Source: Actinomycetota bacterium | GTDB lineage: Bacteria > Actinomycetota > UBA4738 > HRBIN12 | NCBI GenBank assembly: GCA_036519575.1 | Contig: DATDKZ010000162.1 | Span: 1,628-65,627 of the forward strand | Direction of reading: 5' to 3' | Length of the DNA: 64,000 nucleotides | In this document: positions 1-64,000 of the stretch, piece by piece | Layout: each line of letters starts with the position of its first letter | Position numbering within the stretch: position 1 is the first letter of the stretch | Notes under the pieces: generated by a model | The model's input: the letters and a program-made list of their open reading frames with translations, nothing else | Told to the model about the DNA's origin: nothing | Databases searched by the model: none | Translations under genes and position numbers: made by a program

Positions 1-100
1 TTCCCGTCGGTCAACAACGGAGCACCGCAGGTGTGCACCGGTGATGTCGACTACAACTCGTTCAACGGGAACGGGCAGGTGAACGCCCTGACCGCTGTGG
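1..100 (+). CDS. 3' end of an upstream CDS (…NGNGQVNALTAVGG, stop TAG 98-100); product unknown
   Basis: Open frame from the window edge to TAG; no recognisable domain in the 33 visible codons. Confidence 0.25.
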
Positions 101-135
101 GCGGGTAGGTCTACATCGTTTCCAGTACGACGCGA

Positions 136-163
136 GGGGGCGGCCGCGAAGCGGCCGTCCCCC
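136..163 (+). terminator. GC-rich hairpin downstream of the partial CDS (GGGGGCGGCCGC-GAAG-GCGGCCGtCCCCC)
   Basis: 12-bp stem with one bulge read directly in the sequence; no U-tract, as is usual in high-GC actinobacteria. Confidence 0.4.
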
Positions 164-259
164 GTCATATTGAGAAACCGCGACGGACCCATGCAGGCCC
201 AGATCCGGTCGAACGTTTGCTGCGCAAAAAGCGCATGATGGTGAAGACAGAACTGCCCC

Positions 260-2470
260 ATGGCCCAACCGATACAACGCGACCGGCCCCACCGGGGACT
301 GCTTCCGGTTCGGCTGCTGCATGCGGCGGCCGGGCGGACACTCCCCCGCCTGCCCGCGAGATGGCGCACGCGCCTGGACGCCCCGCTCGAACCCTCCCGC
401 CTGGACGCGCGTGCCGAACGAGCGATTGGGCACTACGAGGCGCTTGACGGGGAGAGTCGGTTCGGACTCGTTCTGATCGTGGGGATCTTCGTGTTCGCCC
501 TGGCCTTCCTGCCGGTGGTGATGGCCGTGACCACCTCGCTCGCCATGGTCAAAAGCCACTACCTGGTCAACGCCGGCGATCCGCTCAAGCTCCCCCCGCT
601 CCCGCAGCGATCGACCATCCTGGCCAGGGACGGCTCGGTCCTCCAGCACGTGTATTTCGGCGAGAACCGGGTGGTCGTGCCGATCAACCGGTACCGCGAG
701 AGCACCATCGACGCCGTCCTGGCCATCGAGGACGACGGGTTCTTCCAGCACGGTCCGCTGGACTTCTCGGCCATCGTCCGCGCCGCCGTCACCAACCTGA
801 TTGCCGGGGGGATCGTGGAGGGCGGCTCGACCATCTCCCAGCAGCTGGTCAAGGACACGGTCACCGGTGACGCTCCCACGCTCGCTCGGAAGATCCGGGA
901 GGCCGCTGACGCCATCCGCCTGGAGAACACCTACTCCAAGGAGCACATCCTGGGGATGTACCTGAGCGAGGTGTACTTCGGCCACGGCGCATACGGCATG
1001 GCCGCGGCTGCCGAGTACTACTTCGCACGGCGGGCCCCAGAGCTCTCGGTGGCCCAGGCCGCCCTCCTGGCGGGCATGATCCGCTCGCCGTCGTACTACG
1101 ACCCGCTGACCAGGCCCAAGCACGCGCTGCACCGCCGCAACACGGTCCTGGCCCGGATGCTCGAGCTCGGCTGGATCACGAGCGCCCGCTACGACCAGGC
1201 GTCGTCGGCGCCGGTCGTCCTCTCCGCAGCCGATCGGAACGTGGCCCAGGCCGCTCCGAACTCGTACTGGACCCAGTACGTCGTGGACAGCTTCCTGTCC
1301 AACCCGGCCTTCGGTCCCACCGTGAAGGCTCGGATCAGGGCTCTGTATCAGGGCGGCCTGAAGATCTACACGACGCTCGAGCCTTCCATGCAGCGACAGG
1401 CCGAGCAGACCCTCCTGAACCGCATGACCGGGCCAGAGCTGCCACAGTCCGCCCTGGTCAGCATCGTCCCCCAGACCGGCGCAATCATGACCATGGCCGT
1501 CGGGAACGCCCCGTACGGGCCGAGCCAGTACAACCTGGCGGTCGATCCCGGCGGCGGACGGACCGCGGGCAGCGCATTCAAGGTGTTCACCCTGGCCGCC
1601 GCCCTGGAGGCGGGGATCTCGCCGAACGCCGTCTACAGCGGGTACTCCCCCAGGACCATCCCGAACTGCGGCGGGGGAGAGACCTGGACCGTGCATAACG
1701 CTGAGCCCTTCGGGGGTGGAAGCTTTCCGCTGTGGCTGGCCACTGCGGACTCGGTGAACGTCGTGTTCGCCCAGGTGATCGACCAGATCGGGCCGGAACG
1801 CGTGGCGGAGGTGGCGCAGAAGATGGGGATCACCACCGAGCTCACGCCGGTATGTCCGCTCACGCTCGGCACCTCACCGGTCTCGCCACTCGACATGACC
1901 TCTGGCTTCGCCACGCTGGCCAACGACGGTGTGCACTGCCAGCCCTACGCCATCGCCGAGGTCGTCTCGAGCACCGGAAAGACCGTCTACCGCCAGAAGC
2001 CAGAGTGCTCGCGAGCCATCCCGGCATGGGTGGCCCAGCAGGAGACCCACATGCTGGAAGGGGTCGTCGAGTTCGGTACCGGCACCGCGGCCAACATCGG
2101 GCGGCCCCAGGCGGGCAAGACCGGAACGGGCCAGGACTACCAGGACGCGTGGTTCCTCGGCTACGTGCCCCAGCTCGCCACCGGGGTGTGGGTGGGCTAC
2201 GCCAGGGCCGAGATCCCCATGCCCTACGTCCCGGGGTACGGGACTGGGTTCGGAGGGGTGCTCGCCGCACCCATCTGGCACGACTTCATGCTGATGGCCA
2301 CCCAGGGGATGCCCGTCGAGTCCTTCGTCACACCTTCCGTCTCGTATTACACCCCGGCTCCGCCGCCGCTCTCACCCAGCCCGAGCCCCACCCCGGCCCC
2401 CTCGACCGGACCGCCGGGGAACGGGAACAACGGCAACGGCAACGGAAACGGATACGGGCACGGCCACTGA
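260..2470 (+). CDS. Class A penicillin-binding protein (bifunctional transglycosylase/transpeptidase, PonA-like), Pro-rich tail ending GNGNNGNGNGNGYGHGH
   Basis: 736-aa ORF: Arg-rich cytoplasmic N-terminus, one TM helix, GT51 motifs (EDDGFFQHGPLD, GGSTISQQLVK), transpeptidase SAFKVF (SxxK), Pro/Gly/Asn low-complexity C-terminus. Confidence 0.85.
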   Translation: MAQPIQRDRPHRGLLPVRLLHAAAGRTLPRLPARWRTRLDAPLEPSRLDARAERAIGHYEALDGESRFGLVLIVGIFVFALAFLPVVMAVTTSLAMVKSHYLVNAGDPLKLPPLPQRSTILARDGSVLQHVYFGENRVVVPINRYRESTIDAVLAIEDDGFFQHGPLDFSAIVRAAVTNLIAGGIVEGGSTISQQLVKDTVTGDAPTLARKIREAADAIRLENTYSKEHILGMYLSEVYFGHGAYGMAAAAEYYFARRAPELSVAQAALLAGMIRSPSYYDPLTRPKHALHRRNTVLARMLELGWITSARYDQASSAPVVLSAADRNVAQAAPNSYWTQYVVDSFLSNPAFGPTVKARIRALYQGGLKIYTTLEPSMQRQAEQTLLNRMTGPELPQSALVSIVPQTGAIMTMAVGNAPYGPSQYNLAVDPGGGRTAGSAFKVFTLAAALEAGISPNAVYSGYSPRTIPNCGGGETWTVHNAEPFGGGSFPLWLATADSVNVVFAQVIDQIGPERVAEVAQKMGITTELTPVCPLTLGTSPVSPLDMTSGFATLANDGVHCQPYAIAEVVSSTGKTVYRQKPECSRAIPAWVAQQETHMLEGVVEFGTGTAANIGRPQAGKTGTGQDYQDAWFLGYVPQLATGVWVGYARAEIPMPYVPGYGTGFGGVLAAPIWHDFMLMATQGMPVESFVTPSVSYYTPAPPPLSPSPSPTPAPSTGPPGNGNNGNGNGNGYGHGH

Positions 2471-2479
2471 GGCCGCCCA

Positions 2480-2820
2480 TCACAACTCTCCGATCCGCTC
2501 CATGGGGAACGGCGGCTGGGCCAAGGGCTTGACCGCCAACCGAAGCAGCACCAGCGGGTTGTCATCGCCGGCCGTCCGATTGAGGTGGAGCTCGGCACAG
2601 CCGCGGCACCGGTGGACGATGACCCATTCCCCGTCTCCTCGAACGGTGATGGCATCGGTTCCATGAGCGAGCCGCAGTCCGCGGCTCGGTCGCCGGGACT
2701 GTCGTCCAGGTGGCGGCTCCACAGGCAGTTCGTGCAATGGTTGCGGTGAGCGGTGCCAAGGGCGTCGGCCGAGACATCCAAACCGGCAGTGGCCACAGCG
2801 GAACGAGCTTCGTCTCTCAT
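2480..2820 (-). pseudogene. RNHCP-domain zinc-ribbon protein gene interrupted by a 1-nt frameshift near 2655
   Basis: Frame A (ORF 2347..2967) carries HRNHCTNCLWSRHLDD…CGSLMEP. Frame B (ORF 2480..2851) carries …AITVRGDGEWVIVHRCRGCAELHLNRTAGDDNPL. The two halves of one RNHCP-like domain lie in different frames and join at about 2653-2656. Confidence 0.5.
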
Positions 2821-3285
2821 GCCGCTCACCGCGGCGTTGATCGCGTGACATCGGAAGACCTCCAGGAGCGCACGATGGGATACGCCGTCGTGCTCTGAAG
2901 GCTCCCGCCGATCAGGAAGAGCGGGACCGACCGGAGCCGGGGCGCGACTCGACGACCACCTCGGCAACGATCATCGGTCACCTCCTTGCGGTCGGGCCAC
3001 CCAGCGTGGCGAGGTGCGAACCTGGCATCCCGTCCGTGGATGAGGCAATGGGACCAGGGGAAGGCCCGTCTCGGTTCGTCGTCGTGAGGAGGCGGCTGTG
3101 GTGTGCCCTACATCACTTGCGTGTCCCCCGACAGGATCCGAAAATCCGCCGGCCTGGCGATTGATGACGCCGAACCGAGCGACTAGTGTTCGGGCGCCGG
3201 GCAGTTCCGCCGAGCATCCCCCGCAGGACTCTCCCTCGCTTCCCTTCGTTGGCGGTGGTCTTCCCACGAAGTCGATGGAGCGTGC

Positions 3286-4371
3286 ATGGAAGAAGTTGCG
3301 CGGGTGATCCTCGCCCTCGAGGAACACGATGTGGCCGAGGAAGTCATGCACTTCCTCGACCGGACCGGAAGGGCCCGGGTGGTGGCGACCGCCTCGGACG
3401 AGCATCAACTGTCCGAAGCCATTCGACAGCTGGAACCCGACGCCGTCGTGGGTTCGCCCCGGCTCGCAACCTCCGCACGACTGAACGGGAGCGCGTTGCT
3501 CGCCGTCGACACGACCGAGACAGTGCAGACTCTTCGGCGAGCCCTCAATGCGGGAGCGAGGGGCTTCTTCCTCTGGCCGGCCGATCGAGGTGAGCTGGCC
3601 CGCGCCGTCGCCCGCGTCTTTGCTCCCGGAACCCGGGAGCGTCACACGCTTGGACGAGTCGTCGCCGTCCATGGACCACGCGGGGGCGCTGGGGCGACGT
3701 TCCTGGCCACTCACCTCGCGGCGAGCTTCGCACGGCGTGAGCTGCAGTGCGTCCTGGTGGACCTCGATCTGGGGATCGCCGACATCGGACCTGCCGTGGG
3801 GGCTCCCGTGGACGGATCGCCGAGGACCATCGCCGATGCCGTTCCCATGGGCGAGGAACTCACCGCCCGCCACCTCGACGACCTCCTGTGGCCACATCCC
3901 GATGGGTTCCGGGTGCTGTTCGGACCCGCGGACGTGCAGGTGGCGGAACGGGTCACGGCTCGGGACATCGGTCCGGTCCTCGAGGCAGTACGGTCGGCCG
4001 CCGACGTCGTAGTTGTGCACATCCCCCGTGGCATGGACGACACGGTGAGGTTAGGGCTTGGCCTCGCGGATGTGGTGGTGATGGTGCTGGGACTCGACGT
4101 GCTGTCCTTCCGGGCCGCCAAGCGGGTCGTCGATGCCACGGGCCTCGACGATCGCTGTTCGTTCGTCGTCAACCGCGCCACCAGGCGAGAGATCTCGCCT
4201 GACGACGTCAAACGGGTCTTCGGGCGTTCCCCGGTCGCCGTGATCCCCGTGGACCGAAGGGTGCCCGCTGCCCAGGATCACGGTCGTCTGCTCCCCGCGC
4301 GAAGGAGGGCCGGCCGCTCGGTCGACCGGCTGGCCGCGAAGCTGCTCGAGCGGTTGGAGGAAGGCTCCTGA
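3286..4371 (+). CDS. tadZ: TadZ/CpaE-like pilus assembly ATPase (N-terminal receiver-like domain fused to a ParA/MinD-type ATPase)
   Basis: 361 aa: degenerate REC-like N-terminus, then deviant Walker A VVAVHGPRGGAGATFLATHLA. First gene of a tad locus; GGAG lies 5 nt upstream of the ATG. Confidence 0.8.
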   Translation: MEEVARVILALEEHDVAEEVMHFLDRTGRARVVATASDEHQLSEAIRQLEPDAVVGSPRLATSARLNGSALLAVDTTETVQTLRRALNAGARGFFLWPADRGELARAVARVFAPGTRERHTLGRVVAVHGPRGGAGATFLATHLAASFARRELQCVLVDLDLGIADIGPAVGAPVDGSPRTIADAVPMGEELTARHLDDLLWPHPDGFRVLFGPADVQVAERVTARDIGPVLEAVRSAADVVVVHIPRGMDDTVRLGLGLADVVVMVLGLDVLSFRAAKRVVDATGLDDRCSFVVNRATRREISPDDVKRVFGRSPVAVIPVDRRVPAAQDHGRLLPARRRAGRSVDRLAAKLLERLEEGS

Positions 4372-5669
4372 TGCGTGCCGATGCACTCCTGGAGGTTCGT
4401 CGCGGCCTGCACGAGCGGCTGCTTCGTCGGGTCGATGCTCGTGGACTGGAGGAGGTGTCGCGAACCGAGCGGCGTCTGCGGGTGCGCGAGGAGGCACTGG
4501 CCATCCTCCGCGAGGAGAGGCACATCCTGCCGCGGGGTGTGCTGACGAAGGTCATCAACGAGGTTTCGGATGCGGTCGTCGGGCTGGGACCCATCGAGTT
4601 CCTGCTCAAGGATCCCGAGGTCACCGAAGTGATGGTGAACGGGCCCGACGACGTCTACGTGGAGCGGAAGGGGCGGCTCGAGAAGGTGACGGACGGTCTG
4701 TTTGAGGGGGAGGAGGCCGTCCTGCACGTGATCGAGAGGATCGTGGCCCCGCTCGGCCTTCGGGTCGATGAGTCATCACCTTGGGTGGATGCGCGACTGT
4801 CGGACGGCAGTCGGGTGCACGCGATCATCCCGCCCCTTTCGCTCTGCGGTCCCACGCTGAACATCCGCAAGTTCTCTCCCGTGCCCTTCACGCCGGAGGA
4901 ACTCCTGGCGAGAGGAACGCTTGGGCCACGCGCGCTCAGATTTCTGGCCGCCTGTGTTCGAGGTCGGGCGAACCTGATCGTCTCGGGAGGAACGAGCTCG
5001 GGCAAGACGACATTGCTCGGCGTCTTGTCCACGTTCGTCCCCGACGAGGAACGATTGGTGACCATCGAGGATGCGGCTGAGCTCCGCCTGGTCAAGCCAC
5101 ACGTCGTCTCGCTCGAGGCGCGTCCCGCGAACGTGGAGGGCAAGGGCGAGGTGACCGTGCGCGACCTGGTGAGAAACGCGCTTCGCATGCGGCCGGACCG
5201 GATCATCGTGGGTGAGGTTCGAGGGGGAGAGGCCATCGACATGCTCCAGGCCATGAATACCGGCCACGATGGATCGCTGTCGACGGCTCACGCGAACTCA
5301 CCTCGCCATCTTCTTTGGCGGCTGGAGACCATGGCGATGATGTCGGACGTCGGGCTGCCGGTCGGTCACGTGCGCGCGCAGGTGGCCTCGGCCATCGACG
5401 TCATCGCGCACATGGCCCGATTGCCCAGCGGACGACGAGTGGTTCTCGAGGTGGCGACCGTCGATGGGATCCACGAGGGGCAACCCGTCCTCACGCCACT
5501 GTTCCGGTTCCGCCCCCGGCTCGGTACTCATGGCTTGTTCGAGTCGACCGGGGTCGTCCCCGAGGTGGCGATCCAGCTCGCAGACGTCGGGGAGGACCTC
5601 CCCGAGGAGCTGTTCGCCCCAGGGCCAGATGGGGACACGTTCGAGGTCGGAAACGTGGAGAGCGGATGA
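4371..5669 (+). CDS. tadA: TadA/CpaF type II/IV secretion ATPase
   Basis: 432 aa: Walker A GGTSSGKTTLLGVL plus Asp/His boxes of the VirB11/CpaF family. Start overlaps the tadZ stop (ATGA). Confidence 0.9.
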   Translation: MRADALLEVRRGLHERLLRRVDARGLEEVSRTERRLRVREEALAILREERHILPRGVLTKVINEVSDAVVGLGPIEFLLKDPEVTEVMVNGPDDVYVERKGRLEKVTDGLFEGEEAVLHVIERIVAPLGLRVDESSPWVDARLSDGSRVHAIIPPLSLCGPTLNIRKFSPVPFTPEELLARGTLGPRALRFLAACVRGRANLIVSGGTSSGKTTLLGVLSTFVPDEERLVTIEDAAELRLVKPHVVSLEARPANVEGKGEVTVRDLVRNALRMRPDRIIVGEVRGGEAIDMLQAMNTGHDGSLSTAHANSPRHLLWRLETMAMMSDVGLPVGHVRAQVASAIDVIAHMARLPSGRRVVLEVATVDGIHEGQPVLTPLFRFRPRLGTHGLFESTGVVPEVAIQLADVGEDLPEELFAPGPDGDTFEVGNVESG

Positions 5670-6499
5670 GGCCCGAGGTGGCCGCGACGGTCCTTGCCTC
5701 GTTGCCCGGTCTGTTCGCAGCCGTGGCGGCCGATCTGATGGAGCGAGAGCGCGTCCGAGCGCGAGCGGGGGTGAGGAGGCGCGAACGAAGTTGGGGTGGC
5801 GGTGGACGTCGCCTTCGTGCGCCAACCCTTCGAGCGCTCGGCGCGCTCGGAGGCATCGTGGTCGGAGTATCGGTCGCCGGCCTCCCGGGCGCTGTGATGG
5901 GGGGAATCGCGGCGATCATCGTCCCGCTCGTCCGGGCACGGCGGAAGATGGCTCATCGCGCGGAAATGATGGAGGAGCAGCTCGGCCAAGCGGTGTCGGT
6001 GATCGCCGCCGGTCTCCGGACCGGCCTGTCGTTGCTCCAGGCCATCTCACTTTCCGCAGATGAGGTGGGTGCTCCGCTGGGGGCTACGCTCCGCGGGCTC
6101 GCCGACCGTGTTTCGCTGGGGGTTCCGTTCCCACGATCCCTGGACGGTTGGGTTGCCGAGGTTGGCGTCCCGGAGGCCCGGCTGATGGCAGGAGTGCTCA
6201 GCCTTCACCGCCGGACAGGTGGCGACCTGCCCGTGGTTCTCGATCGACTTGCCCGCACCCTCCGAGATCGGCAGGCCGCGGCGCGCGAGGTCCGATCCCT
6301 GACCGCGCAGGCTCGATTGTCGGGCGCGATCCTGGGCTTCCTGCCGATCGGCTTCTTCCTGTTCCTCTCGGTCACGTCGCGACGGGACATCGCCGCCGCC
6401 TATCACTCGTCGACGGGAGCCACGGCCATCGTTGCCGGCCTCCTCATGCAGGGCACGGCGTTCCTGTGGATCCGCCGGCTTCTTCGGGTCGAAGGGTGA
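5666..6499 (+). CDS. tadB: TadB pilus assembly inner-membrane protein
   Basis: 277 aa, polytopic, GspF/T2SSF-like. ATGA overlap with tadA; followed by tadC. Confidence 0.75.
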   Translation: MRPEVAATVLASLPGLFAAVAADLMERERVRARAGVRRRERSWGGGGRRLRAPTLRALGALGGIVVGVSVAGLPGAVMGGIAAIIVPLVRARRKMAHRAEMMEEQLGQAVSVIAAGLRTGLSLLQAISLSADEVGAPLGATLRGLADRVSLGVPFPRSLDGWVAEVGVPEARLMAGVLSLHRRTGGDLPVVLDRLARTLRDRQAAAREVRSLTAQARLSGAILGFLPIGFFLFLSVTSRRDIAAAYHSSTGATAIVAGLLMQGTAFLWIRRLLRVEG

Positions 6500-7341
6500 T
6501 GGACGCGTATCTGGCCCCTGTGGTTGCCGCCGCTGCGGCCATGCTGGCCGCCTCGGCGGCGGCCACGACGGTTGACCGGACGCTCGCTTCCCGCCTGGGA
6601 GCTCCGCCAGTCAACGGGTCGAGTGGCAGGCTTCGGCGCGTGGTGGGCCGCCTCGGCGCCGCTCGCCTCGGTCGTCGCCTTCCGGGCAGGGCGGCCACCC
6701 TCCGGCGGATCACCCATGCCCGCGTGGCGGTCACGGAGGACGAGATGGCGGGGGCGAAGATCCTTTCCGCTAGCCTCCCTGCCCTTGCGGCGCTGTCCGC
6801 GCCCTGGCCCGCCCCATTGCTCGCTCCGGTGCTGGCCGGATGCGGCCTCCTGCTCCCCGACGTCCTGCTCGTCCGGCTCGCTCGCCGCCGCATCGAGCGA
6901 GCCGACCGAGAGGTGCCCCTCCTCCTCGATCTCCTCGCTGCGGCCTCCTCCGCCGGGCTCTCGGGCCAGCTCGCCCTTCGCCGGGCGATCGAGTCGACGG
7001 AGGGACCCCTCTCGGAAGAACTTGCCGAAGTGATCCGGTCCGTGGACTTGGGCGCTCGGTGGCGCGACGAGCTCCGCAGCGCCTCGGACCGATTGCCCCT
7101 CCCGGACCTGCGAAGGGCGGTGGCCACGATGGGCCGGGCCGAATCCCTCGGGTCGTCCCTGGCCGACGCCCTCTCGGAGCTGGCGACCGAAGTCCGCGAC
7201 GCACGACGTTCGGCCGCCACCGAGCGCGCTCGGAAAGCGCCCGTCAAGATGCTGTTCCCTCTGGTGTTCCTCGTGCTCCCGGCATTCCTCCTCCTCACGG
7301 TGGTGCCCGTCTTGATCAGCGCGCTGCAATCGATCCGCTGA
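6499..7341 (+). CDS. tadC: TadC pilus assembly inner-membrane protein
   Basis: 280 aa T2SSF-like membrane protein. ATG overlaps the tadB stop (TGATG). Confidence 0.75.
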   Translation: MDAYLAPVVAAAAAMLAASAAATTVDRTLASRLGAPPVNGSSGRLRRVVGRLGAARLGRRLPGRAATLRRITHARVAVTEDEMAGAKILSASLPALAALSAPWPAPLLAPVLAGCGLLLPDVLLVRLARRRIERADREVPLLLDLLAAASSAGLSGQLALRRAIESTEGPLSEELAEVIRSVDLGARWRDELRSASDRLPLPDLRRAVATMGRAESLGSSLADALSELATEVRDARRSAATERARKAPVKMLFPLVFLVLPAFLLLTVVPVLISALQSIR

Positions 7342-7355
7342 GGGGAGGTGACGTC

Positions 7356-7550
7356 ATGTTGCTTGCGCTCTACATCCGCATCCGAACGCGGATCGCGCGG
7401 GACATCGGCCAGACGACGGCAGAGTACGCCTTGGTGATCCTGGCGGCTGCTGCCATCGCCGTCGTGCTGATCGCCTGGGCTCGTTCCTCGGGCAAGCTCC
7501 CGGCCTTCTTCGACAACATCATCGACCAGGTGGCGGGGAGTGCGCGGTAG
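7356..7550 (+). CDS. flp: Flp-family type IVb prepilin (64 aa)
   Basis: Charged leader, then GQTTAEYALVILAAAAIAVVLI, which matches the Flp G/xTxxEY processing motif and hydrophobic stem. RBS AGGGGAGG lies 8 nt upstream. Confidence 0.7.
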   Translation: MLLALYIRIRTRIARDIGQTTAEYALVILAAAAIAVVLIAWARSSGKLPAFFDNIIDQVAGSAR

Positions 7551-7938
7551 GGCCTGGGGCGGTCGGCTCGAACGAGGTTCGGCCGTCGTGGAGTTCGCGC
7601 TGGTCCTGCCGATCCTGCTCTTGCTCTGCCTGGCCCTCGTGCAGATCGGACTGCTCGCTCGCGATCAGCTTCTCCTGGTGCAGGCGGCCCGGGCGGGCTC
7701 GCGACAGGCAGTGGTCGATCCGGAAGACGATGCCGTTCGATCGGCCGCGCTGCAGGCCGCGCCGGGACTCGACCCGACGAGGGTGGAGGTCACGGTGGAT
7801 CGAACCGGCGGCCTCGGCCAGCCGGTCGAGGTGACGGTGGGTTACGAGGCGACGATCGCCGTCCCGTTGGCCGGGGTGTTCTTCCCGTCAGACGTCTCGT
7901 TGGAGGCCTCAACGGCCATGCGTCAGGAGTTCCCCTGA
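7540..7938 (+). CDS. tadE: TadE-like pseudopilin/pilus assembly protein
   Basis: 132 aa. N-terminal ERGSAVVEFALVLPILLLL is the TadE/TadG signature. GTG start overlaps the flp 3' end. Confidence 0.65.
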   Translation: MRGRAWGGRLERGSAVVEFALVLPILLLLCLALVQIGLLARDQLLLVQAARAGSRQAVVDPEDDAVRSAALQAAPGLDPTRVEVTVDRTGGLGQPVEVTVGYEATIAVPLAGVFFPSDVSLEASTAMRQEFP

Positions 7939-7964
7939 ACCGCGAGGGGGGATCGGTCTCGATC

Positions 7965-8300
7965 GTGGTCGCGGCGCTCGTGGCCATGATCCTGGTTCTC
8001 GGGCTGGGAGCGGCAGACCTGGCCAAGGCGCTCGTCGCGGTGTCGACGGCTCAATCCGCCGCCGACGCGGCGGCCCTGGCTGCCGCGCAGGAGCTAGCGT
8101 TGCCGTCCGGGCGCGAACCGGCCGATGCCGCCTCGGAATACGCCGCTCGCAACGGCGCCGAGCTGATTGAGTGCCGATGCGTGGCCGGGACGTTGGAAGC
8201 TATGGTGCGCGTCCGGGTACCCGTGGGCTACCTGTCGACCCTCGGAGGTGAACGGATCGTCGAAGCGCGAGCCCGCGCCGTCGTGGATCCCGGCTCCTGA
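7965..8300 (+). CDS. Second TadE-like protein (mycobacterial Rv3654c-type helicase/secretion-neighbourhood TadE-like family)
   Basis: 111 aa: hydrophobic N-terminus, then the Ala-rich AAADAAALAAA segment typical of that family. Confidence 0.5.
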   Translation: MVAALVAMILVLGLGAADLAKALVAVSTAQSAADAAALAAAQELALPSGREPADAASEYAARNGAELIECRCVAGTLEAMVRVRVPVGYLSTLGGERIVEARARAVVDPGS

Positions 8301-8376
8301 CCGCTACCGGTGTCGCGGAGCCGGGTCCCGAGGTCCGAACCCCTACGTCAGGGGCCGGGCGTACAATGCCCGCACC

Positions 8377-8772
8377 ATGCAGAACCCACGGCAGATGGCC
8401 AGGGGCCGGCGGGCCCTCCTGGGGGTCGTCGACTACACGCTGGCCAAGCGGGCCCTCCTCAAGGAGGTCCGGGTCGGCTTGCGGTCCCGGGCCGACATCT
8501 GCGACGCCCACCCCGAGCTCATGCGCGCAGCCAAACACGTGGGGGAGGAGACACGTCGGGACTGCCCGGTATGCGGCAGATCCAAGCTCGTGCTGCTGGC
8601 CTACGTCTACGCCGACGGCCTCAGGGCGAACAACGGCCGGGTGTGGACCCTGGACCAGGGCCTGACCCTGGCCACCCGGCATCGCAACGCCTGGTGCTAC
8701 GTGGTGGAGGTGTGCCGCGACTGCGCCTGGAACCACCTGACCGAGGCCTTCGTGGCTCGCGAGGCCGGGTAG
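8377..8772 (+). CDS. DUF5318-family protein (Rv0049-like conserved actinobacterial protein partnered with ponA1)
   Basis: 131 aa with CPVCG…CRDC cysteine pairs, immediately upstream of and co-oriented with a class A PBP, as in mycobacteria. Confidence 0.6.
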   Translation: MQNPRQMARGRRALLGVVDYTLAKRALLKEVRVGLRSRADICDAHPELMRAAKHVGEETRRDCPVCGRSKLVLLAYVYADGLRANNGRVWTLDQGLTLATRHRNAWCYVVEVCRDCAWNHLTEAFVAREAG

Positions 8773-8857
8773 GCGGTCGGCCCAAGGGAAACCTCGCACC
8801 GAAAAGCCACGTCTACCTGGAATGAGATGCAGAGCCCCTGGGTAGAATCGCCCCGGC

Positions 8858-11029
8858 TTGGCCGTCAAGACAACGCCTGAACGGGCTCCCAAGAGCCCCA
8901 AGCGCACTCCCCGGCAGCCCCCGAAGAAGCGAGGGTTCCTCCGCCGGTACTGGTGGGCCTTCGCCGCCGCGCCCTTCGTGCTGCTGTTCCTGCTGCTGGC
9001 CACGCTGCTGTTCGTGTACTCGAGGCTGGACCTGCCGGCCACCCCGCCGCCGCTGCAAACCACCTACATCCTTGACCGGGAGGGCAACGTTCTGGGGACT
9101 TTCCACGCCTCGGTGGACCGCACGATCGTTCCGTTCAACCGGATGCCAAAGAGTCTCCGCGATGCCGTGATCGCCGCCGAGGACCAGGGGTTCTACGAGC
9201 ATTCAGGCATCGACGCTTTGGGCGTCATGCGGGCGGCGTGGAACGACCTCATCGCCCACGAGGTGGTCCAGGGCGGGTCCACCATCACCATGCAGCTGGT
9301 GAAGAACGTCTATGCCGGCCATTACGAAACCGACCGCAAGACTGGCCAGACCACCTACGTGGTCCCGCCCCGGACGTTCACCCAGAAGGTCCGGGAGGCG
9401 CTCCTGGCCATGAAGCTGGAGCGGACCTACTCCAAGGACGAGATCCTGGCCAAGTACCTGAACACGATCTACTTCGGGCACGGCGCGTACGGTGTGGAGG
9501 CGGCGGCCCAGGCGTACTGGGGCATCCACGCGAGCGAGCTCAACATGATCCGCTCGGCCACCCTCGCCGGCCTGATCTCCAGCCCCTCGCTATTCGATCC
9601 GATCGACCACCCCATCGACGCCGAGATCCGCCGGAACTACGTCCTGGACCGGATGGCGGCACTCGGCACCATCTCTCCGGAGCGTGCCGCTCGGCTGAAG
9701 CTCCAGGACGTCCGGACCCATCCCTCCGACGGCAACCTCAGCTTCCCGCCGAAGCTCGGCTACTTCCTCGATTACACCAAGCGGGCCCTGATCGCGAAAT
9801 ACGACGAGGCCCAGGTGTTCGGCGGCGGCCTGAAGGTCATCACCGGCCTGGACCCCCAGATGCAGGCGGCGGCAGAGGCTGCCGTGGCGGCCCGGCTGGA
9901 CACGCCCGGCGACCCGGAGGCGGCGGTGGTGGCCATCGACCCGGCGACCGGCGAGGTCAGGGCCATGTACGGCGGCCGCAACTGGGGGACGTCGCAGGTG
10001 AACCTGGCGACCGGTGACGGAGGCACCGGGAGGCAGGCCGGCTCGGCGTTCAAGCCGTTCACGCTGACCGCGGCGATGGAGGCCAATGTTTCGCTGTCCT
10101 CCCGGTGGTACGGCCCGGGGACCATCACGATCCAGGATCCCCGGTGCTACACCGACGGGGAGCCCTGGACCCTGTCCAACGCCAGTGACGAGGAGAGCGG
10201 CACGTTCAGCCTTGCCACCGCTACCGCCTATTCCGTGAACACCGTCTTCGCCCAAGTCGCCTCCCTGGTCGGCCCCGATGCGGTGGCCGACGCGGCCCAC
10301 CGGATGGGGATCCGATCGAAGCTCCAGCCCGTGTGCTCGATCACCCTCGGCACGCAGGCCGTGACACCGCTGGAGATGACCAACGCCTACGCCACCCTGG
10401 CGGCACGCGGTATCCGGCGGTGGGCCACGCCGGTCCACGCCGTTCGGGATGCGAGCGGCTCGGTCCTCGACCGGACGACGAGCGGCAGGGGCAAGCGGGT
10501 CATCTCTTCCAACGACGCGGACCTGGTGACCTACGCGCTCGAGAACGTGATCCGATACGGGACTGGGACGAGCGCAAGCATCGGCCGGCCGGCGGCCGGC
10601 AAGACCGGCACGGCGCAGGATTACGTCGACGCGTGGTTTTGCGGCTACGTGCCCCGGCTGGCCACCTGCGTATGGATCGGGTACCCGAAGGGCGAGATCC
10701 CGTTGGAGAACGTGGAGGGGTACTCGGCCGTGTACGGCGGCACGATCCCCGCCCTCATCTGGCACGACTTCATGTTGAAGGCGACGGAACGCATGCCTGT
10801 CCAGGAGTTCCCCACGCCCTCGTTCGAGGGATACACGACCGGGGCGCCGACGCCCCCGCCCCCGCCCTCGCCGTCGGAGAGCCCGGAGCCCACGCGGACC
10901 CCGTCCCCGACGCCCTCCCCGCCGCCGAGCCCGATCCCCTCGCCCACCGAGTCCCTCCCGCCGAGCCCGACGCTGCTGCCGACGCCGTCGCCGTCGGGCG
11001 CCGCTGCGGCGCGTGGCCCGGGTGGATGA
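8858..11029 (+). CDS. ponA: Class A penicillin-binding protein (PonA1-like transglycosylase/transpeptidase), Pro-rich C-terminus
   Basis: 723 aa: basic N-terminus, TM helix, GT51 motifs (EDQGFYEHSGID, GGSTITMQLVKN), transpeptidase SAFKPF. TTG is the only start available after the upstream in-frame stop at 8843. Confidence 0.85.
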   Translation: MAVKTTPERAPKSPKRTPRQPPKKRGFLRRYWWAFAAAPFVLLFLLLATLLFVYSRLDLPATPPPLQTTYILDREGNVLGTFHASVDRTIVPFNRMPKSLRDAVIAAEDQGFYEHSGIDALGVMRAAWNDLIAHEVVQGGSTITMQLVKNVYAGHYETDRKTGQTTYVVPPRTFTQKVREALLAMKLERTYSKDEILAKYLNTIYFGHGAYGVEAAAQAYWGIHASELNMIRSATLAGLISSPSLFDPIDHPIDAEIRRNYVLDRMAALGTISPERAARLKLQDVRTHPSDGNLSFPPKLGYFLDYTKRALIAKYDEAQVFGGGLKVITGLDPQMQAAAEAAVAARLDTPGDPEAAVVAIDPATGEVRAMYGGRNWGTSQVNLATGDGGTGRQAGSAFKPFTLTAAMEANVSLSSRWYGPGTITIQDPRCYTDGEPWTLSNASDEESGTFSLATATAYSVNTVFAQVASLVGPDAVADAAHRMGIRSKLQPVCSITLGTQAVTPLEMTNAYATLAARGIRRWATPVHAVRDASGSVLDRTTSGRGKRVISSNDADLVTYALENVIRYGTGTSASIGRPAAGKTGTAQDYVDAWFCGYVPRLATCVWIGYPKGEIPLENVEGYSAVYGGTIPALIWHDFMLKATERMPVQEFPTPSFEGYTTGAPTPPPPPSPSESPEPTRTPSPTPSPPPSPIPSPTESLPPSPTLLPTPSPSGAAAARGPGG

Positions 11030-11047
11030 GAACAGGGCCTGCGAGGC

Positions 11048-13222
11048 CTATGTGACGGCGAACTCTCGGGGTCCCGGGACCGACTCGAGCGGAAGCGTGG
11101 CCACGACCGTCGTCCCCCGTCCCGGGGTGGAATGCACCATGAACGTCCCGTTGGCGAGCTCGACTCGCTCGCGCATGGAGGCCAGGCCGACCCGGCCCAT
11201 CCGGAGGAACTCCCGGGCCTTGGCCGCATCGAAGCCCACGCCGTCGTCGATGATCTCGATCCGGAGCTGGCCGGCGACGGCCTCGACCGCGACCCCGATC
11301 CGCACGGCCTCGGCGTGCTTGCCCGCGTTCGACAGGGCCTCCTGCACCACCCGGTAGGCCAGGGTCTCCAGGTCCTGCGGGACCTCACCGACTCCCTGGG
11401 CGGCGAACTCGGCGTCGAGCTTGTTCTCGCGGCCGAACTTCTCCACGGTCTCCCGGAGGGCGGGCACCAGGCCCCGCTCCTCGAGCAGCGGGGGGCGGAG
11501 GCCGGCCATCAGCCGGCGAAGGTTGTCGGCCTCCTCGGCCAGCTCTTGGCGGACCTTGGTCAGGACCTCCATCCCCTCCCCGTCCTCGCCCGCTTTCAAC
11601 ATCAGGAGCACGGCCTCGAGCGAGAGCGACGCGGCCGACACGCCTTGCACCGGCCCGTCGTGGAGGTCGCGGGCGATGCGGTTGCGCTCGCTCTCGATGG
11701 CCGCGTTGGTCCGGCGCATGATCCGGGTCCGGTCCTCGTCGCGGTCCTGGAGGAACTTGAACAGGGAGCGGATGGTCTGGTCGGCGACGCGCTGGGCCGA
11801 GACGTCACGGACGAGCAGCAGCCGCCTCGGAGGGGCGCCCGGGATCTCCGAGGTGCGTGCCTCGAGATAGGTGGCGTTCCCCTCCTGGAGGAGCTTGCCC
11901 TGGCCGGTCGTCGGGAGGGCGGTGAAGGACTCGTCGGCCTCGATCGCGGCGGCGAGTGCCACCCATGGCTGGCCCTCGACCATGCTCTGGGGCAGGTCGA
12001 GCATGCTGCAGAAGGCCTCGTTGGCCCGAACGATCACGTCCTTGTGGTCCAGCTCCACGATGCCGTCAACAGCAGCTTCGAACACCAGCCGCAGGCGCTC
12101 CTCCGATTCGCGCAGCGTCTCGTTCGCCCGTTGAAGGCGCGCAAGCGCTTTGTCGGTCTCCCGCAGCGCCGCCTCCTTGGCTTCGAGCGCATCCTGGGCG
12201 TCGCGCGTGGCCTGGGTGCTCCGAAGCTGGTTCACCAGGATCCGAACCGCGACGGCCACACCGAGCACGTAGATGAGTCCGGAGGCCTGGACGGAACCGA
12301 TGATCGAGTTCGTCTCCATGGCCGCAACCAATCCCAGTGCGGCGCATGCGGTAGCCACGGCCACCGTGGTCAGTAGGGCGCGGCCAAATCGGGAGGGATG
12401 GGCGACCTGCCCATCGCCCATCCGCCTAGGCGCCGCGGTGACCACGAACGCCAGCCCCAGCGCACCGAGCGCGAGTGGGAGATCCACCGCGGACCGCCCC
12501 GACGTGTAGGTCCCACGGACCCACTGCTCGGCGAAGACCACCGCGCCGGCCGAGAAGGCGGCGATCGTGACGAACTGGCCGAGATGGGCGAGCGACGGGA
12601 CCCACAGGACGAGGGCTCCGTACGCTGTCAGCGCCGTGGCCACCATGATCGCGAACACGCCCGCCGACAGTGACTCGGTCGAGGTCGCCAGGGCGGGACG
12701 AAGTGCGAGGTACAGGATGACGGCGATGGAGGTCGCACCGAGGGCCACGTCGGCCGCGATCTGGCCTCGGAGCTCCTTCCGGAAGTGCTGACGGTACTCG
12801 ATCTCGATGGGGATGAAGAAGATGGCCCCGATGAGCAGGAAGAGGGAGTCGTAGGGGCTCGGTGAATACTCGATGCCGCTGCGAAAGTCATTGAACATGA
12901 ACAGGACGGCCACGACGGCCATCGCCAGGATTCCGAACGCAAGGAACGGCAGGCTCCGGAGGAGGCCGGCGGATCGAACCCTCCATAGGATGACGCCGGC
13001 CGACAGCACACAGGCCGCGGCGAGGACCGCGTCGTGGAGGCCGTCGGCGTCGACCAGCGAGGCACCCTCCAAGAGGTGGGTTGTGACCACCCCCGCCATG
13101 GCGACGCCGAGGACGCCAAGGACGAACCAGGTCGAGCGGCGGCGTGCCGCTTGGGTCGACATCATCGGCCCACTATGTTGCCTCGGAGGAAGGCTGGACT
13201 CCATCACCTGCATGGCGGTCAC
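11048..13222 (-). CDS. Membrane sensor histidine kinase (about 10 TM helices, PAS, HisKA_3, HATPase; NarL-partner type)
   Basis: H-box ARDLHDGPVQ and an ATPase G-box. Downstream of and co-oriented with a LuxR-type response regulator. Start uncertain (GTG 13222 or ATG-ATG at 13167). Confidence 0.8.
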   Translation of the reverse strand: MTAMQVMESSLPPRQHSGPMMSTQAARRRSTWFVLGVLGVAMAGVVTTHLLEGASLVDADGLHDAVLAAACVLSAGVILWRVRSAGLLRSLPFLAFGILAMAVVAVLFMFNDFRSGIEYSPSPYDSLFLLIGAIFFIPIEIEYRQHFRKELRGQIAADVALGATSIAVILYLALRPALATSTESLSAGVFAIMVATALTAYGALVLWVPSLAHLGQFVTIAAFSAGAVVFAEQWVRGTYTSGRSAVDLPLALGALGLAFVVTAAPRRMGDGQVAHPSRFGRALLTTVAVATACAALGLVAAMETNSIIGSVQASGLIYVLGVAVAVRILVNQLRSTQATRDAQDALEAKEAALRETDKALARLQRANETLRESEERLRLVFEAAVDGIVELDHKDVIVRANEAFCSMLDLPQSMVEGQPWVALAAAIEADESFTALPTTGQGKLLQEGNATYLEARTSEIPGAPPRRLLLVRDVSAQRVADQTIRSLFKFLQDRDEDRTRIMRRTNAAIESERNRIARDLHDGPVQGVSAASLSLEAVLLMLKAGEDGEGMEVLTKVRQELAEEADNLRRLMAGLRPPLLEERGLVPALRETVEKFGRENKLDAEFAAQGVGEVPQDLETLAYRVVQEALSNAGKHAEAVRIGVAVEAVAGQLRIEIIDDGVGFDAAKAREFLRMGRVGLASMRERVELANGTFMVHSTPGRGTTVVATLPLESVPGPREFAVT

Positions 13223-13278
13223 CGGGGGATTAGGGCCTAGGCCAGTTGGAGGACGACGAGTGCTGTCCCCCGGCCGAG

Positions 13279-13917
13279 CTACTCGATGAGACGCCGGCGG
13301 AGCGCCTCGGCAACCGCCGCCGTGCGGTCGGACGCCCCGAGCTTCTCGAAGATGTGCTCGAGGTGGGTCTTCACCGTGTCGGGCGAGATGTACAGGCGCT
13401 CGGCGATATCCCGGTTGGTGTGTCCGAACGCGAGCAGCTGGAGGACCTCGATCTCCCGCGCCGTGAGCGTCTCCGCCTTGCGGTCGCGCTCCTTGGCCTG
13501 TGACAGCTCCTCCGCCAGAGCCACCACGAGTTGGGGGTCGATGACCATGTTTCCCCCGGCGACCAGGCGAACGGTCTGGATGAGGTGCTCGGCGTCGCGG
13601 GCTTTCAGCACGTAGCCCCGCGCTCCGGACCGAACCGCCTCCACCACGAACTGGCGGTCGTCGTAGGCGGTCAGCATGATCACGCCGACCTTCGGGAAGC
13701 GGTCACGGATCAGCCTGGCCGCCTCCAGGCCGTCCATCTCCGGCATCCGGATGTCGACCAGGGCGATGTCCGGTTTTTGCTGCTCCACGAGGTCAAGGAG
13801 CTCCTGGCCGTTCGACGCCTCACCCACGACCTCGATGCCATCCGCCATGTCGAGGTATCGGCGAAGGCCCTGCCGAACCAGCGAGTGGTCGTCCGCGATG
13901 CCTACACGTATGGTCAC
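13279..13917 (-). CDS. LuxR/NarL-family response regulator
   Basis: REC domain with IADDHSLVRQG plus a C-terminal LuxR HTH. GTG start preceded by GGAGGGAG. Confidence 0.85.
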   Translation of the reverse strand: MTIRVGIADDHSLVRQGLRRYLDMADGIEVVGEASNGQELLDLVEQQKPDIALVDIRMPEMDGLEAARLIRDRFPKVGVIMLTAYDDRQFVVEAVRSGARGYVLKARDAEHLIQTVRLVAGGNMVIDPQLVVALAEELSQAKERDRKAETLTAREIEVLQLLAFGHTNRDIAERLYISPDTVKTHLEHIFEKLGASDRTAAVAEALRRRLIE

Positions 13918-14203
13918 CCGAGGCTCCCTCCGCCCACGGCCCGACTCCCTGGCCCATCCTATATGTCGGCCCGGCCGGCCTAAAGATGTAGTAACAATCT
14001 TGGCGAGCCCCTGACCAGGGGAGAAGCTCATCCTGCCAACCTGCTGGCAACCGGGTGACCCGCGAGAGCTCTCGATCACGTCGTGGTCTCAGAGCCGCGA
14101 TCCGAGTGACCTCTCGGTGACGCGCATCCTATTCATCCGCCGCAAGAGGACCGGTCTTTTGCAGGTGATCCTTTTTGGCCGAATGGCCTATCCCAGGAAC
14201 GAA

Positions 14204-14256
14204 GGTCCGCTGCTACCCTCGGGGGACAGAAGAATCCCCCGAATGGGGGAAGGACC
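14204..14256 (+). promoter_or_regulatory. Structured RNA-like element: GGUCC/GGACC outer stem enclosing two mutually exclusive G5/C5 hairpins
   Basis: CGGGGGAcagaagaaUCCCCCG and CCCCCGaauGGGGG share the same C5 run. Lies in a lower-GC pocket 20 nt upstream of the small-ORF GTG. Confidence 0.25.
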
Positions 14257-14276
14257 GAAAGAAGGGAAGGCACAGG

Positions 14277-14402
14277 GTGAACACTCATCTCCCCGCGCTG
14301 TGGATCGCATTCGCCGTGGCTGCGGCGCTCGTAATATTCCTGGTCGTTCACACAGCCCTGGAAGCCTTCTCCCAGACCAGCAGCCTGCTGGCAGGCACGT
14401 AG
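14277..14402 (+). CDS. Small membrane peptide (41 aa from GTG; 75 aa if the ATG at 14175 is used)
   Basis: VNTHLPALWIAFAVAAALVIFLVVHTALEAFSQTSSLLAGT gives a single TM helix. GAAGGGAAGG lies upstream of the GTG. Rare codons (GTA ATA) suggest atypical composition. Confidence 0.3.
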   Translation: MNTHLPALWIAFAVAAALVIFLVVHTALEAFSQTSSLLAGT

Positions 14403-14460
14403 TCGCTTCGAGCACCTCCAGGGCTCCAACCGTCGCACGGTGAACCGAGGCGGACGCGGC

Positions 14461-15618
14461 TTAGAAGATGTAGTACCAGTTCACGAACAGCACCACGAGA
14501 AGCGCGAGCCCGGCGGCCCCCACGGCGGCTACGGCCTTCTCGGGGATGCGCCATCGCTCGGTGAGCTCCGCCAAGGCCCAGAACGCCGGGAAGAGGGGAA
14601 GAACGAACCGGGGCATCGACATGAGCGGGCGGTCGGCGAACACGAACGAAAGCGGGATCAGCAGGCCGCCCCACAGGTACACCGAATACGCGGGTCGGTA
14701 CCGGAGCAAAGCGAAGACCGATGCTCCGACCACCGGCACAACGATCAACCAGTCGATCAGCCAGTACCCCCCGTTCGCGTTCCCCAGGTACCGGAACGCA
14801 TCGCGTGTGCCATCGACAACGGTGGCCCACGGCGAGGAGAACGTGCGCTGCCAATTGGCCTGCTGGTCGATGGGAGCCAGCCAATCGCCCACCTTCGCCC
14901 ACCAATATGCGAGGTAGGCAAGCGTGCCGAGCCCGACGGCCACCGCCGCCACGAGACCCGGCAGGACCGACCCGCGACCCTCGCTTCGCTGATGGAAGGC
15001 CTCCACGACCAGGGCAGGCGCCAGCACGATCCCGACGTTCCTGGTCAGGGCGGCCAGCGCCCCGGCGGCGCCGGCCGCCGCCCATCTCCGGGATCTCGCC
15101 GCCCAGAAGGTCGTCGCCGCAAGGAGCAGGAACAACGACTCGCTGTAGGGAGCAAAGAAGAAGAAGGACGTGGGAAACAGCGCGACGAGCAGGACGGTCC
15201 GTCGTGCCGTCGCGATCGAGCGCTCCGACGCCGTAAGGGCGTACACCACGCACAGCCCGCATGCGATCGCGGCGTTCGAGACCAAGAGCGCGGCCCCGAA
15301 CGGGTGGCCCCCCATGACCCACGAGACCGCCCGGATGGCCAGTGGGTACAACGGAAAGAAGGCAGCGCTCCCGTCACCTGTCCGGTACCCGCTCGAGGCG
15401 ATCCGCAGGAACCACAGCGCGTCGAAACGTTCGAAGCTGGTGAAGGCGTTCTGCCATCCGGGGTCGGGAAGGGGCTGCGCTCGCCAGCCGGGGACCGAGA
15501 CGGGCTTGAGCGGAGGGAACAGCTCGACGGCCACGAGCCCGAGGATCAGCAGCCCCAAGCGCACCGCGAGGAAGACCGCCAGGCTGTAGCGGATCCCCTG
15601 CCGTGACTCGGGCCTCAC
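14461..15618 (-). CDS. GT-C fold polytopic membrane glycosyltransferase (PIG-V/Mannosyl_trans2-like)
   Basis: 386 aa from GTG, about 9 TM helices, FFPLYPLAIRAV motif. The GTG overlaps the upstream gene's stop (GTGA). Confidence 0.6.
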   Translation of the reverse strand: MRPESRQGIRYSLAVFLAVRLGLLILGLVAVELFPPLKPVSVPGWRAQPLPDPGWQNAFTSFERFDALWFLRIASSGYRTGDGSAAFFPLYPLAIRAVSWVMGGHPFGAALLVSNAAIACGLCVVYALTASERSIATARRTVLLVALFPTSFFFFAPYSESLFLLLAATTFWAARSRRWAAAGAAGALAALTRNVGIVLAPALVVEAFHQRSEGRGSVLPGLVAAVAVGLGTLAYLAYWWAKVGDWLAPIDQQANWQRTFSSPWATVVDGTRDAFRYLGNANGGYWLIDWLIVVPVVGASVFALLRYRPAYSVYLWGGLLIPLSFVFADRPLMSMPRFVLPLFPAFWALAELTERWRIPEKAVAAVGAAGLALLVVLFVNWYYIF

Positions 15619-16835
15619 GCGGGAACGTCCGCCAGCGCGGGGGCGGGAGACAGATGTACGTCCTCCGACTCCGGCCGGCGAACCCAGGCGACCAGGCACC
15701 ACACCAGGATGGCTGCCCGCACCAGGACGGCCACCTCGAAGGCGCCGATGGGAAGCCCGCCCACGCCCGTGTACCGACCGAACCAGGAGAACCGGGTCAG
15801 GAACACCGCCACGTCGACCGCCTCGAAGGCGGCGAACAGGCGAAGGTTCGGAAGCGCCAGGGCGAACCAGGGGAGCAACCACAACCCGTACTGAGGGGAG
15901 TACACCTTGTTCGTCAGCAGGAACGCCACCAGAAGGGCGAACCCGAACGTCCAGCGGGGGAAGTTCGGCACGACCCTGCGACGGAGCCGGTAGAGGAGGA
16001 TCGAGGCCGCCGCGAACAGGACGAGCGAAAGGACGTTGATGAGAGGTGTGTGGCCGCAGTACAGCTCGCCGGTGAGCCGATGGCAGGCGATGAACCACAG
16101 GCTGTCCCAGTCGGCCGGACGGTCACGGTTGAAAGCGAAGAACTGCCACCAGCCCTTGGGGGCGGCCAACGCGAACGGTAGGTTCACCGCCACCCACGCG
16201 CCGGCCCCGGCCCAGGCGAGATGGATGCCCCGGTCCGGCTCGCGATCCCGGAACCGTCCCAGGACGAACGGCACGACCAAGAGGGCGGGATAGAACTTGG
16301 TCGCGGCTCCCAAGCCGAGCAGCGCTCCGGCCCAGACGTCGCGCCGGTTCAGGTAGGCGAGCGTCGCTCCCGTGGCGAATGCGACCGCCAACAGGTCCCA
16401 GTTCATGAAGCCGTAGATGAGGAGCGTGGGCGCGACTGCGAAGTAGAGGGCCCGGGACCCCACGAGCAGGTACAGGCACACGAGCACGACGAACGCCGCG
16501 ATCGAGAGCAGCAGGACGTTCGAGTAGAAGAACCCTGCGAAACCCACCGACATCCAGGCGGCAACGCGCATGGCGTACATCGAGAGCACCGGGTACTCGT
16601 CGCATTTCTGGCCTCCGTCGGGGACGCAGGCGTCCAGATAGGGGAGCCGGCCGCCGGTGAGGTCCTCGGTTTCGTACAGGGCCACGATGTCCGAATAGCA
16701 GTACGAGCGATACGCCCGGCCGTCGCCCCAGTCGCCGCCGGCGCAGGGAGCCTTGAGCGTGATCCCCAGCGCCAGCGTGCCCGCGAGGCAGGCCATGACC
16801 AGCCCCAGTCCGATCTGCTTCGCGGGCAGCGCCAC
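15615..16835 (-). CDS. GT-C fold membrane glycosyltransferase (DUF2029/GT87-like, polyprenyl-phospho-sugar dependent)
   Basis: 406 aa polytopic protein with periplasmic-loop Asp/Glu motifs and KFYP; GTG start. Confidence 0.6.
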   Translation of the reverse strand: MALPAKQIGLGLVMACLAGTLALGITLKAPCAGGDWGDGRAYRSYCYSDIVALYETEDLTGGRLPYLDACVPDGGQKCDEYPVLSMYAMRVAAWMSVGFAGFFYSNVLLLSIAAFVVLVCLYLLVGSRALYFAVAPTLLIYGFMNWDLLAVAFATGATLAYLNRRDVWAGALLGLGAATKFYPALLVVPFVLGRFRDREPDRGIHLAWAGAGAWVAVNLPFALAAPKGWWQFFAFNRDRPADWDSLWFIACHRLTGELYCGHTPLINVLSLVLFAAASILLYRLRRRVVPNFPRWTFGFALLVAFLLTNKVYSPQYGLWLLPWFALALPNLRLFAAFEAVDVAVFLTRFSWFGRYTGVGGLPIGAFEVAVLVRAAILVWCLVAWVRRPESEDVHLSPAPALADVPA

Positions 16836-17009
16836 GAGGCCGATTATCCGCCCCGGCGAGGTCGGGCCGAGAGGTCGTCACCCCCGAGATGGGGTGCGGG
16901 CCCCCCGAGACGGAGGCGCCGCAGCCTCACCTGTAAGCGCAACGCCGCGCCGTTCGACGGGTAGAAGCAGGGACCCGGTTTGAAGTGGGATTCGGGGGCC
17001 GGGCGCCGA

Positions 17010-17696
17010 CTAGATCGAGATCAAGCCGTGCTTTACGGCGAAGGCCACGGCCTCCAACTTGGAGTGAACCCCGAGCTTGGCCAGCAGGTTCCGGACGTGG
17101 GTCTGGACGGTCTGGGGGCTGATGAAGAGTTTGTGGGCGATGCCTTCGTTCCGCATCCCCTGGGCCAGGAGTTGGAGAACCTCCCGTTCCCGTTCGGTGA
17201 GTTCCCCGAGGAGCGCTTCGGCATCGCGGCGAGCTTCCCGTTCCATCGATACCTGGTGGAGGAGCCGGGTCAGGGTCGCGGGGTCGATCAGCACCTCCCC
17301 CTCGGCCGCAGCCTTTGCTGCGGAGAGGACCTCGCCGGCGGCCTCCTCCTTGCCCAGGAACCCCGATGCCCCCGCCTCGACCGCCTCCACCAGGAGCCGG
17401 TCGTCGTCGTGGGCCGTCATGATGACGACCTTCGTCGCCGGCGAGACCTCCTTGATCATGCGGGTAGCCTTGATGCCGTCCATATGGCCCTTGAACACGA
17501 TGTCCATCAGCACGACATCGGGCTGATGCTCGCGGCACAGCTCGATGGCCTCCTCGGGCACGTGAACGGGGGCGGCGATCATCCGGAGTGAACCGTCCCG
17601 CTCCACCACCATGGCCAGAGCGTCGGTGAGGATCTTGTGGTCGTCGCAGATCAGTAGGGTGGTCGGCCGGTTGGCATCGCTCGACACGTCTGTCAC
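17010..17696 (-). CDS. LuxR/NarL-family response regulator
   Basis: REC domain (LLICDDHKIL…VVLMD) plus LuxR HTH. GTG start overlaps the upstream kinase stop. Confidence 0.85.
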   Translation of the reverse strand: MTDVSSDANRPTTLLICDDHKILTDALAMVVERDGSLRMIAAPVHVPEEAIELCREHQPDVVLMDIVFKGHMDGIKATRMIKEVSPATKVVIMTAHDDDRLLVEAVEAGASGFLGKEEAAGEVLSAAKAAAEGEVLIDPATLTRLLHQVSMEREARRDAEALLGELTEREREVLQLLAQGMRNEGIAHKLFISPQTVQTHVRNLLAKLGVHSKLEAVAFAVKHGLISI

Positions 17697-18487
17697 CTTC
17701 CTGGAAGCGTGACCCTGAGCATGATTCCCCTGTCCCTTTCGTCCTCGATATCGATGCGCCCGCCCATGGCCTTGAGATGCGCCCGACAGATGAACAGCCC
17801 GAGCCCGGCGCCGGGGGTCCCCTCGTACCCAGGGGGGCGCCACTCGTTGAACTGCCCGAAGACCTCTTCCCGGAGCTCCGCGGGGATCCCTGGGCCCCGG
17901 TCGGCAACCTCCACGACCGCCTCCCCACCCGGCGACCGGAAGGCCCTGACCTCGATCGGCGCGTCGGGTGGAGAGAACTTCGATGCGTTGTCGAGCAGGT
18001 GGGCGATGATCTCGGACATGCGTGTCCGGTCGAGCGGCGCGATAAGGCCGTCCTCCACTTCCACCACCATTGCGTGCTGGCCGCTCGGCGTGCGCCACGC
18101 GACCTCCTGGACCAACGCGCCCAGATCCTCGTCTCGGACCTGGTAGGTGAGCTGGCCCGCGTCAATCCGAAGGGCGGTGGAGATCTCATCGGCGATGAGC
18201 CTGAGCCTGTTGGCCTCCGCGTCGATCAGCCGGAAGAACTCGAGTCGCTCGTCGTCGCTCATCGCCTCGTAGAGGCGGATGCCGGATGACGCGAGGCCTT
18301 TCACCGACATGATGGGGTTCTGGAGCTCGTGCCCGATCTTCGAGGTGATGTCGGCGCGCCGTACCACGTCCTCTGCCGGTCCGGCCCTTCGGCGCCTGCG
18401 GGCTCGGGCCAACACGAAGGCGGCGACGGCGAAGGCGACGAGGCCCGCCCCCACGCCGAACAGGAAGGCGCCGGCTGTGTCGCTCAC
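17693..18487 (-). CDS. Small sensor histidine kinase (one TM helix, HisKA, HATPase; no extracytoplasmic sensor domain)
   Basis: H-box SKIGHELQNPI, and G1/G2 boxes DRGPGIP / GLGL. Confidence 0.8.
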   Translation of the reverse strand: MSDTAGAFLFGVGAGLVAFAVAAFVLARARRRRRAGPAEDVVRRADITSKIGHELQNPIMSVKGLASSGIRLYEAMSDDERLEFFRLIDAEANRLRLIADEISTALRIDAGQLTYQVRDEDLGALVQEVAWRTPSGQHAMVVEVEDGLIAPLDRTRMSEIIAHLLDNASKFSPPDAPIEVRAFRSPGGEAVVEVADRGPGIPAELREEVFGQFNEWRPPGYEGTPGAGLGLFICRAHLKAMGGRIDIEDERDRGIMLRVTLPGR

Positions 18488-18563
18488 CGAGGCGGAGTGT
18501 AGGGCCTCCCGCCTGCCGGGCCCGGGAGGCGTGGCCAGACTCCGGTCGTGCTACTCGCGGCGG

Positions 18564-19355
18564 CTACTCGTAGGAGTGATCGGGGTCGGGGAACGTGCCC
18601 GCCTGGACCTCGCGAGCGAACGCTCCTGCGGCCTCCGCGATCTCCTCGCGCAGGTTCGCGTACGCCTTGGCGAACTTGGGCGGCTTGCTCTCCGACAGTC
18701 CCAGCAGATCCGTGATCACGAGCACCTGCGCGTCGCACCCCGGCCCCGCCCCGATGCCGATGGTAGGGATGTGCAGGTGCTCGGTGATCCGCGTTCCGAG
18801 CTCTGCCGGGACGCCTTCCAGGACGATCGAGAACGCGCCTGCCTTCTGGAGGGCGCTCGCTTGCTCGAGGATACGGGTGGCAGCCTCCTCACCGCGGCCC
18901 TGCACCCGATAGCCACCCATCCCGTGCACCGATTGCGGGGTCAGGCCCACGTGTGCCATGACCGGTACACCGAGCTCCACCAGGCGATGGGTCAGCTCGA
19001 CCTGGGGCCCCTCGAGCTTGACGGCGTGAGCCCCGCCTTCCTTCAGGAATCGGCCGGCGTTTCGGACTCCCTCCTCCACAGAAACTTGGTACGAAAGGAA
19101 TGGCATGTCGGCCACGACCATCGCGCTCCGCGCGCCGCGGGTCACCGCGCGGACATGATGGAGCATCTCCTCCATGGTCACGGGCAAGGTGTTCTCATAC
19201 CCCAGCACGTTCTGGGCGAGTGAATCGCCCACCAAGAGCACCGGGATACCTGCCTGGTCGAGGATTCGGGCGGTGGGGAAGTCGTAGGCGGTCAGCATCG
19301 CCCACCGCATGCCCTCCGCCTTCCATCCACGCAGGTCATGGACGGTCACGGTCAT
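18564..19355 (-). CDS. panB: 3-methyl-2-oxobutanoate hydroxymethyltransferase (ketopantoate hydroxymethyltransferase)
   Basis: MTVTVHDLRGWK…AMLTAYDFPTARILDQAGIPVLLVGDSL is a strong PanB signature. Confidence 0.9.
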   Translation of the reverse strand: MTVTVHDLRGWKAEGMRWAMLTAYDFPTARILDQAGIPVLLVGDSLAQNVLGYENTLPVTMEEMLHHVRAVTRGARSAMVVADMPFLSYQVSVEEGVRNAGRFLKEGGAHAVKLEGPQVELTHRLVELGVPVMAHVGLTPQSVHGMGGYRVQGRGEEAATRILEQASALQKAGAFSIVLEGVPAELGTRITEHLHIPTIGIGAGPGCDAQVLVITDLLGLSESKPPKFAKAYANLREEIAEAAGAFAREVQAGTFPDPDHSYE

Positions 19356-19554
19356 CGCTCGCGCCTCCTTTCGCATGAGTGCACGGCTCCGAGAGTGTAA
19401 CCCGCGGCGGATGAGCCACCTTCCAGCTGACCCGGTGGCTGTCGGTGGCCGATGCTAGGGTCGCGCCCGTGGAACAGGAGAACGCTTCGGTGGCAGGCGG
19501 GTGGACCGCCGGTCGACCCGGTAGACTCTGGGGGCCAGCCACGTCCTGCTCCCG

Positions 19555-19875
19555 GTGGGGGCCGTCCAGACCAGAGGAGGTGGGGACCTGAGGTCCTACG
19601 AAGTGATGTTCATCGTTCCCCCCGAGGCCGACGAGTCGGTCGTCGGCGGGGTCATCGATCGGATCGCCAAGATCGTCTCCCAGGCGGGGGGCGAGGTGGG
19701 CAAAGTCGATCGATGGGGGCGGCGGCGCCTGGCCTACGAGATCGCCCGTCAGAGCGAGGGGTATTACGTCGTCGTGGCGTTCACGGCGGAGCCGTCGGTG
19801 ATCGCCGAACTCGAGCGGAGCCTGCACTTCGCCGACGAGGTGCTGCGGTTCAAGGTGGTCCAGAGAGCCGCCTAA
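19555..19875 (+). CDS. rpsF: 30S ribosomal protein S6
   Basis: …LRSYEVMFIVPPEADE…GRRRLAYEI… The conserved S6 N-terminus aligns to an in-frame CTG at 19588, 7 nt after GAGGAGG. The annotated GTG at 19555 would add 11 residues. Confidence 0.85.
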   Translation: MGAVQTRGGGDLRSYEVMFIVPPEADESVVGGVIDRIAKIVSQAGGEVGKVDRWGRRRLAYEIARQSEGYYVVVAFTAEPSVIAELERSLHFADEVLRFKVVQRAA

Positions 19876-19930
19876 GTGACTTCCCCCTCCCCGGCAGGCC
19901 ATTCGCCGAGGAGTGGAAACGGACAGGTAG

Positions 19931-20392
19931 GTGATGGAGATGGCGAGCGACAACCAGATCACGATCGTCGGGAACCTCACGGACGACCCGGAGCTTCGGT
20001 ACACGCCGAACGGTGCGGCAGTGGTGAACTTCTCGGTGGCGGTCACGCCGCGGATCCGGGACGAGGGCGGTGGCTGGAAGGACGGCGACACGTCCTTCTT
20101 CCGTGTGAACGCATGGCGGACCCTGGCCGAGAACACTGCCGAGTCCCTCACCCGGGGCTCCCGGGTGGTCGTGGTGGGCCGCCTCCGCCAGCGCTCATGG
20201 GAGACCCCAGAGGGCGAACGGCGATCGGTGGTCGAGATCGAGGCCGACGAGCTGGGGCCGAGCCTTCGGTGGGCCACAGCCAAGATCGAGCGACAGGGTG
20301 GGAAGACCGGTGGCGACTGGTCGGCCAAGGCCCCCGCCCCGGTCGGTGCCGGCCAGAATTCGGACGAGGAGACGCCGCTGGATGCCCCCTAA
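19931..20392 (+). CDS. ssb: Single-stranded DNA-binding protein
   Basis: OB-fold [30 protein letters not shown]…, Gly-rich linker, acidic C-terminus ending …DEETPLDAP. Confidence 0.9.
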
Positions 20393-20654
20393 GACCAAGA
20401 AGCGACCACCAAGAAAAGAAAAGGAAGAGAAGGCCTGGCAGAAGAAGCAGAAGAGGAAGGTCTGCATCTTCTGCAAGGACCGGATCGAGTACGTCGACTA
20501 CAAGGACGTCATGACGCTGCGCAAGTTCGTCTCCGAGCGGGGCAAGATCCGGGCCCGCCGGGTGACCGGCAACTGCGCCCAGCATCAACGGGACGTGGCT
20601 GTGGCGGTCAAGAACGCGCGCGAGATGGCGCTGCTTCCGTACTCCAGTCGATGA
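20382..20654 (+). CDS. rpsR: 30S ribosomal protein S18 with Lys-rich N-terminal extension
   Basis: [60 protein letters not shown]. Overlaps the ssb 3' end by 11 nt. Confidence 0.9.
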
Positions 20655-21100
20655 AGGTCATCCTCCAGAAGCCCGTCGACAAGCTCGGCGTGCCCGGGGA
20701 TGTGGTCGATGTCGCCGACGGGTATGCCCGTAACTACCTGATGCCCCGGGGCCTGGCGGTCAGGGCTTCCAAGGGCGGCGTGAAGCACGTCGAGAGCCTG
20801 AAACGGGCCCATACCACCAAGGTGTCTCAGGCCCAGGCTGAGGCCCAGGAGGTTGCCGATCGGCTGACCGCGAGCCCGATCAAGGTGAGGGCTCGGGTAG
20901 GCGAGGAGGGCAGGCTATTCGGGAGCGTGACTGCGGCCGAGGTCGCGGAGGAGATCGAGCGCCAGACCGGGGTGAAGGTTGACCGTCGCGACGTCCGCCT
21001 GGACGAGCCCATCCGAAGCGTCGGGGTCCACCAGGTCACGGTGCACCTGTTCACGGATGTGGATCCCGCCGTCCCGGTCGAGGTCGAACCCGCCGAGTAG
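20651..21100 (+). CDS. rplI: 50S ribosomal protein L9
   Basis: [36 protein letters not shown]… is the L9 signature. Confidence 0.9.
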
Positions 21101-21111
21101 CGGGGTGTGCT

Positions 21112-21131
21112 GGGGTCGGCGGTACGACCCC
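21112..21131 (+). terminator. Hairpin after rplI (GGGGTCG-gcggta-CGACCCC)
   Basis: Perfect 7-bp stem 12 nt after the rplI stop. Confidence 0.35.
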
Positions 21132-21196
21132 CCGGCTGAACCAGCGACGCTCCGGTGTCCGTGCGCGCCCCGGACGGGTTCCTGACTTGCCGAATT

Positions 21197-21318
21197 ACAT
21201 GTGTGTCACTATGGGGTTGTACACACGTGTCCACGGCGTTTTCCACAGGTCCAGTGGCAGGTGGACGTGAGTCTGACAACAAACTTTCGGACCCCACCTG
21301 GGGCGGAATTGTCCACAG
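21197..21318 (+). promoter_or_regulatory. dnaB upstream region with three or four DnaA-box-like motifs and an AT-richer inverted repeat
   Basis: TTGTCCACA (21309-21317) matches the actinobacterial DnaA-box consensus. Also TTTTCCACA (21239-21247), TGTCCACG (21228-21235) and GTCCACC on the minus strand (21261-21268). IR ACATGTGTGT…ACACACGTGT at 21197-21230. Confidence 0.35.
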
Positions 21319-21393
21319 GCGATTTCCCCTTCCCTCCTGGGAGGCGGGCGTCTACCGTCTGCACCTCGCCGCGCGTTCGGGAGAGGGGGATCG

Positions 21394-22746
21394 TTGGCGA
21401 CGAGAGCTGACGATGTCCGCCGTCTCCGGCCCGAACGGGTACCGCCCCACAACCTGGAAGCCGAGGAGTCCGTCCTCGGCGCCATGATGCTCTCGACGGA
21501 GGCCATCGCCGACGTCGTCGAGGTGGTCAAGCCCGAGGACTTCTACAAGTCCGCGAACGGCACAATCTTCGACACGCTCCGGGGGATCTACGCGCGGGGT
21601 GATCCGGTCGATGCCATCACCGCAGTCGAGGACCTCCGACGGCGCGGTGTGCTGGAACAGGTCGGCGGGCACCTGTACATCCACGAGCTGGTCGAGCAGG
21701 TGCCGACACCGGCCGCGGCGGGCAACTACGCGCGGATCGTGGCGCAGCACGCGCTCCTGCGGCGACTGATCCAGGCGGCGGGCGACATCATGGAGATGGG
21801 GTACTCGGCCCCTGAGGACCCCGAGCGGGTGGCCGACGAAGCCGAGCAGCGCATCTACGACGTGGCCCGCCACGGCGAGAAGGACCAGGTGGCCTCCCTT
21901 CGGGAGCTGGTGGACCAGGCCATGACCGACCTGGAGCAGATCCAGAACCGGGAGTCGGCCTTCGCCGGCCTGCCGACCGGGTTCCGGGATCTGGACGAGC
22001 TGCTGTCGGGCCTGCAATCGGGCAACCTGGTGATCGTGGCGGCCCGTCCCGGCGTCGGGAAGTCCTCGTTCGCTACGAACGTCGCCAGGAACGCGGCGGT
22101 CGAGTCCAGGGTGCCCGTGGCGATGTTCTCACTCGAGATGTCGAGGTGGGAGATCGGGATGCGCCTCCTGTGCGGCGAGGCGGGGGTCCCTTGGGACCGG
22201 ATCCGGGGGCGGCGCGTGGGCGCCGATGACTGGTCGCGGGTCGTCCAAGCCGCGGAGGTCCTGCACGATGCGCCGCTGTCGATCGTGGACTCGGGCAACG
22301 TCACGATCGTCGATATCAGGGCCAAGGCCCGGCGGCTCGCAGCTCGGAGGCAGGGCCTGGGGCTGATCATCGTGGATTACCTCCAACTGATGTCGCACCA
22401 CCGAAGGGTGGACAACCGTCAGCAGGAGATCGCCGAGATCAGCAGGAGCCTCAAGCTCCTGGCCAAGGAGCTGAAGATCCCGGTCATCGCCGTCTCCCAG
22501 CTGAACCGGGACCCCGAGCGACGGCAGGACAAGCGCCCCCAGCTCTCGGACCTGCGCGAATCTGGTGCGATCGAACAGGATTCCGACGTCGTCATGTTCA
22601 TCCATCGCGATGACTCCGATCCGGCGAAGAAGGGACTCGCCGACCTGATCGTGGCCAAGCACCGGAATGGGCCGACCGACACGGTCCCCGTAACGTTCCT
22701 TCCGCATCTCACGCAGTTCCGGAACTACGCCCCGGCCTCCGCCTAG
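21394..22746 (+). CDS. dnaB: Replicative DNA helicase DnaB (no intein)
   Basis: N-terminal PPHNLEAEESVLGAMM, Walker A GARPGVGKSSFA, RecA-like C-terminal domain. TTG start 3 nt after AGGGGGA. Confidence 0.9.
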   Translation: MATRADDVRRLRPERVPPHNLEAEESVLGAMMLSTEAIADVVEVVKPEDFYKSANGTIFDTLRGIYARGDPVDAITAVEDLRRRGVLEQVGGHLYIHELVEQVPTPAAAGNYARIVAQHALLRRLIQAAGDIMEMGYSAPEDPERVADEAEQRIYDVARHGEKDQVASLRELVDQAMTDLEQIQNRESAFAGLPTGFRDLDELLSGLQSGNLVIVAARPGVGKSSFATNVARNAAVESRVPVAMFSLEMSRWEIGMRLLCGEAGVPWDRIRGRRVGADDWSRVVQAAEVLHDAPLSIVDSGNVTIVDIRAKARRLAARRQGLGLIIVDYLQLMSHHRRVDNRQQEIAEISRSLKLLAKELKIPVIAVSQLNRDPERRQDKRPQLSDLRESGAIEQDSDVVMFIHRDDSDPAKKGLADLIVAKHRNGPTDTVPVTFLPHLTQFRNYAPASA

Positions 22747-22773
22747 CCCTGTCCTGCCCTAGGCTGCCGGGGC

Positions 22774-23463
22774 ATGACGGCCGATGCACGCCGTGTCCGC
22801 GCCATCCACCGCCGGCTGTTGCGGCATTTCGGCTCGCTCGAGCCGCCCCGTCGGAGCGATCCGCTCGACGAGCTCATCCTCACCGTGCTCTCGCAGAACA
22901 CGAGCGACGCCAACAGCTTCAGGGCCTACGAATCGCTTCGGGCCAGGTTCCCGACGTGGGAAGCACTGGCCGGGGCTCGCCCGTCGGAGGTTGCGGCCTC
23001 GATCCGCTCGGGCGGCCTGTCGAACGTGAAGGCGCCGCGCATCCTGGCCATCCTGCGCGCGATCCAGGAACGCGAGGGACATCTCGACCTGTCCCTCCTC
23101 CGCGGCAAGAGCGACGCGGACGCGCGAGACTACCTGACCTCCCTTCCAGGGGTCGGGCCGAAGACAGCGGCCGTTGTGCTGGCGTTCTCGCTCGATCGTC
23201 CGGCCCTCCCGGTGGATACGCACGTCCATCGCGTGGCGAGCCGCCTCGGCCTGATCCCGCCGAACTCGTCCGCGGCCAGGGCGCAGGACATCCTGGAGGC
23301 GATCACACCCGTGGACATCCGGGTCGCGATGCATGTCGGCCTGATCCGCTTAGGCCGGGAGATCTGCAAGCCGGGCCGGCCGAGGTGCGAGGTGTGTCCG
23401 CTCGCCGACCTGTGTCCCACAGCGCCCACGATCCTCGGCGAGAAGCCCCGAGGTGGTGCCTGA
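22774..23463 (+). CDS. nth: Endonuclease III-like HhH-GPD DNA glycosylase with a [4Fe-4S] cluster loop
   Basis: HhH-GPD motif LPGVGPKTAAVVL, catalytic D at PVDTHV, and C-x6-C-x2-C-x5-C (CKPGRPRCEVCPLADLC). Confidence 0.8.
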   Translation: MTADARRVRAIHRRLLRHFGSLEPPRRSDPLDELILTVLSQNTSDANSFRAYESLRARFPTWEALAGARPSEVAASIRSGGLSNVKAPRILAILRAIQEREGHLDLSLLRGKSDADARDYLTSLPGVGPKTAAVVLAFSLDRPALPVDTHVHRVASRLGLIPPNSSAARAQDILEAITPVDIRVAMHVGLIRLGREICKPGRPRCEVCPLADLCPTAPTILGEKPRGGA

Positions 23464-23491
23464 GCGAGCGGCGCCCGCGACCCTACCTGGA

Positions 23492-23565
23492 TGGAGCGGG
23501 CGAGGGGAATCGAACCCCCGTCTCGAGCTTGGGAAGCTCACGTTCTGCCATTGAACCACGCCCGC
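23492..23565 (-). tRNA. tRNA-Gly (anticodon CCC), 74 nt, CCA encoded
   Basis: Cloverleaf folded by hand: acceptor GCGGGCG/CGCCCGC, anticodon arm TGAGC-TTCCCAA-GCTCG, T-arm GGGGG-TTCGATT-CCCCT, then CCA. Confidence 0.85.
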
Positions 23566-23684
23566 TTGGCGCAACACCGGCCGGTCGCCGGCCTCGATCG
23601 GGCAGTGTATCGAGGCCTCGGGGCCCCTGCTTCGAGGCGGACTCGGGCTTCGGTTCTGGGCGACCTGTTAGCGTTCCTGCTCCC

Positions 23685-24731
23685 ATGCAGGACCAGGTTG
23701 CCGGGCAGGACCCCACTTTCTGGCCGACCCTTCTCTTGCGGCTGACCGGAGGGCAGTCCCTCTCGTCGGAGCAGGCCGCCCGGGCCATGCTGGCGATCAT
23801 GGAAGGAAACGCCACGCCGGCGCAGGTCGGCGGATTCTTGATGGCCCTTCGCACGAAGGGTGAGACCGTCGACGAGATCGAGGGCCTGTCCCGCACCGCC
23901 CTCGAGCTGGCGCAGCCGGTGCGCTCATCCGAGCCCGTTGTCGACACCTGCGGGACCGGAGGTGACCGGTCGGAGACGTTCAACATCTCCACGCTCGCCG
24001 CCATCGTGGTTGCGGGCGCCGGGGTCGCCGTCGCCAAGCACGGCAATCGAGCGGCCTCGTCGCACTGCGGGTCGGCGGACCTGCTCGAAGCTCTCGGCGT
24101 TCGGATCGACCTCGGATCGGACGGAGTCGAGCGATGCCTTGCCGAGGCGGGGATCGCGTTCATGTTCGCCCCCGTCTTCCATCCCGGCGCCGCGTATGCA
24201 GCACCGGTCCGCCGGGAGCTGCGCGTGCCCACAGCGTTCAACTTCCTCGGCCCTCTCACGAACCCGGCCCGGCCGCATGCCCAGGTGGTCGGGGTGTCCG
24301 ACCAGCGGATGCTGCCGCTCATCGCGGAGGTTCTGGCCCGGCGGAGGATCAGAGCCAAGGTCTTCCGAGGGCAGGACGGCCTGGACGAGCTCACGACGAC
24401 CGGGCCGTCCACGGTCTACGAGACCGCGAACGGCGACGTCAAGGAACGGCTCCTCGACCCCGGAGACCTCGGACTCGCCCGAGCAACGGGTGCCGACCTG
24501 AAAGGCGGCGACGCGGCGACGAATGCCGGCATCGCGCGGTCCGTGCTCGCGGGCGAGCACGGACCGCCGCGCGACGTGGTGGTCCTCAACGCCGGTGCTG
24601 CCCTGGAGGTGGCGGGGCGCGCCACGAGCGTCAAGGACGGGATGGCCGCCGCGTCCGAATCGATCGACTCCGGGGCCGCTGCGCGAGCGCTCGAACGATG
24701 GGTCGAGATCTCTCAGCGAGCCGCGGGGTGA
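23685..24731 (+). CDS. trpD: Anthranilate phosphoribosyltransferase
   Basis: 348 aa. GTGGD motif ([17 protein letters not shown]) and KHGNRA are TrpD signatures. Confidence 0.9.
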
Positions 24732-24774
24732 GCCACGACGCAGGTCTCCGGTTCGACCCGGTAGCATCGCGCCG

Positions 24775-25353
24775 ATGATCCTCTCGGACGTCGACATCCG
24801 AAAGGAGATCGAATCGGGCCGCATCGTGATCGACCCGTTCGACCCGGCCGCGATCCAGCCGTCCTCGATCGACCTCCACGTCGACGACCGATTCCGTGTG
24901 TTCGCCAACTCACGGTACCCCTACATCGACGTGAAGAAGGAGATGCCCGGCCTCACCGAGGTGGTCGAGGTCGCCGACCCGGACCCGTTCATCCTGCACC
25001 CCGGTGAATTCGTGCTGGGGTCGACCCTCGAACGCGTCGCCATCCCCGACGACATGGTCGCCAGGCTGGAGGGCAAGTCGTCTCTCGGACGACTCGGTCT
25101 CCTGATCCACTCGACTGCCGGGTACGTGGATCCAGGGTGGGACGGCTTCCTCACCCTGGAGCTGTCGAACGTGGCCAATCTCCCCATCACGATCTACCCG
25201 GGAATGAAGATCGGACAGATCTCGTTCTTCCGGCTCTCGACCCCCGCCGAGCGGCCGTACGGGTCCAGCGAGACCAGGAGCAAGTACCAGGGGCAGCGCG
25301 GTCCGACGGCCAGCCGGTTCTTCGAGGAGTTCGGCGAGCCGGGAACTCGCTGA
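24775..25353 (+). CDS. dcd: dCTP deaminase
   Basis: 192 aa: [12 protein letters not shown]…SSIDLHV…[12 protein letters not shown] is the dUTPase-fold Dcd family. Confidence 0.9.
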
Positions 25354-25372
25354 CGCCGGACCGACTCGCCGC

Positions 25373-28300
25373 TCAGCCGATCTGAGGATCGCCCGACCGG
25401 GCGCCCAGCCGGTACAGGGCTCCCTCGGCCGCGGCCACGACCTCCGGCACGGGGTCGTTGAGGACCGCCGCGACGATCGCATCCGCACCGCGCGGATCCC
25501 CCAGCGTGGCCAGGAACTGCGTGGAGCGGAGCCGGATCCGCTCGTCCGGATCCGAGAGCACCCCGATCAGGGCGTCGACGGCCTCGGGGCCACCGACCGC
25601 TCCGATGGCCTCGACGGCCCGTAACCGCGCATCCGCTTCCGTGGAGTCGAGGCGTCCCGCGAGCCGGGCCACCCCGACCACGTCTCGGAGCAAGCCACCC
25701 ACGATGGGCACCACTTCGGCGGTCCCGTGGAGCAACACGTCGATGAGCAACTCCTGCGACGAGGGCCCGATCTTCCTCAGAAGGTCGGTGGCGGCATCGC
25801 GCAGGTTGGGAACGGCCAGCACACCGGCCAGCCGCTTGGCAACCGCTGGCGAGCTCCATTGAGTGAGGACCTCGCTGGCAGCCGTTCGCACCCCCGCATC
25901 GTCGTCCTGGAGCGCAGCCACCAGGAAGCCGAGCACCGCCTCGTCGTCGATGACGCCCAGGGCTCGCACGGCCTCCACCCGAACCTCGGGGAACGAATCG
26001 CCGATGGCATTGCCCAGCGCTTGCACCGCGGACGTGTCGCGGAGGCGCCCGAGAGCCGACGCGGCCGCCGCCCGAACCGCGGGGACCGGATCCTGGAGGG
26101 ACTGGATCGATGCCTCGAGGCAAGCCTGGCTCCCGCTCCATCCGGCCAGCTCGAGGGCCAGCACCCGTTCGTCCTGGTCGGGCGACGCGTGGTGCTTGAG
26201 CGCGAGCTCGGTCAGGGCGGCTTCGTTGGTGTGGGAGAACACCGAGCCGAGCTCGGTCCGCTCCTCGGGTCGGCACTGGCGAAGGGCCGACCACACGAAC
26301 TCGTGATCGTTATCCTCCCTGGTAGCGAGCTGGTTCATGGCCGCGCGCCTGACCGATTCTTCCCCATCGGACAATCCCTGGAGAACGAAGGGATCGGCCT
26401 CCCGACCCAGGCCCGGCGCGAGCTCATCGAGGGCCGCGGCCCGAACGACCGGATCGAGATCGGCCATCGCCCGGGTCATGGCAGCGGAGGTATCGATGTT
26501 GGCCATGGCGATCACGTGGACGGCTGCGGCTCGAAGGGGCGCCGACTGATCGGTCTCAAGCACGAACCGGGCGATGTCCACGTAGCTCGGGTCGCCGGAT
26601 TCACCCATCACCTCCAGGACCGCCATGCGGACCGGAACCGACGAGTCGTCGAGATGTCCCCGAAGGTAGGGCATCACGGTCGGACCCGACGCGCTCCAGA
26701 GCACTCGGATCGCCTCTGGTTTGCGAGATTCGTCCACCTGCCCCAGCAGGCCGATGAGGTCCTCCAGCCGCACCCGGGCGAGGGCCTTCAGGAACGGGTC
26801 GCGCGCCTCGAGCGGAAGCTCCATCGCTCGGTTCAGGATGTCTAGTCCGAGCTCGTAAAGGCGGAGCGCGCCCACGGTCTCCGCCGCGGCGGACGCCATC
26901 TCCACGTCACCGGTGCGCATGGCTTCGCGGGCCCACGCCAGCACACGGCCTCGCTCCACCCCTCCCAGGCTCGACCGTGCGAGGTAGCGGACCGCCTCGT
27001 CTGCATCGTGCAACGACCGGGCGAGTGACGCGATGCGTTCGGCCTCCACCGGAGCAAGGGACGCGTCGTCGGCGAACTCCGTTCCGGCGACCGCGGACTC
27101 GTCGGTTCGGGCGATGGCGTCGGCGGCGACCTCCGCCACTTCGCGGATCTCGTCCAGGGGGTCCGAGACCAGGGTGGCCAGCGCCCGGAGGATCTCCGGA
27201 GCCTCTTCGCCCTCCACCAGGATCCGGACGGCCCCCAGACGCCTGACGTCGGGCAGCGACAGGCTACCGACCAGTCGCGAGATGCCGATGGCCCGGCTGA
27301 GCCGCGCGATCGATGTGCCTTCTGCGGTTGTGGGCGGGGAATCCATCTCGCCGATCGAGGTCAGGAGCAGGTCGAGCTCGGTCTCATCGAGGGTGGACGT
27401 CGATGCCAAGAGCTCGGGCAGCAGCTCGAGCGCTGCCGCTTGGGTGAGCGGCCAGCGGCGTGCGGCGATCAGCGGAGCAAGTAGCACGAGATCCCGAGAA
27501 CCACGTTCGGCTGCAAGGCGAACCGCCGCGGCCCGAACCTCGTCGGCTGGGTCCATGAGTGCCTGCTTGATCGTGGCGTCGTCGACACGGTCGGCCCGGT
27601 TCGACAGGACCCCTAGGGCCAACCGGCGGACCTCCTGATCCGGGTCGAGCAACAAGCCAACGACCTGCTCCAGCTCGCTATCGCCCGGGCCGCGCTCGTT
27701 AAGCTCCCGGAGGGCACGGCGCCGCTCGTCCGGATCGCGAGCGGCAAGCGAAGGGCCGACGGACTCCGGCTGGGGCTCCGGCGCCGGCTCCGGACGCGGC
27801 TCGTCAGCTTGGCTGGGCGCAACATCGGCTTTCCAAGCGCCGGCTTCGACAGCTTCAACGGCTTGGGCAGGTCCGCCCGGCTCGGCCGCGACGGCACGAT
27901 CCGGTTCGACGGGCTCGGGGCTGTGAGGAGCCTCCGGCTTTGCCGCCCTGAGCGCACTCAGCCGTCGCTGCAGGATTTCGACGGCCGAGGGCTTCGAGAC
28001 ATCCGCCGCAGGTTGCTCGGGCTCAACCGGCGCTGGCGGCTCGGGGATCTCCGCCGCAGGTTGCTCGGGCTCAACCGGCGCGGGCGGCTCGAGGATCTCC
28101 GCCGCAGGTTGCTCGGGCTCAACCGGTGCTGGCGCCTCTGACGTCTGGGGGGCAGGCTGCTCGAGCTTCGGCGGTGCCTGCGGCTCATCCTCGGACGAGC
28201 GCTGATCAGGCGGTTGCGAGGCGGCGGGGGCCTCCTCCTCATCCTCCTCCGCGATCTTGGCGCGGCGCTCTGCCAGCGCCTTCAAGCTCCGGTACCAATC

Positions 28301-28450
28301 CTCCTCGTACGCGTCCACCTGTTTGCCCTTCGGAGGTGAGCCATCCGCTTCGGAGCCCCCGGCTGCGCCGGAGGAGGCGTCACTGTCCTCGGATCCGTCT
28401 TCTCCCTTCTGGCCGAGGAAGCCGCCGATCAGACCCTGCTTGCGTTCCAT
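25373..28450 (-). CDS. Large HEAT-repeat (PBS-lyase/E-Z type) protein with an approximately 270-aa acidic Pro/Glu-rich disordered N-terminal region
   Basis: 1,025 aa with more than 15 degenerate HEAT units (DPxxEVRxxAxxxLGxLG). N-terminus MERKQGLIGGFLGQKGE…DWYRSLKALAERRAKIAEE, followed by 16-aa tandem repeats PPAPVEPEQPAAEIxE. Confidence 0.75.
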   Translation of the reverse strand: MERKQGLIGGFLGQKGEDGSEDSDASSGAAGGSEADGSPPKGKQVDAYEEDWYRSLKALAERRAKIAEEDEEEAPAASQPPDQRSSEDEPQAPPKLEQPAPQTSEAPAPVEPEQPAAEILEPPAPVEPEQPAAEIPEPPAPVEPEQPAADVSKPSAVEILQRRLSALRAAKPEAPHSPEPVEPDRAVAAEPGGPAQAVEAVEAGAWKADVAPSQADEPRPEPAPEPQPESVGPSLAARDPDERRRALRELNERGPGDSELEQVVGLLLDPDQEVRRLALGVLSNRADRVDDATIKQALMDPADEVRAAAVRLAAERGSRDLVLLAPLIAARRWPLTQAAALELLPELLASTSTLDETELDLLLTSIGEMDSPPTTAEGTSIARLSRAIGISRLVGSLSLPDVRRLGAVRILVEGEEAPEILRALATLVSDPLDEIREVAEVAADAIARTDESAVAGTEFADDASLAPVEAERIASLARSLHDADEAVRYLARSSLGGVERGRVLAWAREAMRTGDVEMASAAAETVGALRLYELGLDILNRAMELPLEARDPFLKALARVRLEDLIGLLGQVDESRKPEAIRVLWSASGPTVMPYLRGHLDDSSVPVRMAVLEVMGESGDPSYVDIARFVLETDQSAPLRAAAVHVIAMANIDTSAAMTRAMADLDPVVRAAALDELAPGLGREADPFVLQGLSDGEESVRRAAMNQLATREDNDHEFVWSALRQCRPEERTELGSVFSHTNEAALTELALKHHASPDQDERVLALELAGWSGSQACLEASIQSLQDPVPAVRAAAASALGRLRDTSAVQALGNAIGDSFPEVRVEAVRALGVIDDEAVLGFLVAALQDDDAGVRTAASEVLTQWSSPAVAKRLAGVLAVPNLRDAATDLLRKIGPSSQELLIDVLLHGTAEVVPIVGGLLRDVVGVARLAGRLDSTEADARLRAVEAIGAVGGPEAVDALIGVLSDPDERIRLRSTQFLATLGDPRGADAIVAAVLNDPVPEVVAAAEGALYRLGARSGDPQIG
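27992..28135. repeat. 48-bp coding tandem repeat, about three copies, inside the HEAT-protein gene
   Basis: The motif ccgccgcagg recurs at 48-nt intervals (period 48) with near-identical units that diverge in the third copy. Encodes 3 x PPAPVEPEQPAAEI. Confidence 0.7.
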
Positions 28451-28589
28451 CTATCCGCCGCCTCCGGCCGTCCCCTTCCCGCTCCGCGATGCGGGCGCCC
28501 GTCGTCCATCTCCGGCCGTGCCCGAGCCTCTCCGGGCTCGCCCGGATCCACTCCTCACCGCCGCCGGCATCTCGGTGACCACGGGGGGG

Positions 28590-29297
28590 TCACCGCCGCG
28601 TCGTTGCGTTGGAGGGCTCCACATGCTCCGGGTCCATCGCGAACGGCGTCGGACCGATCCCCATCGAGACCGCGGCCATCGCGGCCTGCGTGCGATTGCT
28701 CACGCCGAGCTTCCGGAAGACCGCTGCGAGGTGCGCTTTCACGGTCTTCTCGGACAGGAACAGGGCCCGGGAGATGTCTCGGTTGCTCTTTCCCTCGGCC
28801 AGCAGAGCCAGGATGTCGGTCTCTCGCTGCGTGAGGCTGGTCGACGGACGGCTGTGCGTCTCGCTTTGGTCGCCGCTTCCTACCTCCATGGCGTCGAACA
28901 GGTTCTGGATGACCCTTGGCGACAGGACGTTGCCGCCACCTGAGATCGCCACCTTGATCGCTTGCTCCAGGTCCTCCGGCGTCGCGTCCTTCAGCAGGTA
29001 CCCGGCGGCGCCCTCAGCCAGGGCTCGCCGCACGTAATGCGCATGGTCGAACGTGGTGAGCACGATCACGGGCACCTTGGGCCATCTGGTCCGCAGATCG
29101 TGGAGCAGCTCGAGCCCGTCTGTGTTCGGCATCCGCACGTCTACGAGGGCGACGTCAACCGGGTCTGCCTCCATCACCCGAAGAGCTTCGTCCGCGCCCG
29201 CAGTCTCCTCGACGTCCGCTTCGCTGAAGCATTCGCGCACGACGTGAGCCATGCCGCGACGCACCAGCGCGTGATCGTCAACGATCATGATCCTCAA
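28590..29297 (-). CDS. LuxR/NarL-family response regulator
   Basis: REC (MIVDDHALVRRG…VALVDVRMP) plus LuxR HTH (TQRETDILALLAEGKSNRDISRALFLSEKTVKAH). Confidence 0.85.
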   Translation of the reverse strand: MRIMIVDDHALVRRGMAHVVRECFSEADVEETAGADEALRVMEADPVDVALVDVRMPNTDGLELLHDLRTRWPKVPVIVLTTFDHAHYVRRALAEGAAGYLLKDATPEDLEQAIKVAISGGGNVLSPRVIQNLFDAMEVGSGDQSETHSRPSTSLTQRETDILALLAEGKSNRDISRALFLSEKTVKAHLAAVFRKLGVSNRTQAAMAAVSMGIGPTPFAMDPEHVEPSNATTRR

Positions 29298-30265
29298 GGT
29301 TCGTCTCCTTGCTCGTCGACGGGTAGCCGGGCGACCACCCGAGTCCCGCGCCCAGGGGACGACTCGATGTCGACGGTGCCGCGCACCTCCGCCACCAGGC
29401 GTCGCATCATCTCCAGACCCAGATGGCCCTCCCCCGGCTCCTCCGGGGAGGCCTCAAAGCCTTGTCCCCGGTCTTCGACCTGCACCTCGATGCGCCGTGG
29501 GGTCGCTTGAACCCTCACAGCCACGTCCTTTGATGCCGAATGCTTGGCCGCGTTGGCCACCCCTTCCCGGATGACGGAGGAGGCCGCCTGGAGGATCGGA
29601 CCGTGAACGGCGCGGACGTCGCCCTCGATCGACCAGGAGGCGGGGAGCCGCCACCGCTCCAGCACCTTCTGCACGACCAGCTCGAGCGATTCCTCCTGGC
29701 GCGATCCGTCCTCCGACGATCCATCAGGCGACAGGGCGGCCAGCATCCGCCGGATCTCCTCCAGAGCTCGTCGGAGCTCGGTCGCCGCCTCGGCCAGAGC
29801 CGCCGTGGCCTGCGTGGGGTCGAGCTCGACCCGTCTTGCCATCCACTCCAGTTCGAGCACCGACGCCGTCACGACCTGCGTGAGCCCATCGTGGATTGCA
29901 TAGGCCCACCGGGTGCGCTCCTTCGCGTATGGATCGTCGAGTCCCTCCGAGGCGGAGGGTCTCCGGCCCGCGAGCGACGAAAGCATCCCTCGCAACGCGG
30001 CGACCGAGCGGACGGAAGACTTCGGAGTGAGGCGGGCGAACACCAGGTCGTCACCGCGCGGGCATGCGATCCAGCCCTCGGCCCGTCCTTCGAGCACATC
30101 GTCGAGGTGAAGGGGAAGCGGTCCCGACCCGGGTGTGGCCCACCAGGCGATCCTCCGAGAGGACTGGCCGGATCGCATGATGCCCACGGCGTCGAGGTTC
30201 AAGAGCTCGGCGAGGCGCCGGCATTCGGCGGCTTCGTCGGCCTCGTGGACGACAGCTGTCTCCAC
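29294..30265 (-). CDS. Cytoplasmic sensor histidine kinase (N-terminal GAF-like/unknown sensory domain, HisKA_3, HATPase)
   Basis: H-box RWAYAIHDGLTQ; G-boxes DRGQGF / GLGLEMM; no TM segment. GTG 30265 preceded by AAGGAAGGG. ATGA overlap with the regulator gene. Confidence 0.75.
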   Translation of the reverse strand: METAVVHEADEAAECRRLAELLNLDAVGIMRSGQSSRRIAWWATPGSGPLPLHLDDVLEGRAEGWIACPRGDDLVFARLTPKSSVRSVAALRGMLSSLAGRRPSASEGLDDPYAKERTRWAYAIHDGLTQVVTASVLELEWMARRVELDPTQATAALAEAATELRRALEEIRRMLAALSPDGSSEDGSRQEESLELVVQKVLERWRLPASWSIEGDVRAVHGPILQAASSVIREGVANAAKHSASKDVAVRVQATPRRIEVQVEDRGQGFEASPEEPGEGHLGLEMMRRLVAEVRGTVDIESSPGRGTRVVARLPVDEQGDEP

Positions 30266-30502
30266 CCGTTCCCTTCCTTCTCGGCCGGCACGGCCCACGG
30301 TCGTGCTGCCTGCCTCTCGCCCTTGATATCGCGGACGACACCGGGGGTCGTCCGTTCGACCAAGCCAAGCCGTTCGGTCTAGTTCTTCCTTCGGAAAGTT
30401 CAGGGGCGCGCTTGAACCGGCGCCCCGAGGCAACCGCGGCGATGGAAGTCGCGGGGGGGTCGGCGAGCGCGACCCGTCGGTCCAAGAGGACCAGGGAGGG
30501 GG

Positions 30503-32515
30503 CTACTCCGAAGGGACTAGGTGATCCCTCGACATGGCCAGGATCTGCGCGACGTCGGCTACTTCCACGTCGTCGCCCCGGGCCCGGGCTCCATCGTCCA
30601 ACATCACGAGGCAGAAGGGACAGGCCACACCGACCATGTCCGCGCCGGTGGAAGCGGCCTCGTCCATGCGCTCCCGGTTGATGCGCTTCCCGATCCGCTC
30701 CTCCATCCACATCCGGGCTCCCCCCGCACCGCAACACAGGCCCCGGGTCCCGTGGCGGGGCATCTCAACGGTCGACAGGCCGGGTACCGAATCCAGGAGC
30801 TGCCGCGGCTCCCCGTAGACGCCGTTGTGCCGCCCCAGGTAGCAGGGGTCGTGATAGGCGAGCAGGGCCCGCACCGGGCCCGTTGGTCGGAGGCGGCCGT
30901 CCTCGACCAGTTGGGCGAGCAGCTGGGTGTGATGGAGCACCTCGTACCGACCCCCATAGTCCGGGTACTCGTTGCGGAGCACGTTGAAGCAGTGAGGGCA
31001 GTTGGCCACGATCTTGGTGACTCCCGAGCCGTCGAGCGTGGCCACGTTCTGCTCCGCCAACGTCTGGAAAAGGTACTCGTTCCCGATGCGGCGAGCCGGG
31101 TCGCCGGTGCACAGCTCCTGCGGTCCAAGGATGGCGAAGGACACTCCGGCATCGCGGAGGAGGCCGGCCACGGCGCGCGAGACTCCGCGGGCTCGGTCGT
31201 CGAACGAGCCGGCGCATCCTACCCAGTAGATGAACTCCGGAGCTTGCTCGCCCGGGCCGAGCTGAGGCACATCCATCCCCTCGGCCCACGTCGCGCGCTG
31301 TGACTGGGGCTGACCCCACGGGTTCCCGGAAGTCTCCAGGTTCCGAAGGAGCTCGGCCGACTCGGGAGGGAATCGTGACTCACCCATCACCAGGTTCCGA
31401 CGGAGGTCGACGATGTGGTCGATGTGCTCGATGTCCACGGGACACTCCTGCATGCACGCGCCGCACGTCGTGCAGGCCCACACGACCTCTTCGTCCACGA
31501 TCTCTGGGACGAGCGGGGTCTTCCGGATATCGCCGGACGTCGTTCCGGCCTCGAGGATCTTCGGTCCTTCCTCGAACAGGTGGTCCCGGAGGTTCATGAT
31601 CAAGAGCTTCGGCGACAGCGGCTTGCCGGTGTTCCAAGCCGGACACGCGCTCTGACATCTCCCGCATTCGGTGCACGCGTAGAGGTCCAGGGCCTCCTTC
31701 CACGTGAGGTCCTCGACCGTCGCGGCGCCGAGCCGCATCTGGTCGGTGTCGGGCGCGTCCACGTCGATCCGGAGCGGCGTCAAGTACCCCCGGGGTTTGG
31801 TGTTCGAGAAGAACACGTTGATCGAACTGGTGAAGATGTGCAGGTGCTTCGAATACGGGATGTAGACCAGGAACCCCAGGATGAGCAGGAGATGTGTCCA
31901 CAGGAAGAACGGCTCGTAGAGACGAAGCACCGTCGGGGTCATGGGCTCGAACACGCGAGCGAGCCCGCGCGAGAGGGGTGTCCACGTGGGGTCGGCCTCG
32001 GCGATGCCCCGGGCGATCCGGATCGCGTTCAGCGCGAACAGCGTGAGCATGATGCCGAGGATCCACACCAGGATGAGGTCCGCCTCCTGCATGTGGCTGC
32101 CCACGAACCGCTCCGGGCGTTGGACCTTGCGGATGGCGAAGGCCATGAGGACCCCGATCACGACCAGGAGGGCGAACAGGTCCTGGAGAAGCCCGAGCCA
32201 CCCGCTGCGACCGATCAACGGCAGGGCGAAATCCGGCTCGACTGCCTGCCCCATGGCTTCGATGATCGTGGTCAGAAGCACCAGGAAGCCCCAGAAGATG
32301 AGCGCGTGCATCACCCCGGGCAGGAGGCGCTGGAGAAGCTTTCGCTGGCCGAGCACGACGGTCACCTCGCGCTCCACCCTCACCGGCACGTCGCGCGTTC
32401 GATCCACGGCCCGGCCCAGACGCACCAGCCCGTACAGCAGGCGGGCGCGCCGGGCGAAGAGTCCCGCCGCAGCGGCAACGAGGGCCAGGAGGATCGCCGC
32501 AGGCAGGAGCATCAA
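30503..32515 (-). CDS. Membrane-bound Fe-S oxidoreductase (NarI-like heme-b membrane domain fused to HdrD/GlpC-like domain; mycobacterial Rv0338c-type)
   Basis: 670 aa: 5-6 N-terminal TM helices, CxxCxxCxxxCP ferredoxin motifs (CTECGRCQSACP, CTTCGACMQECP), C-terminal Cys-rich CCG repeats. Confidence 0.7.
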   Translation of the reverse strand: MMLLPAAILLALVAAAAGLFARRARLLYGLVRLGRAVDRTRDVPVRVEREVTVVLGQRKLLQRLLPGVMHALIFWGFLVLLTTIIEAMGQAVEPDFALPLIGRSGWLGLLQDLFALLVVIGVLMAFAIRKVQRPERFVGSHMQEADLILVWILGIMLTLFALNAIRIARGIAEADPTWTPLSRGLARVFEPMTPTVLRLYEPFFLWTHLLLILGFLVYIPYSKHLHIFTSSINVFFSNTKPRGYLTPLRIDVDAPDTDQMRLGAATVEDLTWKEALDLYACTECGRCQSACPAWNTGKPLSPKLLIMNLRDHLFEEGPKILEAGTTSGDIRKTPLVPEIVDEEVVWACTTCGACMQECPVDIEHIDHIVDLRRNLVMGESRFPPESAELLRNLETSGNPWGQPQSQRATWAEGMDVPQLGPGEQAPEFIYWVGCAGSFDDRARGVSRAVAGLLRDAGVSFAILGPQELCTGDPARRIGNEYLFQTLAEQNVATLDGSGVTKIVANCPHCFNVLRNEYPDYGGRYEVLHHTQLLAQLVEDGRLRPTGPVRALLAYHDPCYLGRHNGVYGEPRQLLDSVPGLSTVEMPRHGTRGLCCGAGGARMWMEERIGKRINRERMDEAASTGADMVGVACPFCLVMLDDGARARGDDVEVADVAQILAMSRDHLVPSE

Positions 32516-32660
32516 TTGGCGAGTGTATATGCGGAGCCGACGGCAGGTTCACCTCCCTTGGGGCGCCTCCCCGGGCCTTGCCGCCCACCCGAGGGCCCCT
32601 TGCCCTCCGCGGTGTTCAGTGCTCAGACCTCATGCCCGTCACAGTCTGGTCATGCCTAAC

Positions 32661-32721
32661 CTTGACACTAAAGGACTCAGACTTTATTCTGCGATTCAGA
32701 TCAAGAACTTACTCAGGAGGG
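32661..32721 (+). promoter_or_regulatory. dnaK promoter/operator: -35 TTGACA (32662-67), 17-nt spacer, -10 TATTCT (32685-90); HAIR-like IR CTTGACA-N7-ACTCAGA (32661-81); RBS AGGAGGG (32715-21)
   Basis: Read directly. The IR resembles the HspR operator consensus CTTGAGT-N7-ACTCAAG (5/7 and 5/7), and hspR is the last gene of the operon. Confidence 0.45.
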
Positions 32722-32728
32722 TTCACTC

Positions 32729-34576
32729 ATGCCACGAGCGGTAGGAATCGACCTGGGGACGACCAACTCCGTGGTGTCCGTCCTGGAGGCGGGCGAGCCG
32801 GTGGTCATCCCCAATGCGGAGGGCTCCCGGACCACCCCATCGGTGGTCGGGTTCTCAAGGAACGGCGAGATCCTGGTCGGTGAGGTCGCGAAGCGTCAGG
32901 CCATCACCAACCCGGACCGGACCGTGCGTTCCGTGAAGCGCGAGATGGGCCGGAAGGACTGGAACGTCGAGGTCGACGGGAAGCGTTGGACTCCTCAGGA
33001 GATCTCCGCCCAGATCCTGACGAAGTTGAAGCGGGACGCCGAGGCCTACCTGGGCGATTCGGTCGCACAGGCTGTCATCACCGTCCCCGCCTACTTCGAC
33101 GACGCGCAGCGCCAGGCCACCAAGGAAGCGGGCCAGATCGCAGGCCTGGAGGTCCTTCGGATCATCAACGAGCCGACCGCGGCCTCCCTCGCCTACGGCC
33201 TGGACAAGCAACACGATCAGACCATCCTCGTGTTCGACCTGGGCGGCGGGACGTTCGACGTGTCGCTGCTGGAGATCGGCGAGGGGGTCTTCGAGGTCAA
33301 GGCCACGCATGGCGACACGCACCTCGGTGGCGACGACTGGGATCAGCGGGTCATCGACTGGATGGTGAGGGAGTTCAAGAACGCTCACGGCGTGGACCTG
33401 GCGGCCGACCGCATGGCCCTCCAGCGGCTGAAGGAGGCCGCCGAGAAGGCGAAGATCGAGCTGTCCCAAGTGGCAGAGACCACGATCAACCTCCCGTTCG
33501 TCACCGCGACGGCGGAGGGTCCGCTGCACCTGGAGATGAAGCTCACCCGATCGGAGTTCGAGCGCATGACCGCCGACCTGGTCGAGCGGACCGAGGGGCC
33601 ATTCCGCCAGGCCGTGAAGGATTGGGGCAAGGACGTCTCGGCCATCGACCACGTGATCCTGGTCGGCGGGGCCACGCGCATGCCGATGATCCAGGACCTG
33701 ATCCGCAAGCTCACCGGCGGCCAGGAGCCGCACAAGGGAGTGAACCCCGACGAGGTCGTCGCGGTCGGCGCCGCCGTCCAGGCGGGCGTGCTGAAGGGCG
33801 ACGTCAAGGACATCCTGCTCCTCGACGTCACGCCGCTCACGCTCGGCGTGGAGACGAAGGGCGGGATCTTCACCAAGCTCATTGAGCGGAACACGACCAT
33901 CCCCACCCGCAAGAGCGAGATCTTCACGACCGCGGACGACAACCAGACCACGGTCGAGATCCACGTCCTCCAGGGCGAGGCCGAGACCGTGTTCTCGCCG
34001 GGCGTGCGTTCGCTCGGGAAGTTCCACCTGATGGGCATCCCGCCGGCGCCCCGCGGCATGCCGCAGATCGAGGTGGCGTTCGACATCGACGCGAACGGGA
34101 TCGCGAACGTCTCCGCCAAGGACCTGGCCACCGGCAAGGAGCAGCAGATGACTATCACCGGGGGTACGGCCCTGTCGAAGGACGACATCGACCGCATGGT
34201 CAAGGACGCGGAGAAGTTCGCGGCCGAGGACCACACGCGGCGGGAGGCGGCCGAAGCCCGGAACGCCGGGGACCAGCTCAGCTACCAGATCGACCGGTCG
34301 CTCCAGGAGTGGGGCGACAAGGTCCCAGAAGGCGACCGTGAGGAGCTCAAGAAGACGAATGACGAGCTCAAGGAGGCGCTGAAGGGGGAGGACGTCGCGC
34401 GGATCCGTTCGGCGACGGAGGCCACCATGCAGGTCTTCCAGCGCATCGGCCAGGCCATGTATCAGCAGACCCAGGCTCAGGCCGGACCGCAGCAGGGCCC
34501 GGCCGAGAGCGCGCCCCAGGGCGGCGAGGGAGATGTCGTCGAGGGCGAGATCGTGGACGAGGGAAGCGGTTCATGA
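32729..34576 (+). CDS. dnaK: Molecular chaperone DnaK (Hsp70)
   Basis: 615 aa with canonical Hsp70 motifs IDLGTTNS and DLGGGTFD. Confidence 0.95.
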
Positions 34577-35181
34577 GCGAGAACGACCGCACCGGCGAGC
34601 GCCCGGCCGCCCGGCCCAAGGTCAAGGTCACCGATCGCCGGCGAGTCCGCCAGGAGGAGGCCGCTCCGCCGACGCCTCCGTCGACCCCCTCGGACACGCC
34701 GGAGTCGGGAAACCGGCCGTCCACCCCGGAGCCGGAGCTCGCGGTGGCCCGCAAGGAGGCCGCCGAGTATCGGGATCACCTGATGCGCCTGCAGGCCGAG
34801 TTCGCCAACTACCGTAAGCGCGTCCTGAAGGAACAGACCCGGGCCCTGGAGCTCGCCGCCGAGCCGATCGTCCGACGGATGCTCGAGGTTCTCGACGAGT
34901 TCGAGCTCGCCCTGATGGCGGCCGAGCAGCGGCCGGACTTCGAGAAGTTCCTCCACGGCGTCGAGCTCGTGTACGCGAAGCTCGTCGAGACACTCAAGTC
35001 CGAGGGACTCGAGCGGATCGACGCCGAGGGCAAGCCGTTCGACCCGGAACGCCACGAGGCCCTCATGGGGTCGGGCGCCGGCGACGGCGAGCCCGTGGTT
35101 GCCGACGTCCTCCGCCAGGGCTATGTGCTGAAGGGTCGGGTCGTCCGCCCCGCGGGCGTGCGCGTCACGCACGAGCGCTGA
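34573..35181 (+). CDS. grpE: Nucleotide exchange factor GrpE
   Basis: 202 aa coiled-coil protein overlapping the dnaK stop (ATGA), with GrpE C-terminal beta domain. Confidence 0.9.
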
Positions 35182-35192
35182 GGGGGTCGCCG

Positions 35193-36332
35193 ATGAACGG
35201 CGACGTCCGGCGTGAGTGGTTCGACAAGGACTACTACCAGATCCTCGGCGTGGCGAAGAACGCGTCGCAGCCGGAGATCAAGAAGGCATACCGCAAGCTC
35301 GCGCAGCAGTACCACCCCGACGCCAACGCCGGAGACAAGTCCGCCGAGGAGCGGTTCAAGGAGATCTCGGCGGCCTACGACGTCGTCGGCGACGAGGACA
35401 AGCGCAAGCAATACGACCAGGTCCGGGACATGGCCGCCTCGGGCTTCGGAGCCGGCGGCTTCCCCGGTGGGGGCCGCCCGGGATCCGGAGGAAGGGTCCG
35501 GGTCGAGGACTTCGGGTTCGGCGACGTCGGCGACCTGGGGGACCTGTTCAGCGTGTTCACCGGCCGGGGCCGGGGGGAGCGGGCGGCTGCACGCGGCGCC
35601 GACCTCGAGACGGAGGTTCGGGTCTCCTTCGACGAGGCCATGCGTGGGACCACGGTTCCGGTGCGCATCCAGGGGCCCGCGCCATGTCCAACCTGCGGGG
35701 GGTCGGGCGCTGAGCCGGGGACGACGCCCGTCACCTGTCCCCAGTGCGGTGGCCTGGGATCGGTCAGCGTCAACCAGGGGTTCTTCCAGATGTCGCAGAC
35801 CTGTCCTCGGTGCCGGGGTGCCGGTCGCATCGTGGAGCACCCTTGCTCGACGTGCCGAGGCTCGGGCAGCGTCCGGACGACGCGCAGTTTCCAGGTGAAG
35901 GTCCCGGCCGGCGTGAGAGACGGAGCCCGGATCCGGCTCTCGGGCCGCGGCGAGGCCGGACCCCCGGGCGGGTCTGCCGGCGATCTGTACGTCGTCGTGC
36001 ACGTCGCGCCGCACAAGCTGTTCGGACGGAAGGGCAGCGACCTCACCCTCGCGCTCCCCATCACGTTTGCCGAGGCGGCCCTGGGCGCGAACGTCGACGT
36101 TCCCACCCTGAACGGGCCGGTGACGCTCAAGATCCCCTCGGGCACGCAGTCGGGCAGGACTTTCCGGATCCGGGGCAAGGGCGCGCCGAGGAAGGGCGGC
36201 CACGGCGACCTGCTGGTCACTGTGAACGTGGAGGTGCCGCAGCGGTTGTCGCGCGACGAGAAGCACCTGCTGAGGCAGCTCCAGGATGCGGAGCGCGACT
36301 CGCCTCGCAGAGGTCTCGGGGTCGACGCGTAG
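35193..36332 (+). CDS. dnaJ: Chaperone DnaJ (Hsp40)
   Basis: J-domain KDYYQILGV…HPD, Gly-rich linker, four CxxCxGxG zinc-finger repeats. Confidence 0.9.
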
Positions 36333-36348
36333 GGGAGGAGCGGAGTCC

Positions 36349-36774
36349 ATGACAGCGCGAGGGAATAGAAGCGACCGGGCGGAAGACCGAGCGGTCTACA
36401 TCATCAGCGTCGCGGCGGAGCTCGCGGGCGTGCATCCACAGACGCTTCGCATCTACGAGCGGAAGGGCCTGCTGAGTCCCAAGCGGACGTCGGGCAACAC
36501 CCGCCGGTATTCCGAGCGAGATATCGACAGGCTCCAGATGATCCAGGCGCTTACGCAAGGCCAGGGGATCAACCTGGCGGGTGTGAAGATGATCATGGAG
36601 CTCGAGGCGCAGTTGGAGGACCTTCGGCGGCGGGCGGTGGAGCTGGAGGCCGAGCTCCGGCGGGTTCGCCGGGGGCGTCCCGTCGCGCTCGGCCCGTCCT
36701 CTGCGACCGTGGATATCGTGCCGCTTCGCACGCTCTCGGCGTTCCCCTGGCTGAGCGGGAGCCCGTCTCGGTGA
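36349..36774 (+). CDS. hspR: MerR-family heat-shock repressor HspR
   Basis: MerR HTH ([27 protein letters not shown]) plus coiled-coil; terminal gene of the dnaK operon. Confidence 0.85.
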
Positions 36775-37319
36775 TCGTCCTTTCGGGAGCGCGCGTGCGC
36801 TTGCGTCCGCTTCGGTCCGAGGAGTTCGAGGTGCTGCGATCCGCCAGGCAGCGGGCGGATGCCAGCGCGTCCCCCGCAAGCTTGGGCGACCAGGAGCTCC
36901 GCGAGCGCATCGAGCTCTCCGGAACGCTGACGGGCTGGGGTCTGGTCCTGGGTATCGAGGCGGATGGTGTCCTCGTCGGCCAGATCCAGGCCTACCGGGC
37001 CCAGTTGCCGCAAGGAGTATTCGGCATCGGGATCGAGCTGTTCGACCAGGACGACCGGGGCAAGGGATACGGCACGGAAGCGGTGGCCATGCTCGTCCGG
37101 CACCTGTTCGACCGGGAAGAGGCGCGGCGGGTCGAGGGGGGCACGACGACGGAAAACGCCGCCATGCGCCACCTGTTCGAACGAGTGGGTTTCCGGGAGG
37201 AAGGCGTGCAACGCCAGTTCCTCCCGGCGGCCGACGGTGGGGGCGCCGATTGTGTGATGTACGGGATGACAAGGACCGATTACGAGGGAGTGAGGGACTA
37301 TTGGATCCGAACAAGCTGA
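36771..37319 (+). CDS. GNAT-family N-acetyltransferase
   Basis: 182 aa; acetyl-CoA pocket [13 protein letters not shown]; start overlaps the hspR stop. Confidence 0.7.
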
Positions 37320-39886
37320 CGATGAAGTCACAGGCCGCGTTGGAGGCGGCCCGGGAGCAGGCGGTTGCCCGCAGCCACCAGGCCATCGAACCCGAGCACG
37401 TCCTGTTGGCGCTTCTCTCGGACGCCGACGGGGTGATCTATCCGCTCCTGCACCGCCTGGGGATGTCGCCGCGCGCACTCAGGGACCAGGTCGACGAGGC
37501 GCTGGACCGGATCCCGAAGGTGTACGCGCAGGGCGCTGAGGTTCGGGTGTCGCCGGCCACGGGGATGCTGCTGGAGCGAGCGTTCGCGGAGGCGAAGAAG
37601 CTGACCGACGAATACGTCTCCACCGAGCACCTGTTCCTTGCCCTCCTCGATGGGGACACGGGCCCCGCCCGGCTGCTCCGCGAGGCGGGTTTGAACCCCG
37701 ACACGGTCTTGTCGGCCCTGGCGGAAGTGCGCGGCCGGCAGCGCGTGACCGACCAGACCCCGGAGGAGAAGTATCAGGCCCTCGAGCGGTACGGACGAGA
37801 TCTCACCGACCTCGCGCGGCGTGGGAGGCTGGATCCCGTCATCGGCCGGGACGACGAGATACGCCGGGTCATCCAGGTGCTCTCCCGAAGGACGAAGAAC
37901 AACCCGGTGCTGATCGGCGAGCCCGGGGTGGGGAAGACCGCCATCGTCGAGGGACTGGCTCAGCGGATCGTGGCCGGGGACGTGCCCGAATCGTTGAAGG
38001 ACAAACGCGTGGTCGCCCTGGACATCGGGGCACTGATCGCGGGCTCGAAGTACCGGGGCGAGTTCGAGGAACGGTTCAAGGCGGTGTTGCGGGAGATCGC
38101 CGAGAGCGAGGGCCAGATCATCACGTTCATCGACGAACTGCACACGGTCGTGGGCGCCGGCGCGGCAGAAGGTGCGGTCGACGCCGGCAATATGCTGAAG
38201 CCCATGCTCGCCCGAGGCGAGCTCAGGGCGATCGGCGCGACCACGCTCGATGAGTATCGCAAGCATGTGGAGAAGGACCCGGCGCTGGAGCGCAGATTCC
38301 AGCCGGTCCTGGTGGAGGAGCCCGCGATCGAGGACACGATCGCCATCCTTCGGGGTTTGAAGGAGCGGTACGAGGTGCACCACGGGGTCAGGATCCAGGA
38401 CTCCGCCCTGGTCGCGGCGGCCGTGCTTTCCAGTCGGTACGTGAGCGGTCGGTTCCTCCCCGATAAGGCGATCGATCTCGTCGACGAAGCCGGGTCAAGG
38501 CTTCGGATCGAGATCGATTCCATGCCGACGGAGATCGACGAGGTCGAGCGGCGGATGAAGCAGCTCGAGATCGAGCGGGCCGCCCTTCGGAAGGAGACGG
38601 ACGACGCGTCGAAGGACCGGCTGGCCCGCCTGGAGCGGGACCTGGCCGACCTCCAGGAGCGTTCGGCCGCCATGAAGGCTCACTGGCACCGGGAGAAGGA
38701 CCACATCGACCGGATCCGGAGGATCGGCTCGGACATCGAGGCGGCCAGGACGGACGCCGAGCGGGCCGAACGCGACGGGGATCTGGAGCGGGCGGCGGAG
38801 CTCCGATACGGAAGGCTCGTGGAGCTGGCGAGCTCGATGGACGAGGAGAACGCGAAGCTCGCGGAGATCCAGCGAGACCACAAGATGCTGAAGGAGGAGG
38901 TCGACGAGGAGGACGTGGCGGAGGTCGTCTCGACGTGGACCGGCATCCCGGTGTCGCGCCTCATGGAGGGCGAGATCCAGAAGCTGGTCCGGATGGAGGA
39001 CGAACTGCACAAGCGGGTCGTCGACCAACACGAGGCGGTCGAGGCCGTGGCGAACGCCATCCGCCGCGCCCGGGCCGGGCTCTCCGACCCGAGCAGGCCG
39101 ATTGGCTCGTTCGTGTTCCTGGGGCCTACCGGCGTGGGGAAGACCGAGCTGGCCCGAGCGCTCGCGGAGTTCCTGTTCGACGACGAGCGGGCCATGGTTC
39201 GGATCGACATGAGTGAGTATCAGGAGCGGCACACCGTGTCACGGCTAATCGGGGCGCCGCCCGGATATGTCGGCTACGACGAGGGAGGGCAGCTCACCGA
39301 GGCGGTGCGAAGGCGCCCGTACTCCGTCGTGCTGCTGGACGAGATCGAGAAGGCGCACCAAGACGCGTTCAACGTGCTGTTGCAACTGCTGGACGACGGT
39401 CGCCTCACCGACGGGCAGGGCCGGACGGTGGACTTCCGCAACACGGTGGTCATCATGACGTCGAATCTCGGCGGGTTCCTGTTCGCTGATCCGGGCTCGT
39501 CCGCTGAAGAGCGGACGGAGAAGGTGATGGCCGAGGTCCGCGCCACCTTCCGACCCGAATTCGTGAACCGTGTCGACGAGATCATCGTGTTCCAGCCGCT
39601 CGGGCGGGACGAGATCGCTCAGATCGTGGACATCCAGGTCCGCATGCTCCGGCGCCGGCTGGAGGGTCGCAGGCTCGTGATCAGCATCACCGACGCCGCT
39701 CGCGACTACCTGACGAACAAGGGATTCGACCCCACCTATGGGGCGCGGCCCCTGAAGCGGCTCATCCAGCGGGAGATCCAGGACGCGCTGGCGGTCAAGC
39801 TGCTGTCCGGCGAGCTCGCGGAGGGGGACGAGGTGGAGGTCGACGCCGACGGCGGCGGCCTCACGTTCGGGGTGCAGCGCGCGTAA
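37301..39886 (+). CDS. clpB: ATP-dependent chaperone ClpB
   Basis: TTG start gives the conserved [12 protein letters not shown]-terminus. Two AAA+ modules ([16 protein letters not shown]) with a coiled-coil middle domain. Confidence 0.9.
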
Positions 39887-39918
39887 AGCGCGACGCACGC
39901 CGTCCCGATACTCGCCCC

Positions 39919-40689
39919 ATGAAGGGTTGGGGGCTCGTTATCGGACTGCTCGCCGCAGTCGCGCTGGTCGCGGTTGCCCTCAAGGCCCTCCCACCCGGCA
40001 TCGTCGTGGTGGCGGCCTTGGGGGGATGTGCGTACGGCAGCTACCGGTTCAACCTGCGCAAGAAGAGCGTCGAGGCGAACCTGGAGCCAGGGGCGCTTGG
40101 GTTGCAGCGCGCCGATGGCGACCCGTTCGGCCTGGCCGGCCTGCCGCTCGAGCTGCTGCGGCGGGGATCGGTCGCTGGGAGTGTCGACAACGTCCTGTGG
40201 GGGAGCTGGCGGGCCGAGGACGTGAGGGTGTTCGACTTCCGATACACCTCGGATGACGACGGCGACCGCCGGTTCACCTGCGCGCTGATAGCACTCGAGC
40301 GCGACGTACCGCCGGTCGTGGTCGAGCCGAAGATGTTCTTCACCCCGCACGCAGAGCGCGGACAGCTGCCCGTCGTCGAGATGGAGGACCGAGCGTTCGA
40401 GGAGACCTTCGACGTGCGGGCCCAGGATCCGAGGCTCGTCGCCAGCCTCCTCGACGACGACACGAGGCAGTGGATGGAACGCCAGAACGACATGGCGTTC
40501 GAGATGAACGGCCGGATGCTGCTCGCGTACGTGCAGTGGGAACGTCGGGACCTGTTCCCGCTCCTCGAGGCCGCGGCCGAGCTCGGGCGGCGTCTTTCGG
40601 TGGGGCTCGTCCCCGAGTCCGGGCGGCCGGGACCGGAGCGGCCAACGGCATCGATGGAGTCCGAGGGATCGCCTGACGTCCCGGCTTGA
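39919..40689 (+). CDS. Hypothetical membrane-anchored protein (one N-terminal TM helix; possibly a DUF3137-like LemA-associated family)
   Basis: 256 aa; TM helix then a soluble domain with no recognisable catalytic motif; neighbours PspC/LemA genes. Confidence 0.45.
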   Translation: MKGWGLVIGLLAAVALVAVALKALPPGIVVVAALGGCAYGSYRFNLRKKSVEANLEPGALGLQRADGDPFGLAGLPLELLRRGSVAGSVDNVLWGSWRAEDVRVFDFRYTSDDDGDRRFTCALIALERDVPPVVVEPKMFFTPHAERGQLPVVEMEDRAFEETFDVRAQDPRLVASLLDDDTRQWMERQNDMAFEMNGRMLLAYVQWERRDLFPLLEAAAELGRRLSVGLVPESGRPGPERPTASMESEGSPDVPA

Positions 40690-40720
40690 GGCCCCGTCCG
40701 ACGGACCGTAGGGTGGCCGG

Positions 40721-41116
40721 GTGGCCGACGCACCCGGTAGCACGAGGCTCCTTCGCCGAAGCCGCACCGACCGCGTCATCGCCGGCGTGTGCGGCGGCGT
40801 CGGGCGCTATCTGGGCGTCGACCCCGTGCTCATCCGAGTCGCGCTCGTGGTGCTGGCGATCGTGGGGGGCGGTGGCATCCTGCTCTACATCCTTGGCTGG
40901 ATCCTGATCCCCGAGGAGAAGGAGGGGGAGGACCTCGGTGAGGCCCCTCCACCCAGCGCCGACATGGCGCGGTTGGTGTTCGGCGGGGCCCTGATCGCGA
41001 TCGGCGTGATCCTGTTGCTCGGCCTGTCGATTCCGAGGATCGGGAAGTACCTGTGGCCGCTGGCCCTGATCGCGGTCGGCGTGGCCCTGATCGTCCGGGC
41101 GTCCTCCAGGCGATGA
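40721..41116 (+). CDS. PspC-domain membrane protein
   Basis: RSRTDRVIAGVCGGVGRYLGVDPVLIRVALVVL is the canonical PspC N-terminal domain, followed by a TM helix. Confidence 0.7.
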   Translation: MADAPGSTRLLRRSRTDRVIAGVCGGVGRYLGVDPVLIRVALVVLAIVGGGGILLYILGWILIPEEKEGEDLGEAPPPSADMARLVFGGALIAIGVILLLGLSIPRIGKYLWPLALIAVGVALIVRASSRR

Positions 41117-41766
41117 GCGACCTCCCGGACCCTCCTGCTTCGCCGCCGCCCTCATCACGATTCCACGCCGGACGGTTGGTGCTTGGCCTCGTGATCGTGG
41201 TGATCGGCGTAACGGCGCTTCTCCAGGCCGCGGGGGTTAGCGACGTGCCGTGGAAGGCCGTGCTGCCCGGCTCGTTGATCGCCGTCGGGCTGGGACTGGT
41301 GATCGCCGGCCAGCGTTCCGAGAGCGGTCAGGGCGGACTCATCGCCATCGGGATCGTCCTCACGATCCTGCTTGCGGGGGCGTCCGCTGTGGACATCCCT
41401 CTGGAAGGAGGGGTGGGCGAGCGGACCGAGCGCCCCATGTCGCTATCCGCGGTGCGGTCCGACTATCGGCTGGCCGTCGGGCAGCTCACCCTGGATCTCA
41501 CGAGCGTATCGGTGCCCGTCACGGGCGCGGCGCGGACGGTCCGAGCCCGCGTCGGCGTTGGCCAGCTCGTCGTGGAGCTCCCGTCGGACCAGCTGGCCGT
41601 GATCCGGGGTCACGCTGGGATGGGCCAGGTGACGATCTTCGGCCAGAGCGAGCAGGGCTTCGGCGTCGACAAGGACGTCGCGCCGAGCGTGCCGGCAGGT
41701 GAGCCGATCCCGTTCTCGCTCGAGTTATCGGTGGGCATCGGGGAGGTGCGCGTCCAGCATGGCTGA
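41113..41766 (+). CDS. LiaF-like membrane protein (TM helices plus C-terminal beta-rich DUF2154/putative adhesin-like domain)
   Basis: ATGA overlap with the pspC-like gene. C-terminal periodic GxGxhxh strands (VGQLTLDL, VGVGQLVVEL, AGMGQVTIFG, VGIGEVRVQ). Confidence 0.5.
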   Translation: MSDLPDPPASPPPSSRFHAGRLVLGLVIVVIGVTALLQAAGVSDVPWKAVLPGSLIAVGLGLVIAGQRSESGQGGLIAIGIVLTILLAGASAVDIPLEGGVGERTERPMSLSAVRSDYRLAVGQLTLDLTSVSVPVTGAARTVRARVGVGQLVVELPSDQLAVIRGHAGMGQVTIFGQSEQGFGVDKDVAPSVPAGEPIPFSLELSVGIGEVRVQHG

Positions 41767-41950
41767 TCGCGGAAACCGAACGGCGGTCGTGTGGGGCGTG
41801 TTCTTCATCGGGGCCGGGATCGCTTTCCTGCTCGACCGGCTCGACGTCTGGACCCTCCGGGCCCGGTACGTGCTTCCGGTCTTGCTGATCGTGCTGGGAG
41901 CGGCGATCCTGCTCGGTGGGCGAGGTTGGGTGCGCGGCGGGCCCGACTAG
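41759..41950 (+). CDS. Small two-TM membrane protein
   Basis: 63 aa MADRGNRTAVVWGVFFIGAGIAFLL…; the ATG overlaps the preceding stop by 8 nt. Confidence 0.4.
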   Translation: MADRGNRTAVVWGVFFIGAGIAFLLDRLDVWTLRARYVLPVLLIVLGAAILLGGRGWVRGGPD

Positions 41951-42061
41951 CACCAAGCAGGTCATCGCCCGTGTCCCCGTCGTGTTCGAGCTGTACGGGA
42001 CCGGAGCGGACCAGTAGGCTGTAGCTCGTCGTTCACGGGATCGCTCAGAAGGGACTTCATC

Positions 42062-42763
42062 GTGGCCTGGCTGTGGATCGCCCTCGGCGTGGTGGCGCTC
42101 CTCGTCATCCTCGGCATCCTCTCCTACAACCGCTTCGTCTCCGGACGCCAGCTCATCAAGGACTCATGGGCCAACATCGACACCGAGCTTCGCCGACGGT
42201 ACGACCTCATCCCCAACCTGGTCGAAACGGTGAAGGGCTACGCCGCGCACGAGCGTGGAGTCTTCGAGGAGGTGACCCGGGCCCGGGCAGCGGCCGTCTC
42301 GGCCACCGGCAGCCCGGCTGAGCAAGCCGCGGCTGAGGGACCGTTCGTCGCCGCACTGCGCCAGCTGTTCGCCGTAGCCGAGAACTATCCGGAGCTGAAG
42401 GCGAACCAGAACTTCTTGGCCCTGCAGACCGAGCTGTCCAACACCGAGGATCGGCTCCAGACGGCGCGGCGGTTCTACAACGCGAATGTGCGTGAGTTCA
42501 ATCGGCGGGTCCAGTCGTTCCCGTCGAACGTGGTCGCGCGGAGCTTCGGATTCAAGGAGGAGCAGTTCTTCGAGGTGGAGGAGACCCTTCGGGAGGCCGG
42601 CCCCCCCCAGGTGAGCTTTGCGCCCGGAACCCCGTCCGTCTCGTTCGGGGCCCCCGGCGGCTCGTCGTCCGCGCCGGCCGCCCCACCCTCCGCGGGGGGG
42701 GCGCCGCCACCGCCTCCACCTCCACCCGGCGACCCCACGCCACCCACAGGATCCGCTCCTTAG
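42062..42763 (+). CDS. lemA: LemA-family protein with Pro-rich C-terminal tail
   Basis: N-terminal TM then the conserved LemA core (YNRFVSGRQLIKDSWANIDTELRRRYDLIPNLVETVKGYA…RRFYNANVREFN). Confidence 0.8.
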   Translation: MAWLWIALGVVALLVILGILSYNRFVSGRQLIKDSWANIDTELRRRYDLIPNLVETVKGYAAHERGVFEEVTRARAAAVSATGSPAEQAAAEGPFVAALRQLFAVAENYPELKANQNFLALQTELSNTEDRLQTARRFYNANVREFNRRVQSFPSNVVARSFGFKEEQFFEVEETLREAGPPQVSFAPGTPSVSFGAPGGSSSAPAAPPSAGGAPPPPPPPPGDPTPPTGSAP

Positions 42764-44055
42764 GCCGCTTCCCTCTCGGCTGTCGCCGTTCCGCAGCCCT
42801 CGAGCATGGTGGCCCGGCGAACATCTGTCGTGAGCAGCGACCAGACGGCGGCCCAGCCCATGGCCACCGCGCCCATGCCCACGGCGGTGACTCGAGGGCC
42901 GAAGGACTCGGCCAGCCACCCCGTCAGCAGGCTCGAGAGCCCGAACGTGAGCGTCACGAGCATTCCGTCGAAGGCGAAGATCCGTCCGCGGATGCGGTCG
43001 GGGACGATCCGCTGGAGCCCATAGGAGGAGAGCGTCCACTGCGCGCCCCCGCCCACGTGCGCGAGCGCAACGGTGGGCATGGCCAGCAGCAGCCCCGGGA
43101 CCAGCCCGAGGAGCGTGTAGCCCAGGCCGAAGACCGCGAGTGCGAGGGCGATCGCGCCGAAGATCCGCCGATCCTGCGGCCCGAGTGCCGACCGCCCGAC
43201 GAACGGACCGATCAGCGCACCCACTCCCCGGGAGGCCATGAGCAGGCCGATGCCGACGTCGCCGGCGTGGTATTGGCCATGCGCCAGGAGCGGGATCAAC
43301 ACGAGGACGCCCCCGGCGATCCCCCACCCGAACTTCACGGCGAGCAGGGCCAGCACCCGGTGATCCTTCCGCGCGTACCGGATCGTCTCCACCGTCGCCT
43401 CCGCGACGCCGGCGTGGTCCTCTGCCTCGCGCTGCTCGGCGAACGGCCGGCGGATCCGCCAGATGAGCCACGCCGAGGCGAGGAAGGACACCGCATCCAG
43501 GATGAATGCGGTGTCCCTGCCGAACACGGCGGCCACGACGCCGCCGAGCGCGGCGCCAACCGCGAGCATCGTGCCCCACAGGGACCCCGACAAGGCATTG
43601 GCCGTGGCCAGGTCCTCCTCGTCAACCAAGTTGGGCAACGCGGCCAATGACGCGGGCTCGAAGGCGGCGCTGAACGAGGCCATGACCGCGAGCAGGACAA
43701 ACGCGAGCCATAGCAGCGAGTCGGTTCGGATCAGCAGGAAGCCGAGGCACACGACGGCCCGGGCCAGATCGGCGCCCACCATCAACCGGCGCCGATCGAT
43801 CCGGTCCGCCAGCACACCGGCGACCGGCGAGAGCAGGAAGTACATGAGGTCCTCCACGGCGATGACCAGGGCCACCGCGATGGCCGAGTCCGTGAAGTGG
43901 ATGACCAGCCCGAACAGGGCGACGAGCAAGAACCAGTCGCCCCCCAGCGAGATCAGGGAGGCCACGTAGAGCCGCCGGAAATCGCGGTTTCGGCGAAGCA
44001 GGGAGAGGCTGGCCCGAAGGCCTCCCTGGACGTCGACCGGTTCGCGCGCTGACAC
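42760..44055 (-). CDS. MFS transporter
   Basis: 12-TM pattern with GxLaDRxGrR-like loop motifs. Start uncertain (GTG 44055 chosen to avoid overlapping the divergent gene at 44111). Confidence 0.7.
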   Translation of the reverse strand: MSAREPVDVQGGLRASLSLLRRNRDFRRLYVASLISLGGDWFLLVALFGLVIHFTDSAIAVALVIAVEDLMYFLLSPVAGVLADRIDRRRLMVGADLARAVVCLGFLLIRTDSLLWLAFVLLAVMASFSAAFEPASLAALPNLVDEEDLATANALSGSLWGTMLAVGAALGGVVAAVFGRDTAFILDAVSFLASAWLIWRIRRPFAEQREAEDHAGVAEATVETIRYARKDHRVLALLAVKFGWGIAGGVLVLIPLLAHGQYHAGDVGIGLLMASRGVGALIGPFVGRSALGPQDRRIFGAIALALAVFGLGYTLLGLVPGLLLAMPTVALAHVGGGAQWTLSSYGLQRIVPDRIRGRIFAFDGMLVTLTFGLSSLLTGWLAESFGPRVTAVGMGAVAMGWAAVWSLLTTDVRRATMLEGCGTATAEREAA

Positions 44056-44110
44056 GGCGATTTGCCAGACTACAGGCAAGCGCCTGCCGACCGAAGGGGG
44101 AGAGGAGGCC

Positions 44111-44755
44111 ATGCTCGAGCGGTTCACGTGGTTCCGGCAGTCGGCCCTACGGTTCGCCGGCGAGGGGTTCACCGTCTACATCGATCCGTGGGGGACCACT
44201 GGGGAGGACCCGCCAGCCGACGTCATCTTCATCACGCACGCCCACTCCGACCATTTCCAGCCACGCGAGATCGAGCGGCTCAGTGGGGCGGGGACCAAGC
44301 TCGTCGCTCCACACGACGTGGCCAGGGAGCTCTCGGGGGAGGTCTCCGCGGTCGCGCCGGGCGACTCGATCGAGGTCTCCGGGATCAGGGTGCAGGCCGT
44401 GCCTGCCTACAACGTGCATCCCGATCGCCTGGACAAACATCCAAAGGCCAACCGGTGGGTGGGCTACATCTTGGAGCTCGACGGGAAGGCCTACTACCAC
44501 GCCGGCGACACCGACCACGTGCCCGAGCTCGACGAGGTGAGGACGGATGTAGCATTCCTGCCGATCGGGGGAACCTTCACGATGGAGCCGGCCGAAGCGG
44601 CCGGGCTGGCCAAGTCGATCTCGCCGCAGATCGCGGTGCCCATGCATTACGGGTTCGTCGTCGGCTCGCCAAAGGACGCCGAGACCTTCCGCCAGGAGGC
44701 GGAGCCGGTGACCGTCGAGGTGCTCACGCCGGTGAACCCGTTCGAGCGGGACTGA
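44111..44755 (+). CDS. MBL-fold metallo-hydrolase
   Basis: HAHSDH zinc-binding motif plus downstream Asp/His ligands; 214 aa; RBS GGGGGAGAGGAGG. Confidence 0.8.
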   Translation: MLERFTWFRQSALRFAGEGFTVYIDPWGTTGEDPPADVIFITHAHSDHFQPREIERLSGAGTKLVAPHDVARELSGEVSAVAPGDSIEVSGIRVQAVPAYNVHPDRLDKHPKANRWVGYILELDGKAYYHAGDTDHVPELDEVRTDVAFLPIGGTFTMEPAEAAGLAKSISPQIAVPMHYGFVVGSPKDAETFRQEAEPVTVEVLTPVNPFERD

Positions 44756-44773
44756 AGGAAGGAGAGAATCGCG

Positions 44774-45679
44774 ATGGAGCTCGGATATGACGGGCCCCTG
44801 TTCATCCTGGCGTTCGACCACCGCGGCTCGTTCCAGAAGAAGTTCTTCGGCGTCACGGGGGAGCCCACGGCGCAAGAGGCTGAGCGGATCTCCGATGCGA
44901 AGCACGTCATCTTCGAGGGATTCCTGCGCGCGCTGGATGAAGGGGCGGACCGGACGAGCGCCGGACTGCTCGTCGACGAGCAGTTCGGCGCTGCGATCGC
45001 CCGCACGGCCAAGGCGGATGGGCTGATCCTGGCCATGCCCGTTGAGAAGTCGGGTCAGGACGAGTTCGACTTCGAGTACGGCGACGAATACGGCAAGCAC
45101 ATCGAGGAATTCGACCCCGTCTTCACCAAGGTCCTCGTCAGGTACAACCCGGCGGGGGACGGCGCGATGAACGAGCGCCAGACCGAGCGACTGCGAGAGC
45201 TCTCGGACTGGCTGCACGAGCGGGGCCGGAAGTTCCTGTTCGAGCTGCTGGTCCCGCCCACGAAAGAGCAGCTTGCAACGGTGAGCGACGACCCCGACCG
45301 ATTCGACACGGAGCTCCGTCCCCAGCTCATGCTGGCGGCCATCGCCGAGCTCCAGCAATCCGGCGTGGAGCCCGACGTCTGGAAGATCGAGGGGATCGAC
45401 CGGCGGGAGGACTGCGAGGCCATCGCCACGCAGACCCGAATGGGTGGCCGGGACGCGGTGGCCTGCGTCGTCCTGGGCCGAGGGGCCGACGAGGCCGCCG
45501 TGGACCACTGGCTCCGAACGGGGGCCGGCGTTCCCGGATACATCGGGTTCGCCATCGGTCGGACCATCTGGTGGAACCCGCTGAAGGAGTTCGTGGACGG
45601 CACGGCCATGCGCGAGGATGCCGCGGCCCGCATCTCCGCGAACTACCGGCGGTTCGTCGACGTGTACATGGGAAGGTAG
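44774..45679 (+). CDS. DUF2090-family protein (IolC C-terminal-like putative aldolase domain)
   Basis: 301 aa; N-terminal LFILAFDHRGSF motif resembles the DUF2090 domain fused to 5-dehydro-2-deoxygluconokinase in some species. Confidence 0.5.
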   Translation: MELGYDGPLFILAFDHRGSFQKKFFGVTGEPTAQEAERISDAKHVIFEGFLRALDEGADRTSAGLLVDEQFGAAIARTAKADGLILAMPVEKSGQDEFDFEYGDEYGKHIEEFDPVFTKVLVRYNPAGDGAMNERQTERLRELSDWLHERGRKFLFELLVPPTKEQLATVSDDPDRFDTELRPQLMLAAIAELQQSGVEPDVWKIEGIDRREDCEAIATQTRMGGRDAVACVVLGRGADEAAVDHWLRTGAGVPGYIGFAIGRTIWWNPLKEFVDGTAMREDAAARISANYRRFVDVYMGR

Positions 45680-45691
45680 AAGGGAGATGCG

Positions 45692-45895
45692 ATGGCGGTC
45701 ATCAAGACGATCGACTTGGTCGGCGTGTCCTCGGAGTCGTGGAGGGACGCCGCCCATCAGGCGCTGAACGAGGCGTCGAAGACGATCCGCGGGATCGAGG
45801 GGATGGACATCGTCGGAACCTCGGCCGTGGTCGACGGCAACAAGATCACCGAGTACCACACGCACGTGGAGATCCGGTTCCGCCTGGAGCGATAA
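45692..45895 (+). CDS. Dodecin-family flavin-binding protein
   Basis: 67 aa MAVIKTIDLVGVSSESWRDAA…HVEIRFRLE matches dodecin length and beta-alpha-beta-beta pattern. Confidence 0.7.
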   Translation: MAVIKTIDLVGVSSESWRDAAHQALNEASKTIRGIEGMDIVGTSAVVDGNKITEYHTHVEIRFRLER

Positions 45896-45907
45896 AGCAG
45901 GGCGGTC

Positions 45908-47182
45908 ATGCCGGCCTCGATCGTCGTCGGGACCCAGTGGGGGGACGAGGGCAAGGGCAAGGTCACCGACTACCTGGCCGACCACATGCGGTTCGTGGTT
46001 CGGTACCAGGGCGGCAACAACGCCGGACACACCGTGGTGGCCGAAGGGCACCTGTTGAAGCTTCACCTCGTCCCCTCCGGGATCCTGTATCCCCACCTCA
46101 CCTCGGTTATCGCCGACGGCGTGGTCGTGGATCCCGGCGTCCTCTTGGGAGAGATGGACACGTTGTCCGGCCTGGGGATCGACGTCTCGCGCCTCGTCGT
46201 GTCGGGCAACGCGCACCTGATCATGCCCTATCACCTCGAGCTGGAGAAGGTGACCGAGCGCTATCTGGGCAAGCATGCGCTGGGGACGACCAAGCGAGGC
46301 ATCGGGCCCACCTATGCCGACAAGGCGGCTCGGATCGGCCTCCGACTCCAGGATCTGTTCGACCCGAAGATTTTCCGTGAGAAGTTGGAGGTCGTTCTGA
46401 AGGAGAAGAACCTCCTCTTGACCAAGATCTACAACCGGCTGCCGCTCTCGGCCGACACCATCGTCGAGCAGTATCGGGCCTACGGCGAGCGACTTCGACC
46501 GCACGTGGCCGACACGTCCAGGCTGCTCTACGAAGGCCTCCGAGCCGGGGAGAACGTCCTGTTCGAGGGGGCGCAGGGAACGCTCCTCGACCTGGACCAC
46601 GGGACCTATCCGTTCGTCACGTCCTCCAACCCCGTGGCAGGGTTCGCCCTAGCCTCGGCCGGCGTCGGCCCGATGGAGGTGGACCGGGTGATCGGCGTGA
46701 CGAAAGCCTATGTGACCAGGGTTGGAACGGGACCCTTCCCTACCGAGGATCCGGGTCCCGACGGCGAGCGTTTGGGGGAGGCGGGGAAGGAGTTCGGCAC
46801 CACCACCGGACGCAAGCGACGGTGCGGATGGTTCGACGCTGTCCTCGTTCGGTACGCAGCTCGCCTGAACGGCCTGTCCGAGATCTTCCTCACCAAGCTC
46901 GACGTGCTTTCGGGGTTCCGCTCGATCGAGGTCTGTACCGGATACGTCGCCGATGGCGAGACCTTCGAGGACGTCCCGCCTAACCAGTCGCTGTTCCATC
47001 GGGCGCAGCCGATATATGAAGAGTTGGAGGGGTGGGACGAGTCGCTGTCCGAGGCTCGTTCGTTCGGCAACCTTCCCCCGGCGGCCCGTAAGTACGTGGA
47101 ACGTCTCCAGGACCTGGCCGGGGTGCGGATCGGGGTGGTGTCGGTCGGCCCGGCCCGCGAGCAGAGCCTGCCCGTCGCATGA
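45908..47182 (+). CDS. purA: Adenylosuccinate synthetase
   Basis: GTQWGDEGKGKVTD P-loop, GGNNAGHT, TTKRGIGPTY. Confidence 0.9.
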   Translation: MPASIVVGTQWGDEGKGKVTDYLADHMRFVVRYQGGNNAGHTVVAEGHLLKLHLVPSGILYPHLTSVIADGVVVDPGVLLGEMDTLSGLGIDVSRLVVSGNAHLIMPYHLELEKVTERYLGKHALGTTKRGIGPTYADKAARIGLRLQDLFDPKIFREKLEVVLKEKNLLLTKIYNRLPLSADTIVEQYRAYGERLRPHVADTSRLLYEGLRAGENVLFEGAQGTLLDLDHGTYPFVTSSNPVAGFALASAGVGPMEVDRVIGVTKAYVTRVGTGPFPTEDPGPDGERLGEAGKEFGTTTGRKRRCGWFDAVLVRYAARLNGLSEIFLTKLDVLSGFRSIEVCTGYVADGETFEDVPPNQSLFHRAQPIYEELEGWDESLSEARSFGNLPPAARKYVERLQDLAGVRIGVVSVGPAREQSLPVA

Positions 47183-48453
47183 GGATCCTCGTCGTCGGCG
47201 GTGGAGGGCGGGAGCACGCCATCGTGTGGCGCCTGGCCCAGAACCCAACGGTCGACCGGATCTTCGCTGCACCGGGCAACCCCGGGATCGCCGTCGATGC
47301 CACCTGCGTTCCGGTGGATCCGGACGACGTGCGCGGACTCCTCGAGCTTGTCCAGCGGGAGTCGATCGACCTCACCGTGGTGGGCCCGGAGACGCCGCTC
47401 GTGAGGGGCCTGGTGGACGAGCTGGACGCCGATGGGCACCGGGCCTTCGGCCCCACGGGGGCGGCGGCCAGGATCGAGGGATCCAAGGCGTGGGCCAAAG
47501 AGCTGTGCCACAAGTACGGGATCCCCGCCGGTCGTTCCCGGTCGTTCACCGACATGGAGGAGGCCGTCGCATATCTGGACGAGCTGGCGCCGCCCTACGT
47601 GATCAAGGCCGACGGCCTTGCCGCAGGCAAGGGTGTGGTCATCGCGGACGATCGGGGCGCCGCCGTCGCCGCTCTGCGAGCATGCCTCATCGAGCGAGCC
47701 TTCGGTGAGGCTGGGGCGGTGGTCCTGGTCGAGGAGCACCTCATCGGCAGGGAGGTCTCGGCCTTCGGGCTGACCGACGGCCGCGAGGTGGTCCCACTCG
47801 TCCTGGCCCAGGACTACAAGCGGGTCGGCAACGGCGACTCGGGACCCAACACCGGAGGTATGGGGGCCTACTCCCCGGTCCCCTGGGTCACCGAGGCAGT
47901 GGAGCGGCGAATCTGGGACGACGTGCTGGTCCGCACGGTACGGGCCATGGAGTCCGAAGGAGTCCGATACGCGGGCATGCTCTATGCCGGGCTCATGGTC
48001 ACCGAGGAGGGTCCCAAGGTCCTCGAGTTCAACTGCCGGTTCGGCGACCCCGAGACTCAGGCGATCGTCCCCCGCCTCCGTTCAGACCTCGGCGAGATGC
48101 TGCTGGCTTCGGTCGAAGGCAACATCGGCAACTACAAGGCGCTGTGGACGCCGGACGTCTGCGTCACCGTCGTGCTGGCTTCGGGGGGGTACCCGGGGCC
48201 GTACGAGACCGGCTTCGTGATCGATGGCCTCGACGAAGCAGGCGCGATCGACGACGTCGTCATCTTCCACGCCGGCACGGCGGAACGACGGGGTAGAGTG
48301 GTCACCGCGGGAGGACGGGTCCTCGCGGTGAGTGCTCTCGGGGCCACGGCGAGGGAGGCACGGGATCGCGTGTACCGGGCGTGTTCGCGCATCTCTTTCC
48401 CCGGGATGCGTTTCCGCAGGGACATCGGGGCGGACGTAACGGAGGCTGGATGA
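47179..48453 (+). CDS. purD: Phosphoribosylamine-glycine ligase
   Basis: MRILVVGGGGREHA start and ATP-grasp motifs; ATGA overlap with purA. Confidence 0.9.
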   Translation: MRILVVGGGGREHAIVWRLAQNPTVDRIFAAPGNPGIAVDATCVPVDPDDVRGLLELVQRESIDLTVVGPETPLVRGLVDELDADGHRAFGPTGAAARIEGSKAWAKELCHKYGIPAGRSRSFTDMEEAVAYLDELAPPYVIKADGLAAGKGVVIADDRGAAVAALRACLIERAFGEAGAVVLVEEHLIGREVSAFGLTDGREVVPLVLAQDYKRVGNGDSGPNTGGMGAYSPVPWVTEAVERRIWDDVLVRTVRAMESEGVRYAGMLYAGLMVTEEGPKVLEFNCRFGDPETQAIVPRLRSDLGEMLLASVEGNIGNYKALWTPDVCVTVVLASGGYPGPYETGFVIDGLDEAGAIDDVVIFHAGTAERRGRVVTAGGRVLAVSALGATAREARDRVYRACSRISFPGMRFRRDIGADVTEAG

Positions 48454-48923
48454 GAAAGGACACCGCGGTGGTCGGCGTGCTGGCCGCATCCCCCGCCGAG
48501 CTCTCCGTCATGCAGCAGGCCACGGCGATCCTGGAGAAGCTGGAGCTCCCCCACGAGATCCGAGTGATGTCATCCTCTCGCAACCCCGACCTCGTGGACG
48601 AGTACGTGCGAACGGCCTTCGATCGTGGGCTGAAGGTGCTGGTCTGCACAACCGGCATCACGGGCCATCTGGCCGCCGCCGCCGCCGCGCGTACGGTGCT
48701 CCCGGTGATCGGTGTCCCCATCGCCAGCGACCAGATGGGGGGCGAGCAGGCCCTGATGGTGACCGCGCAGATGCCGGCCGGCGTTCCGGTGGCCGCCGTG
48801 GGCGTGGATGCTGCCGTGAACGCGGCCGTGCTGGCGGCGGAGATCGTGGGGGTGGCCGAGCCGGAGATCCAGGCCCGGCTGTGGAAATTCAAGGACGACC
48901 TGGCGGAGGGCCTCAGGCTGTGA
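48450..48923 (+). CDS. purE: N5-carboxyaminoimidazole ribonucleotide mutase (PurE)
   Basis: 157 aa PurE fold (…TGHLAAAAAARTVLPVIGVP…); no purK in this window. Confidence 0.8.
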   Translation: MRKDTAVVGVLAASPAELSVMQQATAILEKLELPHEIRVMSSSRNPDLVDEYVRTAFDRGLKVLVCTTGITGHLAAAAAARTVLPVIGVPIASDQMGGEQALMVTAQMPAGVPVAAVGVDAAVNAAVLAAEIVGVAEPEIQARLWKFKDDLAEGLRL

Positions 48924-48957
48924 GGGCCGGCTCCCGCCTGCTGCGGGGTGGGCGGCC

Positions 48958-50267
<1,310 letters not shown>

Positions 50268-50271
<4 letters not shown>

Positions 50272-51170
50272 CCGAAGCTGCAAAGCTCCGGACCAGGGGC
50301 AAGGTTCGCGACATCTACGACGCGGGGGACGATCGCCTGTTGCTCGTGGCCACCGACCGTATCTCCGCGTTCGACGTCGTTCTTCCCAACCCCATCCCCG
50401 ACAAGGGCAGGGTGCTGTGCGGGCTCTCGCTGTTCTGGTTCGGCAAGACAGGGGATGTCGTCGGCAGCCACCTCCTGAGCGCCGACCGGCAGGACTTCCC
50501 CGAGCCGTTCCGGGGCGACCCGTCACTCGCCGGCCGGTCCATGCTGGTCCGCAGGGCGAAGGTGGTCCCGGTCGAGTGCGTCGCCCGGGGGTACCTGACC
50601 GGGTCGGGGCTCAAGCAGTACCTGGCCGAGGGCCACGTGTGCGGGGTGCCGCTCCCGCCGGGTCTGGGTGAGGCCGATCGGCTGCCAGAGCCCATCTTCA
50701 CGCCCACCACGAAGGCCGCGGAAGGGCACGACCTGCCGCTCACGTTCCAAGAGACCGCGGACCTGGTGGGCGAGGGCCTCGCCGAGCACCTCCGCGAGTT
50801 GACTGTTGGTCTGTACGAGCGAGGGGCGGAGATCGCGCGTGAGCGCGGCATCATCGTGGCGGACACGAAGTTCGAGTTCGGGTTCGCCGGCGGCGATCTG
50901 ATCCTGGTGGACGAGGTGCTCACACCGGACTCTTCTCGTTTCTGGCCGGCGGACGGTTACGCGCCCGGCACCCCACAACCGTCGTTCGACAAGCAGTACG
51001 TCCGGGACTGGCTCGATGCGAGCGGATGGGATCACGAGCCGCCGCCCCCGGACCTCCCGGCCGGCGTGGTCGAGCGGACTGCACGTACCTATCGGGAGGC
51101 TTACGAGCGGATCACCGACAAGAGGTTCGACTGGTACCGTCGGCGCATGGGAGTGTCTGACCGGGGATGA
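50268..51170 (+). CDS. purC: SAICAR synthetase
   Basis: GKVRDIYD…LLLVATDRISAFDVVL; GTGA overlap with purB. Confidence 0.9.
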
Positions 51171-51442
51171 AGTACCGATTCCGGGTCGTCGTGTCGTTGA
51201 AGCCGGGGCTCCTCGATCCTCAGGGCAAGGCCATCGAAGGATCCCTTCCCTCGATGGGCTGGGCCAATGCCTCGAACGTGCGCGTGGGCAAGTACGTGGA
51301 GCTCGTGGTGGACGCGGGAACGGAAGCGGCGGCCGCCTCGCAAGTGGATGAGATGGCGCGGCGACTCCTGTCGAACCCAGTGATCGAGAACTATCGCATC
51401 GTGGGGTCGGCCACCGAGCTTCGGTTCGAGGACGTTCAATGA
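51167..51442 (+). CDS. purS: FGAM synthase PurS subunit
   Basis: 91 aa MKYRFRVVVSLKPGLLDPQGKAIEGSL…. Confidence 0.85.
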   Translation: MKYRFRVVVSLKPGLLDPQGKAIEGSLPSMGWANASNVRVGKYVELVVDAGTEAAAASQVDEMARRLLSNPVIENYRIVGSATELRFEDVQ

Positions 51443-52149
51443 GCGCGGGCACGCCCAGGGTGGGCGTGGTGACGTTCCCCGGCTCCCTTGACGATCGGGA
51501 CGCGGTTCGCGCCATTGCGTTCATGGGTGGCATCGGCGTGACGTTGTGGCACGCCGATCGCGATCTTCGCCGTGTTGATGCCGTCATTTTGCCCGGCGGG
51601 TTCTCCTACGGTGACTACCTGCGGACCGGCGCACTGGCCCGATTCGCCCCGATCATGGACGAGGTCCGAGCCTTCGCCGACCGGGGCGGGCCGGTGGTCG
51701 GCATCTGCAACGGCTTCCAGATCCTGTGCGAGGCCGGGCTGCTGTCGGGAGCCCTGATCCGTAACCGCTGGCTTCGATTCGTGTGCCGGTTCGTGGACGT
51801 GCGGGTCGAGACCTCGCTCTCCCCGCTCACCGAGGGACTGGTTCCCGGCGAGGTGCTGCGGATCCCCGTGAAGCACGGGGAGGGGCAATTCACTGCTCGC
51901 CCAGAGGACCTCGCCCGGATCGAGGCCGAGGCGCTGGTCACGTTTCGATACTGCGGTCCAGGTGGAGAGCTCGACGACGAGCACAACGTGAACGGGAGCG
52001 CTGGCTCGATCGCGGGGATCAGGAACCCGCAGGGCAACGTGGTCGGGCTCATGCCGCACCCGGAGCACGCCGTCGATCCCGACGTCGGGTCCACGGGGGG
52101 TCAACCCCTCTTCGCCTCGCTCCTCGCGTACGCGCTCGCCAGGGTGTGA
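51439..52149 (+). CDS. purQ: FGAM synthase glutaminase subunit PurQ
   Basis: Class I GATase with the Cys in GICNGFQIL and the His/Glu dyad. Confidence 0.9.
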   Translation: MSAGTPRVGVVTFPGSLDDRDAVRAIAFMGGIGVTLWHADRDLRRVDAVILPGGFSYGDYLRTGALARFAPIMDEVRAFADRGGPVVGICNGFQILCEAGLLSGALIRNRWLRFVCRFVDVRVETSLSPLTEGLVPGEVLRIPVKHGEGQFTARPEDLARIEAEALVTFRYCGPGGELDDEHNVNGSAGSIAGIRNPQGNVVGLMPHPEHAVDPDVGSTGGQPLFASLLAYALARV

Positions 52150-52150
52150 G

Positions 52151-54352
52151 GTGAAGGTCGTCCAGCCGCTTCATCGCGCCCTGGGCCTGACCGACGAGGA
52201 GCTCGACCGGATCCACGCGACGCTCGGTCGCGACCCCAACCGAACCGAGCTGGCGATGTACGCGGCCATGTGGTCGGAGCACTGCTCGTACAAGTCGAGC
52301 AAGGTCCACCTTCGCACCCTGCCCACCGAAGGACCGCGGGTGCTGGTGGGCCCGGGACAGGACGCCGGCGCCGTGGACATCGGGGAAGGCCTGGCCGCGG
52401 TGTTCAAGATGGAGTCGCATTCGCATCCATCCGCCGTCGAGCCTTATCAGGGCGCCGCCACCGGGGTGGGCGGCATCGTCCGAGACATCGTGTCGATGGG
52501 AGCCCGGCCCGTTGCGCTCCTCGATCCCCTCCGGTTCGGACCGCTCACCGAGGAGCGCAACCGGGTCCTGTTCGCCGGCGTGGTTGCCGGGATCGGCGGC
52601 TACGGCAACTGCATCGGGGTGCCGACGGTGGGGGGCGAGATTCGCTTCGCCGAGCCCCACTCGTCGAATCCCACGGTGAATGTGATGTGCGTGGGGGTGG
52701 CGCCGGCCGACAGGCTGGTGACGAGGGCGAACGAGGTGCGCGAGGGATCGAGGTTGCTCCTGATCGGCGCCGCCACCGGCCGGGACGGGATCGGCGGCGT
52801 TTCGGTGCTCGCGTCGCGAACCATCGAGGATCAGGCGGCGGACGCCCGACCGAGCGTACAGATCGGCGACCCCTTCGCCGGGAAGCTGCTGATCGAGACC
52901 TGTCTGGAGCTCGTCGAGGGCGGACTGCTGCTTGGTCTGCAGGATCTGGGCGGAGCCGGGCTGACCTGCGCGGCCAGCGAGACCGCGTCCGGGGCGGGAA
53001 TGGGGGCGGAGCTGGACCTGGACGCCGTTCCACTCCGTGAGGCGGGCCTCGAGCCGTTCGAGATCCTGACGAGCGAGTCCCAGGAACGGATGCTCGCGGT
53101 GGTGGATCCCTCCCGGCTCGACGAGGTCCGGGGCGTCTGCGAGAAGTGGGGCCTGACCTCCGCGGTCGTGGGAACGCTGGTGGACGGCGGCCGGCTCGCC
53201 GTCCGCATGGGGGGAGCGATCGTCGCCGATGTACCGGCCCGGTCCCTGTCGGACGATGGACCGGCCTACGACCGACGCAGGGAGCGGCCGGCTGGGCGGC
53301 ACGAGATCCTGGAGGACGATCCCACGTTCGCTCCCGTCGATACCGACCCACGGGACGCGTTCCTCGCCGTCCTGTCCTCGCCGAACGTGGCGTCGAAGCG
53401 GTGGGCGTTCGAACAGTACGACCAACTCGTGCAAGGGGCCACGGTGGCGCCTCCCGGCAGCGACGCCGCCGTGATCCGCATCGAGGGGACGTTGAGGGCC
53501 TTGGCGCTCTCCTGCGACGGCAACGGCCGGTTCGGGCATCTCGACCCATACCTCGGGGCGGCCCACGCGGTGGCCGAAGCCGCACGGAACGTGGCGGTTG
53601 TGGGCGCCACTCCTCTGGCCATCACGAACTGCATGAACTTCGGCAACCCAGAACGGCCCGAGGTGATGTGGGAGTTCGCCGAGTCGATCCGGGGGATGGC
53701 GGACGCTTGCCGGGGGCTCGGCACCCCCGTGACCGGGGGGAACGTGAGCTTCTACAACGAGTCGGGCGGATCCGCGATCTGGCCCACGCCGATCGTGGGC
53801 ATGCTCGGGCTCATCGAGGATTACCGGTTGCTCGTGCAACCGGGCTTCCCAAGTGCTGGGCTCCTCGTCTATCTGTTGGGGGAGACGTTTCCCGAGCTCG
53901 GGGGCTCGGAGTTCGCCCAGGTCGCGCTTCGGAGCGTCTCCGGGCATCCACCGGCCCTCGACCTGGCCCGGGAGGCCTCGCTCCATCAGATGCTGCTGGA
54001 GGCGGCCCGGGGTGATCTCCTGGCCTCGGCTCACGACTGTTCCGATGGAGGCCTTGCCGTCGCCTTGGCCGAGTCGGCCCTTGCCGGGGACACCGGGTTC
54101 GCGGTATCGCTTCCCGGGGACGAACCCTGGTACGTCGCGCTGTTCTCCGAATCGGCATCGCGTGCGGTCGTCTCGGTGGCCCCCGAGAAGGCGGAGGCCG
54201 TGGAAGCCCTGGCGTCGGCACATCACCTGCCGCTCTCGCGCCTTGGCGAGACCGGCGGACCCGGGATGGTTTTCGACTCGCTCCTTGAGATCACGGTCGA
54301 GGACGCGCGCTCCGCCCACGAAGGCGCGATCCCAAAGCTGCTCGCGGGCTGA
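52151..54352 (+). CDS. purL: FGAM synthase large subunit PurL
   Basis: 733 aa with PurM-like duplicated domains (…AMWSEHCSYKSS…). Confidence 0.9.
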   Translation: MKVVQPLHRALGLTDEELDRIHATLGRDPNRTELAMYAAMWSEHCSYKSSKVHLRTLPTEGPRVLVGPGQDAGAVDIGEGLAAVFKMESHSHPSAVEPYQGAATGVGGIVRDIVSMGARPVALLDPLRFGPLTEERNRVLFAGVVAGIGGYGNCIGVPTVGGEIRFAEPHSSNPTVNVMCVGVAPADRLVTRANEVREGSRLLLIGAATGRDGIGGVSVLASRTIEDQAADARPSVQIGDPFAGKLLIETCLELVEGGLLLGLQDLGGAGLTCAASETASGAGMGAELDLDAVPLREAGLEPFEILTSESQERMLAVVDPSRLDEVRGVCEKWGLTSAVVGTLVDGGRLAVRMGGAIVADVPARSLSDDGPAYDRRRERPAGRHEILEDDPTFAPVDTDPRDAFLAVLSSPNVASKRWAFEQYDQLVQGATVAPPGSDAAVIRIEGTLRALALSCDGNGRFGHLDPYLGAAHAVAEAARNVAVVGATPLAITNCMNFGNPERPEVMWEFAESIRGMADACRGLGTPVTGGNVSFYNESGGSAIWPTPIVGMLGLIEDYRLLVQPGFPSAGLLVYLLGETFPELGGSEFAQVALRSVSGHPPALDLAREASLHQMLLEAARGDLLASAHDCSDGGLAVALAESALAGDTGFAVSLPGDEPWYVALFSESASRAVVSVAPEKAEAVEALASAHHLPLSRLGETGGPGMVFDSLLEITVEDARSAHEGAIPKLLAG

Positions 54353-54377
54353 CGGGCCCTGTTAGCATCGCGAACAG

Positions 54378-55778
54378 GTGGGAGCGGAGAGCCCGAAGGA
54401 GGAATGCGGCCTCTTCGGCGTGTGGGCGCCGGGAGAGGACGTCTCCAGGCTCACATACTTCGGCCTCTTCGCCCAGCAGCACCGGGGACAGGAGTCGGCC
54501 GGCATGGCCGTCTCGGACGGGCAGAACCTCCTGGTCTACAAGGAGCTCGGCCTTGTTTCGCAGGTGTTCGACGAGGCCACGCTTGGAACCCTCCAAGGGG
54601 ATCTCGGCATCGGGCATACGCGGTACTCCACGACCGGCTCGACCACCTGGGAGAACGCGCAGCCCGCGTTCAAGACCGACGGTGAGCGCTCGCTGGCCCT
54701 CGGCCACAACGGCAACCTGGTCAACACGTTGGAGCTCGCGGAGCGGTCCGGTCGGGCGGCGCCAGCCACCACGGACTCGGACCTCGTCGCCGGCATCCTG
54801 GCCGGCCGTCTGGAGGCCGGCCTGTGGGAGGCGTCCTTGGCCGTGCTCCCGGATCTGCGCGGCGCGTTCTGCTTCGTGATGATGGACGAGCGGAGCGTCT
54901 ATGCCGCCCGCGATCCCCACGGCCTGCGGCCCTTGTCCATCGGAAGGCTCCCGAGCGGCTACTGCGTCGCGTCGGAGACGTGCGCGCTCGACATCGTCGG
55001 GGCAACCTTCATCCGTGACGTCGAGCCCGGCGAACTGATCAGGTTCGACGACCGGGGACCCCGATCCGCCCGCTTCGCGGAGAGTCCGCGGAAGGCGCTG
55101 TGTATCTTCGAGTTCGTGTATTTGGCCCGGGCGGACTCCCGGATCCAGGGGGCCACGGTGCACGAGGTTCGGCGCACGCTCGGCCGGCGCCTGGCGATGG
55201 AGGCGCCGGCCGACGCCGACATGGTGATGCCCGTCCCGGACACCGCCCACTCGGCCGCGCAGGGGTACGCGGAGGTCTCGGGCATCCCGTACGGCGAGGG
55301 CCTGATGAAGAACCGTTATGTAGGCCGAACCTTCATCCAGCCGTCCCAATCGCTTCGAGAGCGCGGTGTGAAGCTCAAGCTGAATCCGATCCCCGACGCC
55401 ATTCGGGGAAAGCGCCTGGTGGTGATCGACGACTCGATCGTGCGAGGCACGACGACCCGCCAGATCGTGCAGGCCCTCCGGGAGGCCGGTGCGGCGGAGG
55501 TGCACACCCGGATCACCTGCCCGCCGATCCAATGGCCGTGTTTCTACGGCATCGACATGCCCACCCGATACGAGCTGGTCGCCTCGGACCTGTCAGTGGA
55601 GGAGATCAGGCAGTTCGTGGGCGCCGACTCGCTCGGCTACCTGTCGCTCGATGGGATGGTGGCGGCGACCGGGGCTCCCGGAGGGGACTTCTGTCGGGCC
55701 TGCTTCGACGGCGAGTACCCGATCGAGGTTCCCGAGGGCGCGGGCAAGTTCCTGCTGGAGCAGCCCGCCAGGTCGTGA
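54378..55778 (+). CDS. purF: Amidophosphoribosyltransferase with short propeptide
   Basis: …SPKEECGLFGV gives the catalytic N-terminal Cys after a propeptide; PRT motif VVIDDSIVRGTT; Fe-S Cys ligands at the C-terminus. Confidence 0.9.
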   Translation: MGAESPKEECGLFGVWAPGEDVSRLTYFGLFAQQHRGQESAGMAVSDGQNLLVYKELGLVSQVFDEATLGTLQGDLGIGHTRYSTTGSTTWENAQPAFKTDGERSLALGHNGNLVNTLELAERSGRAAPATTDSDLVAGILAGRLEAGLWEASLAVLPDLRGAFCFVMMDERSVYAARDPHGLRPLSIGRLPSGYCVASETCALDIVGATFIRDVEPGELIRFDDRGPRSARFAESPRKALCIFEFVYLARADSRIQGATVHEVRRTLGRRLAMEAPADADMVMPVPDTAHSAAQGYAEVSGIPYGEGLMKNRYVGRTFIQPSQSLRERGVKLKLNPIPDAIRGKRLVVIDDSIVRGTTTRQIVQALREAGAAEVHTRITCPPIQWPCFYGIDMPTRYELVASDLSVEEIRQFVGADSLGYLSLDGMVAATGAPGGDFCRACFDGEYPIEVPEGAGKFLLEQPARS

Positions 55779-56788
55779 GCGGCGCCTACCGCAGGGCGGG
55801 CGTCGACCTGGAGGCTGCGGGCAGAGCCGTGACGCTCATCCGAGAGCTGGCCAAGAGCGCGACGCGGCCCGAAGTCCTCGAGGGGGTCGGCGGCTTCGCC
55901 GGGCTGTTCCGGATCGGGGAGGGACGGTACCTCGCCGCCGCCACGGACGGGATAGGGACGAAGCTCGACGTGGCGCGGATGGCCGATCGCCTGTCCACGG
56001 TCGGTATCGACCTCGTAGCCATGTGCGCCGACGACGTGGCGTGCACTGGGGCCGAGCCGCTCTTCTTCCTCGACTACCTGGCGACGGGGAACCTCGTCCC
56101 GGAAGAGGCCGCGGCCATCGTCGAAGGGATCGCCGAGGGCTGCCGGCGTGCCGGGTGTGCGCTCCTCGGCGGCGAGACGGCCGAGCATCCCGGCGTGATG
56201 GCCGAGCGGCAGCTCGACCTGGCGGGGTTCTGCGTGGGGGTCGTCGACGACGAGGGGCTGATCGGGCCTCACCGCGTCCTCGAGGGCGATGTGCTGGTCG
56301 GCCTGGCCTCGAGCGGCGTGCACGCGAACGGATTCAGCCTGATCCGTTCCGCGCTCCTGGTGGAAGGTCCGCAGATGCTCGACGCCGTGCCGGACGGCTT
56401 CCACCGATCCCTGGCCGACGAGCTGCTCGAGCCGACGGTGATCTACGCGCCACTCGTCGTGTCGCTCGCGCGCGGCGGACTGGTGCACGCGGCCGCGCAC
56501 GTGACCGGAGGCGGCCTTCCGGAGAACGTACCTCGTGCCCTCCCCGGTGGACTTGGGGCCGAGATCGATCTCGGCAGCTGGGCCGTTCCCGCGATCTTCG
56601 AGCTGGTACGCACGGCGGCGGACGTATCGGACAACGACATGTTCGCCACGTTCAACATGGGCGTGGGAATGGTGCTCGTGGTGCCGCCGAGCCGGGCGGA
56701 CGACGTGATCGGGCAGGCCGCCGACGCCGGCATCCAGGCCTTTGGGATCGGGCGCGTGGGCGTGGGACCTGGGCTCTCCCTGCGTTAG
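55775..56788 (+). CDS. purM: AIR synthetase (phosphoribosylformylglycinamidine cyclo-ligase)
   Basis: GTGA overlap with purF; YRRAGVDLEAAG…GGFAGLF motifs. Confidence 0.9.
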   Translation: MSGAYRRAGVDLEAAGRAVTLIRELAKSATRPEVLEGVGGFAGLFRIGEGRYLAAATDGIGTKLDVARMADRLSTVGIDLVAMCADDVACTGAEPLFFLDYLATGNLVPEEAAAIVEGIAEGCRRAGCALLGGETAEHPGVMAERQLDLAGFCVGVVDDEGLIGPHRVLEGDVLVGLASSGVHANGFSLIRSALLVEGPQMLDAVPDGFHRSLADELLEPTVIYAPLVVSLARGGLVHAAAHVTGGGLPENVPRALPGGLGAEIDLGSWAVPAIFELVRTAADVSDNDMFATFNMGVGMVLVVPPSRADDVIGQAADAGIQAFGIGRVGVGPGLSLR

Positions 56789-56898
56789 CCAAGAAGGACT
56801 ACGACCATCTGTCTCCGGGTCTACTTCGACCGGTCCTTGAAAAACGGTAGCCCGGGCGATTCCGGCGATGGATACACCTGCCTACCCTCGAATCCGGG

Positions 56899-57282
56899 AT
56901 GGATGCGCCCGTGCAGACCAGCGTGCTCGTCGTCGACGACGAACCCCAAGTCGTCTGGATGCTCCAGTTCAGCCTGGAGGCCGAGGGGTTCCAGACCTTC
57001 GCCGCGCGTGACGGCCGGACGGCCCTCGACGAGCTCCGCGAGCATCGCCCGCAGCTCATGCTCTTGGACATCATGATGCCGGTCATGGACGGCTGGAGCG
57101 TGCTCCAGGAGATCCGGGACCTCCCCGAGACCGAACGCCCCCGCGTGGTCGTGGTCTCGGCGCGGGCAACCCTTCGCGACCGGGCCAAGGCCGCCGAGCT
57201 CGGGGCCATCGCATTCGTGGCCAAGCCGTTCAACGTCGATGACTTGCTGGGCGTCCTCAACCGACTGAAGAAGGCCAGCTAG
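56899..57282 (+). CDS. Single-domain CheY-like response regulator (orphan)
   Basis: 127 aa REC only: VLVVDDEPQ…LMLLDIMMPVMDGW…KPF. Confidence 0.75.
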   Translation: MDAPVQTSVLVVDDEPQVVWMLQFSLEAEGFQTFAARDGRTALDELREHRPQLMLLDIMMPVMDGWSVLQEIRDLPETERPRVVVVSARATLRDRAKAAELGAIAFVAKPFNVDDLLGVLNRLKKAS

Positions 57283-57300
57283 GTCGTTCGCGCGTACGGC

Positions 57301-57702
57301 TCAGCGCGGGAAGCGCTGGTGGTCCTTCGGCACGACCGTCGTCCCCACGGCCCTGCACGTTAGGATGGGTTCTTGCAGGAACTCCGCGGCGGACTCGGAC
57401 ACGTCGGACCGGGGCCCACCGATCTTCCACACCTCGAACTCGCACCGTCGCGATGTGGTTCCCACCGACACGATCCGGCCATTCGCCTCGATCCAGTCTC
57501 CCGCGAACAGCGGATGGAGGAACTCGACCGACTCATAGGCGCGGAACAGGCCCTCGTCGCCGTCGTAGCGCATGGCCAGCTCGGTGATGAGGTCGCCGAT
57601 CACCTCGAGCTGCTTGGCCCCGGCCACCAGGTTGCCACCGTAGTGCGAGTCCTCGTTTCCCAGTCGGCGGCGGATGAAGGCGGTGGGAAGCTCTTCGGCC
57701 AT
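57301..57702 (-). CDS. Hotdog-fold protein (PaaI/4HBT thioesterase-like or 3-aminobutyryl-CoA ammonia-lyase-like)
   Basis: 133 aa. HYGG…A(x6)GD motif and central AxGxVVxxGRR strand pattern typical of hotdog thioesterases. RBS GGGGAGGT lies 10 nt upstream of the ATG. Confidence 0.5.
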   Translation of the reverse strand: MAEELPTAFIRRRLGNEDSHYGGNLVAGAKQLEVIGDLITELAMRYDGDEGLFRAYESVEFLHPLFAGDWIEANGRIVSVGTTSRRCEFEVWKIGGPRSDVSESAAEFLQEPILTCRAVGTTVVPKDHQRFPR

Positions 57703-57720
57703 CGGCTGTGACCTCCCCAC

Positions 57721-57930
57721 CTAGCGAGAGACGACCTTGCCGAAGCGCACGCCGCGCCTCGGCACCCGGGCCAGCTCGCCGTCCTTCCTCCGAACCAGGT
57801 ACGTCTCGGCGGCCTCATCGTAGGCCACGAGGATCCCCACGACCTCGCCCACATAGCCGTTGGGGAGCTCGAACTGGAACGAGACGCGAGTACCGATGTC
57901 ATCCGGCGACACCTGGTTCGGGGCCTTCAT
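57721..57930 (-). CDS. Small hypothetical beta-rich protein (69 aa)
   Basis: ORF packed between the binding-fold gene and the hotdog gene (24-nt and 18-nt gaps); no Shine-Dalgarno seen; weak resemblance to Tudor/KOW-like small domains. Confidence 0.35.
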   Translation of the reverse strand: MKAPNQVSPDDIGTRVSFQFELPNGYVGEVVGILVAYDEAAETYLVRRKDGELARVPRRGVRFGKVVSR

Positions 57931-57954
57931 CGCCGGGAGGATACCGGACCTCGC

Positions 57955-58872
57955 TTACGGCTCGACGCGGGTGATCGATCCGTCCGGCGGCTCGGGGAAG
58001 GCCTGCGGGTGCACGGCCCAGGCCAGGATCTCCAGGCCATCGACGATCCGCGGCCCGGGGCGGGAGAAGAACGAGGTCGCGTCGACCGCGAACACCGTCC
58101 CCTCACGAGCCGCCGGGGTCTCGACGAATTCGGCGTTGCGGTAGAGCTGGGCGGCCTCCCCCTCCGCCTCCTCCAGGTAGTAGCCGCAGGGCATGAACAC
58201 CACGACCTCGGGGTTGGCATCCCGGATCTCCCGCCAGGTCACCACCCGGGAGGGGTGTTCCTTCTCGGTCAGCAGGTTCACCCCGCCGACCGTCTCCACC
58301 ATGTCGGGGACCCAATGGCCCGCGGCGAACGGCGGATCGAGCCACTCCTGGCACAGGACCCGGATCGAGGGGAGTCGGACCGCCTTGGCCCGTACCGCTT
58401 CGACACGAGCGCGGAGCGCGCCGACGATCTCGTCGGCGCGCTCCGCCCTTCCAAGCGTTGTGCCCACCGCCCGGATACCTTCCAGCACCTCGTCGAACGT
58501 GTGCGGATCGAGCGAGAGGACCTTCGCATCGCGAACGCCGATCTCCTCGAGCGCCTCCTGCACCTGTCCGCTGGGGACGGCGCACACGCGGCAGAGGTCT
58601 TGCGTCAGGATCACGTCCGGCTCGAGCTGTTGGATCAGCTCCTTCTCCAGGACGTAGATCGGCTCCTGGCGGTCCATCCGGTCTCGGACCTCCTCGTCGA
58701 TCTCGCGGGAGGAGAGCGGCCGTCCCTGAGGGAGCGCGCTCTTCACCACCACGGGCTTGGAAGTGGCCTCGGGCGGGTAGTCGCATTCGTACGTCACCCC
58801 GACGAGATCGTCGCCCAGGCCCAGCGCGTACACGATCTCCGTGGCGGAGGGCAGGAGCGACACGATCCTCAT
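57955..58872 (-). CDS. Cytoplasmic periplasmic-binding-protein-fold protein (TroA/BtuF class III-like, no signal peptide)
   Basis: 305 aa. N-terminal MRIVSLLPSATEIVYALGL…LVGVT is the class III SBP signature but without leader or lipobox. ATGA overlap with the E2 gene. Confidence 0.6.
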   Translation of the reverse strand: MRIVSLLPSATEIVYALGLGDDLVGVTYECDYPPEATSKPVVVKSALPQGRPLSSREIDEEVRDRMDRQEPIYVLEKELIQQLEPDVILTQDLCRVCAVPSGQVQEALEEIGVRDAKVLSLDPHTFDEVLEGIRAVGTTLGRAERADEIVGALRARVEAVRAKAVRLPSIRVLCQEWLDPPFAAGHWVPDMVETVGGVNLLTEKEHPSRVVTWREIRDANPEVVVFMPCGYYLEEAEGEAAQLYRNAEFVETPAAREGTVFAVDATSFFSRPGPRIVDGLEILAWAVHPQAFPEPPDGSITRVEP

Positions 58873-60086
58873 CGGGGGAGTGCCTCCAGCCGGTCGGGGG
58901 AGGAGAGGGCCGCGACCAGGTCGCCGAACGCCCGGCCGGCGGTCGCACCGTCCAGCAGTCGGTGATCGAAGGTCAGCGAGAGCGTGCACGCGGGCCGGGC
59001 CACCACCTGCCCATCGACGATCAGCGCCCGGGGGGCGATGGCGCCCAGGCCGAGGATCGCGGCCTGGGCCCGATTGATGATGGGCGTGCCGAACTCTGAG
59101 CCGTAGCTCCCGGTGTTCGTCACCGTGATCGTTCCGCCGGTCATCTCCTCGATCCGGATGGAGCCGTCGCGCGCCGCCGAGGCCAGTCGCTGGATCTCGG
59201 CCGCGACCTCGCCCAGCGTCAGGTCCCCGACGTCTCGAACCACCGGCACCAGGAGCCCTCGTTCGGTGTCGGTGGCGATGCCGACGTGGACCCGCCGGTG
59301 CAGCCAGATCTGGCCCTGCTCGGCCATATACGACGCGTTGAGGCTTCGATGGTCCTTGCACACGTCGGCTAGGGCCCGGACGACGATCGGCAGTGGCGAC
59401 AGGCCGGCTTCTCGACGGAACGCCTCCAGAGCCGTGGAGTCGAGCGTCCGAAACGTGGTGACCTGTGGCACTTCCCGAACGACCCGAGTGAGGTTCTCGG
59501 CGATCGTTCTCCGGATCATCGAGATGGGTCTGACCTCGGCGTCGGTGGGCATCATCATCGTCCACAGGGCGCGGGCTCCGGCCCGCTGCCCCTGCTCGAG
59601 GGCCGGAGCCATCCCCACGCCGGGCGATGCCTGCCCTTCCTCGGCGGGCGCGCGGACCTCCGCCGCCACCGGCGTGCCCGACCGAGCGGCTCGATCCACG
59701 TCCTCGTGAGTGACCCTTCCACCCGGACCGGATCCGGCGATCACGCCCAGCTCCACCCCGAGCTCCTTGGCTCGCCGGCGAACGGCCGGGGTGGCCGGCA
59801 CTGTGGCCGGCCCTGCATCCTCTTCCGCCGCCGCCTCCCCGTCCTCCTCGACCTCGAAGGTGACTAGGGGCGCTCCCACCTTGACGGTCTCTCCCACCTT
59901 CCCGTGCAGTTGGTCGATCGTCCCGGCGAAGGGTGAGGGGATCTCCACGGTTGCCTTGGCCGTCTCCACCTCGACGATCGGCTGGTTCAGCGAGACCGGG
60001 TCGCCCTCCTTCACCAACCAGGCAGTGATCGTGGCCTCCTCGAGGCCCTCGCCCAGGTCCGGCAAGGCGAAGACTCGCTCGGCCAT
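58869..60086 (-). CDS. Dihydrolipoamide acyltransferase (E2) of a 2-oxoacid dehydrogenase complex
   Basis: Lipoyl domain (VEVETAKATVEIPSP, lipoyl-Lys), E3-binding segment, catalytic DHRLLDGA. Confidence 0.85.
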   Translation of the reverse strand: MAERVFALPDLGEGLEEATITAWLVKEGDPVSLNQPIVEVETAKATVEIPSPFAGTIDQLHGKVGETVKVGAPLVTFEVEEDGEAAAEEDAGPATVPATPAVRRRAKELGVELGVIAGSGPGGRVTHEDVDRAARSGTPVAAEVRAPAEEGQASPGVGMAPALEQGQRAGARALWTMMMPTDAEVRPISMIRRTIAENLTRVVREVPQVTTFRTLDSTALEAFRREAGLSPLPIVVRALADVCKDHRSLNASYMAEQGQIWLHRRVHVGIATDTERGLLVPVVRDVGDLTLGEVAAEIQRLASAARDGSIRIEEMTGGTITVTNTGSYGSEFGTPIINRAQAAILGLGAIAPRALIVDGQVVARPACTLSLTFDHRLLDGATAGRAFGDLVAALSSPDRLEALPR

Positions 60087-61060
60087 CAGTGGCTCACCAC
60101 CGTGCGCACGGCGGCCGTGATCCGCTCGATGCTGGGCAGGTACCGCTGTTCGAGGGCCGCCGGCGGATACGGTACGTCGTAGCCCGTCACCCGAAGAACC
60201 GGCGCCTCCAGGTAGTCGAACCCCTCCTCCATGACCCGGGCGGCGATCTCGGCGCCCATCCCCAACGTCCGAGGTGCCTCGTGTACCACGACGACGCGGC
60301 CGGTCCTCCGCACGGACTCGGCGAGCGTCTGGAGGTCGAGGGGAACGAGCGAGCGGAGGTCGAGCACGCGGCAGGAGAGGCGTTCACGCGCAAGGACCTC
60401 GGCCGCCTCGAGACATCGCGTGACCATGGCCCCATAGGTGACGAGTGTGCAGGCGTCGCCCTCCCGCCGGATCCACGCCCTGCCGATGGGCGGCCCATCC
60501 ACCGCGAGCTCGCCATGTTCCTTGGCCCAGTACCGGCTCTTCGGCTCGAGAAAGATCACCGGGTCGGGGTCGGCGATCGCGAGCGCCAGCAATCGGTAGG
60601 CGTCCAGCGCGCCTGATGGGACCACCACCTTCAGCCCGGCTGTATGCGCGTAATAGGTCTCCGGGCTCTCGCCGTGGTGCTCCTTGCCCCGGATACCGCC
60701 GAACGAGGGGATCCGTATGACGATCGGCATCGAGGTCCGGCCCCGCGTGCGCGTCCGGTACTTGGCGATATGGCTGACGATCTGGTCAAGCGCCGGATAG
60801 GAGAACCCATCGAACTGCATCTCGGCGACGGGCCGCCAGCCGGCCAGCGAGAGGCCGACGCAGATCCCGGCGATTCCGGCCTCCGCGATCGGCGTGTTGA
60901 ACACCCGTTCCGGGCCGAATGCGCGCTGCAGGCCCTCGGTGACGCGATACACTCCGCCGAGCTCACCGACGTCCTCACCGAACACCAGCGTCCGGGGGTC
61001 GTTGTTCAGGGCATCGCGGAGCGCGGCGTTCAGCGCGGCGACCATCGTGTACTCAGCCAT
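60086..61060 (-). CDS. 2-oxoacid dehydrogenase E1 component beta subunit
   Basis: 324 aa transketolase-like C-terminal fold; MAEYTMVAALNAALRDALNNDPRTLVFGEDVG. Confidence 0.9.
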   Translation of the reverse strand: MAEYTMVAALNAALRDALNNDPRTLVFGEDVGELGGVYRVTEGLQRAFGPERVFNTPIAEAGIAGICVGLSLAGWRPVAEMQFDGFSYPALDQIVSHIAKYRTRTRGRTSMPIVIRIPSFGGIRGKEHHGESPETYYAHTAGLKVVVPSGALDAYRLLALAIADPDPVIFLEPKSRYWAKEHGELAVDGPPIGRAWIRREGDACTLVTYGAMVTRCLEAAEVLARERLSCRVLDLRSLVPLDLQTLAESVRRTGRVVVVHEAPRTLGMGAEIAARVMEEGFDYLEAPVLRVTGYDVPYPPAALEQRYLPSIERITAAVRTVVSH

Positions 61061-62123
61061 CCGGCCCCTCGGTCACCGATCGCCGGTCGCGCTCCAGGCT
61101 TTCGGGCGGCTCCGCATAGGCGAAGGCGAAAAGCTCCTCGGGCGGCGGCGGCCCGAGGGAGGTGATCCCGGCCCGAACGTCGGCCACCCACTCCTTCGCC
61201 TCGTCCTCGCAATCGGCCACGAACGACTCGTCGGCAATCCCCGAGGCCAGCAAGTGCTTCAGGTACCGGTCGATGGGATCGCGCTCGCGCCACAGCCCGA
61301 CCTCGTCCGCGCTCCGGTACCTCGTCGCGTCGTCGGCGGTGGAATGCGGCCCCATCCGATAGGTCAACGCCTCGATCAGCGTGGGACCGTCGCCGGCCCG
61401 GGCCCGTTCGGCCGCCGCCCTCGTGACCGAGTACACGGCCAGGACGTCGTTCCCGTCGACGAGCACGCCGGGCATGCCGTACCCTTCGGCCCGAGCGTGG
61501 ATCGGCCCCGCCGCCTGCTCCCGGAGCGGGACCGAGATGGCCCACCCGTTGTTCTGACAGAACAGGATGGCGGGGGCGCCGAACACTGCGGCCATGTTGG
61601 CCGCCTCGTGGAAGTCGCCTTCCGACGTGGCTCCATCGCCGAAGTACGCCAGGGCGCACACGGGTAGATCGTCGAACCTTGCGCCCATGGCCCACCCAAC
61701 GGCGTGCACGATCTGGGTGGCGACCGGGACGCAGATCGGCGCGAACCGGCTGGCGATGGGGTCGTACGGACCCCCGTGCCAGACTCCTCGATGATATTGG
61801 AGGTACTCGACGACGTCGACGCCTCTGGCCACGGCCGCGGCGAGCTCGCGGAAGGACGGGAACACGAAGTCGTCGGGCTCCAGGGCGAAGGCGCTTCCCA
61901 CCTGGGCCGCCTCCTGGCCCTCGAATGGCGGGTACACGGTGAGCTCGCCCTGACGCTGGAGCGCCATGCACTCGCGATCCAGGCGGCGGGACAGGATCAT
62001 CAGCCGCAACAGGTCGCGAAGCTCATCGGCCTTCAGACCAACGTCGGTGTCGCCGACCGCCGTTCCGTCGGGCGCGACCAGCCGCACCGGGGCGGCGTCG
62101 TGCAGGTCCTCGTGCATGGCCAT
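61053..62123 (-). CDS. 2-oxoacid dehydrogenase E1 component alpha subunit (TPP-binding; PDH/BCKDH/acetoin type)
   Basis: TPP motif GDGATSEGDFHEAANMA…NNGWAIS; start MAMHEDL preceded by GAGGT. Confidence 0.85.
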   Translation of the reverse strand: MAMHEDLHDAAPVRLVAPDGTAVGDTDVGLKADELRDLLRLMILSRRLDRECMALQRQGELTVYPPFEGQEAAQVGSAFALEPDDFVFPSFRELAAAVARGVDVVEYLQYHRGVWHGGPYDPIASRFAPICVPVATQIVHAVGWAMGARFDDLPVCALAYFGDGATSEGDFHEAANMAAVFGAPAILFCQNNGWAISVPLREQAAGPIHARAEGYGMPGVLVDGNDVLAVYSVTRAAAERARAGDGPTLIEALTYRMGPHSTADDATRYRSADEVGLWRERDPIDRYLKHLLASGIADESFVADCEDEAKEWVADVRAGITSLGPPPPEELFAFAYAEPPESLERDRRSVTEGPDG

Positions 62124-62164
62124 GGTCACCGACCTCGGACGGCGGCGGGTGTGCGAGAGCATAT

Positions 62165-62983
62165 ATGCTGCTCCGCGACGTGGTCCCTTGCGCCTACCTC
62201 CGCGCGTTCCAGCCTCTGGAGGCGTTCCCGCTCGATGAGCAGGCCCGGTGGGAGCGCTACATCGTCGGAGGAGGGATGCTCCGCCGGCCGCGGCCCACCT
62301 ACCGGCAGTGGATGAGCGGCCGGCGCCTCGGCGTCCTGGCCGCTTCGGAATCCGACGGCGCCGATATCCGACTCGAGAAGGGCGCCTACTTCGTGTGCCC
62401 ATGGCGGACCAGGCTCCGGGTGCTGGCCAGCCTGTTGTCCTTCCGCGAGGCTGCACAGTTCGAGGGGAGCGAAGCGTTCGTGAGCGACCGGGAGGCCCGC
62501 CGGGCTTCCAGGGAGCTGGCCAGGATCCGGCGGCGGGATCCGAAGGCCGTCTCGTTCATCATGCAGAGCCCCTGGCACGTCCCCGTCAGGTGGTTCGTGC
62601 TGTTCGGGGAGGGCGATCGGCGGCTCGAGGAGCACGGGGGCCGCCATCGGCTCCGGTACCTGACCACCGTGCGCAAAGCGGCGCGTCGGGCTGAGCGGGC
62701 CATCCCCGGGCTCCGGCGGACGGACCTGGGGCCGGTGGCCGACATGATCGTCGAGCTCTATGAGTGGCTCGGTGCCTTCGACCGCCGATCGCTGCTCGAG
62801 CTGGATTACGGTGGCCTGAGCGACCTCATGACATGGGACGAGCTCGACGACGATCATTCTGCCCGCGACATCCAGACGGCGCTGAAGGCTCTCTCGTCTG
62901 AGGAGTTCCCGCGCTCGGCCGAGCTGTACCAGTCGGTCATCAGCCGGTGGGCCGAGGTCCGGGGCCACGAGGCCTTGAACTGA
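62165..62983 (+). CDS. Conserved hypothetical protein (272 aa)
   Basis: Clean ORF diverging from the E1alpha gene; no motif I can name. Confidence 0.45.
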   Translation: MLLRDVVPCAYLRAFQPLEAFPLDEQARWERYIVGGGMLRRPRPTYRQWMSGRRLGVLAASESDGADIRLEKGAYFVCPWRTRLRVLASLLSFREAAQFEGSEAFVSDREARRASRELARIRRRDPKAVSFIMQSPWHVPVRWFVLFGEGDRRLEEHGGRHRLRYLTTVRKAARRAERAIPGLRRTDLGPVADMIVELYEWLGAFDRRSLLELDYGGLSDLMTWDELDDDHSARDIQTALKALSSEEFPRSAELYQSVISRWAEVRGHEALN

Positions 62984-63009
62984 CGGGCCTCGCCCACGCC
63001 GCGACCTCG

Positions 63010-63082
63010 TGGCCAGGGGCAGAATCGAACTGCCGACACCGCGGTTTTCAGCCGCGTGCTCTGCCAACTGAGCTACCTGGCC
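63010..63082 (-). tRNA. tRNA-Phe (anticodon GAA), 73 nt, CCA not encoded
   Basis: GGCCAGGTAGCTCAGTTGGCAGAGCACGCGGCTGAAAACCGCGGTGTCGGCAGTTCGATTCTGCCCCTGGCCA folds as a canonical cloverleaf with anticodon loop CUGAAAA. Confidence 0.85.
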
Positions 63083-63120
63083 GGACACGGTCACGCCGGC
63101 GCGAGCGCCGGCACTCCCAG

Positions 63121-63175
63121 CGCGGGTGACGGGATTTGAACCCGCGATTACCGCCTTGACAGGGCCTCCACCCGC
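63121..63175 (-). other. 55-nt tRNA-Asp(GUC)-like element lacking a D-arm (mini-tRNA or pseudo-tRNA)
   Basis: GCGGGTG-GA-GGCCCTGTCAAGGCGG-TAATC-GCGGGTTCAAATCCCGT-CACCCGC-G has a perfect 7-bp acceptor stem, tRNA-Asp-like anticodon loop CUGUCAA and a canonical T-arm. Positions 10-26 are absent. Confidence 0.3.
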
Positions 63176-63382
63176 GTCCTGAAGGTTACCGCACCGTCCC
63201 GCCGAATTGTGCTTGTCCAGCTGGAGCGGCGGATGGCTTCCCGGTTCGACCTGGTCCGTTTGGGGTATGCGGCGGGGGGACGGTGATGACGCCGCCTTGC
63301 AAATACCCATCGCATCCCCGTACGGTTAGCAGAGGAGCAATTCAAGGGAGGCCCGCGCGGGCCCGTTGACAAGGGGGTTGAC

Positions 63383-64000
63383 ATGCTTCGGAAGATTCTT
63401 TCTATCAGACTGATCGTCGTGCTGATCGTGGCGGTCGCTCTCAGCGTGCCGTTAGCAGCGACGGCGAGCGCGCCGTCCGGCTTCACCGATTCTCTCGTCG
63501 CATCTGTGGCGGCGCCCACGGCACTGGCTTTCACGCCGGACGGGCGCCTGCTCGTGACGAGCCAATCGGGGGCGCTTCAGGTCGTGCAAGACGGCACACT
63601 TCTTGCCACGCCGGCGCTCAATTTGGGGCCAAGGATCTGTTCGGACGACGAGCGAGGCCTGCTTGGCATCGCGACTGACCCGGCGTTCGCGACGAATCAC
63701 TTCATCTATCTCTACTACACGGCCGCCATTGCGACGGGCTGCGTGAATCGGGTTTCCCGCTTCGTCCTCTCGGATGCCAATATCGTCGATCCGACGAGTG
63801 AGATTGCCCTGCTCGACAACATCCCCTCGCCCGCAGGCAACCATAACGGCGGCGACATTCAGTTCGGCCATGACGGGTATCTGTATGTGAGCGTCGGCGA
63901 CGGCGGCTGCGACTACGACGGGGACAGCGGCTGCGCGGGGGACAACGCAGCAGCGCGCGATCTGAACGTCCTGCTCGGGAAGGTGCTGCGCATCACGAGC
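63383..64000 (+). CDS. Secreted PQQ-dependent sugar dehydrogenase (GSDH/SGL beta-propeller family), 5' part; continues beyond the window
   Basis: Signal peptide MLRKILSIRLIVVLIVAVALSVPLAATASA, then …ERGLLGIA…NHNGGDIQFGHDGYLYVSVGDGG…; RBS AAGGGGG; no stop before the window end. Confidence 0.65.
   Translation, partial: MLRKILSIRLIVVLIVAVALSVPLAATASAPSGFTDSLVASVAAPTALAFTPDGRLLVTSQSGALQVVQDGTLLATPALNLGPRICSDDERGLLGIATDPAFATNHFIYLYYTAAIATGCVNRVSRFVLSDANIVDPTSEIALLDNIPSPAGNHNGGDIQFGHDGYLYVSVGDGGCDYDGDSGCAGDNAAARDLNVLLGKVLRITS

Follow-up and report, generated by a model that had tools for sequence, protein, structure and literature searches.

A predicted 41-residue membrane peptide and the conserved block upstream of its gene in uncultured soil Actinomycetota

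MgrB, AcrZ, KdpF, and CydX are small single-pass membrane proteins of bacteria that modulate larger membrane proteins. Proteins of this type have about 30-50 residues and one hydrophobic helix, and are encoded by short open reading frames (ORFs) that stand alone or are embedded in operons and carry their own ribosome-binding site (RBS); in annotation, their genes are often missed or mis-called. Small membrane proteins in general are under-annotated, and they have often been found to regulate sensor kinases, transporters, and respiratory complexes. Hok/Sok, Ldr, TisB/IstR, and Fst, on the other side, are type I toxin-antitoxin modules. Here we describe a short ORF in a 64-kb window, by which we mean the whole stretch of DNA that was analysed. 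Its product resembles MgrB, AcrZ, KdpF, and CydX in size, in its one helix, and in being encoded by a short ORF with its own RBS. It differs from them in that its sequence is unrelated, no conserved partner gene adjoins it, and it occurs only in uncultured Actinomycetota. As a gene for a small membrane protein preceded by a conserved control region, the unit is of a known kind; the family and the upstream motif are undescribed.

The ORF lies in a 543-nt gap between two genes (13918-14460). As the preliminary description of this DNA had stated, the gap is a pocket of low GC content (63.0% vs 68.4% in the whole window), and only ca. 1% of windows of equal size have a GC content this low. The unit had also been called the only one on the plus strand among minus-strand genes, which held from 11048 to about 18487, and the positions given for the stem arms, the G5/C5/G5 runs, the Shine-Dalgarno (SD)-like sequence, and the GTG ORF were all correct (Table 1). 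A 75-aa ORF with a TTG start (14175-14402), which is in frame with the peptide gene, was rejected as an artefact, the indels in the leader not being multiples of three. The 96- to 116-aa gene calls in distant members of the family were likewise artefacts of a translated leader; these over-long calls, in which the leader was translated in frame, were the first sign that the leader extends to the distant members. The box architecture described below gives annotators a rule for correcting such over-extended calls.

Table 1. Positions of the features of the locus in the window
Feature	Position	Strand	Remark
LuxR-type response regulator	13279-13917	-	One side of the 543-nt gap
TTGGCC box	14175-14180	+	T-run before it; 5' limit of the conserved block
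TATCCC box (family consensus TATCSC)	14189-14194	+	8 nt after the TTGGCC box
Closing-stem 5' arm GGTCC	14204-14208	+	Position confirmed
TACCCT, candidate -10 hexamer of the TANNNT type	14214-14219	+	
GGGGGA, G-run 1 (G5 = 14221-14225)	14221-14226	+	1-2 nt past TACCNT
TCCCCC, C-run (C5 = 14236-14240)	14235-14240	+	Used by both candidate hairpins
GGGGG, G-run 2	14245-14249	+	3' arm of hairpin B
Variable linker patch	14250-14258	+	Holds the 3' closing-stem arm GGACC (14252-14256)
Shine-Dalgarno-like GAAGGGAAGG	14261-14270	+	6 nt ahead of the GTG start
41-aa peptide gene, product MNTHLPALWIAFAVAAALVIFLVVHTALEAFSQTSSLLAGT	14277-14402	+	GTG start read as Met; stop TAG
TCGCTTC tail after the stop (mostly CCGCTTC in relatives)	14403-14409	+	Conservation stops beyond
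PIG-V-like mannosyltransferase	14461-15618	-	Other side of the gap; GT87 glycosyltransferase next

Several lines of comparison indicate that the GTG ORF is a real, conserved coding gene. With the 41-aa peptide as protein query, we found nine homologues from metagenomes (63-95% identity), almost all of exactly 41 aa, and three Actinomycetota metagenome-assembled genomes (MAGs) in a set of species-representative genomes carried the gene. When the leader alone was used as a DNA pattern, seven metagenome contigs were matched, and a 41-codon ORF followed every match. When 1.84 billion representatives were searched exhaustively with a profile, 13 clusters at the 50% identity level were obtained, and a profile search of a set of 5.8 billion proteins gave at least 93 clusters of 40-43 aa (word-indexed search, clusters at 90% identity). 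Identity to the window peptide fell to 42% among the 93 clusters and, in the alignment of 13 sequences, to 39%. The ORF had 40-43 codons, and was the sole open frame, in each of the 19 sequences checked. Swaps between GTG and ATG starts and between TAG and TAA stops leave it intact, and no indel fell inside it; the leader alongside has some, which are not multiples of three. Its GC content at the first, second, and third codon positions (0.65/0.42/0.82) follows the pattern of the neighbouring genes (0.65-0.75/0.37-0.52/0.87-0.90), and the number of variable columns by codon position was 18/13/25, the third position being the most variable. The rare codons that had been remarked on (GTA and ATA) are present in the ORF, and since relatives have GTC and ATC they are not conserved.

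The small ORF evolves fast, and the changes in its N-terminal half are mostly of one hydrophobic residue for another. Among close relatives, its dN/dS was below 1 but high (median, 0.76), and constraint at the protein level therefore appears modest outside the C-terminal half of the peptide. Its dS (ca. 0.2-0.36) was near that of the neighbours (0.18-0.26), and its dN was much higher (ca. 0.10). The neighbouring regulator protein was 100% identical in close relatives (dS, 0.21-0.26), and both glycosyltransferases were 92% identical (dS, 0.18-0.23). The family consensus is MNTxxPxLRIAFAAAAAxxIFLxVHxALEAFSxxAxVLAG, in which F21, V24, H25, A27, and L38 are invariant. The hydropathy maximum of the window peptide was 2.69 (residues 6-24), and AlphaFold predicted a single helix over residues 4-40 (pLDDT, 90). 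The ORF had been proposed to encode a single-transmembrane (TM) peptide of 41 aa, and the hydropathy peak, the one predicted helix, and its retention in relatives support this.

By the criterion of sequence similarity, the peptide represents an undescribed family from uncultured soil Actinomycetota, found so far in metagenomes and MAGs only. Searches of Pfam, NCBIfam, and PDB showed no family matching the peptide, and a literature search for its motif returned nothing relevant. All members are labelled hypothetical, none carries a Pfam domain, and the sole organism label is 'Actinomycetota bacterium'. The best library match was CcmD (PF04995 / TIGR03141; E = 0.0013), whose score of 19.2 bits is below the gathering score of 25.6. 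CcmD and the window peptide are alike in length and in having a single TM helix, but only one of 13 family members gave this match, and none of the six flanking genes of the window that were scanned with Pfam was Ccm-related; it is a chance match between hydrophobic sequences. The match to KdpF (E = 0.16) was below the threshold. The family is now defined by at least 93 clusters, none with a cultured member, and has neither a name nor an entry in Pfam or Rfam.

The conservation is not confined to the ORF. Among close relatives, the mean pairwise identity was 94% in the leader (14177-14249), 94% in the RBS block (14259-14276), and 88-91% in the ORF, as compared to 76% in the upstream flank (14057-14160) and 63% in the downstream flank (14413-14460). 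Between leader and RBS, the patch at 14250-14258 had a mean identity of 60% and indels that are not multiples of three. We compared 21 distinct leaders from seven peptide subfamilies, with the DNA of four further subfamilies added, and ca. 105 nt upstream of the ORF were conserved across the seven. The common architecture is TTGGCC-N8-TATCSC-N19-TACCNT-N1-2-GGGGGA-N8-11-TCCCCC-N3-5-GGGGG-N23-37 (including the SD)-start. The TTGGCC box was kept in all 21 leaders, and L005, against which the RBS block was 82% conserved, becomes alignable from this box on. TATC was invariant, and the N8 and N19 spacers had constant lengths and free sequence in 21 of 21, so that the TATC box is always followed by TACCNT after exactly 19 nt. 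Within 190 nt ahead of the ORF, TACCNT was the sole TANNNT common to the 12 representatives examined (12/12), always at +25 from TATC. The C-run TCCCCC was invariant too (21/21), and the loop that separates it from G-run 1 varied in length (8-11 nt) and sequence. G-run 1 reads GGGTGA in L011 and L012 with no compensating change, and G-run 2 was present in six of the seven subfamilies, being degenerate in L043. The hairpin that the C-run can form with G-run 2 (hairpin B) has the loops GAAU, GAGA, GAA, AAGU, AAAA, and GAACA across subfamilies; the lengths of the hairpin loops and of the linker (23-37 nt) differed among the 21 leaders. A purine-rich SD was found in all subfamilies. What is conserved upstream thus appears to be primary sequence and rigid spacing rather than pairing, and the block looks more like a promoter with a short leader than like a riboswitch.

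With moderate confidence, we favour the explanation that the locus is a stand-alone gene for a 41-residue membrane peptide with its own conserved promoter/operator and a short 5' untranslated region (UTR) that bears a hairpin. The unit (14175-14409, plus strand) would be self-contained and monocistronic. The promoter/operator would consist of TTGGCC, N8, TATCSC, and N19, followed by TACCNT as the -10 hexamer and GGGGGA as the discriminator. Transcription is predicted to start near 14226, giving a 5' UTR of ca. 50 nt with a CCCCC-GAAU-GGGGG stem-loop near its 5' end, the variable linker, and a strong SD. If TACCCT is the -10 hexamer, the TATCCC box would lie at about -37 to -32 and would be a candidate -35 region or regulator site; GGGGGA may serve as a G-rich discriminator that takes in the region of the start site, or else may form the 5' side of the hairpin between G-run 1 and the C-run (hairpin A). 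The peptide would be inserted as one helix with residues about 6-24 in the bilayer, which would place the conserved VH-x-AL-(E/Q) segment at the membrane edge, and its most likely mode of action is to bind another membrane protein, for which the adjacent 724-aa histidine kinase is one candidate. We infer that the boxes form a promoter, where transcription starts, what the hairpin does, and what kind of partner the peptide has. To our knowledge, the TTGGCC-N8-TATCSC boxes match no sigma factor or regulator motif; compared by eye with the ECF sigma, sigma-54, SigF/SigB, and WhiG consensus sequences, they fit none. A generic sigma-70 scan did not find a promoter at the leader, which is expected since TATCSC is a poor -35 element.

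The proposed promoter can be set beside those of other actinobacteria. TANNNT is the preferred SigA -10 element in mycobacteria, located 6-13 nt upstream of start sites, and most mycobacterial promoters are without an obvious -35 consensus (PMC6448022). A GGGA element just past the -10 hexamer strengthens promoters via sigma region 1.2 (PMC3526302). The block resembles actinobacterial SigA-type promoters in its fixed TANNNT, in the GGGGGA 1-2 nt further on, in the rigid spacing of the boxes upstream, and in having no canonical -35 element. It differs in that its GGGA lies 1-3 nt away from where this element was tested in Thermus, and its start site is a predicted one. Besides the negative sigma-70 scan and the poor -35 element, some observations speak against a promoter. 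The G6/C6 inverted repeat with its variable loop length resembles an RNA hairpin more than an operator, and the pair flanking this repeat shows one compensatory change, from C-G to U-A (L036/L037), with U.G in L020. These variants were read by eye from the leader alignment, and the bases concerned would fall upstream of the proposed start site. If the block is a promoter/operator, the rigid TTGGCC-N8-TATCSC boxes point to a putative regulator conserved across these lineages. For experimenters, the unit is compact and reporter-ready.

A rather unlikely alternative is that the whole block of ca. 105 nt is transcribed as a cis-regulatory RNA, in which C5 toggles between G-run 1 and G-run 2 and thereby alters how accessible the SD is or how stable the mRNA is; such a switch would respond to a ligand, a protein, or temperature. 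Like riboswitches and the cis-regulatory leaders in Rfam, the block is a conserved element of ca. 100 nt directly 5' of an ORF and holds complementary G/C-rich runs; unlike them, it has no Rfam 15 match, no covariation, and no expression platform (terminator or conserved SD-sequestering helix). The retention of G5, C5, and G5 in six of seven subfamilies with variable loops favours such a switch, as do the pairing of hairpins A and B in 96% and 94% of cells, respectively, and the C-G, U-A, and U.G variants of the pair flanking hairpin A. The near-invariance of the G5/C5/G5 runs is also expected from a three-way alternative pairing, a constraint that would explain why they do not vary. In the minimum free energy (MFE) fold of the window region, the CCC of TACCCU pairs with G-run 2, which allows a two-state model.

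The tests of the fold itself did not bear this out. The MFE of the window region was -33.5 kcal/mol (z = -1.55), and 15 of 200 shuffled sequences were as stable; the fold itself is not beyond chance. Hairpin B (CCCCC-GAAU-GGGGG) had an energy of -9.1 kcal/mol, but hairpin A was 4.4 kcal/mol more stable, which leaves B with essentially zero probability at equilibrium. No pair of either hairpin was changed on both sides, hairpin A is broken without compensation in L011 and L012, and L043 is without hairpin B. RNAalifold gave weak consensus energies (-9.9 kcal/mol with 21 sequences and -7.2 kcal/mol with eight) and a covariation term of +0.06 and +0.59, respectively, that is, none; covariation scores of 0.060-0.062 were reached in 48-64 of 500 shuffles. 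Spacers of fixed length and free sequence, such as N8 and N19, are not typical of RNA helices. Because the G5/C5/G5 runs barely vary, and do so without compensation where they vary, the competing hairpins are best regarded as candidates.

The preliminary description had likened the architecture to a riboswitch or attenuator, for which we found no Rfam match, no covariation, no U-tail, and no conserved leader ORF. Rfam 15 returned no family for the window at the gathering score and no match at five loci of other subfamilies, and the covariance search that had been suggested yielded, over 13850-14550 and even at E<=10, only a chance miRNA match on the opposite strand. There was no U-run after hairpin B on the plus strand. 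A helix sequestering the SD was not conserved, the pairing partners of the SD differing between subfamilies. No upstream leader ORF was conserved: relatives, which read GAAAGA there, lack the ATG at 14183, and the indels at 14250-14258, not being multiples of three, break the frame. The closing stem GGUCC/GGACC that was described as enclosing both hairpins is present in the window, but its 3' arm lies in the least conserved, indel-rich patch and its conservation does not go beyond composition. It had z = -1.78 against shuffled spacers (p = 0.056), and no more than 64.8% of its cells were paired. We rejected it as a conserved P1 helix: a first, structure-free test of complementarity between the N19 spacer and the linker, with cognate vs non-cognate duplexes, was suggestive (p = 0.023), and the signal was gone when the shuffles preserved composition (Stouffer p = 0.32) and when G-run 2 was included in an exact permutation (p = 0.10). 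Two further candidate helices were discarded. The middle pair of a GGCC-GAAU-GGCC hairpin at 14177-14188 was broken in 16 of 21 sequences. A long-range UAUCC/GGGUG pairing from RNAalifold had standard pairs in 21/21 sequences at three of its five positions and in 20/21 at the fourth, with two compensatory and four broken cells at the fifth, and was judged to be due to chance. As regards the comparison with relatives that had been proposed, the peptide and the upstream element were both conserved, also in distant gene contexts, and covariation was absent.

A bolder form of the same idea, which we regard as unlikely, is that the block represents a new class of cis-acting RNA, in which a three-way G5-C5-G5 toggle gates the translation of a membrane peptide of ca. 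41 aa; leader and peptide would be portable, occasionally duplicated, and possibly toxin-like or a stress switch. With such a toggle, the runs would never covary because each is held by three-way pairing. Should the G5-C5-G5 element act as an RNA switch, the motif would be new among regulatory ones.

Returning to the unit as a whole, the contigs of close homologues share the order regulator (-), ORF (+), and mannosyltransferase (-), with the exception of L005, whose flanks are unrelated. The upstream block evidently moves together with the ORF; in different lineages, the two were found together with unrelated genes beside them. As a rule, the unit and the upstream gene are divergent, no co-directional gene follows within 80 nt, and no partner gene was common to all contexts. 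Two-component systems are often nearby, and they are abundant in these genomes. Within the 64-kb window, the unit is present in a single copy: a weak partial nhmmer match at 51108-51143, inside a coding region, and a second TATCSC-N19-TACNNT match at 55924-55954 (minus strand), within an ORF, are both probably due to chance. In the P0066 lineage, the peptide gene and ca. 317 nt of identical upstream sequence occur in the flank combinations A-X, B-X, and A-Y, which would imply two copies separated by ca. 10 kb, or else that such copies have recombined; an IS21 element adjoins one copy.

These observations bear on the suggestion of a type I toxin-like module, in which a membrane-damaging hydrophobic peptide would have its translation held off by the 5' UTR and an antisense RNA. 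We consider this quite improbable. The unit shares with Hok/Sok, Ldr, TisB/IstR, and Fst a small hydrophobic peptide (41 aa, a single TM helix, hydropathy 2.69), a conserved 5' untranslated region bound to its ORF, and varying gene contexts between which it is portable, and the near-identical copies or recombination in the P0066 lineage, one copy being beside IS21, also agree with a toxin. It differs from these modules in that no antisense RNA signal was seen in the sequence and that the C-terminal motif is conserved and polar; with its invariant His, this motif resembles an interaction surface, not a generic pore former. The dS of the ORF, close to that of its neighbours, indicates that an overlapping antisense RNA adds no detectable constraint, and a conserved minus-strand promoter or element was not found downstream of the ORF; an antisense RNA limited to the 94%-conserved leader would escape this comparison. 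No known toxin family was matched in Pfam or NCBIfam, and the family was absent from the viral contigs and plasmids searched. The single copy in the window and the stable synteny in the window's own lineage are further points against a toxin. Of the earlier suggestion, the small hydrophobic peptide thus stands, and a match to a toxin family and additional synonymous constraint are missing.

Lastly, it is very improbable that the ORF arose by chance and that the conserved sequence serves the neighbouring minus-strand operons, either terminating that of the glycosyltransferases or driving that of the response regulator: the unit does sit between those two operons, and CCCCCATTCGGGGG followed by ATTCTTCTGTC on the minus strand scores as terminator-like, but conservation independent of context contradicts this, since block and ORF recur without either neighbour (L005, L019, and L020-L044). 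In other subfamilies the tail on the minus strand is not rich in U, for which reason an intrinsic terminator was rejected, and the length, start, stop, and third-position GC pattern of the ORF are kept down to ca. 40% identity.

Public gene calls for the peptide family (window 14175-14402; proteins P0010-P0021) were often too long (75-116 aa), as no stop codon interrupts the ORF's frame within the leader. These N-terminal extensions are artefacts, since the indels in the leader are not multiples of three. The over-extended calls were still useful in that they exposed the conservation of the leader in distant members of the family.

In the leader of the distant P0066 subfamily, which carries the leader and ORF among unrelated neighbours, the Shine-Dalgarno sequence GAGGAGG is predicted to pair with an adjoining anti-Shine-Dalgarno-like CCUUCUC. 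On this predicted fold, the pairing would be a translational lock specific to the P0066 lineage, whereas such a lock is missing from the window's leader. The 42-aa P0066 gene was identical across the loci L020-L029, as was the surrounding DNA (ca. 317 nt upstream and more than 110 nt downstream), and its flanks occurred in the combinations A-X, B-X and A-Y, which implies either that a single genome of this lineage contains two copies of the gene, separated by ca. 10 kb, or that recombination has occurred between the copies. At L023, an IS21 element (IstB and transposase) lies 3' of the gene copy.

Coordinates of the features discussed (window unless a locus is named)
Feature	Position	Strand
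CCCATCCTATATGTCGGCCCGGCCGGCCTAAAGATGTAGTAACAATC block	13940-14000	
Direct repeat, first copy	13983-13996	
CATCCTAT motif	14122-14141	
Peptide ORF with in-frame leader	14175-14402	+
Direct repeat, second copy	14465-14478	
Mannosyltransferase/GT87 overlap	15615-15618	
Weak leader-profile match	51108-51143	+
TATCSC-N19-TACNNT match	55924-55954	-
P0066 leader pairing, L020	~4970-5000	
P0066 ORF, L020-L025	5001-5129	

The window holds a second exact match to TATCSC-N19-TACNNT (0.01 expected per window) and a weak nhmmer match to the leader profile. The other leader boxes are missing at both sites, each of which lies inside a long ORF, and both matches are probably due to chance.

The GT87 gene shares 4 nt with that of the mannosyltransferase, and these two glycosyltransferase genes are flanked by two separate two-component pairs; the related locus L001 is syntenic for this entire arrangement. 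The CCCATCCTATATGTCGGCCCGGCCGGCCTAAAGATGTAGTAACAATC block, located 5' of the LuxR-type response regulator, is near-invariant among relatives while the surrounding intergenic DNA has diverged, and probably serves the regulator-kinase operon as its promoter or operator. The motif CATCCTAT, which is related to this block, reappears nearer the small-ORF unit. The unit is also flanked by a direct repeat, AAGATGTAGTA[A/C]CA, whose copies are 13/14 identical and spaced 482 nt apart. The first copy lies within the near-invariant block and is kept in relatives, and the second is coding, comprising the terminal codons (WYYIF*) of the mannosyltransferase on the minus strand. The repeat could be a scar left by an old duplication or insertion; the probability of such a pair arising by chance was roughly estimated by hand at ca. 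0.05.

Follow-up and report, generated by a model that had tools for sequence, protein, structure and literature searches.

Binding of the initiator protein DnaA upstream of the replicative helicase gene dnaB is known by experiment from mycobacteria. In M. smegmatis, the dnaB-rplI region gave the strongest peak in DnaA ChIP-seq, with a fold enrichment of 225 compared with 44 for oriC, and in a DnaA pull-down from M. tuberculosis (IDAP-seq) the top windows, 60175 and 60200, were located 195-220 nt upstream of dnaB (PMC7738170). Furthermore, weaker binding upstream of dnaB and under-expression of dnaB were reported for the DnaA I282T mutant (PMC7738170). The dnaB gene of M. tuberculosis is DNA-damage-inducible, its promoter contains a LexA motif, and it depends in part on PafBC (PMC3381160, PMC8151990); it is also activated by WhiA/WhiB2 (PMC13473873). 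Actinobacteria, as described for mycobacteria (PMC5720831), have none of the regulators of DnaA activity known from E. coli and B. subtilis. In Caulobacter, dnaB belongs to the DnaA regulon (PMC8203912).

The locus described here is contained in a 64-kb stretch of DNA (the window, at its full length) from an uncultured member of the Actinomycetota. The gene order is rpsF-ssb-rpsR-rplI, followed by dnaB, and the gene calls around the gap between the last two were confirmed by the Pfam domains S6, SSB, S18, L9 and DnaB. The gap comprises 293 bp between rplI (20651-21100) and dnaB (21394-22746, with a TTG start). An earlier reading of the same DNA, made from the sequence alone (the sequence-only reading), had described the gap as AT-richer. 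This was borne out, with a G+C content of 0.648 for the gap and 0.557 for its core (21197-21318), compared with 0.684 for the whole window. A sigma-70 consensus scan and a search for intrinsic terminators, both covering 20600-21900, found neither. Actinobacterial promoters are expected to escape a sigma-70 consensus scan, and the absence of a promoter match in this interval is therefore as expected. Based upon the evidence presented below, the region from 21192 to 21358 is probably the promoter/regulatory region of dnaB, with a genuine cluster of DnaA boxes (Table 1).

Table 1. Features of the rplI-dnaB gap in order of position, with the consensus of each DnaA-like box family and the share of sequences in which the box scores at least 10 with the DnaA-box position weight matrix (PWM).
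Feature	Sequence in window	Positions	Strand	Remarks	Family consensus	PWM >=10 in family	Family remarks
Imperfect 20-bp palindrome	GAATTACA-TGTG-TGTCACTA	21192..21211	+	from alignments of relatives			
Inverted repeat	ACATGTGTGT (21197-21206) / ACACACGTGT (21221-21230)	21197..21230	.	9/10 complementary, 14 nt apart			
PafBC/RecA-NDp-type motif (putative distal promoter P1)	TGTCAC-N10-TACACA	21204..21225	+	pattern match			
DnaA-like box 0	TTGTACACA	21217..21225	+	one mismatch; PWM 13.41	TGATACACA	81%	T4 and C6-A9 90-97% conserved (alignment A1)
DnaA-like box 1	GTGTCCACG	21227..21235	+	two mismatches, degenerate in this window; PWM 7.61	TTGTCCACA	86%	median PWM 12.79 (alignment A1)
DnaA-like box 2	TTTTCCACA	21239..21247	+	one mismatch; PWM 13.40; starts 12 bp after the start of box 1	TTTTCCACA	73%	median PWM 13.4 (alignment A1)
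Central block	GCAGGTGGAC..CTGACAACAAACTT..CCACCTGGGG	21257..21303	+	most conserved part of alignment A1			
Possible upstream ORF (weak candidate)		21273..21410	+	45 codons; CTG start, TGA at 21408-10; overlaps dnaB start			
DnaA box 3	TTGTCCACA	21309..21317	+	perfect; PWM 14.79; about -56..-48 relative to the putative P2 start	GTTTCCCCA	37%	position kept as wwTCC(A/C)CA
Box 4	ATTTCCCCT	21322..21330	+	TTwTCC motif abutting the P2 -35 position; poor DnaA box	TTTTCCGCT	11%	TTwTCC conserved
Proximal -10-like hexamer (putative promoter P2)	TACCGT	21353..21358	+	41 nt before dnaB start			
dnaB Shine-Dalgarno and TTG start codon	GGGAGAGGGGG (21379-89)	21379..21396	+	gene calls			

A DnaA-box cluster is defined as several 9-mers of the form TT(A/G/T)TCCACA or TTWTNCACA within approximately 100-150 bp, and such a cluster is present in the rplI-dnaB gap. 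Boxes 0, 1 and 2 are arranged in tandem and in one orientation, with a 10- and 12-bp register (starts at 21217, 21227 and 21239). The motifs listed by the sequence-only reading, namely one perfect box, near matches and a reverse-oriented TCCAC core, are all present and were correctly placed; the reverse core (21261-65) falls inside the central block. In the 64 kb examined there are 12 matches to the DnaA box with at most one mismatch, three of which fall within 101 bp at this locus. Sites were also scored with the mycobacterial PWM of Hicks et al. 2020 (PMC7738170, Table S10), the host lineage being another group of Actinomycetota. No site in the window scored higher than box 3 (14.79, the maximum being 15.18), and the cluster contributed three of the 18 sites with a score of at least 13. 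When the 64 kb were scanned for the richest 150-bp interval, the same interval, starting at 21161, was returned at thresholds of 8, 9 and 10. Only 0.25% of background 9-mers score 10 or higher. Three or more sites scoring at least 13 within 101 bp were obtained anywhere in 4 of 300 composition-preserving block shuffles. A PWM scan against background had been put forward by the sequence-only reading as a way of checking its proposal, and these results confirm that the DnaA-box motif cluster in the gap is real and denser than background.

In order to examine conservation, a genome collection was scanned with DnaB, which yielded 80 loci from metagenome-assembled genomes of uncultured Actinomycetota with DnaB 71-98% identical to the query. 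In most of these loci dnaB is preceded by rplI, the two genes being 220 to 2500 bp apart. When the 320 bp upstream of dnaB were scanned, most loci had a plus-strand TTnTCCACA at -146..-202, frequently in two copies with a 12-bp spacing, and perfect TTGTCCACA pairs were present in several relatives. In 68 of the 80 relatives and in the window (21182-21344), a profile derived from the conserved block matched exactly one copy per locus, which always had the orientation of dnaB and lay just upstream of it. The same profile search returned no further copies of the module in the window or in the flanks of the relatives' loci. The module extends over approximately 165 nt by profile, or approximately 180 nt out to the proximal -10, and stays with dnaB even at loci that have additional genes between rplI and dnaB. 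The module-bearing set therefore comprises 69 sequences (68 relatives and the window), and an alignment of 63 sequences including the window (alignment A1) was the source of the box consensus sequences.

Among the relatives, sites with a PWM score of at least 12 occurred at 11.6 per kb in the interval -230..-60 and at 0.53 per kb elsewhere, a 22-fold difference, and were strongly oriented, with 129 on the plus strand and 11 on the minus strand (n=140). In 58 of 71 relatives, the top PWM cluster of the approximately 7-kb locus was the one upstream of dnaB. Conservation of the boxes upstream of dnaB, the other check proposed by the sequence-only reading, was likewise observed: 64 module-bearing sequences (63 relatives and the window) extend far enough upstream of dnaB to be scored, and 62 of them have at least one site scoring 12 or more within -230..-60. 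Since boxes 0-2 retain good PWM scores in 73-86% of the sequences and box 3 in 37%, the tandem trio at 21217/21227/21239 represents the conserved DnaA-like boxes. The perfect box at 21309, although present as the sequence-only reading had noted, shows the weakest conservation among the good boxes when scored as a DnaA box and does not count among the conserved ones. It is a good DnaA box mainly in the source genome and its closest relatives, its position being conserved more widely, and similar boxes are also found in the LexA-type sister loci described below.

The TCCACA-like repeats might alternatively be sites for a DNA-binding protein other than DnaA, or be maintained by constraint on the initial transcript, the 5' UTR or an upstream ORF. 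Variation within the boxes is in keeping with this explanation, as A7 and A9 are their least conserved core positions and whole clades have TCCCCA or TCCCCC. In several clades box 2 reads TTTTCCCCC or TTTTCCTCA, to which DnaA would be expected to bind poorly. The action of WhiA/WhiB2 on the M. tuberculosis dnaB promoter (PMC13473873) also provides an example of other factors at this gene. Against this, the family consensus coincides with the DnaA-box consensus at 9/9 positions for box 1 and 8/9 for box 2, including the flanking T1 and T2, perfect TTGTCCACA pairs occur in several relatives, and there is experimental precedent for DnaA at the mycobacterial dnaB locus.

The same explanation gains from the central block, which is not a box, is conserved above the DnaA boxes, is specific to dnaB and is not accounted for by DnaA. 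In relatives the block reads GCAGGT..GTGACAAGGAATCT..CGACCWGCGG, which may also be written GCAGGT..(G/A/C)TGACAAGGAATCT..CGACCWGCGG. The block and the proximal -10 lie exactly 80 nt apart in 52 of 64 sequences and 79, 81, 91, 92 or 104 nt apart in the others, so that the entire module of approximately 180 nt has a rigid spacing. Metagenome sequences scanned with the central 14-mer of the block gave at least 120 matching stretches. Among the matches listed, 11 had the full element; all 10 of those with enough flank were upstream of dnaB, and the eleventh had only approximately 100 nt downstream. The remaining stretches among the matches listed were mostly low-GC chance matches, and a search of the window for the central 14-mer allowing up to three mismatches returned no match. 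Because the full elements among the matches listed were found only upstream of dnaB (10/10), there is no sign of a regulon, and the central 14-mer was rejected as a regulon-wide transcription-factor site. In an informal comparison made by eye with consensus sequences, none of MtrA, WhiA, NrdR, parS, sigma-54, CsrA or IHF fitted.

An upstream ORF is the last element of this alternative. In 60 of 69 sequences, the frame that begins at (G/A/C)TG ACA and contains boxes 3 and 4 runs without a stop as far as the dnaB start, compared with approximately 49% in shuffles, and its start codon is GTG in 57, ATG in 8 and CTG in 3, the window having CTG. No coding signature was detected for this ORF, with pN/pS close to 1 in all frames and no 3-base periodicity, and the openness of the frame follows for the most part from the 80-nt spacing being free of indels. 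A coupled upstream ORF may be kept in mind as a minor possibility. Overall, an origin of the repeats other than in DnaA recognition is considered rather improbable, and recognition by DnaA is preferred.

Two further symmetrical elements are present at the upstream end of the module. The inverted repeat reported by the sequence-only reading exists as described, but at least 8 of its 10 positions are kept in only 9 of the 63 aligned sequences, the window among them. The repeat was thus rejected as a functional element and is regarded as incidental. The 20-bp palindrome that overlaps it takes the form GAAT(C/G)ACA-N4-TGT(G/C)ATTC in relatives and is perfect in some of these, e.g. GAATGACAGGCGTGTCATTC in locus L041.

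A conserved leader of this length could also be expected of a structured cis-regulatory RNA (riboswitch or leader) in the dnaB 5' UTR. Local complementarity exists, as CAGGTGG/CCACCTG in the window and TTCCACA/TGTGGAA in relatives, and a few changes look compensatory, one position having G-C in five sequences and G-U in another five. These signs were not sustained by folding or by covariation. RNAalifold returned 0 consensus pairs on 63 sequences, the alifold structures obtained clade by clade disagree with each other, and the second position of CAGGT/ACCTG is A-T in 28, A-A in 19, T-T in 7 and T-A in 5 sequences, which is not covariation. Rfam gave no match at E<=10 for the window or at E<=1 for six relatives. 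A structured RNA was rejected on these grounds and is judged very unlikely.

Promoters of the PafBC/RecA-NDp class serve DNA-damage-inducible genes in mycobacteria. The motif of this class is tTGTCRgtg-N8-TAnnnT, i.e. TGTC(G/A)(G/C)-N10-TAnnnT (PMC8151990). The TGTC-N10 promoter pattern occurs just twice in the 64 kb. One is the P1 motif in the gap, and the other is a canonical TGTCGGTGGCCGATGCTAGGGT (TGTCGG-N10-TAGGGT) at 19440-61, upstream of rpsF-ssb. The canonical TGTCGG-N10-TAGGGT was found upstream of rpsF-ssb in all 40 sequences with this region available (39 relatives and the window), suggesting that the lineage may use a PafBC/RecA-NDp-type promoter class. Upstream of dnaB, the loose pattern TGTC[AG]N-N10-(T/C)A was present at -280..-100 in 71 of 72 sequences, with a background of 0.10 per kb. 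The -10 hexamer of P1 was TACACA in 33 sequences, CACACT in 16 and CACAAT in 6, a strict TAnnnT occurring in only 5 of 72. In the window, the -10 of the P1 motif is the 3' part of box 0, and the tandem boxes overlap the -10/+1 of P1.

The eight loci without the module all contain TGTC-N10-TAnnnT, and in five of these eight sister loci the promoter pattern is directly followed by a LexA box such as TCGAACATGCGTTCGA. Where these sister lineages have the LexA operator, module-bearing loci thus have the tandem TCCACA boxes. Upstream of dnaB, the LexA palindrome GAAC-N4-GTTC was found in none of the 69 module-bearing sequences, window included. A LexA box or diverged LexA site at TTCCACA-TGTGGAA was considered and rejected, as canonical LexA boxes are found in the sister loci, whereas this palindrome is not maintained within the window's own clade and no consensus is kept by its arms. 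The proximal hexamer is shared more generally: TA[GC][GC]nT (TAGCGT, TAGCCT, TAGGGT) is present 35-73 nt before dnaB in nearly all loci, including those of the LexA type. In the window, box 3 is positioned just upstream of the P2 -35 position. The boxes are accordingly part of a larger module that also includes the PafBC-type box, the second -10 and the central block, none of which was mentioned by the sequence-only reading.

The sequence-only reading had interpreted the cluster as DnaA-dependent regulation of dnaB or as a secondary titration site, an interpretation to which box density, conservation and the mycobacterial precedent lend support. Under the preferred regulatory reading, DnaA would bind boxes 0-2 cooperatively and would set dnaB transcription according to the level of the initiator. 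Because boxes 0-2 sit over the -10 and +1 of P1, DnaA bound there would be predicted to occlude this distal promoter, and the box next to P2 (box 3) may stimulate or dampen the proximal promoter. DnaA binding, two transcription starts and a sign of regulation are all suggested by the near-universal DnaA-box consensus together with the published mycobacterial data. As to the sign, the I282T mutant hints at activation, and the box positions at P1 suggest repression.

The cluster might instead be mainly a DnaA sink or inactivating locus, analogous to datA or to the B. subtilis clusters, that times initiation and does not govern dnaB expression. In M. smegmatis, DnaA ChIP gave its strongest peak, by a wide margin, at the rplI-dnaB region (225 vs 44 for oriC; PMC7738170), several boxes share one orientation, and rigid spacing over approximately 180 nt is what would be expected of an ordered nucleoprotein complex. 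Against this, the module remains at dnaB in every case, even with genes inserted after rplI, its boxes coincide with promoter elements, and only 3-4 of the boxes are good. Furthermore, the LexA operator at the same place in sister lineages points to transcriptional control. A primary role as a sink is regarded as unlikely, though it is the main rival, and regulation of dnaB is favored.

Tandem DnaA boxes of the same orientation with a 3-bp spacer recall the core of bacterial origins, and the G+C content is locally lowest here, as might be found at an oriC displaced from dnaA or at a secondary origin. The sequence-only reading had held that the region is not oriC, and this was upheld. Neither dnaA nor dnaN is present in the 64 kb, the six-frame translation contained no DnaA signature motifs, and Bac_DnaA and beta-clamp domains were absent from the 30 ORFs run through Pfam, large ones included. 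There is no GC-skew switch in the window, no AT-rich unwinding element (the minimum is approximately 56% G+C) and no DnaA-trio-like repeats after box 2, and the element keeps company with dnaB and with promoter motifs. An origin, whether displaced or secondary, was rejected for lack of dnaA/dnaN, a skew switch and an unwinding element in the 64 kb, and its probability is judged negligible.

A more far-reaching interpretation may be offered as a doubtful one. The module would be an ancient, Actinomycetota-wide DnaA-assembling locus and the counterpart of the M. smegmatis peak, which would control initiator availability in the manner of datA/DARS and shift dnaB from a housekeeping to a damage-inducible promoter and back; an accessory factor would bind at the central block, or a coupling ORF would begin there. 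The components concerned are the PafBC-type box, the three tandem boxes, the invariant central block GCAGGT..GTGACAAGGAATCT..ACCTGC, two further boxes and the proximal -10.

On the evidence at hand, a conserved cluster of fixed geometry, a damage-type promoter and the LexA swap argue that coupling of initiator and helicase supply is old and selected. In mycobacteria the rplI-dnaB region outbinds oriC for DnaA in ChIP, and a cluster at the same place is conserved in uncultured Actinomycetota. The sequences of the relatives, with perfect tandem boxes in some and degenerate boxes in others, represent a compact set for testing the action of DnaA at this gene.

Comparison with known systems places the locus as follows. 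As with E. coli datA/DARS and the oriC-proximal clusters of B. subtilis, it is a cluster of DnaA boxes outside an origin, and its geometry is fixed. Unlike these, it has fewer boxes and no recognisable IHF-type site, and it is tied to a promoter. The promoters of DnaA regulons (dnaA autoregulation; dnaB, dnaQ and nrd of Caulobacter; the gene-regulating clusters of B. subtilis) likewise have boxes that overlap or flank promoter elements of replication genes and, as in the window, closely spaced box pairs. The boxes of the window differ in their overlap with a PafBC-type promoter and in belonging to a rigid module of approximately 180 nt with further conserved blocks. With mycobacterial RecA-NDp/PafBC promoters, the TGTCAC-N10-TA.... 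of the window shares spacing and direction, and a canonical copy is present upstream of rpsF-ssb, whereas the -10 at dnaB is TACACA, CACACT or CACAAT and not TAnnnT.

The closest resemblance is to the DnaA-bound rplI-dnaB region of M. tuberculosis and M. smegmatis, which falls within annotated Rv0057 (PMC7738170). Both belong to the same phylum and have the same rplI-then-dnaB neighbourhood, both have a cluster of DnaA-box-like 9-mers approximately 150-220 nt upstream of the dnaB start, and the mycobacterial dnaB promoter is likewise under DNA-damage control (PafBC and LexA). The mycobacterial site is bound by experiment, and the site in uncultured Actinomycetota is known from sequence and likened to it by position and published description. 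Given the experimentally bound site upstream of mycobacterial dnaB, the element in the window may be its positional and functional counterpart. As the same arrangement is known by experiment in mycobacteria, the locus is a new example and not a new kind of element. To that arrangement are added conservation across a broad uncultured lineage, the placement of a tandem trio over a PafBC-type promoter, rigid spacing, the exchange of LexA for DnaA sites between lineages, and a central block that DnaA does not account for.

The RecA-NDp/PafBC-type promoter motif of the rpsF-ssb-rpsR-rplI operon was canonical and was found in all 40 sequences having the region upstream of rpsF (39 relatives and the window), which suggests that in this lineage the ssb operon is connected to the LexA-independent DNA-damage response. 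A second -10-like element and a strongly conserved leader were located 3' of this promoter. This leader resembles autoregulatory leaders of the S6:S18 type; a permissive Rfam scan of window positions 19200-19700 yielded no family match. At the other end of the operon, the GC-rich hairpin following rplI is without a T-tract and may represent a terminator or an RNA-stabilising stem; the folding energy of 21101-21150 was about -22 kcal/mol.

Features of the rpsF-dnaB region and downstream neighbourhood
Feature	Sequence	Window position	Location
RecA-NDp/PafBC-type promoter motif	TGTCGGTG-N8-TAGGGT	19440-19461	5' of rpsF-ssb-rpsR-rplI; relatives, about -100 to -200 from rpsF
Second -10-like element	ccGGTAGACTCTGG	about 19515-19590 region	3' of rpsF promoter motif
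rpsF leader	..CCTGCTCCC..GGGGGCCGTCCAGACCAGAGGAGGTGG	about 19515-19590	3' of rpsF promoter motif
Hairpin	GGGGTCG-GCGGTA-CGACCCC	21111-21133	directly 3' of rplI stop
20-bp palindrome	GAAT(C/G)ACA-N4-TGT(G/C)ATTC	21192-21211	5' of or overlapping TGTC box
Central block	GCAGGT..GTGACAAGGAATCT..CGACCWGCGG	21257-21303	relatives, -155..-100 from dnaB
Endonuclease III-like (HhH-GPD) repair gene		22774-23463	3' of dnaB
1025-aa repeat protein		25373-28450, minus strand

Within the module, the rigidly spaced conserved block upstream of dnaB, the central block showed stronger conservation than the DnaA-like boxes. In 52 of 64 sequences its distance from the proximal -10 was exactly 80 nt, and among the matches listed it was located solely upstream of dnaB. 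The palindrome at the TGTC box, which is part of the putative distal promoter motif of the module, is imperfect in the window and was also present in relatives (e.g. L041, L015, L033, and L026); in some relatives it includes, on the minus strand, GACACGCC, the WhiA/WhiB2 motif as defined in mycobacteria.

In two loci from the metagenome scan (L084 and L180), the element precedes a dnaB in which the C-terminal residues 390-448 aligned at a distance of about 1.8-2 kb 3' of the element. This spacing suggests that DnaB of these lineages carries a large insertion, which may be an intein. In four relatives (L033, L034, L041, and L058), a LexA-type box, GAAC-N4-GTTC, was located about 140 nt 3' of the dnaB stop codon, ahead of the following gene. 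The 1025-aa protein consists almost entirely of HEAT/PBS-lyase-type repeats, and elsewhere the window encodes two class A PBPs, a T2SSE ATPase, dnaK-dnaJ-clpB, a purine-biosynthesis cluster, and a branched-chain 2-oxoacid dehydrogenase.

Five dnaB loci of sister lineages without the module (L031, L035, L062, L069, and L073) contain a canonical LexA box at -147 to -194 from dnaB, immediately after a TGTC-N10-TAnnnT promoter. Part of the central block, GCAGGTC.GG, was seen in LexA-type sister loci as well. The combination of TGTC-N10-TAnnnT promoter and LexA box parallels the dual PafBC/LexA control reported for dnaB of M. tuberculosis (PMC3381160, PMC8151990).

Follow-up and report, generated by a model that had tools for sequence, protein, structure and literature searches.

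What is a very large HEAT-repeat protein doing beside a soluble two-component pair? The question is posed by a 64,000-nucleotide stretch of DNA from an Actinomycetota bacterium (the window, below), where three genes follow one another on the minus strand: a sensor histidine kinase (positions 29294..30265), a NarL/LuxR-type response regulator (28590..29297) and a HEAT-repeat gene (25373..28450) encoding 1,025 aa. An earlier note on this DNA had proposed that the third protein is coupled to the pair and that its N-terminus could be a membrane or partner anchor. All sequences used for comparison come from uncultured organisms.

The pair itself is as the note had read it, a soluble HisKA_3 kinase with a NarL-type regulator. 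Pfam places HisKA_3 and HATPase_c domains in the 323-aa kinase, in which no membrane segment was found, and the GTG start assigned at 30265 is backed by the N-termini of homologues, which are ~320 aa long and begin at the same position. AF2 predicts a small alpha/beta PAS/GAF-like domain over aa 1-100, in which Cys15 is nearly invariant. In the DHp domain (HisKA_3) the phospho-acceptor is His125, within AIHDGLTQ; this histidine is invariant across 32 kinase homologues, as are the N-box ANAAKH and the DxGxGF/GxGT elements. The closest structural match is DesK. The kinase stop and regulator start overlap as TTGA. In the 235-aa regulator, Pfam and NCBIfam identify a receiver (Response_reg, E=3.9e-27) and a GerE helix-turn-helix (E=3e-22), the sequence itself shows the acidic-pocket DD (positions 7-8) and the aspartate in LVDVRMP, and identity across related loci is 63-99%. 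Catalytic and phospho-acceptor residues are intact in both proteins. Membership of the pair in MadRS, NarXL/QP, MctRS or LiaRS was rejected, since the NCBIfam equivalog cut-offs are not reached either by the regulator (MadR 147 vs 300, NarL 137 vs 250) or by the kinase (MctS 77.6 vs 700, LiaS 51.7 vs 450).

The third gene starts with ATG, 11 nt downstream of GGAGG, and its product is laid out as a short basic N-terminus, an 18-residue helix that we call motif A, a P/E/A-rich disordered spacer and ~23 HEAT repeats. The single ORF, the Pfam matches and the AF2 solenoid agree on the 1,025-aa HEAT-repeat protein described earlier. The Pfam HEAT families PF13646, PF02985 and PF03130, applied at their gathering cut-offs, are all well exceeded (HEAT_2 179 bits vs 27.7, with E=2e-53 and 8 stretches; HEAT 91.9 vs 23.5; HEAT_PBS 56.1 vs 20.9). 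Structure prediction, which the note had suggested for the array and the N-terminus, was carried out with AF2 on a 59-sequence alignment and gives a confident solenoid, a confident motif A helix and disordered linkers. Specifically, pLDDT exceeds 90 over aa 235-1020 (25391..27748, minus strand), where 47 helices (aa 240-1015) correspond to ~23 repeats of the PBS/alphaRep type. The most conserved HEAT patch, TQWSSPAVAKRLAGVLAVPNLR...ELLIDVL (aa 863-906, nt 25733-25864), reaches a conservation of 0.81. The best PDB sequence matches of the array are alphaRep proteins, and all Foldseek matches are HEAT solenoids, generic scaffolds only (TM 0.16-0.27, rmsd ~20 A).

Residues 1-234 are 21% D+E, 18% P and 18% A, with a net charge of -30, and pLDDT falls below 50 at residues 1-45, 74-153 and 170-230, so the acidic, disordered character claimed for the N-terminus stands while its length comes to ~234 aa rather than ~270. 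Two helices are predicted inside this region: 47-72 (pLDDT 84-88), which holds motif A, and 156-168 (pLDDT ~65). The latter lies in the segment PSAVEILQRRLSALRAA (27941..27991, minus strand; aa 154-170); it is restricted to the window's closest relatives, something similar being seen in just 8 of 66 long-form proteins. Between the two helices, the disordered linker contains a 48-bp tandem repeat tract (27995..28141, minus strand; aa 104-152) encoding three 16-aa P/E/A-rich copies of PAPVEPEQPAAEI(L/P)EP. TRF places 2.9 copies of period 48 at 28002-28138, with 94% matches (3.5 copies if extended to 28167), close to the 27992-28135 reported before. Among close relatives the 16-aa unit is present in ~2 to 8 copies, always in frame, which bears out the expected slippage and length variation, and the linker spans 80-508 aa across the family. 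The ORF, HEAT, repeat and kinase/regulator features are not chance patterns.

Do the three genes belong together? Kinase, regulator and HEAT gene share strand and order in 23 of 23 GTDB species-level loci with upstream DNA, with HEAT identity among syntenic loci down to 36-42%. The linkage on which the earlier proposal depended is therefore kept in other genomes, and the synteny supports a functional link of the third gene to the kinase and regulator. However, the entire 20-kb neighbourhood is collinear in the clade (clpB-dnaJ-dnaK, CCG-HK-RR-HEAT, dcd-trpD-nth-dnaB), which makes synteny alone weaker evidence: the linkage could in part be inherited order. The gap between regulator and HEAT gene is exactly 139 nt in the window (28451..28589, minus strand), as had been noted, and neither a terminator nor a sigma-70-like promoter is predicted in it. 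In 17 related loci the corresponding gap is 23-161 nt and holds no ORF, and in three loci with a short third gene (L076, L101, L104) the third ORF begins ~10-25 nt past the regulator stop or overlaps it. Because of this tight spacing and the lack of a predicted terminator, the three genes are probably co-transcribed. Judged by its sequence, the trio is a lineage-specific three-gene signalling operon of an uncultured group of Actinomycetota.

A conserved non-coding leader (30266..30425, minus strand) lies 5' of the kinase, and its boxes show in an alignment of 17-19 loci. Read toward the kinase, it comprises box 1, GTTCAAG (~30411-30417), box 2, CCGAAGGAAGAACTAGACCGAACGG (30370-30394), a variable hairpin (30333-30353), box 3, GAGGCAGGC (30308-30316), and a covarying hairpin (30288-30306), after which comes the ribosome-binding site. 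Box 2 is unique in the window; it occurs once per locus, always 5' of the kinase, and is kept in loci without the CCG gene. The terminal hairpin has compensatory changes in 4 of 5 pairs, with 94% of cells paired, a result reached by 0 of 500 shuffles; the folding stability of the whole leader is unremarkable (z=+0.69). Rfam gives no relevant match at E<=10 in 30150-30560, and its gathering-level matches in the whole window are two tRNAs only.

Which part of the third protein is tied to the pair? The best-conserved segment of the family is motif A, DAYEEDWYRSLKALAERR (28262..28315, minus strand; aa 46-63), with the core AYEEDWYRSLKALAERR at aa 47-63. Here the commonest residue is shared by a mean of 0.83 of sequences, compared with 0.64 for the HEAT array and ~0.3 for the linkers by the same measure, and the residues are fixed despite synonymous codon variation. 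Motif A is present in ~60 of 75 family members and in the gene 3' of the regulator at ~61 of the 64 kinase-anchored metagenome loci with enough DNA. At ~90 kinase-anchored loci it is nearly always carried by the gene that follows the regulator, and a kinase and regulator with no motif ORF were seen at two related loci (L110 and L114). No motif A gene was found away from a regulator in ~85 loci, with +/-7-10 kb looked at per locus. The motif module matches no family in Pfam or NCBIfam.

At ~30 kinase-anchored loci the third gene encodes an acidic motif A protein of 57-230 aa without a HEAT array, and its ORF stays exactly at the 3' end of the regulator. Whatever its form, the third gene has motif A, always followed by acidic sequence, and no other element is shared by all forms. 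Long forms, whose HEAT arrays are homologous throughout, occur in the window's lineage and on the deepest branches; several lineages lack the array. On a neighbour-joining tree of kinase plus regulator, midpoint-rooted and without support values, long and short forms are interleaved: six long-form loci (L019, L007, L008, L013, L084, L090) share 74-77% kinase-plus-regulator identity with short-form loci, against only 66-69% with other long-form loci. This interleaving makes it probable that the array was lost several times while motif A was retained, and going by the short forms, motif A would also work without a solenoid. The idea that the HEAT protein is coupled to the pair thus survives in its linkage (23 of 23 loci) but has to be moved from the array to motif A, which the array-less relatives keep.

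Accessory and connector proteins of two-component systems offer the nearest comparison, among them YycH/I with WalKR, LpqB with MtrAB, Sda/KipI with KinA, PmrD and SafA. LiaF with LiaSR is likewise an accessory, third-component protein (PMC3543457). As in such systems, the third gene directly adjoins the pair within its operon, with co-occurrence conserved at all 23 genome loci and at ~61 of 64 from metagenomes; by analogy its product may be a modulator, and the short forms of 57-88 aa are of connector-protein size. The motif module differs in having no sequence similarity to these proteins (Pfam and NCBIfam are empty), and the third protein, cytoplasmic and acidic, has one conserved helix within disordered sequence and is fused in the window to a 790-aa solenoid. 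A precedent for the solenoid is found in Myxococcus xanthus Che7, where, as later papers describe it, CheY7, a single-domain response regulator, has the HEAT-repeat protein Cpc7 as a binding partner (Darnell et al. 2014, cited in PMC11514114, PMC9040617). The view that HEAT scaffolds coupled to two-component signalling are uncharacterised has to be qualified to that extent, the wiring of HEAT to receiver having been described there (PMC11514114). By these descriptions both are bacterial HEAT proteins encoded with a receiver-domain signalling pathway, but Cpc7 is smaller (27 helices) and sits in a chemosensory CheA/CheY cluster; the window's regulator, unlike CheY7 as described, has a DNA-binding domain, its kinase is a classical HisKA_3 protein, and what is conserved in the third protein is an N-terminal motif lying apart from the HEAT array. 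No che genes lie within +/-10 kb, the neighbours being CCG/Fe-S, dnaK, dcd, trpD, nth and dnaB, and a chemosensory cluster of the Cpc7/CheY7 type was rejected for want of neighbouring CheA, CheW or MCP.

The 31-residue repeat type is the one seen in CpcE/CpcF and NblB, and also the one on which the designed alphaRep proteins were built; the HEAT protein is three to four times longer than the PBS-lyase-type CpcE/CpcF and NblB. A phycobiliprotein lyase or NblB equivalog was rejected on NCBIfam scores (NblB 57.8 vs 300, CpcE 39.3 vs 330, PRK13800 59.4 vs 1196); Actinomycetota are not known to have phycobilisomes. With the eukaryotic HEAT/ARM scaffolds PP2A-A, CAND1, karyopherin-beta and SF3B1 the protein shares a long alpha-solenoid of ~20-25 repeats, a likeness that is structurally generic only, as the Foldseek values above indicate. 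In importin-alpha an IBB helix at the N-terminus is tethered to a solenoid of ARM repeats, and the layout of helix, flexible linker and solenoid in the third protein is analogous, although motif A, unlike the IBB, is not basic.

The reading we favour, with confidence somewhat short of even, is that the operon encodes a signalling pair together with an accessory or connector component made of a docking motif and a tethered HEAT platform. Motif A would be a helix that docks on the kinase or regulator encoded next to it, and the third protein would tune phosphotransfer or regulator activity. The solenoid, on its flexible acidic tether, would bind another macromolecule, and would either bring it to the signalling pair or, by its own occupancy, set how available motif A is.

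Several other explanations deserve weighing. That the long ORF is a misassembly, a false fusion over the tandem repeat, is scarcely credible. Assemblies can collapse at repeats, motif A and the HEAT array are in separate frames in L013 and L014, and L056 and L057 have premature stops; yet motif, linker and array share one frame in more than 50 assemblies, independent of one another and drawn from different studies, and repeat copy number always varies in frame, so that this objection, raised in the earlier note, can be rejected. The membrane anchor proposed for the N-terminal segment is also very unlikely. It draws on the hydrophobic, glycine-rich GLIGGFLG and on an aromatic face of motif A (Y48, W52, L56, L59), but conservation of the MERKQGLIGGFLGQ start does not extend beyond nearer relatives, the short forms having MFKKKD in its place, and the first 17 residues are weakly conserved (0.46) and disordered in AF2. 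Moreover, the motif A helix has a net charge of -1, a mean hydrophobicity of -0.44 and a hydrophobic moment of 0.25, low against the 0.57 of the FtsA membrane helix, and has acidic runs on either side, which sets it apart from the cationic helices that target bacterial proteins to membranes; docking on a protein fits it better. Synteny without function, in which a rather narrow clade has simply inherited its gene order, the HEAT protein being unrelated to the two-component system, we regard as improbable. The collinearity of 20 kb of unrelated housekeeping genes in the same loci speaks for it, but the trio holds together while flanking genes come and go (CCG is absent in L005, L012 and L014, Dcd in L015, L017 and L018, and an insertion is found in L010), all three genes lie on one strand at short distances with no predicted terminator, the motif ORF remains at the regulator's 3' end after array loss, and the leader is found only upstream of the kinase.

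A more serious contender, though still unlikely, is that the third gene is an output of the system, simply a target that the regulator controls or is co-transcribed with, with motif A docking elsewhere and the HEAT array serving as a general scaffold unrelated to phosphotransfer. RNA polymerase, a chaperone such as DnaK/ClpB, or a division protein would be candidate partners of motif A in that case. Target genes, too, typically sit downstream of a regulator; the dnaK-grpE-dnaJ-hspR-clpB cluster is a conserved neighbour; motif A is conserved far above the kinase sensor domain, as would be expected if its partner were itself very conserved; and L110 and L114 have the pair without a motif gene. 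Against this, the dnaK operon is on the opposite strand, with the CCG gene between it and the trio, no operator of the HspR type was found near the three genes, and in the +/-7-10 kb covered at each of ~85 loci no motif gene turned up away from the regulator. The very short regulator gaps also suggest stoichiometric co-expression, as for accessory components.

Returning to the docking reading, a stronger version of it can be formulated, which we consider rather doubtful: motif A would represent an undescribed class of docking peptide, serving a cytoplasmic two-component system, and in the long form the HEAT solenoid would be a sensor of macromolecules that gates it. Specifically, the unoccupied solenoid would hold the tethered helix in cis, and a cellular ligand would free the helix for the kinase or regulator. 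If this were true, the operon would encode a three-component system whose input is the occupancy of the HEAT array by a protein or other polymer, and the lineages without an array would represent its reduction to a constitutive small connector protein.

Three genes on the minus strand make up the unit under study. The largest, which the earlier note had read as a single HEAT-repeat ORF, indeed runs uninterrupted from 25373 to 28450 (-) and encodes 1,025 aa from an ATG start, with GGAGG 11 nt 5' of the ATG (- strand). Pfam HEAT_2 matches the protein at E=2e-53 in eight stretches, and HEAT and HEAT_PBS also score above their cut-offs. The domain calls for its neighbours hold as well: by Pfam, the regulator (28590-29297, -) has a receiver and a GerE domain, and the kinase (29294-30265, -) has HisKA_3 and HATPase_c. 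The proposed kinase start, the GTG at 30265, is where the homologues, all of about 320 aa, begin (V/METAV...). The kinase stop overlaps the regulator start in TTGA, and the regulator lies 139 nt from the HEAT gene, as had been noted; neither a terminator nor a sigma-70 promoter is predicted in this gap. An ORF across the repeat tract on the opposite strand (27617-28141, +; 175 aa, GC3 0.88) was rejected as coding and judged a by-product of composition. The minus strand is taken as coding because the 18-residue N-terminal helix that we call motif A is conserved as protein, the repeat changes are in frame, and the reading frame continues into the HEAT array.

A search of 5.8 billion proteins placed the family of the third protein in about 75 clusters at 343-1890 bits, with generic HEAT proteins next at about 100 bits. 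The named sources are all Actinomycetota or Actinobacteria MAGs, and the carriers known to date are uncultured Actinomycetota only, from soil and groundwater. The HEAT array forms the conserved C-terminal 77% of the family proteins, and the N-terminal lengths vary. A scan over GTDB species, each represented by a single genome, yielded 29 orthologous loci, and the linkage predicted from the window is seen in every locus with upstream DNA (23 of 23): kinase, regulator and HEAT gene follow in this order on one strand, with HEAT identity down to 36-42% among linked loci and an ORF-free regulator-HEAT gap of 23-161 nt. A caveat on linkage is that the 20-kb neighbourhood is entirely collinear (clpB-dnaJ-dnaK, then on the other strand a CCG/Fe-S gene, kinase, regulator and HEAT gene, then dcd-trpD-nth-dnaB). 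The trio stays constant while the flanks change, the CCG gene being absent from loci L005, L012 and L014 and dcd from L015, L017 and L018, and L010 having an insertion. A fusion created by misassembly across the repeat, which the earlier note had raised against its own reading, does not account for the ORF, since dozens of independent assemblies share this single-frame architecture. Motif and array lie in different frames in L013 (~10118 vs 10311) and L014 (~10034 vs 10243), and L056 and L057 show a frame difference or an interrupted ORF; these cases could be long-read indel errors, or split genes or pseudogenes.

The flanking DNA has features of its own. The region 25000-33000 has a single sigma-70-like promoter match, TTGACA-17-TATTCT at 32662-32690 (+), a short way 5' of dnaK (32729-34576). 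The HspR operator consensus does not occur in its vicinity, and the sole match to this operator (HAIR) in the window, within grpE/dnaJ and with 3 mismatches, is at chance level. An insertion of ~1.2 kb, consistent with an intein, splits dnaB in L001 (15622-18237), L021 (16858-19200), L026 (3774-6374) and L028 (18002-20620); the window dnaB (21394-22746, +) is without it. A tRNA-Gly(CCC) gene at 23492-23565 (-) sits between nth and trpD, and a tRNA-Phe(GAA) gene at 63009-63082 (-) is close to the window end.

The AlphaFold2 model of the HEAT protein, built on a 59-sequence family alignment, has a mean pLDDT of 82 and predicts a confident solenoid over aa 235-1020, with 47 helices in about 23 HEAT repeats. 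The pLDDT is below 50 for residues 1-45, 74-153 and 170-230, and this disordered part includes helices at 47-72 (pLDDT 84-88) and 156-168 (~65). Against the PDB, Foldseek matches the model to generic HEAT scaffolds only (SF3B1, karyopherin-beta2, CAND1 and PP2A-A, TM 0.16-0.27), and by sequence the repeats are of the PBS/alphaRep type. The protein is not a bilin lyase, because the NblB and CpcE equivalogs of NCBIfam score far below cut-off. It is strongly acidic overall (net -79, pI 4.5), and its first 234 residues are 21% D+E, 18% P and 18% A. Within the solenoid, the patch at aa 863-906 (25733-25864, -), with the non-canonical TQWSSPAVAKRLAGVLAVPNLR...ELLIDVL, reaches a conservation of 0.81, equal to the level of motif A, and could be a binding surface.

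Conservation in the family peaks outside the HEAT array, at motif A. This motif, (V/E)AYEEDWYRSLKALAERR, lies at aa 46-63 within the confident AlphaFold2 helix and was found in about 60 of the 75 family members. Over 59 aligned sequences the share of the commonest residue averages 0.83 at the motif, as against 0.64 in the HEAT array and about 0.3 in the linkers. In 48 distinct versions of the motif DNA, the alanine, arginine and leucine positions use four or five codons with the residue unchanged. Codon variation at fixed residues points to selection on the peptide, with the qualification that the residues by which the motif was recognised are bound to be invariant in this set. Among long-form loci, those whose third protein has the HEAT array, the most divergent carry the variant REAYEP[GS]WYR[IV]. 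L017 (~9263 and 9710) and L020 (~4450 and 4785) have it twice in one gene, and L015 has RESYEPGWYAV at ~9000; in all three of these loci the kinase has an insertion of ~500 nt.

Searches for the motif elsewhere returned little beyond the family. A 44-column motif profile gave no hits at E<=10 among 6,066 candidates, and a search space of 5.8 billion sequences probably precludes significance for so short a profile. When the window's aa 1-75 were compared by phmmer with 1.84 billion representatives, ten of the 12 matches were family members or fragments, at a sensitivity at which short forms, motif-A proteins without the array, are undetectable. The other two, P0235 (1148 aa) and P0236 (639 aa), are repeat proteins of STAND/TPR type; their repeat consensus PDAYRADWAHSLGNLA is only superficially motif-like, and we judged them probable chance matches, although the resemblance suggests that the helix of the motif might be able to pack in the manner of a TPR helix. 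The second, weakly predicted helix (motif B, SAVEILQRRLSALRAA, aa 154-170) was dropped as a family feature despite its similarity to the LLERLRTLR helices in the 130-230-aa forms, being present in just 8 of 66 long-form proteins. A match to the PspB C-terminus (E=0.05) is weak and below any threshold, and neither the short forms nor the window's N-terminal 232 aa match a Pfam or NCBIfam family.

Between motif and array lies the repeat spacer. Tandem Repeats Finder recovers the reported repeat at 28002-28138 as a 48-bp unit in 2.9 copies with 94% matches, encoding three PAPVEPEQPAAEI(L/P)EP units. The expected length variation is also seen: close relatives have between about 2 and 8 copies of the 16-aa unit, with every change in frame, and some also have a second repeat of 31 aa. 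Family-wide, the disordered spacer measures 80-508 aa. Because copy changes keep the frame and the architecture recurs across independent assemblies, the repeat is a real hypervariable linker.

The motif is also found at the same position without the HEAT array. Contigs encoding P0166, a kinase homologue (63% identity), carry CCG, kinase, regulator, a 56-aa ORF and then dcd, and the 56-aa product, MFKKEKETVDEPEAPAKKPKVEEHAYEDSWYRALKAKSERRGDTDEDDEQVEGSDD, consists of the motif and an acidic tail. A kinase-anchored metagenome scan gave 80 further loci, of which 64 extend far enough beyond the regulator; a motif-bearing plus-strand ORF is present in about 61 of the 64, its first motif residue 69-280 nt past the regulator stop, and the motif ORF is absent from the kinase-anchored loci L110 and L114. 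In about 28 of these the third gene is of the long form, array included; a similar number (~28) are short forms of 57-88, 115-140 or 181-230 aa, in which no HEAT similarity is seen. These begin with MFKKKD or MFRRTE, carry AYED[SNA]WYR[SA]LKA and are acidic; short tandem repeats, for example (EEAV)n or (AEAEPE)n, are frequent in their tails, and dcd is directly downstream. Examples lying directly after the regulator are, among others, L043 9679-9849, L076 8662-8868, L086 1907-2101, L120 8348-8521 and L101 1667-2359. In a neighbour-joining tree of the C-terminal 200 aa of the kinase plus the regulator, only long forms make up the deepest branches and a large clade that contains the window; in a second clade short and long forms are mixed, and the long forms there are 74-77% identical to short-form loci as against 66-69% to other long forms. 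As the two forms are interleaved and the HEAT arrays of all long forms share full-length homology, the parsimonious reading is that the array was lost repeatedly while the motif stayed. It implies at least 2-3 losses, an approximate count since the tree is midpoint-rooted and without support values.

A conserved non-coding leader precedes the kinase (window 30266-30425, -; ~120-200 nt upstream of the kinase in L001-L030). The 240-nt CCG-kinase interval contains the near-invariant blocks GTTCAAG, CCGAAGGAAGAACTAGACCGAACGG (box 2) and GAGGCAGGC (box 3) in 17-19 loci, and a 1-nt indel of box 2 in some loci shows that this box is non-coding. The element occurs once per locus, always 5' of the kinase, is kept where the CCG gene is missing, and is unique in the window. 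The hairpin just before the ribosome-binding site has compensatory changes at 4 of 5 pairs, with 94% of cells paired and none of 500 shuffles equal. The leader marks the start of the three-gene unit and may be an operator, a promoter or an RNA element. A structured RNA over its full length has little support: the whole fold is no more stable than shuffles (z=+0.69), covariation is confined to the terminal hairpin, and Rfam has no match. Boxes 1 and 2, read by eye, fit no sigma-70, ECF, SigB/F or WhiG promoter spacing. In its model the kinase itself begins with a small PAS/GAF-like alpha/beta domain of ~100 aa, and a DesK-like core comes after it; a fold search with this model gave generic class matches only. 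At the start of the small sensor domain, kinase aa 14-15 are a near-invariant Glu-Cys in ECRRLA, and the gene adjoining the operon (30503-32515, -) encodes a CCG/4Fe-4S protein; together these are a possible hint of thiol or redox sensing.

The three-gene unit is conserved, its third protein is modular, and motif A is universal. We propose that motif A would dock, as a helix, onto the kinase or the regulator, that the spacer would act as an entropic tether of freely variable length, and that the HEAT solenoid would serve as a tethered binding platform. In the chief competing explanation, the third gene would be an output and the motif would have its partner outside the two-component system. 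Membrane anchoring, the other role offered for the N-terminal segment, is unlikely, given that the motif has a net charge of -1, a mean hydrophobicity of -0.44 and a moment of 0.25 (the FtsA membrane helix has 0.57) and that conservation is low over the first 17 residues.

Many two-component systems have an accessory protein; we know of none in which that protein consists of a conserved docking helix carried on an acidic, disordered tether, whether a giant HEAT solenoid follows or not. The succession of helix, tether and solenoid resembles the layout of importin-alpha, by analogy only. In its proposed working the unit is like a two-component system with an accessory protein, for example LiaFSR (PMC3543457); the third protein shares no sequence with such accessory proteins. 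The Myxococcus HEAT protein Cpc7 binds CheY7 (PMC11514114; PMC9040617), which makes this pair the nearest bacterial precedent for HEAT repeats in receiver-domain signalling; there the setting is a chemosensory cluster and the regulator has a single domain. Our literature search found no paper on HEAT proteins with two-component systems in Actinobacteria.

The feature is real and well conserved, and the motif-A peptide and the long/short series are worth more pursuit than the HEAT array. Because all carriers are uncultured, tests need synthetic genes; the natural long and short forms at one position are a ready-made deletion series that singles out 18 residues for the first tests. The hypervariable repeat spacer offers a clean case for linker-length evolution in tethered signalling proteins. 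Should the helix bind the kinase or regulator, this would be a new way to control cytoplasmic histidine kinases, and the long forms would be a rare bacterial HEAT scaffold wired into phosphorelay signalling.

Follow-up and report, generated by a model that had tools for sequence, protein, structure and literature searches.

A signal-less, four-cysteine BtuF-like protein, possibly corrinoid-handling, is coupled to a bkd-like 2-oxoacid dehydrogenase operon in uncultured Actinomycetota

A gene for a BtuF-like binding-fold protein (gene 4) was found to overlap the E2 stop codon of a 2-oxoacid dehydrogenase operon in an Actinomycetota bacterium (GCA_036519575.1, contig DATDKZ010000162.1, positions 1,628-65,627, forward strand; this whole 64,000 nt stretch is referred to as the window). 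Judged from sequence, the gene 4 product may be a cytoplasmic corrinoid-handling protein coupled to a conventional bkd operon, a reading given about an even chance of being right. The arrangement itself exceeds chance: of 74 related loci with enough flank, 66 carry E2 on the 5' side of the binding-protein gene at a distance of no more than 100 nt. The genes and flanks are:

56899..57282, plus strand: flanking gene encoding a stand-alone response-regulator receiver, convergent with the last gene of the operon (PF00072, 5e-27)
57301..57702, minus strand: gene 6, hotdog-fold protein of the beta-aminoacyl-CoA ammonia-lyase family, KAL/ACL-like (NF052388, PDB 4mtu)
57721..57930, minus strand: gene 5, SH3-like protein of the SH3_Rv0428c family, 69 aa (PF24551)
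57955..58872, minus strand: gene 4, signal-less four-cysteine BtuF-like protein, 305 aa (PF01497, Peripla_BP_2)
58869..60086, minus strand: E2 dihydrolipoyl acyltransferase with one lipoyl, an E3-binding and a catalytic domain (PF00364, PF02817, PF00198)
60086..61060, minus strand: E1beta (Transket_pyr and Transketolase_C)
61053..62123, minus strand: E1alpha of the bkdA/pdhA type, heterotetrameric 2-oxoacid dehydrogenase (PF00676, TIGR03181)
62165..62983, plus strand: flanking conserved gene, divergent from the operon and assigned to DUF8083 by precomputed hits

The six minus-strand genes of the initial annotation, with their overlaps and gaps, were confirmed exactly from ORF coordinates and direct reading. 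By ORF coordinates E1alpha and E1beta overlap by 8 nt and E1beta and E2 by 1 nt, the E2 stop and gene 4 start share an ATGA overlap, read directly as CCCCGATGAGGATCGTG, and 24 nt separate gene 4 from gene 5. For gene 6, an ATG start leaves an 18-nt gap after gene 5 and an alternative GTG at 57720 leaves none. The domain content also agreed with that annotation (E1_dh, Transket_pyr/Transketolase_C, Biotin_lipoyl/E3_binding/2-oxoacid_dh, Peripla_BP_2, SH3_Rv0428c and a hotdog fold). The DUF8083 gene lies 41 nt from the E1alpha start, the response-regulator gene is syntenic in most related loci, and the window region otherwise carries housekeeping genes.

A non-standard dehydrogenase had been proposed, but E1alpha, E1beta and E2 form a standard, complete heterotetrameric-E1/E2 set. 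E1alpha matched PF00676 (1.3e-79), carried the GDG-X26-NN thiamine diphosphate motif, and scored 412.8 bits on TIGR03181, only just over the cutoff of 411 for this model named for pyruvate dehydrogenase. Its closest solved structures were a Thermus 2-oxoacid (branched-chain) dehydrogenase (1um9, 3.5e-68) and a Geobacillus PDH (1w85, 7e-67). E2 showed a lipoyl lysine in ETAKA and the catalytic motif DHRLLDG. The substrates are most likely branched-chain 2-oxoacids (bkdABC-like), because a Glu/Leu/Phe/Val-type amino-acid dehydrogenase gene lies immediately 5' of E1alpha in approximately 12 related loci. E3 would be supplied from elsewhere.

The sequence of gene 4 was an exact match to GenBank HEY6678831.1. 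The class III (BtuF/heme-type) binding fold claimed for it was borne out by PF01497 (8.4e-23), by an AlphaFold2 model (pLDDT 92, pTM 0.90), and by Foldseek, which returned heme and B12 binding proteins at TM ~0.8 normalised to target; BtuF and heme binding proteins were the best matches in both HMMER and Foldseek. The predicted protein has no room for a signal peptide, in agreement with the earlier claim: the first beta-strand begins at residue 2, 127 of 128 family representatives have no more than 16 residues ahead of their first strand, and the in-frame translation upstream of the start, which lies inside E2, contained no hydrophobic stretch. All 81 clade members carry cysteines C30, C94, C97 and C229, and conservation of these four stays at 98% or higher among 128 distant representatives. 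Q91, W177, P180 and W187 likewise keep at least 98% conservation down to 37% identity. Aligned with BtuF, the C-lobe residues W177, F182 and R271 match corrin contacts and are conserved in the family, and the N-lobe aromatic contacts are replaced by a conserved Glu-Cys and a Cys-x-x-Cys loop, the fourth cysteine coming from the C-lobe.

Conservation of the arrangement was assessed across 81 related loci, with denominators (74, 62 or 60) set by the flank available. The junction between E2 and the binding-protein gene, mostly a gap or overlap of 0-6 nt, was the only stable one. The coupling of gene 4 to E2, predicted to be translational from the ATGA overlap, persists throughout a clade of uncultured Actinomycetota. 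Elsewhere the cluster varies. E1/E2 genes are absent from seven related loci that retain the binding-protein and SH3 genes; there the same purM and response-regulator flank is present, and 85-103 nt lie between the DUF8083 gene and the start of the binding-protein gene. The binding-protein and SH3 genes are set apart in 27 of 62 loci by 0.6-2.4 kb of intervening genes, and the hotdog gene is present in 36 of 62 and missing in 26. All six genes were contiguous in only 15 of 60. Because junctions are broken and E1/E2 or the lyase may be missing, the six genes are not one fixed pathway, and the single catabolic pathway first envisaged was not upheld. This largely agrees with what would be expected if the last genes can stand as a unit of their own, since the binding-protein and SH3 genes do occur apart from E1/E2. 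Two further arrangements were observed: in locus L090 a relative of the binding protein (59% identical) directly follows E1beta and is followed by the SH3 gene, and in L167, from another lineage, a family member, a luciferase-like gene and E1alpha/E1beta/E2 share one strand.

By profile match, gene 5 is an SH3-like domain (PF24551, 28.9 bits against a cutoff of 27). Every locus with sufficient flank had an SH3 gene close to the binding-protein gene: in 61 of 62 loci it follows on the same strand, and in one an inversion has placed it on the other strand. It would be a lineage-specific companion of the binding protein. Gene 6 had been taken for a thioesterase, but its matches place it in the beta-aminoacyl-CoA ammonia-lyase family: NF052388 (3-aminobutyryl-CoA ammonia lyase) gave 150.1 bits over the whole profile (cutoff 160) and PDB 4mtu (beta-alanyl-CoA:ammonia lyase) 1.5e-22, while thioesterases appeared only at E>=0.016. 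This KAL/ACL-like lyase would be an optional neighbour.

Gene 4 belongs to a very large and apparently unstudied family of proteins of about 300 residues (1,125 clusters at E<=1e-30), for which the annotation 'cobalamin-binding protein' is domain-based only. Gene contexts linked to B12 were found for distant members, which share 36-50% identity with the window protein. In three loci the member comes directly after a cobalamin riboswitch and is succeeded by cobyric acid synthase CobQ (620 bits, cutoff 273), followed by a second riboswitch, a TonB-dependent receptor and a BtuF-like gene. Four others have the order riboswitch, TonB-dependent receptor, family member, and in one of these a BtuF-like gene, an ABC ATPase and a FecCD permease lie beyond. 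A PduO-type adenosyltransferase (139 bits, cutoff 108) was located 50 nt 3' of another member. The order (NrdJ)-...-HAD-member-HpnD occurred in 14 loci, a count inflated because ranking of the metagenome sample went by resemblance to a single NrdJ-cluster member; NrdJ, an adenosylcobalamin-dependent reductase (689 bits), was itself visible in 7 of the 14, those with flank reaching it. Most distant members occupy contexts with no evident B12 link (e.g. NamZ, MatE, PadR or a PEP-mutase-family gene). No heme-related context was seen for the family, no cobalamin riboswitch was found in the window or in 10 clade loci, and no B12-dependent enzyme was present among approximately 30 window genes checked. 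The riboswitch, CobQ, BtuB-BtuFCD-like, PduO and NrdJ contexts are the reason that gene 4 is read as a cytoplasmic corrinoid-handling protein, and they lend support to the corrinoid-type cofactor delivery suggested in the initial annotation.

If so, the protein would bind a corrinoid in the cytosol and use its thiolates, or a metal or Fe-S centre that they coordinate, to retain, process or pass on the cofactor. It may act as a soluble escort that takes the cofactor from the importer or biosynthetic enzymes to the adenosyltransferase or to B12 enzymes. Gene 4 of this soil actinobacterial lineage would be co-translated with the dehydrogenase, with no B12 riboswitch. Breakdown of branched-chain 2-oxoacids would yield propionyl-CoA and isobutyryl-CoA, and a plausible reason for the coupling to the bkd operon is that both are processed further by way of adenosylcobalamin-dependent mutases. 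In actinobacteria, methylmalonyl-CoA mutase ties branched-chain amino-acid-derived propionyl-CoA to adenosylcobalamin (PMC12713380).

Both public annotation pipelines name gene 4 a transport component, but an ordinary exported binding protein with its true start upstream is extremely improbable and was ruled out by sequence, as the upstream in-frame sequence codes for E2 and includes no hydrophobic segment, the start residue of gene 4 is shared by thousands of 303-305 aa homologues, and no permease or ATPase gene adjoins it. It is unlikely, though a real possibility, that no corrinoid is involved and that the four cysteines hold a metal or Fe-S centre as cargo or active centre, the protein being a cytoplasmic chaperone for cobalt, iron or zinc, a storage protein or a small redox protein; the cysteines could form a metal site, structural or catalytic, that occupies the cleft instead of a corrin site. 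The near-invariant cysteines come from both lobes and include a CxxC, the TroA-like superfamily includes metal-ion receptors (NF038402 matched gene 4 weakly), some family members are fused to a DCC1-like thiol-disulfide oxidoreductase, and B12 riboswitches also govern cobalt supply genes. However, the closest relatives in sequence and fold are the B12 and heme class, the BtuF-matching C-lobe residues are conserved, and the B12-operon neighbours (CobQ, PduO, the BtuB-like receptor and BtuFCD-like proteins) act on corrinoids and not on cobalt ions.

The link to the dehydrogenase may also be read otherwise. The ATGA overlap, the adjacency to E2, and L090 and L167 would suit an accessory subunit, or a factor for cofactor delivery, that is produced together with E2 and works on the complex or its acyl-CoA product, as the initial annotation had it, but this is improbable: the link is dispensable because seven related loci keep the gene without E1/E2, most members of the far wider family are unlinked to 2-oxoacid dehydrogenases, and the fold offers no hint of lipoate, thiamine diphosphate or CoA binding. 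Somewhat unlikely, yet a serious possibility, is adjacency without function, with the binding-protein and SH3 genes old in the purM-DUF8083 interval, the bkd operon inserted upstream or lost, and the overlap a product of compaction. The constant flank of the loci lacking E1/E2, the housekeeping surroundings and the freely shuffled downstream neighbours are consistent with this; against it, the junction stays tight although E1alpha diverges to ~56% identity, it holds while insertions break others, and members co-localise with E1/E2 in other arrangements (L090, L167).

Compared with known systems, the dehydrogenase resembles actinobacterial and Thermus branched-chain enzymes (1um9; M. tuberculosis BkdABC) in its heterotetrameric alpha/beta E1, single-lipoyl E2, and three overlapping genes without an E3 gene; it differs in the binding-fold gene overlapping the E2 stop, of which we know of no other case, and its branched-chain substrate is predicted. 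Gene 6 aligns across the whole of Kal and Acl2 (4mtu) and shares their size of ~130 aa and hotdog fold, but falls below the Kal equivalog cutoff (150 vs 160), and no lysine-fermentation genes were found nearby. Periplasmic BtuF of the BtuCD-F importer (PDB 1n2z, 1n4a, 5ysc) shares with gene 4 two Rossmann-like lobes and a long joining helix (5ysc 1.4e-16, E. coli BtuF 5e-9, fold TM ~0.8 normalised to target), and the N-terminal P-S/A-x-T-E and C-lobe PPF and SRPxPR segments align. Gene 4 differs in having no signal peptide, lipobox or adjacent permease/ATPase, in being ~50 residues longer with an insertion at residues 40-75, in carrying, by alignment, E29-C30, Q91 and the CxxC loop for the N-lobe aromatic contacts, in its four invariant cysteines, and in scoring 51 bits on the BtuF model (cutoff 234). 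Class III heme binding proteins (ShuT, PhuT, HmuT, RhuT, IsdE; 2r7a, 2r79, 5y8b, 2q8p) are equally similar in fold, but are exported and use Tyr/His axial ligands, and the gene 4 family has cobalamin-riboswitch contexts in place of heme contexts. The eukaryotic and bacterial B12 processing chaperones MMACHC/CblC, MMADHC and BtuM, which hold B12 and ligate or process its cobalt via cysteine or other thiols (PMC6072759, PMC12501144), have unrelated folds and would be functional analogues only.

All six open reading frames of the cluster were found again on the minus strand at the positions given in the initial annotation, and their domain assignments were borne out by Pfam and NCBIfam.

Features of the six-gene region (positions in the window)
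61053-62123, minus strand: E1alpha; open reading frame with Pfam and NCBIfam domains
60086-61060, minus strand: E1beta; 8-nt overlap with E1alpha
58869-60086, minus strand: E2; 1-nt overlap with E1beta
57955-58872, minus strand: gene 4, binding fold; ATGA overlap with the E2 stop; protein exactly that of GenBank HEY6678831.1
57721-57930, minus strand: gene 5, 69 aa, SH3-like; 24-nt gap after gene 4
57301-57702 from ATG, alternatively from GTG at 57720, minus strand: gene 6, hotdog protein; Pfam and NCBIfam

The coupling of E2 to gene 4, a BtuF-like binding-fold protein, was seen directly in the nucleotides, where the E2 stop and the gene 4 start overlap as ATGA (CCCCGATGAGGATCGTG). The source of HEY6678831.1 is a metagenome-assembled Actinomycetota genome. 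The region (G+C ~69%) stands at the end of a housekeeping stretch with penicillin-binding proteins, two-component systems, panB, dnaB, dnaK-grpE-dnaJ, clpB and a long pur run. Consensus scans of the cluster, uninformative for a 69% G+C actinobacterium, returned one weak promoter-like site (inside E1alpha) and three weak terminator-like sites (inside gene 4), with counts near shuffle expectation. E1alpha and the DUF8083 gene are divergent, with only 41 nt (62124-62164) between their start codons, which implies leaderless transcripts or promoters within coding sequence. Two tRNA genes were located at 63010-63082 and 23495-23565 (both minus strand); the former is syntenic with tRNA genes by the DUF8083 gene in relatives, several of which have small tRNA clusters there. 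Elsewhere in the window, a 1025-aa protein made mostly of HEAT repeats, unusually large for its kind in a bacterium (25373-28450, minus strand), adjoins a LuxR-type two-component pair (28590-30433). A 670-aa HdrD/GlpC-like protein with two CCG cysteine-rich domains and a 4Fe-4S dicluster domain (30503-32515, minus strand) is encoded directly upstream of, and divergent from, dnaK-grpE-dnaJ. An 89%-identical relative (L081:11559-12632; L-numbers denote loci from other contigs or metagenomes) has a sulfite-oxidase-like molybdopterin oxidoreductase gene between purF and purL, which was not found at that position in the window.

The first three genes had the features of a heterotetrameric-E1 2-oxoacid dehydrogenase: the GDG-X26-NN thiamine diphosphate motif in the E1alpha translation, an E1beta, and an E2 composed of a single lipoyl domain (lipoyl lysine present), an E3-binding domain and a catalytic domain in which the DHRxxDG motif reads DHRLLDG. 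Nothing unusual was seen in E1alpha, E1beta or E2, and the proposal of a non-standard dehydrogenase was not upheld. No gene for E3 (dihydrolipoamide dehydrogenase) was found between the flanking DUF8083 and response-regulator genes, and the absence of E3 from such operons is usual in actinobacteria. E1alpha matched Thermus BCKDH (PDB 1um9, 3.5e-68) and Geobacillus PDH (PDB 1w85, 7e-67) about equally and passed TIGR03181 only narrowly. A Glu/Leu/Phe/Val-family amino-acid dehydrogenase gene lies directly upstream of E1alpha in ~12 related loci and, taken together with the actinobacterial division of labour among 2-oxoacid dehydrogenases, favors a branched-chain substrate; the dehydrogenase is probably of the branched-chain type.

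Gene 6, read initially as a hotdog thioesterase, was most similar to ammonia lyases. It aligned end to end with beta-alanyl-CoA:ammonia lyase (PDB 4mtu, 1.5e-22) and over the full profile length with the 3-aminobutyryl-CoA ammonia lyase Kal (NF052388, 150.1 bits; equivalog cutoff of 160 not reached). PF03061 gave only 28 bits and PDB thioesterases E values of at least 0.016, which is chance level; with this difference from the 4mtu match, a 4HBT/PaaI acyl-CoA thioesterase was not supported. Gene 6 has the SH3-like gene and a response regulator as neighbors and differs from Kal in that kamA, kamDE, kdd and kce were not found near it among the window genes examined. These similarities place it best in the beta-aminoacyl-CoA ammonia-lyase family. 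Gene 5 matched SH3_Rv0428c (PF24551) across residues 11-60 with 28.9 bits (Pfam gathering cutoff 27). The same domain forms the C-terminal end of a ~260-aa protein with a DUF4234 membrane segment at two other loci (L024:6814-7581 and L050:9633-10427), and these proteins appear to be fusions.

To survey the arrangement in relatives, the six proteins were located by tblastn in 81 related loci (clade loci, binding protein 63-99% identical). Of the 74 loci with enough flank, 66 had E2 no more than 100 nt from the binding-protein gene, usually with an overlap or a gap of 0-6 nt. The SH3-like gene was adjacent to the binding-protein gene in 34/62 loci; in 27 the two stood 0.6-2.4 kb apart, with other genes such as those for a PNP_UDP_1 phosphorylase and an EamA permease in between, and in one an inversion parted them. 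The hotdog gene followed the SH3-like gene in 36/62 loci and was absent in 26. E1/E2 genes were wholly absent at seven loci (L020, L031, L044, L045, L048 and L049, plus L060); at these E1/E2-less loci the divergent DUF8083 gene is again the neighbor, 85-103 nt from the binding-protein start, and the SH3-like gene still comes after the binding-protein gene. More distant loci held E1beta, binding protein and SH3 (L090, 59% identical), E1alpha-E1beta-E2-binding protein-SH3 (L160, 61%) or, in another lineage, the binding protein and a luciferase-like gene followed by E1alpha/E1beta/E2 (L167). With all six genes contiguous in only 15/60 loci, the single six-gene pathway first proposed was not supported, and the survey identifies the E2-to-binding-protein junction and a nearby SH3-like gene as the stable features.

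For gene 4, the class III binding fold and the missing signal peptide, both read from the sequence at the outset, were confirmed. The AlphaFold2 model (pLDDT 92, pTM 0.90) matched class III heme/B12 binding proteins in Foldseek (4m7o, ShuT 2r7a, BtuF 5ysc/1n4a, RhuT and IsdE; target-normalized TM ~0.8), with a probability of 1.00 for the BtuF entries 5ysc, 1n4a and 1n2z. The first beta-strand begins at residue 2, and no hydrophobic segment was found in frame upstream, where the frame is E2 coding sequence; together with the starts of family members, this ruled out an upstream start that would supply a signal peptide. Searched exhaustively, 1.84 billion cluster representatives gave 14,289 relatives, 1,125 of them at E<=1e-30, nearly all ~300 residues long and aligned from the first residue on. 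Because no more than 16 residues precede the first strand in 127/128 full-length representatives, the family is cytoplasmic as a rule, and the short N terminus is not one gene-call accident. C30, C94, C97 and C229 are invariant across the 81 clade members; in representatives as distant as 37% identity these four, along with Q91, W177, P180 and W187, keep a conservation of 98% or more. The family counts >1,100 clusters at 50% identity and ranges over Actinomycetota, Nitrospiraceae, Thermodesulfobacteriota, Acidobacteriota and one locus with archaeal-type genes. Fusions of members to a DCC1-like oxidoreductase, GGACT, CoaE or an E2 C-terminus were each seen in one cluster representative, may be artefacts of gene calling, and were taken as hints only. 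Gene 4 reached no curated family threshold, and its public names ("cobalamin-binding protein" or "iron complex transport system substrate-binding protein") are domain-based only. A literature search of incomplete coverage found no description of a cytoplasmic BtuF-like or four-cysteine cobalamin-binding family.

Distant family members (36-50% identical to the window protein) were sampled from long contigs and a metagenome scan, the metagenome locus search being run with a seven-sequence alignment (A3). A cobalamin riboswitch (RF00174, 67-114 bits) was detected in 10/86 distant loci (L083, L084, L087, L112, L125, L126, L127, L130, L133 and L169; L125 and L127 are near-duplicates). Neither the window nor 137 kb of clade loci gave such a hit, and riboswitch control of the window operon was not supported. 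Three loci (L112, L125 and L127) have 83-135 nt between the riboswitch end and the family member. After the member come CobQ (cobyric acid synthase; 620 and 560 bits, cutoff 273), another riboswitch, the gene for a TonB-dependent receptor and a true BtuF-like gene whose product is extended at its N terminus. The order in L126 is riboswitch, receptor, DUF6580, Dph6-like ATP pyrophosphatase and family member; in L083 it is riboswitch, receptor, unknown gene, family member, BtuF-like gene, ABC ATPase and FecCD permease, so that the ABC genes come with a separate, true BtuF-like gene besides the family member. A PduO-type adenosyltransferase gene lies 50 nt after the family member in L091. The order (NrdJ)-...-HAD-member-HpnD was common to 14 loci, a count raised by the ranking of the scan, which was by similarity to one such member; NrdJ (689 bits, passing the adenosylcobalamin-dependent reductase model) was seen in the 7 where the flank was long enough. 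Evident B12 context was missing for many other members, which neighbor NamZ, MatE, PadR or a PEP-mutase-family gene. In six loci the last of these overlaps the 3' part of the family member's gene; tried as a methylisocitrate lyase, it reached just 102 bits where 354 were required, and was therefore not used as evidence.

Several further genes recur at these loci. The conserved order at L082, L085, L092-L102 and L136, in full NrdJ-(Memo)-208-aa unknown-HAD hydrolase-four-cysteine protein-HpnD (presqualene diphosphate synthase)-FAD oxidase, brings hopanoid or squalene genes together with a B12-dependent reductase, and the NrdJ gene of L085 contains an intein. DUF6580, a membrane protein of ~175 aa (L126:3650-4165, L130:7021-7551, also L132 and L157), has its gene between that of a TonB-dependent receptor under cobalamin-riboswitch control and those that follow. 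It was considered as a BtuM homologue from its place in two riboswitch operons and rejected, showing no similarity to any PDB chain; no mention of it was found in the literature, and it may be an unrecognized inner-membrane corrinoid transporter. The four-cysteine protein repeatedly has a Dph6-like ATP pyrophosphatase (PF01902, diphthine-ammonia ligase family) encoded upstream of it (L126:4179-4859, L130:5232-5933, L131:1248-2081 and ~7 further loci); the L126 copy lies inside a B12-riboswitch operon, and the enzyme might amidate a corrinoid carboxylate in salvage. In L083 (3388-4884) and L087 (3301-4773), the gene for a 490-498-aa protein with no Pfam or NCBIfam match separates the TonB-dependent receptor under riboswitch control from the four-cysteine protein.

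The best-supported reading is a dehydrogenase operon, probably of the branched-chain type, translationally coupled in this lineage to a cytoplasmic BtuF-like protein, of a family that other phyla tie to corrinoid supply. The gene layout and the appended cytoplasmic binding protein of the initial annotation stand; its fixed pathway and thioesterase are not supported. The appended protein, not the dehydrogenase part, is the interesting element, and its link to B12 handling is testable. Isobutyryl-CoA and propionyl-CoA from valine and isoleucine breakdown go to adenosylcobalamin-dependent mutases (PMC12713380), which would offer a rationale for the coupling. The view that gene 4 is an accessory subunit of the dehydrogenase complex, as first suggested, draws on the E2 junction and is weakened by the related loci that keep the binding-protein gene without E1/E2; the adjacency of E2 and gene 4 may also be historical, not functional. 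The main rival holds that the four cysteines, conserved far beyond the clade, bind a metal or Fe-S center that is the real function of gene 4; the corrinoid reading builds on the riboswitch, CobQ, adenosyltransferase and NrdJ neighbors of distant members and on aligned C-lobe residues.

Extending the corrinoid reading to the whole family, it is possible, though we hold it only tentatively, that the four-cysteine BtuF-like proteins are a missing widespread component of cytoplasmic B12 trafficking. They would act as a soluble thiolate or Fe-S corrinoid carrier or processor, leading from importers and biosynthetic enzymes (CobQ, the Dph6-like amidoligase) to the adenosyltransferase and B12 enzymes, and in the soil actinobacterial clade would be hard-wired to branched-chain 2-oxoacid catabolism, feeding adenosylcobalamin-dependent acyl-CoA mutases. 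Corrinoid escort, de-liganding and reduction on the way from the bacterial inner-membrane importer to the adenosyltransferase or B12 enzymes are largely uncharted, and the mycobacterial decyanation/processing step is counted as undetermined in a recent review (PMC12713380). The size and phyla of the family, its predicted BtuF-like cleft lined by four cysteines and its B12-riboswitch operons make it a concrete candidate for the missing step. Two annotations are corrected: the "iron complex transport substrate-binding protein" (gene 4) is not an exported transport component, and the "thioesterase" (gene 6) belongs to an ammonia-lyase family. Apparent operon extensions should be checked in related genomes before a pathway is proposed.

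Compared with BtuF, gene 4 shares the two-lobe class III binding fold in its predicted structure but lacks an export signal or lipobox, scores 51.1 bits on NF002894 (cutoff 234), and has no linked BtuC/FecCD permease or BtuD ATPase in the window or the 81 clade loci. Residues were mapped using HMMER alignments, model secondary structure and the BtuF corrin contacts of the E. coli structure papers. P8-S9 near the N terminus and W177, F182 and R271 of the C-lobe would coincide with BtuF corrin contacts, whereas the N-lobe aromatic contacts of BtuF appear to be replaced by E29-C30, an insertion, and Q91 with a longer CxxC-bearing loop; C229 is predicted in a C-lobe loop facing the cleft. The B12 contexts of distant members and the aligned C-lobe contact residues make gene 4 a candidate cobalamin binder. 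It represents a new form of a known fold, cytoplasmic and cysteine-rich, in a very large unstudied family.
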